In this document: one piece after another, positions 1-64,000 of the stretch | How positions within the stretch are numbered: the first letter of the stretch is position 1 | Layout: every line of letters begins with the position of its first letter | Assembly: GCA_963842525.1 (NCBI GenBank) | Contig: CAWJGT010000014.1 | Coordinates: 96,001-160,000 of the forward strand | Source: an uncultured Holophagales bacterium | GTDB lineage: Bacteria > Acidobacteriota > Thermoanaerobaculia > Multivoradales > UBA5704 | Direction: 5' to 3' | DNA length: 64,000 nt | Program-made: the position numbers and the translations under genes | The notes under the pieces: model-generated | What the model was told of the DNA's origin: nothing | The model's input: the letters and a program-made list of their open reading frames with translations, nothing else | Database searches by the model: none

Positions 1-14966
<14,966 letters not shown>

Positions 14967-15226
14967 CCGCGTGGGGTTCCTGACGGGTTGTGCATCTTTC
15001 TCACTCCGAATCAACCTGGGGAGGGCCGACCTCGGGCCTGCAGCGGCCGAAGGGCCGGCAAGACTACCACGACCGGCCTACCCAAGCCCCTTTCTCCTAC
15101 GGTGCCGCGAACCCCTCGGATGGGGGCGCGGTCCATGCTTCTCCAGGAAACGCCGGGGGGATGCGGAGACCCTCAGGCAAGGGTCCGAGGCCAGGCACTG
15201 AGGATGACAGGTGCTATGCTTTCCCT

Positions 15227-16030
15227 ATGATGAAGAGGTCGCAGCAGCCCAGCTCCCAGGGGCCTTTCCGCGCTGATCAGCTTCGTTCCGGCGATCCGTA
15301 CGAGCTGTCCAACGGCCATCCCATTCATTGTCTGCCCACCGGTAGCCGGGGAGGGAAGGCAACGAGCGTCGGAGACGGCGTGCTCGCGAGCGATCCCGCG
15401 GTCCAGGACGTGGGCGTCGACATCGGCTTTGCCCCGTCCCCGGAAATCCTCCGCGCCCCTGATCTCTCCGTCGGCGAGATGCCCGACCAGCCGGGATGGG
15501 TCCAGGGCGCACCTCCCCTGGCAGTCGAGTACGCCGACACCGGCCAGGATGAAGCCGAGCTGCAAACCAAGATCCAGGAGCTCTTTGCCGCCGGCACGCG
15601 CTATGTCTGGGTCGTGCGGCTGACCGGTCCGCGGCGGGCGGAGGTGCACCAGCCGGGCCAGAGAGTGCGCATCGCGAACCCCGGCGAGCAGCTCGAAGCG
15701 CCAGGAATCCTCGCCAATCCTGTGCCGGTGGAGGCCCTCTACGATCGCGAAGCGGCGCGCCGGGTGATCTTCCGCAATCTCCTCCAGCGGCAGGGCTACT
15801 CCAGCCTGGATGAGGTTCGTGCTGAGGGAAAGGCCCATGGACGTGTCGAGGGTGAGATCCAGGGCTTGCGGAAGGCTATCGTTGCGGTTTTCTCTGCCCG
15901 CGGGCTCGCGGTAGACGAGGACCTGAGGACCGCTCTCGCCACCTCTGACGACCCCGCAGTCCTCGAATCCGTCCTCCGCTTGGCGGCCGTCGCCACTACG
16001 GCCGAAATCCTCGCCGCCTTCCGGGCCTGA
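15227..16030 (+). CDS. Uma2 family (PD-(D/E)XK-like) putative endonuclease
   Basis: YELSNG, RAPDLSV, PPLAVEYA, K...LFAAGTRYVWVV motifs, plus a C-terminal EGKAHGRVEGEIQG tail. Confidence 0.85.
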   Translation: MMKRSQQPSSQGPFRADQLRSGDPYELSNGHPIHCLPTGSRGGKATSVGDGVLASDPAVQDVGVDIGFAPSPEILRAPDLSVGEMPDQPGWVQGAPPLAVEYADTGQDEAELQTKIQELFAAGTRYVWVVRLTGPRRAEVHQPGQRVRIANPGEQLEAPGILANPVPVEALYDREAARRVIFRNLLQRQGYSSLDEVRAEGKAHGRVEGEIQGLRKAIVAVFSARGLAVDEDLRTALATSDDPAVLESVLRLAAVATTAEILAAFRA

Positions 16031-16069
16031 GCTCCGCCGAACCATCGCCTGGCACCTCTATGCTGGCCC

Positions 16070-16526
16070 TCAGGAGTTCATGACGAGCAGGGCGTTGTAT
16101 GCCGCGAGCCTATCCAACGGCTCAAAGATGAAGTTGTTTCCACTGAACGGCGGATCCGCAGCAGTGTTGGCAATGATCTGTTGGCGCTCGGGTGTCATCG
16201 CAGCGCGTACCGTCGCATCCTGCGGGTATACATACGTGAGATAGCGCAGGAAGACGCCGGAGCCGCAGCTATAGTCCCAATCCTCCATTGGGCTGATCTT
16301 GTCGGCGTCCTTTTTCTTGGTTTTATCTTTAGTAGACCTGCAGACCGGCCAGTGCCAGGTCCTCCATCGCCGCCGGCCAGGCCTGGGCCAACGTGAGATA
16401 GTCGACGAGGGTGTCGAAGATGTTCCCGTTTGCCCACCAGTTCTTGTTGCCGGAATCTATCCATTGCTGGTAGAGGTCCTTGTAGGCGGAGGCAGCGTCC
16501 TTCAACAGCTTTGCGTCTCGGTTCAT
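16070..16526 (-). pseudogene. Fragmented gene with weak resemblance to a glycoside hydrolase family 76 remnant
   Basis: Two short ORFs contain WWANGNIFDTLVDY and GVFLRYL, resembling N- and C-terminal GH76 motifs. The total length is far too short and there is an internal stop/frameshift near 16330. Confidence 0.3.
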
Positions 16527-16633
16527 GGCATCCTCTCCGATGGGGGCTTTGCGAGCCCCGGAATTGCATCTGGTTCTGAGGAGGACGCGGAATCAGTGGA
16601 CGGATCTGGTCATCGGGGAAGGAAGGGTCTGGA

Positions 16634-17644
16634 TCAAATCCTGGGCCCCGCCCCCGCCATCATCCGCAGCACAGCCTGCATCATCGTCGGGTCCTGCAGC
16701 AGGCGCTGGACGGCGGGGTCGGTCATCAGCTCCTCGGGCTTCTTGGTCTTGAAGAGGTCCGAGAGCACGGCGAGCTCGCTGGTGACGGTTCCTCCCGCGA
16801 AGGCGAGCTGGACGGAGAGGGAGGGCTCCAGGGTCTCGACCTCGTGCCACCAGTTGGAAGGGAATGAAGAGCGTGTCTCCCTGCCGCAGGTGGCATTCGA
16901 GGGCTGCGGCCCGGCGGAGCTCCGGGAAGGCCTCGTAGTCCGGATGGTGGATGTCCACCTGGCTCTGCCTCTCGAAGTTGTCGAGCCCCGGGAACTGCTG
17001 GGCCGCGAGGATAGAGGCGGTCGAATTGCGCCGGGATCGAAAAGCCAGACCTGCTTCGAGCCGCGCACCTGGCAGAGGAAGCCGTTCGACAGGTCGTAGT
17101 GCAGCGGCGTCACGCAGCCGGTCGAGCTGATCCAGAGGCGCTGGAAGGGCTCCGCCACGGAGCCGAGGCAGGCCGGCTTCCGCAGGTCGGCGCGCAGGGC
17201 CGGCACGGAATCCAGAAGATAGGACTTGCCATACAGGTAATAGGTCTCGCCCGGGCCCAGGATCGGCGGTGTCGGCGGTAACCGCTCGGCGCCGGCGGCT
17301 GGCACGGCGCGGCGGAGGAATTCGGCGAAGCGCATCTCCACCTTGGCCATCGGCGACGGCTGGGTGACGTAGTCGGGATAAAGGCCGTTGCGCGAGACGA
17401 TGACCTCGCCCGAGCAGTCGCCGGCCACCGCGGCAAGGTAGTCCCACGACCAGCGGTCGACGGCGGGCCAATCCTCCATGACCCCGCTGATGACGACCGG
17501 CCGGTTGGCCTCGACGTATCTCTTGAAGAAGGCGGCGGGCGGCGGATCCTCGATGCGTCCGACCTTCCCCTGCACCGGGAAGGGGACCTCGGAGGAGGCG
17601 CCGCCCTGATTTCGATCGACCTCTCGACGGACTTTCCACGCCAT
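16634..17644 (-). CDS. JmjC/cupin-like 2OG-Fe(II) oxygenase (two compensating frameshifts)
   Basis: NRPVVISGVMEDWPA, TPLHYD (HxD), QVRGSKQVWLF, YEAFPE..LRQGDTLFIP, WWHEV. Confidence 0.85.
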   Translation of the reverse strand: MAWKVRREVDRNQGGASSEVPFPVQGKVGRIEDPPPAAFFKRYVEANRPVVISGVMEDWPAVDRWSWDYLAAVAGDCSGEVIVSRNGLYPDYVTQPSPMAKVEMRFAEFLRRAVPAAGAERLPPTPPILGPGETYYLYGKSYLLDSVPALRADLRKPACLGSVAEPFQRLWISSTGCVTPLHYDLSNGFLCQVRGSKQVWLFDPGAIRPPLSSRPSSSRGSTTSRGRARWTSTIRTTRPSRSSAGPQPSNATCGRETRSSFPSNWWHEVETLEPSLSVQLAFAGGTVTSELAVLSDLFKTKKPEELMTDPAVQRLLQDPTMMQAVLRMMAGAGPRI

Positions 17645-17720
17645 GATCGGCTCCTCCAGCGCCGCGTGGATTGTACCCGAGGCCGTCTGCCAGAGCGGCC
17701 TGGCATCAGCGGTGAGGGCC

Positions 17721-19469
17721 CTACCGCCGTCCCAGCGCGTCGACGAACTTGCGCTTCACCTCCTTTTCAGCCGCCGTCACTTGTGCGCCGAGGCGCTGCC
17801 GCGCGGCGGCTTCGGATGCCTCGTCGAGCTGCTGGCGGAGATCCCCGATCTGCTCTTCGCCCGCGGTCAGGAGGTCCACGAGGGCCGCATCGTCCAGCAC
17901 CTGGGCGACGGTCCTCAGCAGGCGCCAGCCCGCCTCGTCCGACAGCTCCACGGTCTCGGCGTGGTCGATCAGCCAGGGCAGCATCTGATCGTCGTGCCAC
18001 CGGCTGACCAGGTAGTAGAGGCCGAGGTCGGCATCCGTCACGTGCTCTGTGCTCAGCAGCGCCTTCGTCAGGCGCTCCCGGTGCTCATCGGTGAGGAATG
18101 CGCCGAAGATCACCAGGTTCCATTCGTTGGGCGTGCCACCGGCGTCGAAGAAATCGGCGAGCACGTCCCGCAAGCCCTGCGCATAGAGGTCCACAGGGCT
18201 CCCGTGCTGCTCGGCCTGCTGCTGCAACTTCCAGGACGCCTCGCCCAGCTCCTCGACGGCTTCTTTGCGGGTCACCGGGTCTTCGGCAGTCGCCACCAGC
18301 CACTCCAGGGTCTCCTCGAGGCGGGCCATGCCGTCCTTGGGGACCTCCGCCAACGCCTCGAGCCGCTCCCGGTAGGCTGCGACCTCCACCTTGTCCAGCT
18401 TTTGAAAGCCGAACATATGATCCGTCACCGTATAGCCGTCGGTGCCCCGGCCGTCCTCTGCGTCCCGGGGATCGAGGAACGCCACCACGTTGTTGCCGGG
18501 CTGCAACCGGCTCTCAGGGTCTTCGTCCGTCCTCTGGGAGTGGTACAGGGAAACCACCCGTTCCCGGGTCTCTCCCTTGAGGACCGACGAGATCACGAGA
18601 TCGGTCCGGACCTCCGACGAGTACTCGTCCTCCTCCGTGATGACCGACTTCTTGACGACGGCAAGGACGACGAGGTTGGCACGGTCATAGACCTTGCGCA
18701 TCGGCGGCGTGTCCATCGCGATGACGCCGGCGGTCACCGTGTCCGGAAGCTCGCCGGCGACGACCCTTTGCCACACGTCGGCCGGCACGGTCAGCCCGAT
18801 CTGCCGCTTCTCTCCGGCCGAGAGCTGGACGTCCTGGAGCCACGCCGCCGCGTGCCCGTCGACCGCCGTCCTGATCTGATAGATCCCGGGCGTCAGGGTG
18901 AAGGAAAACCTGCCCTCGGCGTCCGTCTGTCCAGAGCGCTGCTGGTCGTCGATCTCGCTGTAGACCCAGACCGTGGCACCGGGGACCGGCTCTCCGGCTT
19001 CGTTGGCGAGCCTGCCGCTCAGGACGCTGCCGGTGTCGCCGGCATGGCCGGCACCGGTCCGCTGCGGCTGTTCGCCTCGGAGCCGCCTATCGGCCTCCAG
19101 CTCCGCGGCCGCGACGATGGCATCCTGATCGGTCGCGTCCCCTCTGAGCCCCACACCGAGCCCGAGGACGGCCGTGACCACGGCTGCCACGAGCGGCGAC
19201 GCCCGCCGGGGAGCGAGCGGGTCCACCATCGGAGGCTCCAGGGTGATGAGCCGTCCCCATTCGTCGCGCTTCAGACGGGCGCAGAGGTGGCCCTGGTTGG
19301 CCTCGACCACACCGGCAATCTCGCGCGGCGTGAGCTGCGCAAAGTCGTACACGTGCTTGTCGCACTGAAGGCAATGACGCCTGCGCTCATCGCCGTGCAT
19401 CGCCTCCCACGAGCTGTCGCAAGGAGATGCAACCTGAAGGAGCTGCAGCTTGTCTTTTCTCGTCCTCAT
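17721..19469 (-). CDS. Membrane-anchored protein with an N-terminal Cys-rich domain and a carboxypeptidase-regulatory-like (transthyretin-like) domain
   Basis: VASPCDSSWEAMHGDERRRHCLQCDKHVY N-terminus, a hydrophobic helix, then GEPVPGATV...TDAEGRFSF..PGIY. GAGGAG RBS upstream of ATG 19469. Confidence 0.7.
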   Translation of the reverse strand: MRTRKDKLQLLQVASPCDSSWEAMHGDERRRHCLQCDKHVYDFAQLTPREIAGVVEANQGHLCARLKRDEWGRLITLEPPMVDPLAPRRASPLVAAVVTAVLGLGVGLRGDATDQDAIVAAAELEADRRLRGEQPQRTGAGHAGDTGSVLSGRLANEAGEPVPGATVWVYSEIDDQQRSGQTDAEGRFSFTLTPGIYQIRTAVDGHAAAWLQDVQLSAGEKRQIGLTVPADVWQRVVAGELPDTVTAGVIAMDTPPMRKVYDRANLVVLAVVKKSVITEEDEYSSEVRTDLVISSVLKGETRERVVSLYHSQRTDEDPESRLQPGNNVVAFLDPRDAEDGRGTDGYTVTDHMFGFQKLDKVEVAAYRERLEALAEVPKDGMARLEETLEWLVATAEDPVTRKEAVEELGEASWKLQQQAEQHGSPVDLYAQGLRDVLADFFDAGGTPNEWNLVIFGAFLTDEHRERLTKALLSTEHVTDADLGLYYLVSRWHDDQMLPWLIDHAETVELSDEAGWRLLRTVAQVLDDAALVDLLTAGEEQIGDLRQQLDEASEAAARQRLGAQVTAAEKEVKRKFVDALGRR

Positions 19470-19593
19470 GGCGGCTCCTCTCACGGGGCAAGTGCCCCAC
19501 CGTTGATGTCTTAGACACCCGGAGCCGCGTTTTCGATCCTGGCCCTATCGCAGGACTTGGAGGACGTCTGGAAATTCGTACGCGAGCCCTGGC

Positions 19594-19738
19594 CCCTCAC
19601 CCCCGGCCCCCTCTCCCACCCGCACTCACACCCGCCCGGGAGAGGGGAGCCCCCACCCAGGAGCTTCCTGGCTGTGCATTTTCCCCCCTCTCCCGGGGGA
19701 AGGGAGTGCGGGTGGGAGAGGGGGCCAGGGGGTGAGGG
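19594..19738. repeat. Palindromic repeat family A, full copy
   Basis: CCCTCACCCCCGGCCCCCTCTCCC...GGGAGAGGGGGCCAGGGGGTGAGGG inverted termini, directly after the POP stop codon. Confidence 0.9.
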
Positions 19739-19740
19739 CT

Positions 19741-21906
19741 TCATCCGCCGCCGCACGCCTTCCCCACCCCAAGCTGCCATCTGAAGAAGCCGAGCTCGTC
19801 CACGATCCCGCGGAGCTGCATATCCACCGGTGCTCCCATGCCATGGCCTGCCTCGCGCTCGACCTGGAGGAGGATGGGCTCCGTTGCGGGATCGCTCGCG
19901 GTCGAGGCCTGGAGCAGCGCTGTCATCTTGCGGGCGTGGAGCGGGTGGACCCGCTCGTCCTTCTCTCCCGCGGTGAGGACGACGGCCGGGTACTTCGTCC
20001 CCTTCTTGACATTGTGGTAGGGCGAGTAGCGCCGGAGATATGGAAACTGTTTCGGATCGGCGCTCGATCCATACTCGCTCACCCAGTTGCGCGCGCGCAG
20101 AAAGTGATGGAAACGGAGCATGTCCAGGAGCGGCACGCCGGCGATCACGGCGGAAAAGAGGTCCGGACGCTGCGTGAGCACGGCGCCCGTGAGCAGGCCG
20201 CCGTTCGAGGCTCCGGTGATGCCGAGCCGCTCCGGCCGTGTATAGCCGTTCGCGATCAACCACTCGGCCGCGGCGATGAAATCGTCGAAGACGTTCTGCT
20301 TGCGCTCGAACATCCCGGCCTCGTGCCAGGACTCGCCGTGCTCGCCGCCGCCACGGAGGTTCGGCAGCGCATAGACGCCCCCATCTTCGAACCAGGGGAG
20401 GCGGGCGACATTGAAAAACGGCGTCATGGAGATCGAGAAGCCGCCGTAGCCCTCCAGGATCGTGGGGTTGCAGCCGTGGAGCTTCAATCCCTTTTTGTGG
20501 ACCACGAACATCGTGACCCGGGTGCCGTCCTTGGAGGCGTATTCGACCTGCTTGACCTCCAGGCTCGACGGGTCGAAAGGGGTCTCCTCGCGCCACCAGA
20601 GCTTCCGCTCGCCGGTGCGCAGGTTCACGCGGTAGACGCTCGGCGGCTCGTTGAAGCTGGTATAGAAGAGATATCCCACCGGACTCTCGGGGGTACCAAC
20701 GAGATCCGCCGAGCCGATGCCGGGCAGCGCCAGGGGACCCCGCGGCGTGCCGTCCAGCTCGAACAGCTCGATCCGCGTGCTGGCGTCGTGGAGGTAAGTG
20801 CCGGCCAGGAGGTCGCCCACCTGCCAGATGTAGACCAGGGAGTCCTTACGCTCCGGGATCAGCTCGCGCCAGCGCTCCGGCGACGGGTCCTTGAGGTCCA
20901 CGGCCACGACCCTGCGGTTGAGGGCATTGAGCGTGGTGCTCATGTAGAAGGTGTCGCCCACGATCGGGTCCGTATAGCGATAGACGTCCGGCAGGCCGGC
21001 CTGGGCCTTCTGCCCCACGAGGATTGGGCGGTGCTCGGCTTTGCCGGTCTCCAGCCACTGGCGGAAGTCCATGACCCAGAGGTCGTTCGAATTGCTGCCG
21101 GTCCACTGCCCGAGGACGAGCCAGCGGCCGTCGCGGCTCAGGCGTCCGAACGGACCCCAGGTCGAAGCCGCGGGTCCTTCCTTCGGCTGCTCCAGGAGCA
21201 CGCGGTCCTGTTTGGCATCCGTCCCGACCTTGTGGAAGCGGATGCGGCGCGAGTAGGGGTCCTTCAGGTCTTCGAGGTTGTTGTAGACGAAGCCCGAGCC
21301 GTCGGGCAGCCAGTCCACCTCGCGGACCCTGTTGCGGATCTCGTCCGGCAGCCACTTGCCGGTGCCGGTCTCGACCAGGTGGAGGGTGGCGTTCTCGTCG
21401 CCGGACCGGAAGAGCCCCACCGCGACGAGCCGGCCGTCGTGGCTCGGCTCCCACCAAGCGATCGTGGTGAGGCCGCTCGGGTCGCGGAGGTTGGGATCGA
21501 CCAGGGAGCGTGCCGGGCCCTCGCCCTCCGCCGTCATGAGCACCGCCTGATTCTGCTCAGGGCTTCCCGCCAGGAAGAAAAGCTGTCCGCCACGCACCGT
21601 GGGAGCGGAGCGGAAGGCCGACGAGCCGGTGACGGCCTTGACGCGCGCCTCCAACTCCTTGCGGCCGGGCAGGTTGTCGAGGATGCTGCGAGCATAGGCG
21701 TTCTGCGCGTCGGTCCACGCGCCGACCTTCGCATCGAGCCCGGGATCGGGCTTCGCCATCTCCGGCGCCGCGCTCCCTTCGAGCCAGCGGTAGGGGTCCA
21801 CGACCTCCGTCCCGTGAAAGACATCGCGGACAGGCTTGACCTCGGTGGGCGGAGGGGCGGCGGCGAGGGAGATCACAGCGGCGGCGGTGGCGAGCGTTCG
21901 GCGCAT
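19741..21906 (-). CDS. Prolyl oligopeptidase (S9A), secreted
   Basis: DPYRWLE, NLRGGGEHGESWH, GASNGG nucleophile, DERVHP and AGHG motifs. Signal peptide MRRTLATAAAVISLAA, preceded by a GGAGG RBS. Confidence 0.95.
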   Translation of the reverse strand: MRRTLATAAAVISLAAAPPPTEVKPVRDVFHGTEVVDPYRWLEGSAAPEMAKPDPGLDAKVGAWTDAQNAYARSILDNLPGRKELEARVKAVTGSSAFRSAPTVRGGQLFFLAGSPEQNQAVLMTAEGEGPARSLVDPNLRDPSGLTTIAWWEPSHDGRLVAVGLFRSGDENATLHLVETGTGKWLPDEIRNRVREVDWLPDGSGFVYNNLEDLKDPYSRRIRFHKVGTDAKQDRVLLEQPKEGPAASTWGPFGRLSRDGRWLVLGQWTGSNSNDLWVMDFRQWLETGKAEHRPILVGQKAQAGLPDVYRYTDPIVGDTFYMSTTLNALNRRVVAVDLKDPSPERWRELIPERKDSLVYIWQVGDLLAGTYLHDASTRIELFELDGTPRGPLALPGIGSADLVGTPESPVGYLFYTSFNEPPSVYRVNLRTGERKLWWREETPFDPSSLEVKQVEYASKDGTRVTMFVVHKKGLKLHGCNPTILEGYGGFSISMTPFFNVARLPWFEDGGVYALPNLRGGGEHGESWHEAGMFERKQNVFDDFIAAAEWLIANGYTRPERLGITGASNGGLLTGAVLTQRPDLFSAVIAGVPLLDMLRFHHFLRARNWVSEYGSSADPKQFPYLRRYSPYHNVKKGTKYPAVVLTAGEKDERVHPLHARKMTALLQASTASDPATEPILLQVEREAGHGMGAPVDMQLRGIVDELGFFRWQLGVGKACGGG

Positions 21907-21946
21907 ACAGGGTTCCTCCGTCCAGGGCTTGGACCTTCTACGAAGG

Positions 21947-22012
21947 ATAGACGAGAAGAGTTTAGAGGACGTTTCGGGCACATGGAACCGGATTCCCTGT
22001 CCTCCTCTCTAA
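21947..22012. promoter_or_regulatory. Divergent pair of putative ECF-type promoters (POP leftward, exbD rightward)
   Basis: Minus strand GAAAC-N17-CGTCTA; plus strand GGAAC-N19-TCTAA. Assigned by resemblance to sigmaW/sigmaE consensus only. Confidence 0.35.
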
Positions 22013-22060
22013 TCCTCACAGAGGCGCCTCTCCACAACGGTCCATCCAGGAGGTGGAGAG

Positions 22061-22460
22061 ATGAACGTTTCCGAGAAGACCGCCGTCCGTAGCGACATCA
22101 ACGTCACTCCCCTGGTCGACGTCTGCCTGGTGCTCCTGATCATCTTCATGGTGGTGACGCCGATGCTCTACAAACAGACCGATGTCCAGCTCCCGAGAAC
22201 ACCCGGACCGGATGAGCTTCCGGGAACAGCAGAAGCTGGTCAAGGTAGCCATCCTGGAGAGCGGCGCCATCCGGGTGAACGGGTTGCCCGTGCCGCGCGA
22301 GCAGCTCACGAGCCTCCTTGCCGAGATGCATTCGCCGGACCGCCCTGTCGTGGTGGAAGGCGACCGGCGCCTCCCCTACGGCGAGGTCCGCGGCATCCTG
22401 GAGCTCATCCAGAGGGCCGGTTTCCGGCAGGTAGGGCTGGTGGCGGAGAGGGAGGGTTAA
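22061..22460 (+). CDS. exbD: ExbD/TolR biopolymer transport protein (one frameshift near 22200)
   Basis: DINVTPLVDVCLVLLIIFMV, continuing in a second frame as VVVEGDRRLPYGEV...AGFRQVGLV. Confidence 0.88.
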
Positions 22461-22526
22461 ACTCGGCCACCCATCCGGCACCATAGGCGCTCATGTATCG
22501 ATAACCCGCGGCGGTTCCCCCTAACT

Positions 22527-22690
22527 GTAGAGACGCCCCGTGGGGCGTCTCCGCAGCGGCCACACCCTTTCAGAGACCCACCCGGCCCAACGGGCCGGCA
22601 GAACGGAGCCCAGGGCATCCAAGGCCGAAGGCCGATGCCCTGGGTAGAAAAGGCAACCCACCTTTGCGGCCTGAAAGGCCGCGAGAGACA
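22527..22690. repeat. Cluster of REP-like hairpins
   Basis: GTAGAGACGCCCCGTGGGGCGTCTCC; CCCAGGGCATC...GATGCCCTGGG; GCGGCCTGAAAGGCCGC. Confidence 0.65.
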
Positions 22691-22717
22691 GGCAGGGTAA
22701 GGTGGAGGGCTCTGCTG

Positions 22718-22962
22718 GAGCCAACCGCCGTCCTCTTCGCTATAGAAGATGTTGATGTGGTAGTCCTTCATGACTCGTCGTTCTCCTGCTCCTGGTCACC
22801 CTCGCCCTCCTCGCCCATCTTCAAATTATAGCGCTCCACCAGGCGGAGGAACTGCCTGACCTGGTAGGGCTTGGCCTCCCCGCCTACTTCTTGGATGTTC
22901 AGTAACTCTGGGATATTCTTGTGCACGAAGATGTGGTGGCTTCCGCTCACGCGTGACAAGAG
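22718..22962 (-). pseudogene. Truncated hicA-hicB toxin-antitoxin remnant
   Basis: The hicA 3' half (SRVSGSHHIF...EAKPYQVRQFL) lacks its N-terminus. It overlaps (ATGA) a hicB start, MKDYHINIFYSEEDGGW, that stops resembling HicB after about 17 codons, next to REP-like hairpins. Confidence 0.75.
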
Positions 22963-23061
22963 CCCGTGTCGATTCCGTCATCCCCTGTTCGACATAGAGG
23001 TAGAGACCGAGGTGAGCAGACACCCGGGCTCCCCGAAACCATTCAACCGAGAGGAGCGGTG

Positions 23062-23496
23062 ATGACCATGCCCGAACCCACGAATCCCATCCACCCCAAG
23101 AGATCGGCTCTGAACATCGTGCTGTGGATCGTTCAAGTGCTGCTCGCGCTTCTGTTCATCTGGGGCGGCGGCTTCAAGCTGGTCATGCCCCTGGAGAAGC
23201 TGACAGCCGGCGGCCCGCTGCCGGGGCCGTTCCTGCGGTTCATCGGAGTGGCCGAGCTGCTGGGCGGCCTGGGCCTGATCCTCCCTGGGCTCCTGCGCAT
23301 CAAGCCGGGTTTGACTCCCCTGGCCGCTGCCGGGCTCGTGATCATCATGGTCGGCGCGGTGTACATCACGTTGACAGGCGGCGGTGGTCCCAACGCCGGT
23401 CCAGCGGCGGCTCTGATACCCGCGGTGACGGGGCTCCTGGCAGCGTTCGCCGCCTATGGCCGCTGGCGGCTTGTGCCTCACCGCTCCAGGCGCTGA
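23062..23496 (+). CDS. DoxX-like membrane protein
   Basis: LWIVQVLLALLF..GGFKL, RFIGVAELLGGLGLILP, LTPLAAAGL. Confidence 0.88.
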   Translation: MTMPEPTNPIHPKRSALNIVLWIVQVLLALLFIWGGGFKLVMPLEKLTAGGPLPGPFLRFIGVAELLGGLGLILPGLLRIKPGLTPLAAAGLVIIMVGAVYITLTGGGGPNAGPAAALIPAVTGLLAAFAAYGRWRLVPHRSRR

Positions 23497-23530
23497 AGAG
23501 GACAGGTTCCGTCAAGGTCGGCGTTGACGC

Positions 23531-23925
23531 GGAGCCAGAGTCATAGGTCTTTGGCTCGGCGCCAGTGGCGGAGCGGCAAAGACACGTGGCAGTGAAGCTG
23601 TGGCTAAAGCCTCTGGCGCTCCGTCCATGGCGCAGCGGCAAAGACCGTGGCGCGGAGCCAGAGTCACAGGTCTTTGGCTCAGCGCCAGTGGCGGAGCGGC
23701 AAAGACACGTGGCAGTGAAGCTGTGGCTAAAGCCTCTGGCGCTCCGTCCATGGCGCAGCGGCAAAGACCGTGGCGCAGAGCCAGAGTCACAGGTCTTTGG
23801 CTCAGCGCCAGTGGCGGAGCGGCAAAGACACGTGGCAGTGAAGCTGCGGCTAAAGCCTCTGGCGCTCCGTCCATGGCGCAGCGGCAAAGACCGTGGCGCG
23901 GAGCCAGAGTCACAGGTCTTTGGCT
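23531..23925. repeat. 123-bp tandem repeat, 3 copies plus a partial copy
   Basis: Unit starts (G/A)GAGCCAGAGTCA at 23531, 23654, 23777 and 23900; copies are near-identical. Confidence 0.92.
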
Positions 23926-24038
23926 CTTTGGCAGTGACGGCAGGAGACCCTGGATTTCCTGGCTCCCCGGGGGGGCGCCCCTCTCCCGCTCGGGGTGGCT
24001 GGGTGGTGGCCGCGCGGGGGAGGGGTCGGGGGAGGGGC

Positions 24039-24560
24039 TCACGGGTTGGGGGCACGCGACGCGGACGCGGTTCGCCGGGCCCCGAGGAGCGAACGGCTCC
24101 GGAATTCGCCGTAGTGCAGTTGGGTGTCGGCGTTCCAGTTCCCTGTCGACACCAGGCTCTCCGGCGTGTAGGGGCGCTGCAGGAAGCTGTCCTTCCCGGT
24201 CCGCTCGACCAGGAAGCGGTAGGGGACGGCCGCGAGCTCGCCCGAGCCGTTGGCACACACCAGCTCGCCCTCCAGGATGAGCCAGCGGTGCTTCTTGGGG
24301 ATCTCGATCAACGCGATGCCTTCCGGACCCGCGGGGGCCTGCTTCAGGACCTCCTCGGTCAGCAGATCGTAGATCCACCACTCGGAGGCGAAGTAGCGGG
24401 CTCCGTCGCGCACGCCACAACCGGCCCGGAGCCGCCCCGTCTCGTCGGTCTTCGTGCAGCCGAACAGCAGATCGTTCTCGCCGCAGACAGGAATCTCGGC
24501 GGCGCAGAGAGTCAAGGGAACGAGGAGCAGAGAGACGCAAATCCAGATCCTGGCGCGCAC
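24039..24560 (-). CDS. Hypothetical secreted Cys-containing protein
   Basis: Probable GTG start (VRARIWICVSLLLVPLTLCAA, signal-like) after AAAGGAGG. No family recognised. Confidence 0.55.
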   Translation of the reverse strand: MRARIWICVSLLLVPLTLCAAEIPVCGENDLLFGCTKTDETGRLRAGCGVRDGARYFASEWWIYDLLTEEVLKQAPAGPEGIALIEIPKKHRWLILEGELVCANGSGELAAVPYRFLVERTGKDSFLQRPYTPESLVSTGNWNADTQLHYGEFRSRSLLGARRTASASRAPNP

Positions 24561-24693
24561 GAATCCTCCTTTCGGACACCTCGGCACCGGGCGAAGCCAG
24601 TCAGGCATACGCCCGGGCCCGGAGATGCCGCCGGCCCGTGAGGTCACCCTCTTGAACGTTTCAACTGGAGGAATTGTATCACGGGGAAGCCTC

Positions 24694-24815
24694 GCCCAGG
24701 GTTCACACCCTGGGCTACCGAATGGCGCCCTCCGGGCTAGCAAGAATGACGGTCGAAAAGCCCGGGATTCGAGCCCGGAGGGCGGAACTGGGTAGCCTCG
24801 GGTGTCAACCCGGGG
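24694..24815. repeat. REP-like palindrome (family B)
   Basis: GCCCAGGGTTCACACCCTGGGC...GGGTGTCAACCCGGGG with internal inverted arms CGCCCTCCGGGCT/AGCCCGGAGGGCG. Confidence 0.75.
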
Positions 24816-24819
24816 CGAT

Positions 24820-26253
24820 CTACTCCTCCCGCACAGCCTCGGGGGCCCGCCCGAAGTCGCCAGGCATCTCGGCCGCGGCATAAGCGGCCGCGGCCCAGGC
24901 GGCGACGTTCTGGTCCATGTCCTTGGGGTCGATCTTGTCGAGCGTGTCGTTGGCGGTGTGGTGCCAGTCGAAATAGTCCGTGCCGTCCTGGTTGAGGCTG
25001 AGGACCGGGACGCGGGCCGGGGTCATCGGGATCAGGTCCGCTCCTCCGCCGGCTTCGTTGTTGCCGCGCTCGATGCCGAGCGGAGCGAGCACCTTGGCGA
25101 TCTGGTCGACAACCGGCAGCGTCTCGGGAGCGACCCTTGTGGAGATGCGCCAGACCTTGCCGGAGCCGAAGTCCGACTCGCCGGCCAGGACGTGCCGCGG
25201 CAGCTCGGCCTCGTGCGCCTGGGCATAGGCTCGGGCTCCGGAGAGGCCGAACTCCTCGTTGGCGAAGAGCACGACCCGGACTGTCCGGCGGGGCCGTTGT
25301 TTCAGCGCGCCGATCCGCCGCGCCGCCTCCATCACGATGGCGCAGCCGGCGCCGTCGTCGACTGCGCCGGTCCCCGGATGCCAGGAGTCGAGATGGCAGC
25401 CGAGGAGGACGATCTCCTCCGGCTTCTCCCGTCCCGGGATCTCGCCGATCACGTTCGCCGACTCGGCGTCGGGGAGGTGGCGGCTGGTCAGCTTCAGGCG
25501 GAAGGTCACCGGCTTGCTGCTGGCGACCTGGGCGGACAGCAGATCGGCGTCCGGGTTCGAGAGCGCCGCCGCCGGGATGCGCGGCACGCCTTCTTCATAG
25601 CGGAGCGAGCCGGTGTGGGGCGTGCGGTTGTTGTCGGTTCCCACGGAGCGGATCAGGACCGCGACCGCCCCGAGCTTCGCGCCGGCCGAAGCTCCCCGGC
25701 CGCGCGCACCGACCGCCTCGCCGTAGCCGGAGCCGTCCTTCCGGCGCTCCATCCGCTTGCTGATGAAGACGATCTTGCCCCGGACCGCTTCCGCATCCAT
25801 CTTGTCGAGCGCTTCGACGGAAGGGACCTCCACGACCGGCGCCTCGATCCCGCCGTCCGGCGTACCGACGCTGCCGCCAAGGGCGATCAGCACCACCGGC
25901 TGCGGCCAGGGCGCGGTGATCCACCCTTCCCCCGTGCCGATGTCCCAGTGCGGGACCGTGACCTTCTCCGCGCGGACGTTCTGGAAGCCCAGCTCCTTCA
26001 TCGTCCGCAGCCCCCACTCGACCGCCCGGCGGTCTCCCTCGGAGCCCGCCGGGCGCGACCCGACCTCGGTGGTCAGGGAACGGACGATTTCGAAGGCTCC
26101 GGTGCCCTGGAGGGCACCGTCGCGCAGGGAGGCTGCGGTGGCTAGGGTGGCCTCCGGGAGAGGGGTGATCGGATCGGTGGCGTCGGCGGCGCGGCACGAG
26201 GCGGCGGCCGCGAGGAGGAGGATTGCGGAGAGGATGGAGGCCGTGGTCCTCAC
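24820..26253 (-). CDS. M28 family metallopeptidase (carboxypeptidase Q-like, PA domain)
   Basis: NVIGEIPG, GCHLDSW, GAVDDGAG, ANEEFGL, HHTANDTLDK. The signal peptide begins at GTG 26253. Confidence 0.92.
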   Translation of the reverse strand: MRTTASILSAILLLAAAASCRAADATDPITPLPEATLATAASLRDGALQGTGAFEIVRSLTTEVGSRPAGSEGDRRAVEWGLRTMKELGFQNVRAEKVTVPHWDIGTGEGWITAPWPQPVVLIALGGSVGTPDGGIEAPVVEVPSVEALDKMDAEAVRGKIVFISKRMERRKDGSGYGEAVGARGRGASAGAKLGAVAVLIRSVGTDNNRTPHTGSLRYEEGVPRIPAAALSNPDADLLSAQVASSKPVTFRLKLTSRHLPDAESANVIGEIPGREKPEEIVLLGCHLDSWHPGTGAVDDGAGCAIVMEAARRIGALKQRPRRTVRVVLFANEEFGLSGARAYAQAHEAELPRHVLAGESDFGSGKVWRISTRVAPETLPVVDQIAKVLAPLGIERGNNEAGGGADLIPMTPARVPVLSLNQDGTDYFDWHHTANDTLDKIDPKDMDQNVAAWAAAAYAAAEMPGDFGRAPEAVREE

Positions 26254-26451
26254 CCCCTGTCCCCCTCTCCCATCTCCCACCCGCCCCATCCCCGGGAGAG
26301 GGGGGACGTTGATGGGGCGGTCTGCGCGAGTCCCTGGCAGCCCATCTGCGGAGGGCTTGTCTCGACCTTGCCTCGGACGCTCTGCCTGCGTCCCCCCTCT
26401 CCCGGCGGGGGGTGGAAGGGAGATGGGAGAGGGGGACAGGGGGTGAGGACC
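26245..26451. repeat. Palindromic repeat family A, full copy
   Basis: GGTCCTCACCCCCTGTCCCCCTCTCCC...GGGAGAGGGGGACAGGGGGTGAGGACC. Confidence 0.9.
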
Positions 26452-26486
26452 CGCCGGGCGTACCGTCATCGTCCCTGTCCCGATCC

Positions 26487-27614
26487 TCAGGCCGCGACCG
26501 GCAGCCGGTTCATCTGCCGCAGGGTCTGCTTCCACTCCGCGAGCGCCTTCTCGAGGGCGTGGTAGGTCAGGCCCAGCCGGGTCTCCCAGGGCATGTGCGA
26601 CTCTTCAGCGGCTGCCGCCTTCCTGGCCGGGCGCCGTTGCAGCGTCAGCAATTCGTGCAGCGCGGCCTGCAGCCGGGCATGGGCCTCGTGCAGGCGCTTC
26701 TCGGCGTCCTCGCGGAGGTGGTGCACCACGTTCTCCATCCTCTCCCGCGCGGCCTCGAACTGCAGCTCAACCTTGGCCTTGAGCACGGCCGCCTCGGGCG
26801 CCCGCCGGATGTCCTTGACCAGGCCCACCTTGGACATCAGGTAGATGGCCCACTTGGCGGGGTCGAACTGCCAGACCTTGACGCCGTTGCGGTAGTCGAA
26901 CGGGAAGCTGTGGTGGTAGTTGTGGTACCCCTCGCCGAACGCCAGCACCGCCATGATGCCGCTGTCGCGGGCGCTGTGCTCGCGGCTGTACGGCTGCCGC
27001 CCGATCATGTGGCAAAGGCTGTTGATGAAGAAGGTCGTGTGGTGGCTGACCACGACGCGCAGCACGCCGCCGATCAGGAGGCAGCCCAGCAGCTCGCCGG
27101 TGAGCAGGCCGACCACCAGCGGGATGCCGAACGCCACGCCGAGGCCGAGGAGCACGTACCAGCGGTCCTGCCAGACCACGAGCCGGTCCTCCATCAGGTC
27201 GCGGACGACCGTGCGGCTGGGCTTCTCGCTCTCGAAGAAGATCCACCCGATGTGGGCCCACCAGAACCCCTTCTGGATGTTGTAGGGGTCGCGCTCCTCG
27301 TCGACGTGCGCATGGTGGACCCGGTGGTCGGCGGTCCAGGCGAGGACCGAGTTCTCGAGCGCGCCGGCGCCGAAGACCAGGAAGAAGAGGCGCACCGGCC
27401 AGGCCGCCTGGTAGGTCTTGTGGGCGAAGAGGCGATGGTAGCCGCCGGTGATCGACAGCCCGACGGCGAGCCAGATCCCGGCAAACGTCAGGGTCTCCGG
27501 CCAGCCGAGGCCGTGCGTCATCAGATACCAGGGTGTACCGACGAGGGCGATGAGCAGGGTTCCCAGCAGGAAAATGGTGCTGGTCACATTGACACGGGGT
27601 TTCTCTTCGGCCAC
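26487..27614 (-). CDS. Acyl-CoA/fatty acid (delta-9-like) desaturase
   Basis: His boxes GYHRLFAH, HRVHH, GEGYHNYHH, and INSLCH. Confidence 0.93.
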   Translation of the reverse strand: MAEEKPRVNVTSTIFLLGTLLIALVGTPWYLMTHGLGWPETLTFAGIWLAVGLSITGGYHRLFAHKTYQAAWPVRLFFLVFGAGALENSVLAWTADHRVHHAHVDEERDPYNIQKGFWWAHIGWIFFESEKPSRTVVRDLMEDRLVVWQDRWYVLLGLGVAFGIPLVVGLLTGELLGCLLIGGVLRVVVSHHTTFFINSLCHMIGRQPYSREHSARDSGIMAVLAFGEGYHNYHHSFPFDYRNGVKVWQFDPAKWAIYLMSKVGLVKDIRRAPEAAVLKAKVELQFEAARERMENVVHHLREDAEKRLHEAHARLQAALHELLTLQRRPARKAAAAEESHMPWETRLGLTYHALEKALAEWKQTLRQMNRLPVAA

Positions 27615-27783
27615 GGTGCTCTCCGGGAAATGATCGGCGTACCGACCCTGTTATCCTTCCTTGACCCTCCCTGATCCGGGCAGGTACGCTGCGGACCACG
27701 GATTTGTGACGGCGCGGAGAGGATACCAGAGTGGCTGCCCGGCCGACGCCCCTATTCTTGCCAACACCGAGAGGAGACGAGAT

Positions 27784-28164
27784 ATGCCCCGATCCCTGAC
27801 TTCCCTGACCACCCTTGCTGTCCTCTGCCTCGCGATGGTCGCCGGGGTCGCCGGCCCGGCCTTCGCCGCCGAGAACGGCATCCGGCCGGCCCTGAAGCAG
27901 GTCGAGACCAAGAAGGTCTGCATGGTGAACAACCAGGTCTTCGACAAGGACCAGATCCCGGTGCAGGTCGATGGCAAGACCTATTACGGCTGCTGCGAGA
28001 TGTGCAAGGAGCGCCTCGCCAAGGACGTCGAAGCGCGGACCGCGACCGACCCCGTCACCGGCAAGAAGGTCGACAAGGCCACGGCCGTGATCGCCGCCCA
28101 GCCGGACGGCAACGTCCTCTATTTCGAGAGCCAGGAGACGCTCGCGCAGTACGGCAAGAAGTAA
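27784..28164 (+). CDS. Secreted TRASH/YHS-domain protein
   Basis: Signal peptide; CMVNN...GKTYYGCCEMC, DPVTGKKVDK..LYFES. Confidence 0.85.
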   Translation: MPRSLTSLTTLAVLCLAMVAGVAGPAFAAENGIRPALKQVETKKVCMVNNQVFDKDQIPVQVDGKTYYGCCEMCKERLAKDVEARTATDPVTGKKVDKATAVIAAQPDGNVLYFESQETLAQYGKK

Positions 28165-28201
28165 GAGGGCGGCTCAGAAGTCTTCGCAAGGTCGCCGCCG
28201 C

Positions 28202-28352
28202 GGTCCCTCACCCCCGGCCCCTCTCCCATCCGCACTCACACCCGCCCGGGAGAGGGGAGCCCCCACCCAAGAGCTTCCTGATCGTGTATTTCCCCCCTCT
28301 CCCGGGGGAAGGGAGTGCGGATGGGAGAGGGGGGCCAGGGGGGTGAGGGACC
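28202..28352. repeat. Palindromic repeat family A, full copy
   Basis: Very similar to the 19594 copy, including the internal spacer (GAGCCCCCACC..GAGCTTCCTG). Confidence 0.9.
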
Positions 28353-28483
28353 TACCTCGCCGCCCCGGCCGGCGTCCCCAACACCTGCTGCACCCATCCT
28401 TCGATGGCCGCCGCCACAACAGAACGGCCGGCCGAAGGGATTCCGGTCCCTGTGATACGTTCGCTCCCATCCAGGAGGCCGCC

Positions 28484-29287
28484 ATGAAGCGATACAAGGT
28501 CAAGCCGGGCAAGAAGGTGAACCTGACGCGGAATGACCCGGGCGACACGCACGAGGCCCCCAAGGGCAAGGCGAAGACCGAGAAGATCTTCGCCGACCTC
28601 AACGGCCGGCTGGAGGAGATGCAGGAGCTGCTCTGGGCCGGGCACCGGCACAAGGTGCTCATCGTCCTCCAGGGGATGGACACCAGCGGCAAGGACGGCG
28701 TCATCCGCCACGTCTTCGAGGGGGTCAACCCCTCGGGTGTCCAGGTCGTCTCGTTCAAGGCCCCGACCCCGGTGGATCTCGATCACGATTTCCTCTGGCG
28801 GGTCCACCCGCACGTGCCCGGACGGGGTGATCTGGTGATCTTCAACCGCAGCCACTACGAGGACGTGCTCGTCGCCCGCGTGCGCAAGCTCGTGCCCGAG
28901 GAGGTCTGGCAGCCCCGCTACCGCCAGATCTGCGATTTCGAGCGGCTCCTGGCCGAGACCGGCACCACCATCCTCAAATTCTTCCTCCACATCAGCGAGG
29001 ACGAGCAAAGGAAACGGCTCCAGGCCCGCCTCGAAGACCCCACCAAACGCTGGAAGTTCCGCAAGGGAGACCTCGAGGACCGCGCTCTCTGGGGCGACTA
29101 CATGAAGGCTTACGAGGACGCCCTGGAACAGACCAGCACGGACGAGGCGCCCTGGTACATCGTGCCTTCCGACAAGAAGTGGTATCGCAACCTGGTCGTC
29201 GCCACGATCCTGGTCGAAACCCTGGAGAAGCTCGACCTCCGCTCTCCGGAACCGGAGGAGGACCTCGAAGGGCTCGTAATCGAGTAG
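28484..29287 (+). CDS. ppk2: Polyphosphate kinase 2 family (class III-like)
   Basis: LQGMDTSGKDG Walker A, HDFLWR, IFNRSHYEDV, KFFLHIS, APWYIVPSDKKWYRN. Confidence 0.95.
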   Translation: MKRYKVKPGKKVNLTRNDPGDTHEAPKGKAKTEKIFADLNGRLEEMQELLWAGHRHKVLIVLQGMDTSGKDGVIRHVFEGVNPSGVQVVSFKAPTPVDLDHDFLWRVHPHVPGRGDLVIFNRSHYEDVLVARVRKLVPEEVWQPRYRQICDFERLLAETGTTILKFFLHISEDEQRKRLQARLEDPTKRWKFRKGDLEDRALWGDYMKAYEDALEQTSTDEAPWYIVPSDKKWYRNLVVATILVETLEKLDLRSPEPEEDLEGLVIE

Positions 29288-29346
29288 ATGCGGCACCTCC
29301 TTCTATGTGGGGGGAAAAGTCAACCCTATACAAGGAGGAGGAGCAC

Positions 29347-31450
29347 GTGAGGACTTTTGCTTCGAAGCGTTTTTGCGTCGTAGCACTGGCAGCGGCAGTG
29401 CTGTGTCCGTCGTTGGCCTTCGCCATCCAACCGCCCACCGAGCCGGAGGAGCTGGCGCTGACTCGTGCAGCCATCTTCGCCCCTGCGGTTGCGGTCCCCG
29501 AGCTCGACGTCGCCCCCTCGCTGGCGATCTACGAGCGGGGGTCCCGCCAGGCTGCGGACCTCGAGCAGACACAGCGGTTCTTCGCCCACCATTCCAATGA
29601 CTGGGAAGTCCGCCTGGACACCCGCGGCAACCGGCCCAACCTGATCCAAGGCGCCGGCGTTCCGCTGCTGCCGGGCCGGGGCAACCGCCTGACCCGCGAG
29701 GAGCTGCGGCTCGGGCACGACGGCGCCATCCGGCTGGCCGACGTCGAGGCCCGGCTGCGCGGCTTCCTGGACGAGTTCCCCGAGCTGCTGGGGTCTCGCA
29801 GGATCAGCTCCGGCTCGATCCGAGCGGCCAGCGTCAACGTCGGCCCGGACAAGCAGCTCTGGTTCGTCGAGCTCCAGCAGTTCCACCACGGCGTCCCGGT
29901 CGACGGGCGCCAACGTCTTCTTCCGGATCAACAACGGCAACATCGTCCAGCTCGGCGCCGAGCGGGTCGGCCGACGTCCGCATCGGCACCCGTCCCCGGA
30001 TCAACCGCGAAGCGGCCTTTGCCGCGGCCCTGAAGGTGCTCGGCGCCCGCGTCTCCCAGGTCACCGAGATCGTCAACCCCGGGCACGCTCCGGATTCGTC
30101 CCGACCCTGACCGCGGGAGAGCGGCCGGCCGAGAAGCTTCACCGGCACCCGCGGACGCGGCTATCAGCCACCTCCTGGTCTGGGCGGTCGCCTTCCGCCG
30201 CGCGGGTGACGCCGCCACCTGGCAGGCCGAGGTCGACGCCAGGAGCGGCAAGCTCCTGCAGCTCGTCGACCTCAACTACTACGCCCAGGTGACCGGCGGC
30301 ATCTATCCCACGACCAACACCGACCCGGAGTCGGTCCGCGGCCTTCCCGTTCGCCAACGTGACCAACGGCACCGTCAAGATCACCGACGCCAACGGCAAT
30401 TACACCTACTGGCGGCGGCACCGCCACCTCGACCCTGAACGGCCGCTATATCAAGATGACCGACAACTGCGGCGCGATCTCGCTGTCCAACAGCACGACC
30501 GGCAACCTCGCCTTCGGCACCAGCGGCGGCACCGACTGCACGACGCCCGGCGTGGGCGGCGTCGGCAACACCCACGCCAGCCGCACGGGCTTCTACCATC
30601 TGACCAACATCAACCGGAAGGCGGCCGGGCTTCCTGCCGGGCAATGCCTGGCTCAACGGCACGCTGACCGCCAACATGAACATCAACAGCACCTGCAACG
30701 CCTTCTGGAACGGCAGCACCGTCAACTTCTACCGCTCGGGCGGCGGCTGCTCGAACACCGGCGAGATCGCCGCGGTGTTCCTCCACGAGTGGGGCCACGG
30801 CATGGACACCAACGCGGGCGGCGCGGCGAGCGACAAGGGCACCGGCGAGGCGGTGGGTGACACCTTCGCCTTCCTGGAGACCAAGGACGGTTGCATCGGC
30901 CGAACTTCCAGCCGGGGGTCAACTGCGCCAATTGCACGCAACCTGCACGGGCGTCCGCGACGTCAAGGCGTTCTTCGCTCCGGGGCAGCCAGGACGATCG
31001 CCAAGCCGAGCACGGTGGCGGACAACAACGGCATCAACTGCGACCGCTTCTCCTGCCCGTACTACCAATTCATCTTCATCGGCGCCTACCAGGGGCCCAT
31101 GGGCTACGAGGGGCACTGCGAGAGCTACATCGCCAGCTCGGCGAACTGGGACCTCGCGCAGTCGCTGGTCAGCCACTACGGCACGACCGCCGGCTGGGCC
31201 GCCATGGATTCCATCTGGTACAAGAGCCTGACGCCCAGCAAGAGCCGCCTATCAAGTGGCCTCGGGCGGCAAGTGCAACCCGGCCGCCACGGTGAACGGC
31301 TGCGGCGCGACCAACTGGTACACGGTCTACCTAGCGGCCGATGACGACGACGGCAACCTGGCGAACGGCACCCCGAACGCCTGCCGGATCTGGGACGCCT
31401 TCAACGCCCACGGGATCGCCTGCGGCAGCAGGCCGACCTGCACGGTGTAA
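29347..31450 (+). CDS. Secreted zinc metalloendopeptidase with FTP/PepSY-like propeptide (M4/M36-like); multiple frameshifts
   Basis: Signal peptide; QQFHHGVPV and VDARSGKLL propeptide motifs; CNAFWNG, FLHEWGHG and a downstream GEAVGD, all across frames. Confidence 0.8.
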
Positions 31451-31655
31451 CCTCACCCCCTGTCCCCCTCTCCCATCGCACTCCCTGCCCCCGGGAGAGG
31501 GGGAACGTTGTTGTTGCTCTGAGGGAATAGCTGGCAGTTTCTTCTCAGAGACTCTATTTTTTCGAGAAAACCTCGACCTCGCCTTAAAGCTCCAACTGCG
31601 TCCCCCCTCTCCCGGTCGGGGGGAGTGCGATGGGAGAGGGGGACAGGGGGTGAGG
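31451..31655. repeat. Palindromic repeat family A, full copy with an AT-richer internal spacer
   Basis: CCTCACCCCCTGTCCCCCTCTCCC...GGGAGAGGGGGACAGGGGGTGAGG immediately after TAA. Confidence 0.9.
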
Positions 31656-31675
31656 TCTGCTATCCTCACCCGACC

Positions 31676-33355
31676 TTGAGCCGCAACGATCCTCGCAAGC
31701 CGTCCCGGGCGCAGCGCCGGGCCGCCGCGGCCGCCAATCGCCAGGGCCGGAAAGGCCCCGGGCCGGCCGGCTCGCGCGCCGACCTTTGGATCTCGCTGGG
31801 CCTCACCCTCCTCGCCTGGCTCCACCGCCTCGCCTTTTTGCGCTCGAACCGGGACTGGGACTGGCCTTACACCATCTTCTACGAAGGCGACTCCGAGACC
31901 TTCTTCCGCTATGCCCGCGCGCTCCTCGCGGGCCAGCTCTACGACAGCGGCATCCCCTTCCATCCGCCGGGGTTCGCCTGGGTGCTGACCGTCGTCCATA
32001 GCCTGGTGGGCGCGGGCGATCCTTATACGAAGGTCCCCTATTTCGCGGTCAAGGCCGCCGTAGCGCTGATCGGCAGCGCCTCGATCGGCCTGCTCCACGC
32101 CGTGGCGCGGCCCTATCTCGGCCGGACCATCTCGCTCGTCGCGGCTCTCCTCTCCCTCTACTCGTTCGGCCTCTACGTCCTCCACGTGGCGCCGGTGACG
32201 GAGGGGACATACCAGACGCTCCTCCTGCTCTGCCTTCTCCTCTGGACCCGCCGCTTCGAGCATCCGCTCGCCGCACCGCTCGAAAGTCCGCGGCCGGGCG
32301 GCGTGGGAAGCGCCCTCCTTCTTAGCCTGATGCTGGGCCTGATGCTGGGATTCCTCGCCCTGATCCGGGCGGAAGGCGTCCTGGTCGGCCTGATCCTGGG
32401 CGGGATCGGACTGCTGGGCTGGTGGAAGAAACCGCGCCCTCGCGAGTGGGCCGGCCTCCGGCCGTGGGCCTTGGTCCTCCTCGGCTGGGTTGTGATGGTG
32501 GCGCCCTGGACGGCCCGCAATGCGGTTCGCCTGGCGGATTTCAACGCGCGGCAGGGAGCCTCCGAGCACCTCCCCACCTTCGTGCCGATCACGATCTACG
32601 GGCCGATCAACCTCGCGCTGGCCAACAACCCGCAGGCGGACGGCACCTTCTCCCGCGCCTTCCTCAGCTCGGCGTCGCACTCCGACGTGCTCGACCTGCG
32701 CGACCCGCAGCACCTGCGCTTCTTCCTCCACGGCGACGAGATGGCCTGGGACTGGATCAGGGCCGATCCGGGCGCCTTCGGGCGGCTCCTGCTGCGCAAG
32801 TGGGGGCACTTCTTCGACGCCTGGCGGCTCGGCTGGACGCAGTGGGACTGGCCCGGCGGGCTCGCCGGCGTCCGCTGGCCGGTGGACGTCTTCGTCCCCG
32901 ACTCCGGGATCGGTCTCTGGATCGGCCCGCCCCTGGCGTTCCTGGGCCTGGTGCTCTGCCTGGGAACGGCCGGCGGCCCGCGGCGCTGGGCTGCCCTGGT
33001 CCTCCTCCTGACCTCCGTCGGCCTGCTCGCCACCGGCCTCTTCTTCGGCTATGCCCGCCAGGGCCTCCTCTATCTCCCCTTCTGGAGCTCCCTGGCCGCC
33101 GCCGCCCTGGTGGCCCTCGTCCGCCGCCTCACGCACCGCGGTGAAAGCTGGGGTCTCCCGTCCCCGGACGCCCCCCTCGCACCCAACCTGCTCCGCATCC
33201 TGGGCGGCGCCGCCCTCGTCCTCCTCCTGCTCGAAGCCTGGGGAGCGACCACCGACCGCAATTACAAGGCGACCGGCACCAATGTGGCCGGGGAGACCTA
33301 CCTCAACCGGGACGATCCGATGCGGCTGGAGGTCCTGCCGCCGAAGCCGGAGTGA
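31676..33355 (+). CDS. Polytopic membrane protein, GT-C type glycosyltransferase (ArnT/PMT-like)
   Basis: Many TM segments; GDSETFF, FHPPGF, VTEG, ALIRAE, PWTARN motifs. Confidence 0.7.
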   Translation: MSRNDPRKPSRAQRRAAAAANRQGRKGPGPAGSRADLWISLGLTLLAWLHRLAFLRSNRDWDWPYTIFYEGDSETFFRYARALLAGQLYDSGIPFHPPGFAWVLTVVHSLVGAGDPYTKVPYFAVKAAVALIGSASIGLLHAVARPYLGRTISLVAALLSLYSFGLYVLHVAPVTEGTYQTLLLLCLLLWTRRFEHPLAAPLESPRPGGVGSALLLSLMLGLMLGFLALIRAEGVLVGLILGGIGLLGWWKKPRPREWAGLRPWALVLLGWVVMVAPWTARNAVRLADFNARQGASEHLPTFVPITIYGPINLALANNPQADGTFSRAFLSSASHSDVLDLRDPQHLRFFLHGDEMAWDWIRADPGAFGRLLLRKWGHFFDAWRLGWTQWDWPGGLAGVRWPVDVFVPDSGIGLWIGPPLAFLGLVLCLGTAGGPRRWAALVLLLTSVGLLATGLFFGYARQGLLYLPFWSSLAAAALVALVRRLTHRGESWGLPSPDAPLAPNLLRILGGAALVLLLLEAWGATTDRNYKATGTNVAGETYLNRDDPMRLEVLPPKPE

Positions 33356-33358
33356 ACG

Positions 33359-35449
<2,091 letters not shown>

Positions 35450-35652
35450 GGGGACATTGTGGCACTCCCCACCTTACAGACTGCATTACCCCGGCGCTCC
35501 TCCCCTCGCGAGAGCCTGGCAAGGTTCCTGCAGTAAACAGGGGCACGAGGGGCCGGAGGGCCAACCGGATCCGACACCAGAGCCCCTCGTAAGTCACGGA
35601 AGGAAGGAGGCTTACGATGATTAGCAACGAACGCAATCGCACCGGCGCCTTC

Positions 35653-36024
35653 ATGCGCCTGCTCCTCTGCGCCGCCCTGTTGACGGCGCTCCCGCTGGTC
35701 ACCGCCTGCGGCCACAACGAGAACGCAGGCCCCGGAGACCAGGCCGTTCAGGTCCAGGTCAACGACCAGCAGATCCAGATGCCGGCTTCTCTGCCGAGCG
35801 GCATGACCACGTTCGAGGTCACCAATACCGGAAGCCTCGAGCACAGCTTCGGGATCGCCGGCCCGGCCGGTGACAAGGTGCTGGATGAGCCCCTGAAGCC
35901 CGGCGAGACCGCCGAGCTCGAGATGGAGCTGGGCACCGGCACCTACCGGGTATACTGCCCTGGCGACCGAGCCATGCAGGTGGCCCTGAACGTCACGCCC
36001 AACGTTGGCGCCGGGCAGGGTTGA
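35653..36024 (+). CDS. Cupredoxin-like lipoprotein
   Basis: Lipobox LVTAC; FEVTNTGSLEHSF..LKPGETA..GTYRVYCP. Confidence 0.7.
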   Translation: MRLLLCAALLTALPLVTACGHNENAGPGDQAVQVQVNDQQIQMPASLPSGMTTFEVTNTGSLEHSFGIAGPAGDKVLDEPLKPGETAELEMELGTGTYRVYCPGDRAMQVALNVTPNVGAGQG

Positions 36025-36095
36025 GCTGAGATCGTCATGATCCCAGGCGCGTCCGCACGAGTCGGGCGCGCCCCCCGCCGTTTCTTCCCCAAATA

Positions 36096-37208
36096 CTACA
36101 GCAGCTCGCCGAACGGCTTGTACGGCCGGCCCTGGGATACCGCCACCGGCTGGCTGGTGATATGGCCGCGGTAGGTGTTGACCCCCAACAGCAGACCCGG
36201 ATCGTCCTGCACCGCCTGGAGCACCCCCTTGTTGGCCAGGGAAAGTGCATACGGCAACGTCGCATTGTTGAGCGCGAAGGTCGAGGTGCGCGGCATGGCG
36301 CCCGGCATATTGGCCACGCAGTAGTGCACCACGCCGTCCACCACGTAGATCGGGTCGGAGTGGGTCGTCGGACGGGTGGTCTCGAAGCACCCGCCCTGGT
36401 CGACCGCGACGTCGACCACGACCGCTCCTTCCTTCATCAGCTTGAGCATCTCCCGCGTCACGAGCTTGGGGGCCGAGGCGCCGGGGATCAGCACCGCGCC
36501 GATGAGCAGGTCGGTGCGGCGCAGCGCGGCGCGCAGATTGTACTGATTGCTCGCCAGGGTGGTGACGGCGCCGTGGAACAGGTCGTCGATCTGGCGCAGC
36601 TTGTCGAGGTTGGTGTCGAGCACGGTCACCCGGGCGCCGAGGCCGAGGGCCATCTTGATCGAGTTGAGGCCGACGATGCCGCCGCCGAGGACCACCACGT
36701 CGCCCGGGGGCACGCCCGGCACGCCGGCAAGCAGGGTGCCGCGTCCGCCGAGGAACTTCTGGAGGTAGCTCGCTCCCACCACCACCGCCATCCGCCCCGC
36801 CACCTCCGACATGGGCGTCAGCAGGGGGAGCCGGCGCTGGCGGTCCTCGATCGTCTCGTAGGCGATGCCGGTGACATGCCGCTCGAGCAGCACGTCGGTG
36901 AGCTCCGGCAGCGGCGCCAGGTGAAGATAGGTGAACAGGATCTGGCCCGAGCGCAGCAGGTCGTACTCCGGAGTGACCGGCTCCTTGACCTTGACGATCA
37001 TCTCGGCCCAGCCGTAGACGGCTCCGGCGTCGGGCACCAGGCGGGCGCCCGCGGTCGTGTAGTCCTCGTTCGGGATGCCGCTGCCGAGGCCGGCCCCCTC
37101 CTGCACCACGACTTCGTGGCCGGCAGTGACCAGGGCATGCACGCCGGCCGGGATCATCCCGACCCGGTACTCGTGATCCTTGATTTCCTTCGGGATTCCA
37201 ATGCGCAC
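36096..37208 (-). CDS. ald: Alanine dehydrogenase
   Basis: [52 protein letters not shown]. Confidence 0.97.
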
Positions 37209-37211
37209 GTT

Positions 37212-37757
37212 TTAGCTCCCCGTCTCGGCCGGCGTCCTTGTTGAGGTCCCTGCGTCGCCGCCCTTGGGACGGCGCGGCTCGCTGCCCTTCTCTCGGTCTT
37301 CCCTGCCTCTCTCGGCTCTCTCGCGCTCCCGTTCCTTCTCCGCTTGTTCTCCCTTCATCTCCACCCGGCCTTTGAAGAAGGCCCCTTCGGCGATGACGAC
37401 CCGGGGCGCAGCCATGTCGCCTTCCACGCTGCCGGACGGCGCCACCTCGATGCGCTCCGAGGCATGGACGTTGCCGATCACCCGCCCGCTCACCCGCACG
37501 ACCTGGGCGGTGATGGGCCCCTGCACCATCCCCTCGTTGCCGATCATCACGGAGGCGTCGATCCCGATCTCACCCTCCACCTCGCCCTCGATCAGGAGCT
37601 CGGTAGGACCCGAGAGCCGGCCCTCGATCCGTGTGCCGGGCGCGATGTGGGTGAGCCGCCGCCTCTGGGCCGCGGACGAAGAATGGGATGACGATGCGTC
37701 CGGAGAGCCGGCCGGGGCGGACGAAGGAGCGTTGTCGCGACGAGAAAAAATCGGCAT
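37212..37757 (-). CDS. Bactofilin (polymer-forming cytoskeletal protein)
   Basis: THIAPGTRIEG...IEGEVEG...GSVEGDM..IAEGAFFKGRVEM. Confidence 0.9.
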   Translation of the reverse strand: MPIFSRRDNAPSSAPAGSPDASSSHSSSAAQRRRLTHIAPGTRIEGRLSGPTELLIEGEVEGEIGIDASVMIGNEGMVQGPITAQVVRVSGRVIGNVHASERIEVAPSGSVEGDMAAPRVVIAEGAFFKGRVEMKGEQAEKERERERAERGREDREKGSEPRRPKGGDAGTSTRTPAETGS

Positions 37758-37821
37758 AGACCCCTGACGTATGAAGGGCGGCCGAGCCCAGTGCCCGTAC
37801 CGCCCGGGAGAAACGCGCTAT

Positions 37822-37897
37822 TGGAGCGGGCAACGGGACTCGAACCCGCGACATCAAGCTTGGGAAGCTTGCACTCTACCAACTGAGTTATGCCCGC
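37822..37897 (-). tRNA. tRNA-Gly (CCC)
   Basis: Reverse complement GCGGGCATAACTCAGTTGGTAGAGTGCAAGCTTCCCAAGCTTGATGTCGCGGGTTCGAGTCCCGTTGCCCGCTCCA: cloverleaf, CCC anticodon, encoded CCA. Confidence 0.97.
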
Positions 37898-37988
37898 CCG
37901 ACGAATCGAGCGGAAAGAAATGTATCCAACCCCGGGAGCGCGGTCAAGTAGCGCTCCCAGCCAGGATAGACCGGCTATACTCTGAGGC

Positions 37989-38276
37989 ATGCAAGGCTCC
38001 GGCAGACCGCGCAACGGCGACCGCTCCTCCGAGACCCTCTACTTCTTCCCCGACCAGCCGGTCACGGCGGAGGAGGTCCGCCGGATCTTGCGGCAGGGCA
38101 GTGCCGAGCAACGCGCCTGGGTGATCTCCCATCTCCTGCGCTACGCCCAGTGGGACGACATCTGGACCTACACCAGCCGCGAGGAGGTCAAGGAGATCTT
38201 CAACGACCTCGACCTCCCCGAGAACCTCCGCAACGCCTGGGCCCGCATGCTGAAGATCGAAGCGCCGGTGGGGTAG
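37989..38276 (+). CDS. Small hypothetical protein
   Basis: 95-aa ORF with coding-like composition (RAWVISHLLRYAQWDDIW). Confidence 0.7.
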   Translation: MQGSGRPRNGDRSSETLYFFPDQPVTAEEVRRILRQGSAEQRAWVISHLLRYAQWDDIWTYTSREEVKEIFNDLDLPENLRNAWARMLKIEAPVG

Positions 38277-38324
38277 ACCCCCTCCCCGACCCTCCCCCGC
38301 ACGGGGGAGGGTCGGGGAGGGGGC
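38277..38324. terminator. GC-rich hairpin between convergent genes
   Basis: CCCCTCCCCGACCCTCCCC-GCACG-GGGGAGGGTCGGGGAGGGG inverted repeat. Confidence 0.6.
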
Positions 38325-39341
38325 CTAATCCCCCATCACCATCTCGCCCAGGTCTCCCAGGATCGTGCCCTCGCCCACGCGGCCCTTGCCGCGCACCGGG
38401 ATGGCCGACAGCACCCGCTTCGCCAGCCGGCTGAAGGGGAGCGACTGCAGCCAGATCCTCCCGGGGCCGGTGAGGGTCGCGAAGAACAGCCCCTCGCCGC
38501 CGAAGAACATGGTCTTGATCCCCTTCACCATCTGGATGTCGTAGCCCACCGTGCTCTCGAAGGCCACCAGGCAGCCGGTGTCGACCCGCAACGCCTCGCC
38601 GGCCACCAGCTCGCGCGACAGGATCGTGCCGCCCGAGTGGACGAAGGCGAGCCCGTCCCCCTCGAGCTTCTGGAGGATGAACCCCTCGCCGCCGAACAGG
38701 CCGGCGCCCAGCCTGCGATTGAACGCGATCCCTACCGAGATCCCCTTGGCCGCGCAGAGGAAGGCGTCCTTCTCGCAGAGGATCCGGCCGCCGTGCTGCC
38801 GCAGGTCGAGCGGGATGATCTTGCCCGGGTAGGGCGCGGCGAAGGCCACCTTCTGCCGGGTCCCGGCGGCATTGCCGAAGACCGTCATGAACAGCGACTC
38901 GCCGGTGATCACCCGCTTGCCGGCCGAGAGCAGCTTGTCCATGAAGCCGCCGCCCTGCTGCCCCGAGCCGTCGCCGAAGACGGTTTCCATCTGGATGCCC
39001 GGGTCCATGTAAAGGAAGGCGCCCGCCTCGGCCACGCAGGCCTCGCCCGGGTCGAGGGTGATCTCGACGTACTGCATGTCCTCGCCGAACAGCTCGAAGT
39101 CGATCTCGTGCGCAGCAAAACCCCGCGGCGGAGGCGGAGGCGGCGCCCCTACGCCCGTCCCGCCGAAGGCGACCGCGAAGTCCGGATGGCTGTGGATGGG
39201 CACCCAGTTGGCCATGCCCGTCGAGAAGATGTGGGCATCCCGTCCGAAACGGCCGCTCTGGATGCCGGCGATCACGTCCTCCCGGCTCATCGGGCCCTGC
39301 TGCTGCCCGCCGACGGCTATGTACCAGGTATTGTCGCTCAT
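38325..39341 (-). CDS. TIGR00266/AIM24 family protein with an N-terminal GYF_2 domain
   Basis: [19 protein letters not shown], then [43 protein letters not shown]. Confidence 0.92.
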
Positions 39342-39427
39342 GGGTTTTCCCTTTCGGATACGGTGTGGATGATCGGAAAGAAAGACGCCCTGACGGCGGT
39401 GGAGACGGAGAGGTCCGTGGTCACGGA

Positions 39428-40246
39428 CTAGGGCGTCTCTACAGGAACGAATGTGGCCTCGAATAGTTTCGGCCAGTTCTTGCCGGTGATCAGGAACGTT
39501 TTCGTCTCGGGCTTCCAGGCAATGCCGTTCAGGACCTCGGCCCGGGCCGCCTCCTGCCACGTGAGCAGGCCCGAGGCGTCGACTACGGCCGTGACCACTC
39601 CGGTCGCGGGATCGATGCGCACGATCTGGTCAGTCTTCCAGACGTTGGCCCAGACCGCGCCGTCCACGCACTCCAGCTCGTTGATCTCCAGGAGGGGCCG
39701 GCCCTCCAGGGTGACGTCGACGCCGCCGACCGAGGCGAAGGTCTGGGGATCGCGGAAGGTCAGGTGATCGGTGCCGTCGCTCATCACGAGCCGGCTGCCG
39801 TCCCAGCAGAGGCCCCAGCCCTCTCCGCTGTATTGGAGCTGCCCCCGCGGCTTGAAGTCGGAGGCGCTCCAGACGAAAGCGGTCTCCTCCTGCCAGGTGA
39901 GCTGGATCAGCCGGTCGCCGACCAGGGCCAGCCCTTCGGCGAAAGTGCTCTGCGGAAGCGGCAGGAAGCGGAGCACCTCGCCCGTTGTCGGATGGACCTG
40001 CCGCAGGCTGGAGGAGCCGTACTGCCCCGTGCTCTCGTAGAGCTTCCCGTCGTGCCAGGCCAGCCCCTGGGTGTAGGCCGCCGGATCGTGGTGCACGGAC
40101 GCGAGGACCTTGACCTTCAGACGCTCGGGTCTCTTCACAGGTGCGGTGGCGGCGGTGTCGGAAGACGGCGCGGCGGGCTGGCAGGAGCCCAGGGTCAGCA
40201 GCACCAGCCCGAGTCGCCCGACGAGCATCACCCTCACCCCTCCCAT
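39428..40246 (-). CDS. Glutaminyl-peptide cyclotransferase (type I), lipoprotein
   Basis: [49 protein letters not shown]. Confidence 0.93.
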
Positions 40247-42814
40247 GAGCAGCCGCTCAGCCCTTGGGGTAGCGCCGCGGGGAGCCCCATGGGCGCGGAG
40301 CCGATGGGCTGGCCCGGGGGCGGCGGAGGCGGCTGGGGACGCTCTTCGGTCTTCGTCTCCGGCCGGTCGAGGTAGCGCCCGATCTCGTCCGCCAGGAACG
40401 CCCGCTGCGCCGCTTCGGGGTCGTCCATCCCTCCCTTGGCCCCTGCCGTGAGCCGCTGGCGCAGGGCGCGCAGCTCGGCGTCGACCCGTGCGCGGACGCC
40501 GGGCGAGGCCTCCGGATTGGCCGACAGGCCGATCATCCGCCGCACCACGACCCACTGCACGACCCGGCGCAGCTCGGCTTGGCGGGCCTGCGGCGCGCCA
40601 CCGCCGAAGGCCTTCTCCACCATCCCGCCGAGCACGTCCTCCAGGCCCGGGAGCTTCGGGTCGCGGCGGTGGAAGTCCACCAGGCGGGCGGCCCGTTCGG
40701 GACGCAGCAGCCCCTGGACCGCCATGTCGGCTGCGGCGGACGCGGCGGCCAGCGGGTCGAACACCGGATCGGCCGCCCCGCTGGAACAGCTCCTCGTTGG
40801 GCTCGTACCCGGCGGGCCGCGGCAGCAGCAGAGCCAGGACCGGCTCGGGGAGGTCGAGCGTCTCGGGCGACAGAGTGTCCAGGATCGCCGCCAGGGCCTG
40901 CCGCTGCTTCTCGGCGCCGATCGGCTGCGCCGGCGGCTGGCCGTCGCCGCGCAGGGCGTAGGTGTACTGCATGCCGCCCACGGCCTTGAGCGCCGCGTCG
41001 AGCTGGTAGCGGTGATGGAAATAGAGCGGCACCAGGACCTCCTGGAGCAGGGCCAGCGGCCGGCCGGCGGCGATGTTGTGCTCGCCGAAGCGCGAGAGGC
41101 CGATCCGCCGCACCGCGAGGGCGTGGCGCAGCGCCTCGACCGCATCGGAGCCGTTGTCCCACAGTGCGGCGCGCGGGTCTGCGCCGCCCGCGGGCCCGGG
41201 CGTCCTCGTCGGTCAGGAACAGCAGGCCGCCACGCAGGGCGTCCTGCACCATCGCGTCGAGCGCCGCCGGCACGTTCGTCCCCGGCGGGAACTCGCGTGT
41301 AGGCGTAGCGGATCGCGAACACGTCCCACGCCCCCACGCCGGTCGCGTAGGCGGACGAGAAGTCGAGATTGCCGTCGGGCGTGACGCCGATCAGCGGATG
41401 CGGATAGTCCATCACCGAGGCGCGGCCATAGGTGCTGGCGGCGAAGTTGTGGGTGAGCCCCAGGCGTGCCCGACCTCATGAGCGGCGAGCTGGCGGATGC
41501 GCGCCAGCGCCAGCAGGACAGGATCGTCGGCAGCGCCGGTGCCGGTCTTCTCCGTGCCCGCCAGCCCCTCGAAGATCAGGCGGTCCTGCCGCACGCGGAG
41601 AGAGCCGAGCGTCACGTGCCCGTTCATGGATCTCGCCCGTGCGCGGATCGATCAGCCCGCCGCCGTAGGACCAGCCGCGGGTCGAGCGGTGCACCCACTG
41701 GACGACGTTGTAGCGGGCGTCCAGCGGGTGGACGCCCGGCGGCAGCAGCTTCACGCGGTAGGCATCGATGAACCCGGCCTTCTCGAAGGCCTCCCGCCAC
41801 CAGCCCGCCCCTTCGAGCAGTGCGCTGCGCACCGGCTCGGGGGCGCCGGAATCGACATAGTAGACGATCGGCTTCTTGACCCGCGACGCGCTCGGCCGTA
41901 GGATCGATCTTCTCCAGCCGGTGGCGGACGATCCAGCGCGTATCGATCGGCGCGGCGAGCGGCGCCGCATAGTTCATGAAGTCGACCGAAAACGAGCCGG
42001 CGCGCGGATCGAACGGCCGGGGCTCATAGCCGGCGTCGGGCAGACGCAGCAGCGAATGGTGCTGGACCAGGGTGACTGCGCTGGGCGTGGGGGCCGTGTC
42101 GCGCACCAGCGGGCCCGGCTCGGCCGACTGCTAGGTCAGCAGCGCCTCGAATTCCAGGTTTTCGGGGAAGGCCAGGCAGTTCTCGAGGTCCAGGACGCTC
42201 CGCTCGGCGTCGAGCGACCAGTTGCCCTGCTCGGCCCGCCTTGAGCCGTCGGCCACGAGTCGTGGGCGTCACGCACGAGGAAGCTGGTGAAGTCGACCAG
42301 CGCCCGCCCGTCCGGCTCCGTCGCCGTCGATCGTCGCCGGCCCACAGGACCGACGTGGCGAACGACTCGCGCACCGTCCGGATGCTCGTCGGCGTCCTCG
42401 GAAAGCGCGCGGAACCCAGGTTCGGCTGCTCGACGAGCACCCGGCCGCCGAGCCGGCGCAGGGTCACCATCCGGGTGTCGCCGAGCTGGCCGCGGTCGAG
42501 CCCCACCGGGTTCGAGCCCAGGCCGGTCAGCAGCGCCTTCGGAATAGATGTAGCTCCCCACCTCCCCACCCTGGTCCGGAGGCCGGCGGCACCTCCAGCC
42601 AGACCTTGCCGGCCTTCTGGCGGTCGACATAGAACGTGAGAAGGCCTTCCTTCTTTTCCATCCCGGCAGTCTTGCCGGCGATTCCTTCGGTAGCTTCGGC
42701 GGTCTTGTCGTCCTTCTTGGCATTCCGTTGTGCAATGCCCGGCAGCGGTGCGGCGAGGGAAATGGCGAAGAGGCAGAGGGTGGTGACAAAAGATCTGGAG
42801 ATCAAAAAATTCAT
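40234..42814 (-). CDS. Zinc-dependent metalloprotease (DUF5117/DUF4953, EcxA-like); several frameshifts
   Basis: Across frames: [63 protein letters not shown]. Confidence 0.88.
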
Positions 42815-42939
42815 AAGTGCTCTCGAAAGATGCCCGGGTCGCCCGGGGCGGAAAGTCTATCACCGGGGTTTCCCGGCGAGAGGGAGCCGGGACGGGGGCG
42901 ATCGAGGCGACGGAGCCGGACGGGCGGGTGCTCGCGCCG

Positions 42940-42976
42940 CGCCCAGGGTTCACACCCTGGGGTGTCAACCCGGGGG
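42940..42976. repeat. REP-like palindrome (family B), short copy
   Basis: GCCCAGGGTTCACACCCTGGGGTGTCAACCCGGGG, the same core as at 24694. Confidence 0.65.
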
Positions 42977-43155
42977 AGCGGGCGCGTCCCTGTCAGGTAA
43001 GTAATGCATATCCTTCATCGTGATGACCGACCTCAGGATCACCGACGCTCTTACCACGGACATCCACTACGAACAGGCTGGTTTTCGGGCACTCCTTCGG
43101 GGGGGCACGGCCTAACGTCTTAAAAGCTCCGCGAGCTGTTACACTCCACCGGCAA

Positions 43156-45202
43156 ATGAGCGACAGCACTTCTCTGGCGCTGACTGGATATCTCGGCCAG
43201 GCGGCCTGCGCGGTGCTGATCGCTGTGGTGCTGCAGATGTTCCACCGGCACTACCGGCGGGAGTACCTGCGGCACTGGGCCTGGAGCTGGTGGGCGTTCG
43301 CCGTCTATCTGCTCTGCGCGGCGGCGGGGCTCTATCTGCGCGGGATGCCGGCCATGTCGCCGGTGCGGCTGGGCTTCTCGACCCTGGCGTTGTTGGGCGG
43401 CTATGGGCAGATCTGCTGGCTGCTCTTCGGCACCTACGAGGTGGCCACCGGGAAGACCGTCCCGCGCCATGTGTCGCGCTGGGTGCTCGGGGCGCTGCTC
43501 GTGCTGGCCCCGCTCACGGTCCTGGCGACCGCCGACCTTTCCGGTACGGCGCGTCTGATGTCCCGGCTTGGCATCCGGGTGCTGATGTCCGGCCTGGCTT
43601 TCTGTGCCGCGGCCTGGGGCATCCTGCGCGGCCGGCTGCGGACGGCGGGGCTTGGGCGCAAGCTGATGGGCGGCGCCTTCCTCCTCTACGGTCTGGACCA
43701 GCTCCAATACTTCGGCGGCTTCGTCGCCCACGCCTGGCTGAATCGGTCCATGGACTACATGAACCTGCTGAGCGGGCTCGACCTGCTCCTCCAGGCGGTC
43801 ATGGGGATGGGCATGGTCATCTGGCTGCTCGAAGAGGAGCGCGGATACCTCATGGCCGCGGCCGAGCAGATCGAGCACCTCGCCTATCACGACACCCTGA
43901 CCGGCCTGCCCAACCGCAACCTCTTCATGGACCACCTGCGGCTGGCCCTTGCCTTGGCCCACCGCGACCGCCGCAGCGTCGCGGTCCTGTTCCTCGACCT
44001 GGACCGTTTCAAGACCATCAACGACTCGCTGGGCCACAGCGCCGGCGACGAGCTGCTGCGCATCGTGGCCTCCCGCCTGCGTATCGGGCTGCGGGACGGC
44101 GACACCGTGGCCCGGCTCGGCGGTGACGAGCTCGCCGTGGTACTGCCTGCGGTGGAGGACGAGCGCGCCGCCGTCCGCGTGGCCGAAAAGATCCTCGACC
44201 TGGTCCGCCGCCCCCTCATCCTCCACGACCGCGAGATCGTCGTCACCTGCAGCATCGGCATCAGCCTGTTCCCGCGCGACGATCAGGCGTCCGAAGAGCT
44301 GCTCAAGAAGGCCGATATCGCCATGTACCAGGCCAAGCAGCGGGGGCGCGATGCCTTCCAGGTCTACCTGCCCACCATGGACGCCGACGCCCTCGAACGG
44401 CTGTCCCTGGAGAACGACCTGCGCCGGGCCCTGGCCCACGAAGAGCTCTGCCTCTACTACCAGCCGATCCTCGACTGCCGGACGGGACGGATCGAAGCCG
44501 TCGAGGCGCTGCTGCGCTGGCACCATCCGCAACGCGGCCTGATGCGGCCCGGCGAGTTCCTGCCCATCGCCGAGCATGCGGGCCTGAGCAAGCCGATCGA
44601 CCTCTGGGTGCTGCATACCGCCTGCCGGGAGATCCGCTCCTGGCACCAGGCCGGCGCGGACGTGCGGGTCACGGTCAACCTCTCGGCCCGCCCCTTCCAG
44701 CAGCGGGACCTGATCGTGCAGGTGCAGAACGCTCTGGAAGAGGCCGGCCTCGCCGCCAGCTTCCTGGAAGCTCGAAATCACCGAGACCCTGGCCATGCAG
44801 AACGCCGAGGTGAGCCTGGGAGTGCTGCGCGCCCTCAAGGACCTCGGCCTGCGCATCGCCATCGACGACTTCGGTACCGGGTATTCCTCTCTGTCGTACC
44901 TGCGGATCTTCCCGATCGACACGCTGAAGATCGACGGGTCCTTCGTCCGCTCCCTGAACGCCGGGGGGGACGTCCATGCCGAGATCCCGGCGGCGATCAT
45001 CGCCCTCGCCCACAGCCTCCAGATCCGGGTCGTGGCCGAAGGGGTCGAGGAAGAAGCGCAGTGGCGTCTCCTGCACGAGAAGGGCTGCGACGAGGTCCAG
45101 GGCTACTACTTCAGCCACCCCATCCCGGCGGACGAATGCCGGGAGCTGATCCTGCGCCAGGAGGCCGGGAGGGGGAACGGGAAGGTGGCGCTGGCGGGAT
45201 GA
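43156..45202 (+). CDS. Membrane-bound GGDEF-EAL c-di-GMP protein (one frameshift near 44770)
   Basis: About 7 N-terminal TM helices; HDTLTGLPNR, RLGGDEL, EALLRW; second frame DDFGTGYSSL, EGVE, QGYYFS. Confidence 0.92.
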
Positions 45203-45357
45203 GGGCCCTCACCCCCGGCCCCTCTCCCATCCGCACTCCCCAACCACCGGGAGAGGGGAGAAAATCGTTCAAGCCTGTTTTCGATCTCCTTCTTTCCCCC
45301 CTCTCCCGGGCGGGAGTGAGTGCGGATGGGAGAGGGGGGCCAGGGGGGTGAGGGCCC
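45203..45357. repeat. Palindromic repeat family A, full copy
   Basis: GGGCCCTCACCCCCGG...GGGGTGAGGGCCC directly after the EAL stop codon. Confidence 0.9.
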
Positions 45358-45530
45358 CGGAAATTTGACTCTCTCCGTCAACGTTTGTACGATACGGCCG
45401 TGGTTGGCTGCCGCTCCCGCTTGAGGCATCTCACCATTCCGCTACTTTTTTCGCCCAGGATCGCCGCGTTTTTCGGAAGGGAGCGCCGGGACGGCAGATC
45501 TCCTTCGGGCATTGCTTACAAGCGAGATCC

Positions 45531-46757
45531 ATGCAGCCTCTTGCAATTCCCCAACATCCAGTAGAGACCACTCAACAGAACTTCGAAACCCTCGGGCTGA
45601 GCGCGCCGATCCTCGAGGCGGTGTACCGCGTCGGCTTCGTCCATCCGACGCCGATCCAGGCCCGCGTGATCCCCGTCGCCCTGTCCGGCCGTGACCTGAT
45701 CGGCCTGGCGGAGACCGGCTCGGGCAAGACCGCGGCCTTCTGCCTGCCTCTCGCCGAGCGACTGGCCGAAAACCGGGGCGGCGTCCGCGCCCTGATCCTT
45801 TCCCCCACCCGCGAGATCGCTCTCCAGACCCAGGCCTTCCTCGACGTCTTCGGCGAGGACCAGCAACTGCGCACCGTCTGCCTGATCGGCGGCGTCAAGA
45901 TGGGCCCGCAGATCCGCGGCCTCCAGTTGCGTCCCGACATCGTCGTGGCCACGCCCGGCCGCCTGCTCGACCATTACGAGCGCGGCACGCTGCGGCTCGA
46001 CCGCGTGCACTACCTGGTGCTCGACGAGGCGGACCACATGCTCGACATGGGGTTCCTGCCGCAGGTGATGCGCGTCCTGCGCGCGCTCCCCCGCGAGCGC
46101 CAGACCCTGATGTTCTCGGCCACCATGCCGGACCCGGTCGAGCGACTGGCCCAGCAGTACATGGTCAGCCCGCAGCGCATCGACATCCTGCCCGAAGGGG
46201 GCGCCGCCTCCGGGATCAGCCACCGCGTCTACATGGTGGGCCCGGACGACAAGAAGGCCTGCCTCCTCGCCCTCCTGCACCAGGAGCTCGGGAGCACCCT
46301 GGTCTTCATCCGCCGCAAGGTCGACGCCGAGTGGCTGACCGGAGTCCTGGAAAAGGAAGGCCATCCGGTCGAGCGCATTCACTCCAATCTTTCGCAGGGC
46401 GAGCGCACCCTGGCCCTCGACGGCTTCCGGGACGGCGAGCACCGCATCCTGGTGGCGACCGACATCGCGGCCCGCGGGATCGACGTGCCGCGAGTACGGC
46501 ACATCATCAACTTCGACATGCCCGAGACGGTCGAGGACTACATCCACCGCGCCGGCCGCACCGCCCGCGGCAGTGCGCACGGCATCGTCTCCACGATCGC
46601 CTCCTGGATGGACAAGCCAAGGGTGAAAGACATCGAGCAGACCCTGGGAGAGCCCCTCCCCCGCTGCACCGTCCCCGGCGTCGATCCCTACGTCGAGATG
46701 TCCCCCCGCCTGACCATGGGCGGCGGCAAGCGGAACATGCGGGTCAAAAGGCGGTAG
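45531..46757 (+). CDS. DEAD-box RNA helicase (RhlE-like)
   Basis: PTPIQ, AETGSGKT, PTREIA, TPGRL, DEAD, SAT, ARGID, HRAGRTAR. Confidence 0.96.
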   Translation: MQPLAIPQHPVETTQQNFETLGLSAPILEAVYRVGFVHPTPIQARVIPVALSGRDLIGLAETGSGKTAAFCLPLAERLAENRGGVRALILSPTREIALQTQAFLDVFGEDQQLRTVCLIGGVKMGPQIRGLQLRPDIVVATPGRLLDHYERGTLRLDRVHYLVLDEADHMLDMGFLPQVMRVLRALPRERQTLMFSATMPDPVERLAQQYMVSPQRIDILPEGGAASGISHRVYMVGPDDKKACLLALLHQELGSTLVFIRRKVDAEWLTGVLEKEGHPVERIHSNLSQGERTLALDGFRDGEHRILVATDIAARGIDVPRVRHIINFDMPETVEDYIHRAGRTARGSAHGIVSTIASWMDKPRVKDIEQTLGEPLPRCTVPGVDPYVEMSPRLTMGGGKRNMRVKRR

Positions 46758-46905
46758 ATCCTGCCACCAAGGCCGTAGAGACGCCCTAGTCCACGACCAC
46801 TACCCTCACCGCTACCACTGCGGCCAGGGCGTCTCCAACCTCCCCGCAACCACAACGGCTCAATCCCGTCCCACCGGCGGGTGGTTTCGCCTTTTTTGAA
46901 TCCGC

Positions 46906-46933
46906 GTCCAACACGCCGCACCTGAACCGTGTC
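46906..46933 (+). promoter_or_regulatory. Conserved bipartite motif, copy 1 (putative ECF promoter), upstream of the CHAT-SAVED/sigma unit
   Basis: GTCCAACA-cgccgcacctgaa-CCGTGTC, ending 23 nt before ATG 46957. Confidence 0.8.
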
Positions 46934-46956
46934 ATTCAGGACAGGAGGTGCACAGG

Positions 46957-48906
46957 ATGGAATATCAGGACTTCACGATCGATGTACGCTCGGCCGAGGG
47001 GGGGCGATTCGAGGCCAGGGTGATCGACGCGCCGCTCGGCGGCAACCCCCGGGTGTTTTTCCCTCCTCCCCTCTCCCAGGAGGATCTGAAGACCCTGCAC
47101 GGGCTCTTCGACGGGTCGGGCAAGGAGGCGCCGGAGAAACCCTCGCCGAAAGCCCTGGCCCGCCAGATGGGGCAGCAGCTTCACACCGCTCTTTTTCGCG
47201 ACGGCGTGGCCGAGCTCTACCAGAAATGCCGGGCCACGCTCCTGAGCGACAAGAACACCGGGCTGCGGCTCCGGCTCAAATTCCAGCTCAAGGATACGGA
47301 GGCCGGCTACCTGGCTGCCCTCCCTTGGGAATGGCTGTGCGACCCCGCCTCCTGCGAGCTCCTGGCGACAGACCCGTGCACGCCCGTGGTGCGAGACATC
47401 GCCGTTCCCCGGCCCCAGGGGACTCTCGAAGTGGCAGGACCCCTGCGCGTCCTCGTCGTCGCCTCAGCCTCCAGCGACATGGGCCTCGACCTGGAGCAGG
47501 AGATCGAGCGGATGGCCGCGGCGCTCAAGCCTCTCGAAGAGTCCGGCAAGGTGAAGCTGGTCCGGCTCGCGACGGCTGACCCGAACGCTCTCCGCGAAGC
47601 CCTCAAGGACGACAAGATCCACGTCCTCCACTTCATGGGCCACGGCGGTTACGATCCCGAGTCCGGCAACGGCGCAGTCATCTTCGCGCAGGAGGGCGCG
47701 GGCAAGGACCAGGTCAGCGGAGAGCCGTTCGCCACCTATCTGAAGGAGCTTCCCAGCTTGCGCCTCGTGGTGCTCAACGCCTGCAAGACCGCGCGGTATG
47801 CCAGCCGGCGAGGCCCCTCGCTCAACCACGGCCTGGCCCCGGTCGTCCTGGAACGCACCCGGGTGCCCGCCGTGGTGGCGAACCAGTACACCATCTCCGA
47901 CACGGCCGCCATTGCCTTCAGCGAGACCTTCTACCGCCGCATCGCCAAGGGGGACCCGGTCGACGAGGCCCTCACCGAGGCACGGTTGCAGCTCTACCGG
48001 ACGAGTGCCGAATGGGCGACGCCGGTCCTCTTCCTCGCCGCACCGCACGGCAGGCTCTTCGCCCTGGGAGCGGCGCGCTCCGACAACGGACTCGTGCACC
48101 GTGAGAAAACCGAGATGATCCGCCTGGGAGTGCGGAGCTTCGATGGATTCGGCGGCGACATGAAGGCACGTAACGAGGCGGTCCTCGAGCTGGCCGGCTA
48201 TTTCGACGGCCGCTATATCAAGCGGAAGGAAGACTGGCAGGAGAAGATCTTCCCGGAGCTGCGAGCATTCCTCCTGAGATGGATCGATCCGCACCGGCCC
48301 CTGCTGCTCGATTTCGCCGCTCATTCCTCGATCGCTTTTGCTGCCGGCTGGGTCCTGGAGCCCAAGAGCGGCCTCGATGTGCGGGTATCACAACGCATCT
48401 CGGGAGAAGGGGTGCTCGATTGGCATCCCAAGGACGGCACGGAGCCGGACGGCTCTCTCTGGCTCGACCGGCCTGACATCGAGCTCGACCCCGAGGCTCC
48501 GGATGTGGCCCTGGCCCTCTCGGCGAGCCAGCCGGACGTGGCCGGCCACGTGCAGGACTTCGTCCAGCGCAAGAGCCTCTCGATCGGGCGGATCGTGGAC
48601 GCAACGGTTGCTCCCGAGCCCGGTCCCCACTCGGTACGCGGCGGAGCGCACGCCTTGGGCCTCGCCCAAGCGCTCCTCCCCCGCCTGCGGCCCAGGAAGC
48701 CTCACGAACGCAAGGGCCGCACCCACCTCTTCTGCGCCGCTCCCAATGCTCTCGTCTTCTACCTGGGACAGCTCGCGTCCTCGCTGGGGAGAGTCGTCCT
48801 CTACGAATTTGCCTTCCGTGCGGAGGATTCGTTCGGGCGGTATCAACAATCCATCGAGCTGCCACCACCCGGCGAAGCCTCTCAGATTCCAGGCGACGAC
48901 TGGTAA
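46957..48906 (+). CDS. CHAT (caspase-like) protease fused to a C-terminal SAVED cyclic-oligonucleotide sensor
   Basis: LPWEWL, catalytic HFMGHGG and VVLNACKT, EWATPVLF. SAVED-like part: LGVRSF..YFDGRYI, AAHSSIAFAAGW, HLFCAAPNALVFYLGQ..LYEF. AGGAGG RBS. Confidence 0.9.
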   Translation: MEYQDFTIDVRSAEGGRFEARVIDAPLGGNPRVFFPPPLSQEDLKTLHGLFDGSGKEAPEKPSPKALARQMGQQLHTALFRDGVAELYQKCRATLLSDKNTGLRLRLKFQLKDTEAGYLAALPWEWLCDPASCELLATDPCTPVVRDIAVPRPQGTLEVAGPLRVLVVASASSDMGLDLEQEIERMAAALKPLEESGKVKLVRLATADPNALREALKDDKIHVLHFMGHGGYDPESGNGAVIFAQEGAGKDQVSGEPFATYLKELPSLRLVVLNACKTARYASRRGPSLNHGLAPVVLERTRVPAVVANQYTISDTAAIAFSETFYRRIAKGDPVDEALTEARLQLYRTSAEWATPVLFLAAPHGRLFALGAARSDNGLVHREKTEMIRLGVRSFDGFGGDMKARNEAVLELAGYFDGRYIKRKEDWQEKIFPELRAFLLRWIDPHRPLLLDFAAHSSIAFAAGWVLEPKSGLDVRVSQRISGEGVLDWHPKDGTEPDGSLWLDRPDIELDPEAPDVALALSASQPDVAGHVQDFVQRKSLSIGRIVDATVAPEPGPHSVRGGAHALGLAQALLPRLRPRKPHERKGRTHLFCAAPNALVFYLGQLASSLGRVVLYEFAFRAEDSFGRYQQSIELPPPGEASQIPGDDW

Positions 48907-48927
48907 TGCGCCGAGGCCCGATCAACG

Positions 48928-48985
48928 TTCCCCCTCTCCCGGCGGGGGATGGGCGGAAGATGGGAGAGGGGGCCAGGGGGTGAGG
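48928..48985. repeat. Half copy of repeat family A between CHAT-SAVED and the sigma gene
   Basis: CCCCTCTCCCGG...GGGAGAGGGGGCCAGGGGGTGAGG. Confidence 0.8.
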
Positions 48986-49031
48986 TCTCTCTCTGGCGGA
49001 AGGGAGGCTTCTGTGGAAAGCTACCTCCGGC

Positions 49032-49643
49032 ATGCCGCCGAACACAGCCTGTACCGAGGACGAGAAGATCCGAGCAGCCATCCGGGCCCTCCAGGCCGGG
49101 GCCGGCCCCGACGCCTTCGCGGCCGTCTTCCGGCGCTTCTACCGGCCGCTCTACAACTTCTTTTCCAATCGCCCCGTCCTGCGCCAGGAGGCCGACGACC
49201 TCACCCAGGTCACGTTGATCCGCGCCCTGCAGAACATCCTGCAATACCGTTGCGAAGCGAATTTCGAGGCATGGCTCCTGCGCATCGCGGAAAACGTCTG
49301 GAACAACACCGTCCGCGATCAGCTCGCGGTCAAGAGAGGTGCGCGCCTGACCACCCAGGAGCCGGAAGCCGACGACGGTCCGCAGCTCCCGGCCGGCAAA
49401 GCCCCCGGCCCCGAAGAGCTGGTCCTGGCGGAAGAGCGGACACGGGTGCTGCGGCAAGCGATCGACACCCTGCCGCCGGGGATGCGCACATGTACCGAGC
49501 TGCGCCTCTACGGAGACCTCGAATACCAGGAGATCGCCGAGGTCACGGGGATCGGCCTCAACAGTGTACGCTCTCAGCTCTTCGAGGCGCGAAAACGCCT
49601 CAGGCCCGTCCTGGAGGAGTATTTCCAGGACGCCACATTCTGA
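49032..49643 (+). CDS. ECF RNA polymerase sigma factor
   Basis: Region 2: ADDLTQVTLIRA..FEAWLLRIAEN. Region 4: IDTLPPGMR..LEYQEIAEVTGIGLNSVRSQLFEARKRL. Confidence 0.95.
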   Translation: MPPNTACTEDEKIRAAIRALQAGAGPDAFAAVFRRFYRPLYNFFSNRPVLRQEADDLTQVTLIRALQNILQYRCEANFEAWLLRIAENVWNNTVRDQLAVKRGARLTTQEPEADDGPQLPAGKAPGPEELVLAEERTRVLRQAIDTLPPGMRTCTELRLYGDLEYQEIAEVTGIGLNSVRSQLFEARKRLRPVLEEYFQDATF

Positions 49644-49652
49644 GGGACCCGC

Positions 49653-50486
49653 GTGGGCGGACAGGAAGACTTCGCCAAGGCGCTCAAGGCCATCATGGCT
49701 GCGAAGCGTGAGGAGCTGGGAGAGCCCCCGACCCCGGAGGAGCTGCTCGCCTATCGGGACGGCCGGCTGGACCCGGGCGGCAGGGAACGGATGGAGGCCC
49801 GGATCGCCGTCCACCCCGACGCCGCCCGCGCCCTGGCCGACCTCGCCGCCTTCCCCGCCGTGGAGCCGGCGCCCGGCACGCCGGAGCTGACCGACGAGGA
49901 CCTCGACGTGCGTTGGCAGGCGTTCCGCCAGCGCGTGGCGGCGCTCCCGCCGGCCCCTCACCCCCCTGCCCCCCTCTCCCATCGCACTCCCACCGACCGG
50001 GAGAGGGGGGGAAAAACCGAAGGCCGGCGCCGGCGGCTCTTCGCTCCGCGGCTGGCGGCAGCAGCCGTGCTGGCCCTGGCGGCCGGCTGGGCCGGCGGCT
50101 TCCTGACCGGGCGGGCCTCGCACGACCGCCCCGGCTCGGCCGTCAACATCGACATCGTCGAGCTCACCCCGGAAAAAGAAGGCGGCGACCGCTCGCCGGC
50201 CGCCGCGGTGGAGATGCCGGCCGAAGAGCTGGTGCTGATCCTGGGTGCGCCAGAGGAAGGCGGCTTCGCTAACTACGAAGCCCGGATCGTGGACGCGCAA
50301 GGCTCCCCCGTCTGGTCCCGAACGGGCCTCCACCCCACGCCTCTGGGGACTTTTCACCTCTCCTTCCAGCGGGGCGCTCTGCAGCCGGGGACCTATGGCA
50401 TCCTCCTCTTCGGCCAGGAGGGGAAGCGCAGGAAGCCGGTCGCCACCTATGAGCTGCGTCTCCAGGAGGGACCGGCAAGCCGGTGA
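49653..50486 (+). CDS. Putative single-pass membrane anti-sigma factor (degenerate zf-HC2-like N-terminus)
   Basis: Lies directly after the sigma gene. PTPEELLAYRDGRL..RERMEARIAVHPDA, TM segment LAAAAVLALAAGWAGG, and an extracytoplasmic beta-rich C-terminus. Carries an in-frame half repeat at 49954-50011. Confidence 0.8.
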   Translation: MGGQEDFAKALKAIMAAKREELGEPPTPEELLAYRDGRLDPGGRERMEARIAVHPDAARALADLAAFPAVEPAPGTPELTDEDLDVRWQAFRQRVAALPPAPHPPAPLSHRTPTDRERGGKTEGRRRRLFAPRLAAAAVLALAAGWAGGFLTGRASHDRPGSAVNIDIVELTPEKEGGDRSPAAAVEMPAEELVLILGAPEEGGFANYEARIVDAQGSPVWSRTGLHPTPLGTFHLSFQRGALQPGTYGILLFGQEGKRRKPVATYELRLQEGPASR

Positions 50487-50688
50487 CCTCACCCCCTGGC
50501 CCCCTCTCCCATCTCCCTTCCACCCCCCGCCGGGAGAGGGGGGACGTAGCGGAGGCGTTCGTGGCGAGCCCGATGTCAGCACGTTTCGAGGCGCAGGACC
50601 CCGACCGTGCCTCAGGTGCCTCAACCGCGTCCCCCCTCTCCCGGGGAAAGGGCGGGAGGGAGACGGGAGAGGGGGACAGGGGGTGAGG
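50487..50688. repeat. Palindromic repeat family A, full copy, filling the anti-sigma/TPR-CHAT junction
   Basis: CCTCACCCCCTGG...GGGGGTGAGG, from the anti-sigma TGA to the next GTG. Confidence 0.9.
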
Positions 50689-53646
50689 ACCTCCGCTGCC
50701 GCCCTCCTCCTCCTCCTCTCCTGCGGCCACCCGCCCGCTGAAACGGTCAACCTCACCCCCGGCGCCGTCCACCCCCGGACCCTCACCGGCCGCGGCCCTT
50801 ATCTCTTCCAATTTCAGCTTCCCGCCGATCGTTTCCTCCGCCTGGACATCGAGCAGCGCGGCGTGGACGTGGTCGTCCTATTGCGCGATCCCGCCGGCCG
50901 TCTCCTCTACGAGGTGGACAGCCCCAACGGCACCGAGCGCGCCGAGCCGGTCCTCGCGGTCACCCCGGTCTCCGGCGAGCACTTGTTGATCGTCGAGCCG
51001 CTCCACCCCGAGGCACGAGGCGATTTCGCCCTGGTCGTCCGCGAGGTCCGGCCGGCCACCCAGGGGGACCGGGTGCGGGCCGCCGCCGCCACCGCGTTCG
51101 CCCGCGCCGAGCGGCGCCGGCTGGAGGGCGACCTGGACCGCGCGGGAATCGACTACCGCAAGGCGCTGCCTCTCCTTGAGGCTTGCGGCGAGCGACGGCA
51201 GGCGGCCGAGGCGCAATGGCACCTCGGCGAAGCCCTCCTCGAAGCCGCCGAGCTGCGGCAGGCGGCGGCGGTCCTGGAACAGGCCGCGGCGCGGTTCCGC
51301 GCCCTGGGCGACCGTCCCGGCGAGGCCCACGCTCTCAACGACCTCGGCGCCGCCTGGAGGCTCCTCGGCGACCCCGAGCCGGCGCTGGCCGCGTACCAAC
51401 GCGCGCTGCACCTTTTTCGCGCCGCGGGGCTCCGCCGGGACGAGGCCTCGACGCTCAACAACATCGGCCTGCTCTTCAAGGGCACCGGCGACCTCCAGGG
51501 CGCACTCAATCACTTCGAGGCGGCTCTCGCCCTCTGGCGTCCTCTCCAGGCGAAGTCGTCCGAAGCGGCGACCCTGGAAAACCTGGGAAGCCTCCACACC
51601 CTGATCGGACAGGACGACGAGGCCCTGGGCTTCCTCCAGGAGGCCCTCCGCCTCCGCGCAGGCGAAAAAGACCTGCGCAAGCGGGCCTCGGTCCTGATCG
51701 AGCTCGGCTGGTCACAATATTGGGCCGGCCATCCGGAGCTGGCCCTGGACCACTACCGCGATGCCATCGCGCTGGCCGAGCGCGCGGGGGACCGCCTGCG
51801 CCAGGCGGGCGCCTGGGACCGCCGCGGATCGGCGCTGCGAGCGCTCCACCGCTACGACGAAGCCGCCGCGTCCTATGCGCGAGCCCTGGCTATGAGCCGC
51901 GCCGCGGGAAGCCGGCTCCACGAGGGGCATATCCTGGCCAACCTCGGAGAGCTCGACCTCGAGACGGGCGCCGTCGAGCGCGGCCGGCAGCGCCTGCAGA
52001 GGGCCGCCGACTTCCTGACCGCGAGCGGCGATCCCAACGCCGTGATTTCCGCCCGCGTCAGCCTCGGCCGAGCCGAACGGCGCCTGGGCCGTTTCGGCCC
52101 GGCGCGCAAGCAGGCCGAAACCGCCATCCGCCTCGTCGAGAGCCTGCGCACCGGCCTCCGCGGCCCCATGAGCCGCGGCAATTTCCTGGCGACCCGCATC
52201 GGCGCCTACGAAGAGCTGGCAACCCTCCTGATGCAGCTCGACCGCACCCGCGAAGCACTGGAGGTCGCGGAGCGCGCCCGCGCCCGCAATCTCCTGGAGG
52301 ACATCCGGGAGGAAAACAGAGAGTGTGTCGAAAGCGCGTCGCGAGCCCGGGAAACCCTCACCCCCGACCCCTCTCCCAACCGCACTCCCGACCTCCGGGA
52401 GAGGGGAGCCCCCACCCAAAAGCCTTTTCCGCAGTTTCGCTTCCCCCCTCTCCCGGTGGCCAGGGAGTGCGGATGGGAGAGGGGGGCCAGGGGGGTGAGG
52501 GCCCTGACCGCCAACGAGATCCAGGCCCTGGCCGACGACGGCACCCTCCTCGTCGTCTATCTCCTGGCCGAGCCCGCGAGCTTCGCCTGGACCGTCCACC
52601 GCAAGACCGTGGCCTCCCATACCCTCGCCGGGAGAGAGCGCATCGAAAAGCTCGCCCGCCGGGTGATCCACGCCATGCCCCACAGCCACGAAGTCGCTGG
52701 CCAGGGCACCGCCACGCGAGCAGCGCAGGAGCTTGCGGACGCCATCCTCGCGCCCCTCGGCGAGCGCCTGGCCGGCCGGCAACGCCTCGTGATCCTCGCC
52801 GACGGAGCCCTGCACCTCGTCCCCTTCGCCGCCCTGCCTGGGAGCACCGGCGAGCCGCTCCTGGCCGATCACGAGATCGTAATGGTCCCCTCCGCCACGG
52901 TGCTCCAGGCACAGCGCCGCCGCTTCGCCGGACGGCCCCCCGCACCGGAGCTGGCCGCCATCCTGGCCGATCCAATCTTCTCGCCGACGGACGAACGCCT
53001 CCAGTTCCCCCTCTCCCGGGGGAAGGGGGGGCGATGGGAGAGGGGGCCAGGGGGTGAGGGGCCAGCCCTCGAACGCCTGCCCTACACCGCGACCGAGGCC
53101 GAAGACATCGTCCGCCTCATCCCTCGCGGACAGGCACTCCTGGCCCTCGGACCCGCCGCAAGCCGGGACCTCGTCCTGGCCGGCGGCCTGCGGCGCTATC
53201 GCATCCTCCATTTCGCGACCCACGGCCTGCTGCACCCGGTCCTGCCCGAACGCTCGGGCATCGTCCTCTCGCTGTTCGATGAGAAAGGAAAACGCCTTGA
53301 CGGATTCCTCTCTGCGCCGGACGTCGCGGCGTTGGACCTCCCCGCCGAGACGGTGGTCCTGAGCGCCTGCCAGACCGGCCTCGGCCGCGAGATGCGGGGC
53401 GAAGGCCTGGTCGGCCTCACTCATGCCTTTTTCCGCGCCGGAGCCCGCCGCGTCGTCGTGAGCACCTGGAAGGTCCGCGACCGCGCCACGGCCGAGCTCA
53501 TGGCCCGCTTCTACCGCCACCTCCTCGGCGACGGCCTGCCGCCCGCCGCCGCGCTGCGGGCTGCCCAGCTTTCCATCCGCAACGAACCGCAGTGGCACGC
53601 CCCCTACTTCTGGGCCGGCTTCTCCCTCCAGGGCGATTGGCAATAA
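50683..53646 (+). CDS. Lipoprotein TPR-CHAT protease
   Basis: Signal/lipobox VRTSAAALLLLLSC, PPC-like domain (EQRGVDVVV..VDSPNG), TPRs (LNDLG, LNNIG, LENLG, LANLG), CHAT dyad HFATHG / VVLSACQTGLG, APYFWAGF. Confidence 0.92.
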   Translation: MRTSAAALLLLLSCGHPPAETVNLTPGAVHPRTLTGRGPYLFQFQLPADRFLRLDIEQRGVDVVVLLRDPAGRLLYEVDSPNGTERAEPVLAVTPVSGEHLLIVEPLHPEARGDFALVVREVRPATQGDRVRAAAATAFARAERRRLEGDLDRAGIDYRKALPLLEACGERRQAAEAQWHLGEALLEAAELRQAAAVLEQAAARFRALGDRPGEAHALNDLGAAWRLLGDPEPALAAYQRALHLFRAAGLRRDEASTLNNIGLLFKGTGDLQGALNHFEAALALWRPLQAKSSEAATLENLGSLHTLIGQDDEALGFLQEALRLRAGEKDLRKRASVLIELGWSQYWAGHPELALDHYRDAIALAERAGDRLRQAGAWDRRGSALRALHRYDEAAASYARALAMSRAAGSRLHEGHILANLGELDLETGAVERGRQRLQRAADFLTASGDPNAVISARVSLGRAERRLGRFGPARKQAETAIRLVESLRTGLRGPMSRGNFLATRIGAYEELATLLMQLDRTREALEVAERARARNLLEDIREENRECVESASRARETLTPDPSPNRTPDLRERGAPTQKPFPQFRFPPLPVARECGWERGARGVRALTANEIQALADDGTLLVVYLLAEPASFAWTVHRKTVASHTLAGRERIEKLARRVIHAMPHSHEVAGQGTATRAAQELADAILAPLGERLAGRQRLVILADGALHLVPFAALPGSTGEPLLADHEIVMVPSATVLQAQRRRFAGRPPAPELAAILADPIFSPTDERLQFPLSRGKGGRWERGPGGEGPALERLPYTATEAEDIVRLIPRGQALLALGPAASRDLVLAGGLRRYRILHFATHGLLHPVLPERSGIVLSLFDEKGKRLDGFLSAPDVAALDLPAETVVLSACQTGLGREMRGEGLVGLTHAFFRAGARRVVVSTWKVRDRATAELMARFYRHLLGDGLPPAAALRAAQLSIRNEPQWHAPYFWAGFSLQGDWQ
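52355..52501. repeat. Family A full copy (147 bp), in-frame inside TPR-CHAT
   Basis: Translates as LTPDPSPNRTP...GWERGARGVR between the TPR and CHAT regions. Confidence 0.88.
53005..53060. repeat. Family A half copy, in-frame in the CHAT-domain loop
   Basis: Translates as FPLSRGKGGRWERGPGGEG before LERLPYT. Confidence 0.85.
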
Positions 53647-53651
53647 AGACC

Positions 53652-53679
53652 GTCCAACAAATCTCCGGCAACCCGTGTC
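53652..53679 (+). promoter_or_regulatory. Conserved bipartite motif, copy 2, upstream of the small peptide gene
   Basis: GTCCAACA-aatctccggcaac-CCGTGTC. Confidence 0.8.
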
Positions 53680-53742
53680 GGAGCAGGTAGAAGCAGAAAC
53701 CACCGGCCCCTGCCGGGCCGGAGGGATCGAAAGGAGCCCCCC

Positions 53743-53961
53743 ATGCCGACCCATCCCATCCTCTCGACAGGCCCCTTCCTCGCCGACCCTGAGCCCATTG
53801 ATGAACAGACCGGTGGGGGACCCAAAGTGGGCCGCGACGAGCCGATCCAACCGGAAGAGGACGTGGTGCGTATCGGTGAGGAAAACCCCGGCGGGCCACA
53901 GACAGGTGGAACCGTCAAGACCGGTCGCACAAAGCCGATCCAACCTGAAACGGAGGACTGA
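53743..53961 (+). CDS. 72-aa acidic peptide with two QTGGxxKxGR..PIQPE repeats
   Basis: AAGGAG RBS, its own promoter-like motif, an internal duplication and a downstream hairpin. Confidence 0.7.
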   Translation: MPTHPILSTGPFLADPEPIDEQTGGGPKVGRDEPIQPEEDVVRIGEENPGGPQTGGTVKTGRTKPIQPETED

Positions 53962-53968
53962 AAGCAGC

Positions 53969-54055
53969 CCCCCTGGGAGCGCGGGCGTCTCGCCCGCCCG
54001 GAGCCGAGCCGTCATATCGAGCCGCCAGCGGGCGGGACGCCCGCGCTCCCAGGGG
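53969..54055. repeat. REP-like hairpin, possible terminator, between the peptide gene and cas6
   Basis: CCCCTGGGAGCGCGGGCGTCTCGCCCGC ... GCGGGCGGGACGCCCGCGCTCCCAGGGG. Confidence 0.75.
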
Positions 54056-54081
54056 CCGCTGCCAACCACTTTGACCGGGCC

Positions 54082-54109
54082 GTCCAACAAATTCCGGACA
54101 GTCCGTGTC
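54082..54109 (+). promoter_or_regulatory. Conserved bipartite motif, copy 3, upstream of the cas operon
   Basis: GTCCAACA-aattccggacagt-CCGTGTC, ending 64 nt before the cas6 ATG. Confidence 0.8.
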
Positions 54110-54173
54110 GTAGGGAATAGATGGCTCGGCTCCCGCGGAGGCGGGACGGCCGGAAAGGACTGAGATCGAGACC

Positions 54174-55082
54174 ATGCAAGGACTCCAGCCCACCTCTCCC
54201 CTTCCCACCATCCCCCATCTCCGCCTGGAGGTGACCCTCCGGGCGGAGGAGCCGGCGACGCTCCCTGCCTTCCACGGCTCGATGCTGCGCGGCGCCTTTG
54301 GGCACGCTCTGCGCCGGTCGGTCTGTTCCATGGGGCCGGCGCAGGCGTGCGAGACCTGCACGTTGCGCCGGCCCTGCATCTACACGCGGATTTTCGAATC
54401 GTTCGTCGAAGGCGAGCCGCCGCCGTTCCTGCGCGGGATCGATCAGGCGGTCCGTCCCTATCTCTTCGAGCCCAAAGGCGGAGCGGGCCGGCTGGAGCCC
54501 GGCGAGCCCTTGCGCTTCGACCTGCTGCTCTTCGGCCAGGCCGTGGACCTCCAGGCGTACGCCGTTCTGGCGATCCGCCGCATGGCGCAGTCGGGGCTCG
54601 GCGCCGGCCGTGCCCGCTTCCGGCTCGATCACATCGAAATGCGGGAATCGCCGGCCCTCCAGGACGCTCCGCTCCCGGACGGGCCGGTCACCCTCCGTTT
54701 CGTCACACCCCTGCGCATCAAGATCCGCGACCAGCTCGCCGATCGATTCCGATTCCGGGACCTCGCCTTTCACATGCTGCGGCGCACGCTGGAGCTCGCC
54801 CACACCCACGTCCCCGGCGCGCCGGTCGACTGGAGCTTCCAGCCCCTGCTCCGGAAGGCCGACGCCGTCCAGGCCACCGCCGCCAGCCTCCGCTGGCACG
54901 ACTGGGAGCGCTGGAGCCAGCGCCAGCAGACCCGCATGAAGCTCGGCGGCGTCGTGGGCACCCTGACGCTCGACGGCGACCTCTCACCTTTTACATCCCT
55001 GCTGCGCACCGCCGAGGTGATCCATGTCGGCAAGGGGACCACGTTCGGGCTGGGGAAGATGAGGATCGAGGCAGCGGCATGA
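54174..55082 (+). CDS. cas6: CRISPR pre-crRNA endoribonuclease Cas6
   Basis: GSMLRGAFGHAL, Cys cluster C..CETC..CIY, FVTPLRIK, C-terminal G-rich loop HVGKGTTFGLG. Confidence 0.93.
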   Translation: MQGLQPTSPLPTIPHLRLEVTLRAEEPATLPAFHGSMLRGAFGHALRRSVCSMGPAQACETCTLRRPCIYTRIFESFVEGEPPPFLRGIDQAVRPYLFEPKGGAGRLEPGEPLRFDLLLFGQAVDLQAYAVLAIRRMAQSGLGAGRARFRLDHIEMRESPALQDAPLPDGPVTLRFVTPLRIKIRDQLADRFRFRDLAFHMLRRTLELAHTHVPGAPVDWSFQPLLRKADAVQATAASLRWHDWERWSQRQQTRMKLGGVVGTLTLDGDLSPFTSLLRTAEVIHVGKGTTFGLGKMRIEAAA

Positions 55083-56848
55083 ATCACGAGAAATCCGAAA
55101 CCAGAGAATCCAGCAGCCGCCATGTGGCGGATGTGGCCAAGCGGGCACTATCGCCTCACTTCAGCGATGGTGAGGTCCCGCCCGCGCTCCTCGAAGCGGT
55201 CGCCGCCGGCCAGGGCAATCGCGAAGAGGTGCGCCGCATCACCGAGAAGGCCTGCGGCTCCGGCAAGCCTTTCGATCTGGTGCTCTTCGACACAGACCGG
55301 ATCAGCGACTATGTCTTCGAGTCGAGCCGGCCACCGGTCATTGCCGGAGCCTCCAAAATCCTTGACGATCTCAACCAGTCGATCGGCGACGAGTATCGGG
55401 ACAGCACGATCTATTCCGGCGGCGGCGAGGGCATCCTGCTGGTCCTGAGAGGAGACGGCGAACGGATCTGCTCCGAGATCGAGGAGCGCTTCCGCACGAA
55501 GACCGATGGCGCCCTGACGGTCACCACGGGCTGGCTGGAGATCTCGCCTCACGATTTCATCGCGACGACACCGCGAGGAGAGGCGGACAACGGAGCCCGC
55601 CTTGTCTCGGGCACGCAGGCGGTCCTCTCGCGCTTGCGCGATCTGGTCCGAGAGAAGAAGGATGGCCGGTCCGACTTCCGCTCTCCCGTGCACGCCGAGA
55701 GCGAGCGCTGTGCCTCCTGCCGGGACCGGAAAGCCGACTCCATTCCGATCAAGTTCTATCGGGATGAGGTCGGGCGTATCTGCGAGCCTTGTTGGGTCCG
55801 GTGGGGTGTGGGCAAGGAGCTCATCGAGGGGTGGTCTTTCGACGAGCTGGCGGAAAAGTACCAGAAGGCCCTCGGATCGGAAGGCGCCAAGACGCGCTAT
55901 CTCGGCTTCGTCTACGCCGACGGCAACTCGATGGGCGCGCTCTTCGGTCGCCTCGAATCTCTGTCCGACCTGCGCTTCCTGAGCCATTCGGTCCGCGACG
56001 CTTTCGCCATGACGAGGGGGCAGGTAAAGGAAGAGGTGCAGCGGCTGGTCCCGGTGCCAGGAGGCTTTCCTCTCCTCAGCTATCTCGGCGGCGGTGACGA
56101 GGCGATCTGGATCCTTCCCGCCGCGCTGGCCGTTCACATCACGGAAAAGCTGCCGCTGTGGGTCGAGGCTGCGTCACAGCGCATCCCCGATTTTCTGACG
56201 GTTCTGAAGCATCATGGAGTTTCCCGCGTGACGCTGGGCACCGGCCTGGTGATCTGCGATCTGGGCTACCCGGTGCGCTATCAGTACCGGCTCGCGAAGG
56301 ACCTCCAGAAACGCGCCAAGGCGATGTTCTACGCCCGGCAGACAGCCGATGTAACCTCTTCGCTCGACTTCGAGGTCCTGACGGACTCTTCGCCACTGAG
56401 CGATGAGCTCGGCGCGGTCCGCGAGCTCGCGTACAAGACCGCCGACTCCGACTTCCTGCGTACCTGCCGCCCCTACACGGAGCGCGGTTTCCAGGAGCTC
56501 CTCAACCGGATGCGCCAGGCCCGCGCACCCCGCAACGGGAACGGCAAGGTGGTGCGTAAGCCCATCGCCAATTCCCAGCTTTACGGATTGCAGAGCGGCG
56601 CCGCAGAAGGCAAGGCGGTGTTCCTCAACTATCTCCGCTATCAGCTCGCCCGCAAGCCCGCCGGCCCCACCATTCAAGACTGGATGGACGCCTTCAATCA
56701 CAAGTGGACCGATCCTCAGGACGTCGAAAGATTTTTCGTGGACGCCGCGGAGGGCGGCAAGACCGGCACGTGGATCCCGGACGGCCTGCAGCTCGCGCCG
56801 TTTCTCGATCAGCTCCGCAAGCTGGAAGACGCGAAGGAGCGCCGCTGA
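55079..56848 (+). CDS. cas10: Cas10 large subunit of a type III system, lacking the HD domain, with a GGDE palm motif
   Basis: FDTDRISDYVFES..IAGAS, YSGGG, Zn finger CASC/CEPC, YADGNSMG, YLGGGDE, LQKRAK, LDFEVL..RPYT. ATGA overlap with cas6. Confidence 0.9.
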   Translation: MNHEKSETRESSSRHVADVAKRALSPHFSDGEVPPALLEAVAAGQGNREEVRRITEKACGSGKPFDLVLFDTDRISDYVFESSRPPVIAGASKILDDLNQSIGDEYRDSTIYSGGGEGILLVLRGDGERICSEIEERFRTKTDGALTVTTGWLEISPHDFIATTPRGEADNGARLVSGTQAVLSRLRDLVREKKDGRSDFRSPVHAESERCASCRDRKADSIPIKFYRDEVGRICEPCWVRWGVGKELIEGWSFDELAEKYQKALGSEGAKTRYLGFVYADGNSMGALFGRLESLSDLRFLSHSVRDAFAMTRGQVKEEVQRLVPVPGGFPLLSYLGGGDEAIWILPAALAVHITEKLPLWVEAASQRIPDFLTVLKHHGVSRVTLGTGLVICDLGYPVRYQYRLAKDLQKRAKAMFYARQTADVTSSLDFEVLTDSSPLSDELGAVRELAYKTADSDFLRTCRPYTERGFQELLNRMRQARAPRNGNGKVVRKPIANSQLYGLQSGAAEGKAVFLNYLRYQLARKPAGPTIQDWMDAFNHKWTDPQDVERFFVDAAEGGKTGTWIPDGLQLAPFLDQLRKLEDAKERR

Positions 56849-58700
56849 TGCCAAAGCTCGAAATCACTCTTCACGGGCATCTGCTCGTCGCCGGAGGCCA
56901 AGCCGCGGCTCTCGGCGTCGATCTCGCCACGGCCCAGCGCTTCGACGAGAAGGGCGAGCTGGTGCCCTACATCCCCGCCACCGCCCTGCGCGGTGCGGTC
57001 CGCCTTCAGCTCGAATCACTCCTGGCCGGCACGAATCATCCGGACATCGGTCCCTATCCGCGTGATGTGGAAGGCGAAACCCGCGAGGGCTTCGATACTC
57101 CGATCGCCCGTCTCTTCGGCTACTCCGGCAAGAAGGGTGCAAGAAACGGCGCCAGGGAGGGAAGCCTCCGCTTTTCGGATGCCCTGCCGAAAGATCCCAA
57201 GAGTGCCGCCCAGGCGCTGGGCGTACGGCCTGGGCTCGAGATCAATGATTTCACCTCGACTGCCGAGGAGCAGAAGCTCTTCTTCCGCGAGCTGGTTGAA
57301 ACCTCGGCCGAGCCGCTCGTTTTCACTGCCGATCTCGATCTCAACAAGCAGGTCTCTAAAGAAGATCGAGACAGCTTGCAAGCCGCGGTCGAGAGCACGG
57401 ACTCGATCGGCGCCGGCAAGGCCAAGGGCGGCGGCTTCGTCTCGATCCGCTGGATCGACGAGACCGGGAAACAGCCAGAGGACAAGCAGGAAGAGAATGC
57501 GCCTCCTTCAGGTTTCCTAGGGGACCCGTCAGCCGCCACGCGGGTACGGTTGCTTCTCACGCTGACCGAGCCGGCCCATTTCGGAGACGGCGGCCCGCAG
57601 GGCAACCATCACGGTAGCCGCACTTTCATCCCGGGTGCAACCGTCCGCGGCGCCATCGCCTGGGCACTCCTGCGCAACGGGGTCGCCCCCCAAGACCCAG
57701 CCTTCCAGAGCCTTTTTATGAAGGCCGGGAGCTTCGGCGACGCCCTCCCCACTCTCGATCCGGACGAGGAGCCCGTGATCTATCCCGCTACAGCGCGGAA
57801 ACGCCGAGGGGGCGAGGAAGAGATCAAGGACATCCTTGTCACGGAGGCTCGCCCGCCAACAGATCAACGAGCAGCCCGACGGCGTCTTTCTCCGATCGGA
57901 CGACGGCGATGCCCGCTTCGATCCTGTCCCGGCTCGCCCCGACCCGGGCCTTATCCGGCGCCTGCGCACCCGGGTCTCCATCGACCGCCACACCGGCACC
58001 GCAGCCGATGGCCGCCTCTTCACCATCGAACAGGTCGAGCCCTGGCTAGCCCCGAAGAATCACCAGAAACCGCGCAGGACCACGTTCGTCTGCCGCGTCG
58101 AAAACCTGGATCAGTCCGCCGCGGAGCTGCTTGCCTTGGCCGCGGACCTGCCGATCCTGATCGGCGCGGGTCGCAACCATGGGATGGGGCGCGCCCTCCT
58201 GCAGGTACACTTCGAGGCTGAAGAAACCATCGAGAATGCGGAGCTGCGAGTCCTGAAGCTCACAGGCCTCGTTCGCCAGGAAGCCGTACGCCTCGCCCGC
58301 CATGCCGGCCTCCCCCATCCGGAGGACGCGGCAAACCACGGCCAAGCCGTTCTCGCATTGCTTGCGCTATCGGACTTCGTACCGTCCCACCCAGAGGCGG
58401 CGCATCCGCTGGCCGAGCTCGCGGAGCCTGGCTTACAGGATATCCATCCACTCCGTCGCTTCCTTAACCCGGGACAGGTCGGCGGCTACAACCAGCTCGT
58501 CGAGGGGGGTGCCCTCAAGGACCTCGCCCCGTCCGTCGGAGCGGGAAGCGTCTTCGTCTATCGCATTCAACGGCAGGGCCTGACACCGCTGCTTGACCGG
58601 CTCCTCCCGCGGCTGCGCCGGGGAGTGGGCCGTGACTGCGCCAGCGGCTGCGGCCGGTTCGGTCTGTTCGAGCCATTTTTTCCAAGGAGAAGAAGGATGA
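56848..58700 (+). CDS. Multi-RAMP Cas7-Cas5 fusion (Csx10-like, type III-D); frameshift near 57850 and a probable extra T near 58680
   Basis: PYIPATALRGAVR..LFG..LRFSDA, IGAGKAKGGG; FIPGATVRGA, RTRVSIDRHTGTA, IGAGRNHGMG, GAGSVFVY, GVG..SGCGRF. Confidence 0.82.
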
Positions 58701-59089
58701 GCGCTGAGCCTGAAGTTGGAAGCAAATCCTGGTTGGTCGGCAGAGCCGAGAATATCCTCGGGAACCAAGTGCCGAGAAATCAGGCATCTCAGTTGCGGAA
58801 CCTTGTTCAGATCACACAGAAGGAATCCGAAGTGCCCGTCCTTGCGAACTTCATCCGCTATCAGGCTGGCCGGAAAGCTACGGGCGGATTCTGGCGCCCG
58901 ATCCACAAGCAGGTCATCGAAGTCCTCCAGAAGATCGAGGAGAAGTTCCCTGCCGAGGACGAGCGCAAGGCCGCCATTCAGAATTTCTTCGGTTACATGG
59001 TACGGCACTATGTCTATCTCGAGGGTGCCGGCGAGAGAGGCTCAACATCATCCAAGCCGAAAGGAGGAGCGCCTCATGGACGCAACTGA
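58697..59089 (+). CDS. Putative Cas11 small subunit (Csm2-like)
   Basis: All-helical 130 aa; SQLRNLV..VLANFIRYQAGR..W..FFGYMVR. AAGGAG RBS; positioned between RAMP genes. Confidence 0.75.
   Translation: MSAEPEVGSKSWLVGRAENILGNQVPRNQASQLRNLVQITQKESEVPVLANFIRYQAGRKATGGFWRPIHKQVIEVLQKIEEKFPAEDERKAAIQNFFGYMVRHYVYLEGAGERGSTSSKPKGGAPHGRN

Positions 59090-64000: not shown

Follow-up and report, generated by a model that had tools for sequence, protein, structure and literature searches.

What could a leaderless peptide of 72 residues do between the gene of a predicted exported protease and cas6? The question is raised by 64,000 nucleotides of an uncultured Holophagales genome (the window, meaning the whole stretch that was analysed), in which an earlier note had pointed out a small two-repeat ORF. 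That note had offered two roles for it, a repeated recognition site for a CHAT protease, acting as decoy inhibitor or activator, and a cytoplasmic alarm peptide that is released on lysis and sensed by the exported TPR-CHAT of neighbouring cells.

The peptide ORF, its promoter box and its neighbours

The locus reads, all on the forward strand, box, CHAT-SAVED, ECF sigma factor, anti-sigma factor, TPR-CHAT, box, peptide, box, cas6, cas10-like gene, RAMP genes, TIR-SAVED, box and CRISPR leader. The CHAT-SAVED protease (46957..48906; Pfam CHAT and SAVED) shows no visible signal peptide and keeps its catalytic His and Cys (alignment A8). It is followed by the ECF sigma factor (49032..49643; Pfam sigma r2/r4), whose four closest titled relatives, at 56-62% identity, come from Thermoanaerobaculia or uncultured Acidobacteriota, by a predicted single-pass anti-sigma factor, P0009 (49653..50486), and by the TPR-CHAT protease (50683..53646), which has a lipoprotein-type signal, LLLLLSC, and an intact His/Cys dyad. 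Beyond the peptide lie cas6 (54174..55082), a cas10/cmr2-like gene (55079..56848; palm2), type III RAMP genes in five RAMP-matching frames (56848..62472) and a TIR-SAVED effector (62469..63728), all recognised by Pfam. At 589 aa the cas10-like gene is short, with GGDE replacing the palm motif GGDD, and the RAMP matches at 56848-59909 are scattered over overlapping frames, which suggests frameshifts or assembly errors. Past the window, an RT-like ORF, a cas1-like fragment and cas2, labelled by eye, are found between CRISPR arrays (C14:161859-163237).

The ORF itself (P0001, 53743..53961) translates into 72 residues that include both repeats quoted in the earlier note. Repeat 1 (residues 22-40, 53806..53862) carries the conserved K28 and R31, repeat 2 covers residues 53-71 (53899..53955), and the N-terminal family motif, here PFLAD, occupies residues 11-15 (53773..53787). 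Twelve of 19 residues are identical between the repeats, a value reached in 0 of 2000 shuffles (shuffle maximum 9), and the 19 codon pairs comprise 7 identical ones, 5 synonymous and 7 non-synonymous differences. The ribosome binding site that had been claimed can be read from the sequence as AAAGGAG (53730..53736), 6 nt 5' of the ATG, and the claimed absence of a signal peptide holds, the top 9-residue hydropathy being 1.47. A Pfam scan of the peptide gave zero family matches, and the codon-model score of -0.8 is neutral, which was counted against coding.

The hairpin that had been noticed 3' of the ORF (53964..54062, no strand assigned) is real, with a strong fold (z = -7.8), but it is not specific to the peptide gene. 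Because it lacks a U-tract and one arm has 127 matches genome-wide, it was classed as a long, dispersed REP-like palindrome and rejected as a dedicated terminator. Other REP-like palindromes lie between or inside island genes (48908-48986, 49950-50015, 50486-50690, 52360-52490 and 52998-53062), and one arm pattern matches 448 times in the genome. Those inside the anti-sigma and TPR-CHAT genes are in frame and modelled as disordered, and TPR-CHAT seems to take its GTG start from one palindrome.

An ECF-type box, GTCCAACA-N13-CCGTGTC, precedes the peptide ORF (53652..53679), where copy 2 had been described before, and is the second of four forward-strand copies in the window; the others lie 5' of the operon running from SAVED-CHAT to TPR-CHAT (46906..46933), 5' of cas6 (54082..54109) and at the start of the CRISPR leader (63872..63899), whose array begins just past the window end. 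The same AA-n16-CGT spacing is seen in the DdvS promoters mapped in Myxococcus xanthus (available part of PMC6061681), which have GTAA where the box has CCAA. The exact box occurs nine times in the 9.9 Mb genome with identical spacing (reversed-genome control, 0), and all nine copies sit 5' of defence functions, namely SAVED-CHAT, the peptide, cas6 and six CRISPR leaders. Within the family it is present in 10 of 92 genomes (21 matches versus 3 for the reversed pattern). The adjacent ECF sigma factor presumably reads these boxes, and since three of the six boxed leaders are located on other contigs, one sigma factor may control every array of that repeat type. Box-headed leaders in the genome (G000) were recorded at C12:86263(-), C22:91059(+), C3:978886(+), C14:163247 and C14:166567; two of those elsewhere in the genome head just a remnant or a one-spacer array.

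Conservation of the peptide gene and its counterparts in other modules

Orthologous islands were located via the sigma factor, independently of the peptide; among 300 genomes of the order, 21 places exceeded 230 bits. A peptide gene with ribosome binding site and box-like promoter accompanies the SAVED-CHAT, ECF sigma, anti-sigma and TPR-CHAT genes at 17 of them, counting one island (L025) whose peptide is found on another contig of that genome and one (L122) with a frameshifted copy; at the remaining four the contig ends inside or before the TPR-CHAT gene. Conservation beside homologous CHAT loci, which the earlier note had proposed as a test, was thus found with the box retained. The gene stands directly after TPR-CHAT in ten islands, divergently before the cas operon in six and after a CBASS insert in one. 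Start, ribosome binding site, box and stop are kept at all 16 intact copies, relocated ones included, and the presence of the box at relocated copies indicates that the peptide gene travels with its own promoter. CBASS genes (CD-NTase, E1, JAB, SAVED) are inserted at L127:12879-16295, L040:5001-7866 and L123:6207-7349, the last insert having its own box, as in the DdvS island. One island (L128) holds two near-identical, individually boxed peptide genes (7228-7383 and 11993-12151).

A first protein search returned five homologues with 67-87% identity, one of them with a single repeat. Across 19 aligned peptides the Lys is invariant and the Arg is present in 18, and what is conserved is the protein sequence, Arg being encoded by four different codons. 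The family core is K-x2-4-R-xxx-[VIL]-x-P in one or two copies: in the 20 repeat units having both residues, Lys and Arg are spaced by 2-4, and 17 of these units have Val, Ile or Leu four residues past the Arg. Of the consensus quoted earlier, the ends (QTGG and PIQPE) are lineage-specific; TGG is present in just four of the 19 rows. Beside the core, an N-terminal [WFL]-x-A-[DE] motif was detected by regular expression in 13 of 16 island peptides and reappears, weakened, ahead of second repeats. When 1.84 billion representatives were searched with a profile, 25 proteins came back, each of 35-80 aa; 24 were fetched, and among the 16 new to the query alignment the K...R core is present in 15 and the N-terminal motif in 13. 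A hydrophobic stretch is absent from all 30 family members (all below 1.6 hydropathy). Peptides from another family of the order (L139:5791-6153 and L140:3874-4239(-)) share the K...R core and a very similar box, and these two, together with L135:12633-12947 and L196:4066-4251(-), carry four to six tandem cores.

Searches with the single peptide sequence reached a best E of only 0.003 in 100 relatives, gave zero matches in JGI metagenome contigs and in viral contigs, detected no paralogue in its own genome, and in the ESM Atlas yielded only matches below 0.8. DNA contigs of three runs contained only pieces of relatives, one X3 contig covering the TPR-CHAT end, the box and the peptide start. 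The family is not described in the searched libraries or in the searched literature on CHAT/ECF/anti-sigma systems (mostly open-access papers). The peptide is thus a real, conserved small gene with a promoter-like box, and its family is absent from these libraries and papers.

This conservation bears on the view that the ORF encodes a precursor for enzymatic modification, such as a graspetide-like RiPP, or no functional protein at all. In graspetide RiPPs an ATP-grasp ligase is encoded beside the precursor, and the leader-like motif and the Thr/Lys- and Asp/Glu-rich repeated cores of the peptide presumably resemble such precursors; no ATP-grasp ligase or other modifying enzyme was found among the 17 window proteins scanned, and the graspetide interpretation was dropped. 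The neutral codon score and the frameshifted copy in L122 would suit this view, against which stand amino-acid conservation over four Arg codons and the intact start, ribosome binding site, box and stop of 16 copies, and it is regarded as very improbable.

Small ORFs are also found at other modules. The genome itself has 63 CHAT matches, and the last gene at several of its ECF/anti-sigma/TPR-CHAT modules is a small ORF rich in Pro, Gly and acidic residues. Four such peptides with other cores lie at C23:84649-84867(-), C3:257873-258007(+), C23:143759-143926(-) and C9:936236-936391(-), three of them preceding C25-like or caspase-like genes. From 149 anti-sigma loci, 60 further ones were taken in score order, skipping those already included or probably short of downstream sequence. 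A small polar ORF (within 260 nt, RBS-led, at most 130 aa, without hydrophobic stretch) follows 52 of the 70 TPR-CHAT gene ends that had sufficient sequence, taken over all loci, versus 98 of 2610 control genes of the genome, counts that are descriptive because the genomes are kin within one order and hence not independent, and that come from a filter scoring seven relocated orthologues as misses and passing at least one doubtful ORF (L155). Internal repeats are detectable in 13 of the 52, in up to five or six copies and with module-specific cores. One Lys motif for all paralogous peptides was considered and given up as just marginal (41 of 52; shuffles mean 33, maximum 41). At L165:5408-5635, L171:4257-4526(-), L174:5200-5514 and L166:5581-5853 a small helical protein replaces the peptide, its polar tail often bearing a Lys-Thr-Gly-like motif.

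The gene next to these peptides brings in the strongest rival of a lysis alarm, namely that its target is the SAVED-CHAT of the producing cell itself, which it would serve as decoy substrate, as a threshold inhibitor comparable to securin or PCi, or as a substrate with a downstream effect. The gene that follows 42 paralogous peptides encodes a CHAT, caspase or C25-like protein in 19 cases (the C25 label is weak, above the Pfam cut-off in 2 and extended to the rest by alignment A9), something else in 12, and is absent within 700 nt in 11. Compartment and promoter box are common to peptide and SAVED-CHAT, SAVED-CHAT is encoded in every peptide island, and in six islands the peptide gene lies away from TPR-CHAT and is divergent from SAVED-CHAT. 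In Haliangium ochraceum, a CHAT-SAVED protease, a sigma factor and a small protein likewise lie beside type III CRISPR, and the SAVED-CHAT channel is said to fit unstructured peptides, according to the available text of 10.1101/2023.06.23.546230. The PCaspase and kinase of that cascade differ in being unseen here: no PCaspase or PCk gene was found among the scanned window proteins or recognised in the islands (where Pfam covered few of the unlabelled genes). PCi has a predicted CI-2 inhibitor fold in the same partial source, whereas the island peptide is short and polar and has no Pfam match. On the other side, 23 of the 42 paralogous modules have no clan CD protease as next gene (the next gene alone being inspected), which makes the TPR-CHAT switch, and not a cytoplasmic protease, the common neighbour; moreover, the class of the partner shifts (CHAT, C14, C25-like) while the switch stays constant. 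Action on SAVED-CHAT is considered rather unlikely.

The putatively exported TPR-CHAT and a split DdvA-like switch

An N-terminal hydrophobic signal was found in 55 of 61 long TPR-CHATs, 34 of them with a lipobox. The model of the window protein (pLDDT 90.9) has Csx29, separase and DdvA as best fold matches, and the best natural matches of its TPR repeats are the LGN/Pins proteins, whose repeats bind peptides in extended form. At positions 2, 5, 9, 12 and 13 of the repeat, which are taken here to face the groove, entropy rises from 0.93 bits in 15 orthologues to 3.10 in 51 paralogues, compared with 0.83/1.63 bits at core positions and 1.13/2.35 at other positions. Judged from these alignments, the variation has the form expected of receptors that each recognise the ligand of their own module, a feature that action on SAVED-CHAT would leave unexplained. 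A complex of TPR-CHAT (965 aa) and a 34-aa piece carrying repeat 1, predicted without folded controls, scored 0.00 twice, with partner pLDDT below 50, and weighs on neither side.

The substrate of this protease would be the anti-sigma factor. P0009 has no Pfam match and combines N-terminal helices, a hydrophobic segment (modelled with low confidence) and a C-terminal beta domain; its anti-sigma role is inferred from gene position and architecture. Its Arg180 is invariant in 19 of 19 orthologues and is predicted to lie in a loop between two strands of the outer domain. TPR-CHAT keeps Glu784 (helix alpha1) and Asp912 (after the fifth strand, in loop L5; alignment A6 numbering). The Asp of the WxVxD motif had also been assumed to be separase's P1-Arg aspartate. 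Neither PMC9729208, which equates the position of Csx29 K670 with that aspartate, nor the alignment supports this assignment, and the TPR-CHAT residue aligned to K670 is Ala, which counts against a basic P1. Such a preference is predicted from Glu784 and Asp912, since basic-P1 clan CD enzymes bear acids in the helix alpha1 and loop L5 regions (available part of PMC4357240).

By eye, the peptide seemed strikingly similar to the Arg loop of the anti-sigma factor, and the near-invariant Arg (18 of 19) and the repeats resemble competing sites for a predicted basic-P1 protease. An inhibitor or decoy substrate of the periplasmic TPR-CHAT could be built in this way, and its own box would make it rise after induction and act as negative feedback. 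The mimicry found no support: profile comparison gives an hhalign probability of 0.05%, and when anti-sigma sites are ranked by likeness to the peptide core, the invariant Arg takes first place in just 2 of 19 rows (0.7 expected) and a place among the top three in 6, no more than chance. Lacking an export signal, moreover, the peptide would be kept out of the periplasm as long as the cell is intact. This negative feedback is considered unlikely, and of the recognition claim in the earlier note the link to CHAT stands through genomic context, while the decoy has lost support where it could be examined.

The switch as a whole resembles DdvS/DdvA of M. xanthus. According to the accessible text of PMC6061681 and PMC11506125, both have an ECF sigma factor, a membrane anti-sigma factor and an extracytoplasmic TPR-CHAT, several promoters of AA-n16-CGT spacing (putative ones in the island, with a different -35 element) and a regulon of CHAT-SAVED, type III CRISPR and CBASS, the last represented here in L040, L123 and L127 only; DdvA is also among the top fold matches of the island TPR-CHAT. 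In contrast to DdvA, the island TPR-CHAT is a separate lipoprotein-type gene not fused to the anti-sigma factor, and P0009 has no Cys and hence no CHCC zinc site. With both fusion and zinc site missing, the island is best described as a split variant. The available part of PMC11506125 describes no peptide signal for DdvA; its authors state that the activating signal was not found and anticipate that a protein is perceived in the periplasm. In the DdvA operon, the same text places a protein without known function between ddvA and a C25-type peptidase, and this slot is occupied by peptides in 13 of 42 paralogous modules here. No DdvA-type island was found in 401 Myxococcota genomes searched or in 29 regions inspected. 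Eight Myxococcota CHAT loci, with a called CHAT ORF in four, had no ECF/anti-sigma pair or polar peptide and are a weak control.

In RRNPPA systems such as Rap-Phr, too, the gene of a TPR receptor precedes that of its small cognate peptide, cores are duplicated in tandem and receptor-peptide pairs have diversified (consulted portions of PMC11343458 and PMC5199041). The order of receptor and peptide, the peptide's own promoter and the tandem cores would thus parallel an actively exported pheromone, a density or kin signal read by TPR-CHAT, with an export route outside the island; the N-terminal [WFL]-x-A-[DE] motif could then be a recognition site for a transporter or peptidase. The topology is inverted, however: a propeptide with signal sequence and a cytoplasmic receptor are the rule in the RRNPPA descriptions available, whereas here the receptor is exported and the peptide leaderless, and the predicted output is anti-sigma proteolysis instead of phosphatase or DNA-binding control. 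Apart from the missing Sec signal, no exporter was recognised in the scanned part of the window or, by eye, across the islands, and the N-terminal motif recurs before second repeats, unlike a one-time leader. Double-glycine leader peptides have a conserved GG cleavage site and a C39 exporter; with TGG in so few rows and no exporter among the scanned window proteins, a leader of this kind was discarded. A pheromone is considered quite improbable.

A proposed lysis alarm and its possible meaning for defence

The inner membrane separates a leaderless peptide from an exported receptor, and the simplest use of such a pair would be to report lost membrane integrity; for this reason the alarm released on lysis was chosen as the model. 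Of the two roles offered by the earlier note, it is the best fit to the compartments and to the wider pattern, and its mechanism is a prediction from sequence. That the peptide is the cognate signal by which the periplasmic TPR-CHAT is activated after membrane damage, leading to anti-sigma cleavage and CRISPR induction, is judged plausible, if somewhat short of probable. The peptide would be produced in the cytoplasm and retained as long as the cell is intact. Upon membrane damage or lysis it would escape, and its K...R...V-x-P core would bind the TPR groove of TPR-CHAT on neighbouring cells and activate the CHAT domain of this predicted periplasmic protease. TPR-CHAT would then cut the anti-sigma factor at Arg180. 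Intramembrane proteolysis would come next, a step that has been proposed for DdvA (in the available text of PMC11506125 it is shown for a truncated DdvA). The freed sigma factor would drive transcription of the cas genes, the arrays and the SAVED effectors and, through the peptide's own box, of more peptide in a positive feedback. Tandem repeats might raise the dose or widen the specificity. As an optional step, which the model does not need, SAVED-CHAT activated by cOA may trim the precursor before release.

Several features favour the lysis alarm. The partner is constant (17 of 21 islands, and a small ORF after 52 of 70 TPR-CHAT ends), and the compartments differ, with 30 of 30 peptides leaderless and 55 of 61 TPR-CHATs bearing a signal. 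The repeated cores and the TPR grooves vary from module to module, the box is confined to defence (9 of 9), an invariant Arg loop in the anti-sigma factor is matched by acids at the basic-P1 positions of the protease, and a periplasm-sensed protein signal is what the authors of the DdvA work expect (PMC11506125, available part). The alarm is weakened by links that are all of genomic context, drawn from kindred and hence non-independent genomes of a single order, by the cytoplasmic SAVED-CHAT that is encoded in all 17 islands too, by the 19 of 42 paralogous peptides directly 5' of a clan CD protease gene, which fit an intracellular role equally well, by the Ala at the K670-aligned position, the marginal Lys motif and the neutral codon score, and by the possibility that the peptide takes a non-classical export route.

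Two systems described elsewhere offer a comparison. Plant PROPEP1/Pep1 is, as a functional analogy only, likewise a leaderless unstructured precursor that is sensed outside and amplifies immunity, and a metacaspase, a clan CD protease of the cytosol, cleaves PROPEP1 behind an Arg (PMC13157962, in the part available). There is no homology between the two, the receptor is a kinase there and TPR-CHAT here, and the steps for the bacterial peptide are predicted. By analogy with the metacaspase, the lysis alarm and an action of SAVED-CHAT on the peptide can be combined. In Bacillus subtilis, a danger signal activates the ECF sigma factor SigX in uninfected neighbours of infected cells; the accessible text of 10.1101/2021.02.16.428622 calls this signal unidentified and reports wall modification as output, with no CHAT protease or dedicated peptide gene.

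The peptide gene is, as far as sequence comparison can tell, tied to a DdvA-like defence switch in a split variant. It provides a concrete candidate signal for a TPR-CHAT of the DdvA type; the peptide can be synthesised, its receptor and the cut site are predicted, and a promoter for a reporter is available. If the peptide acts on SAVED-CHAT instead, it would be the missing substrate or inhibitor of SAVED-CHAT islands that have no PCaspase. If the alarm is real, it would be a genetically encoded bacterial damage signal akin to plant Pep1, with many module-specific pairs of peptide and receptor. For the Thermoanaerobaculia it can tentatively be proposed that each module has one type of cytoplasmic alarm peptide, released by lysis and read by the periplasmic caspase-like receptor of neighbouring cells, that the circuit of this island would prime type III CRISPR, arrays and SAVED effectors before infection, and that the DdvA signal may be of the same kind.
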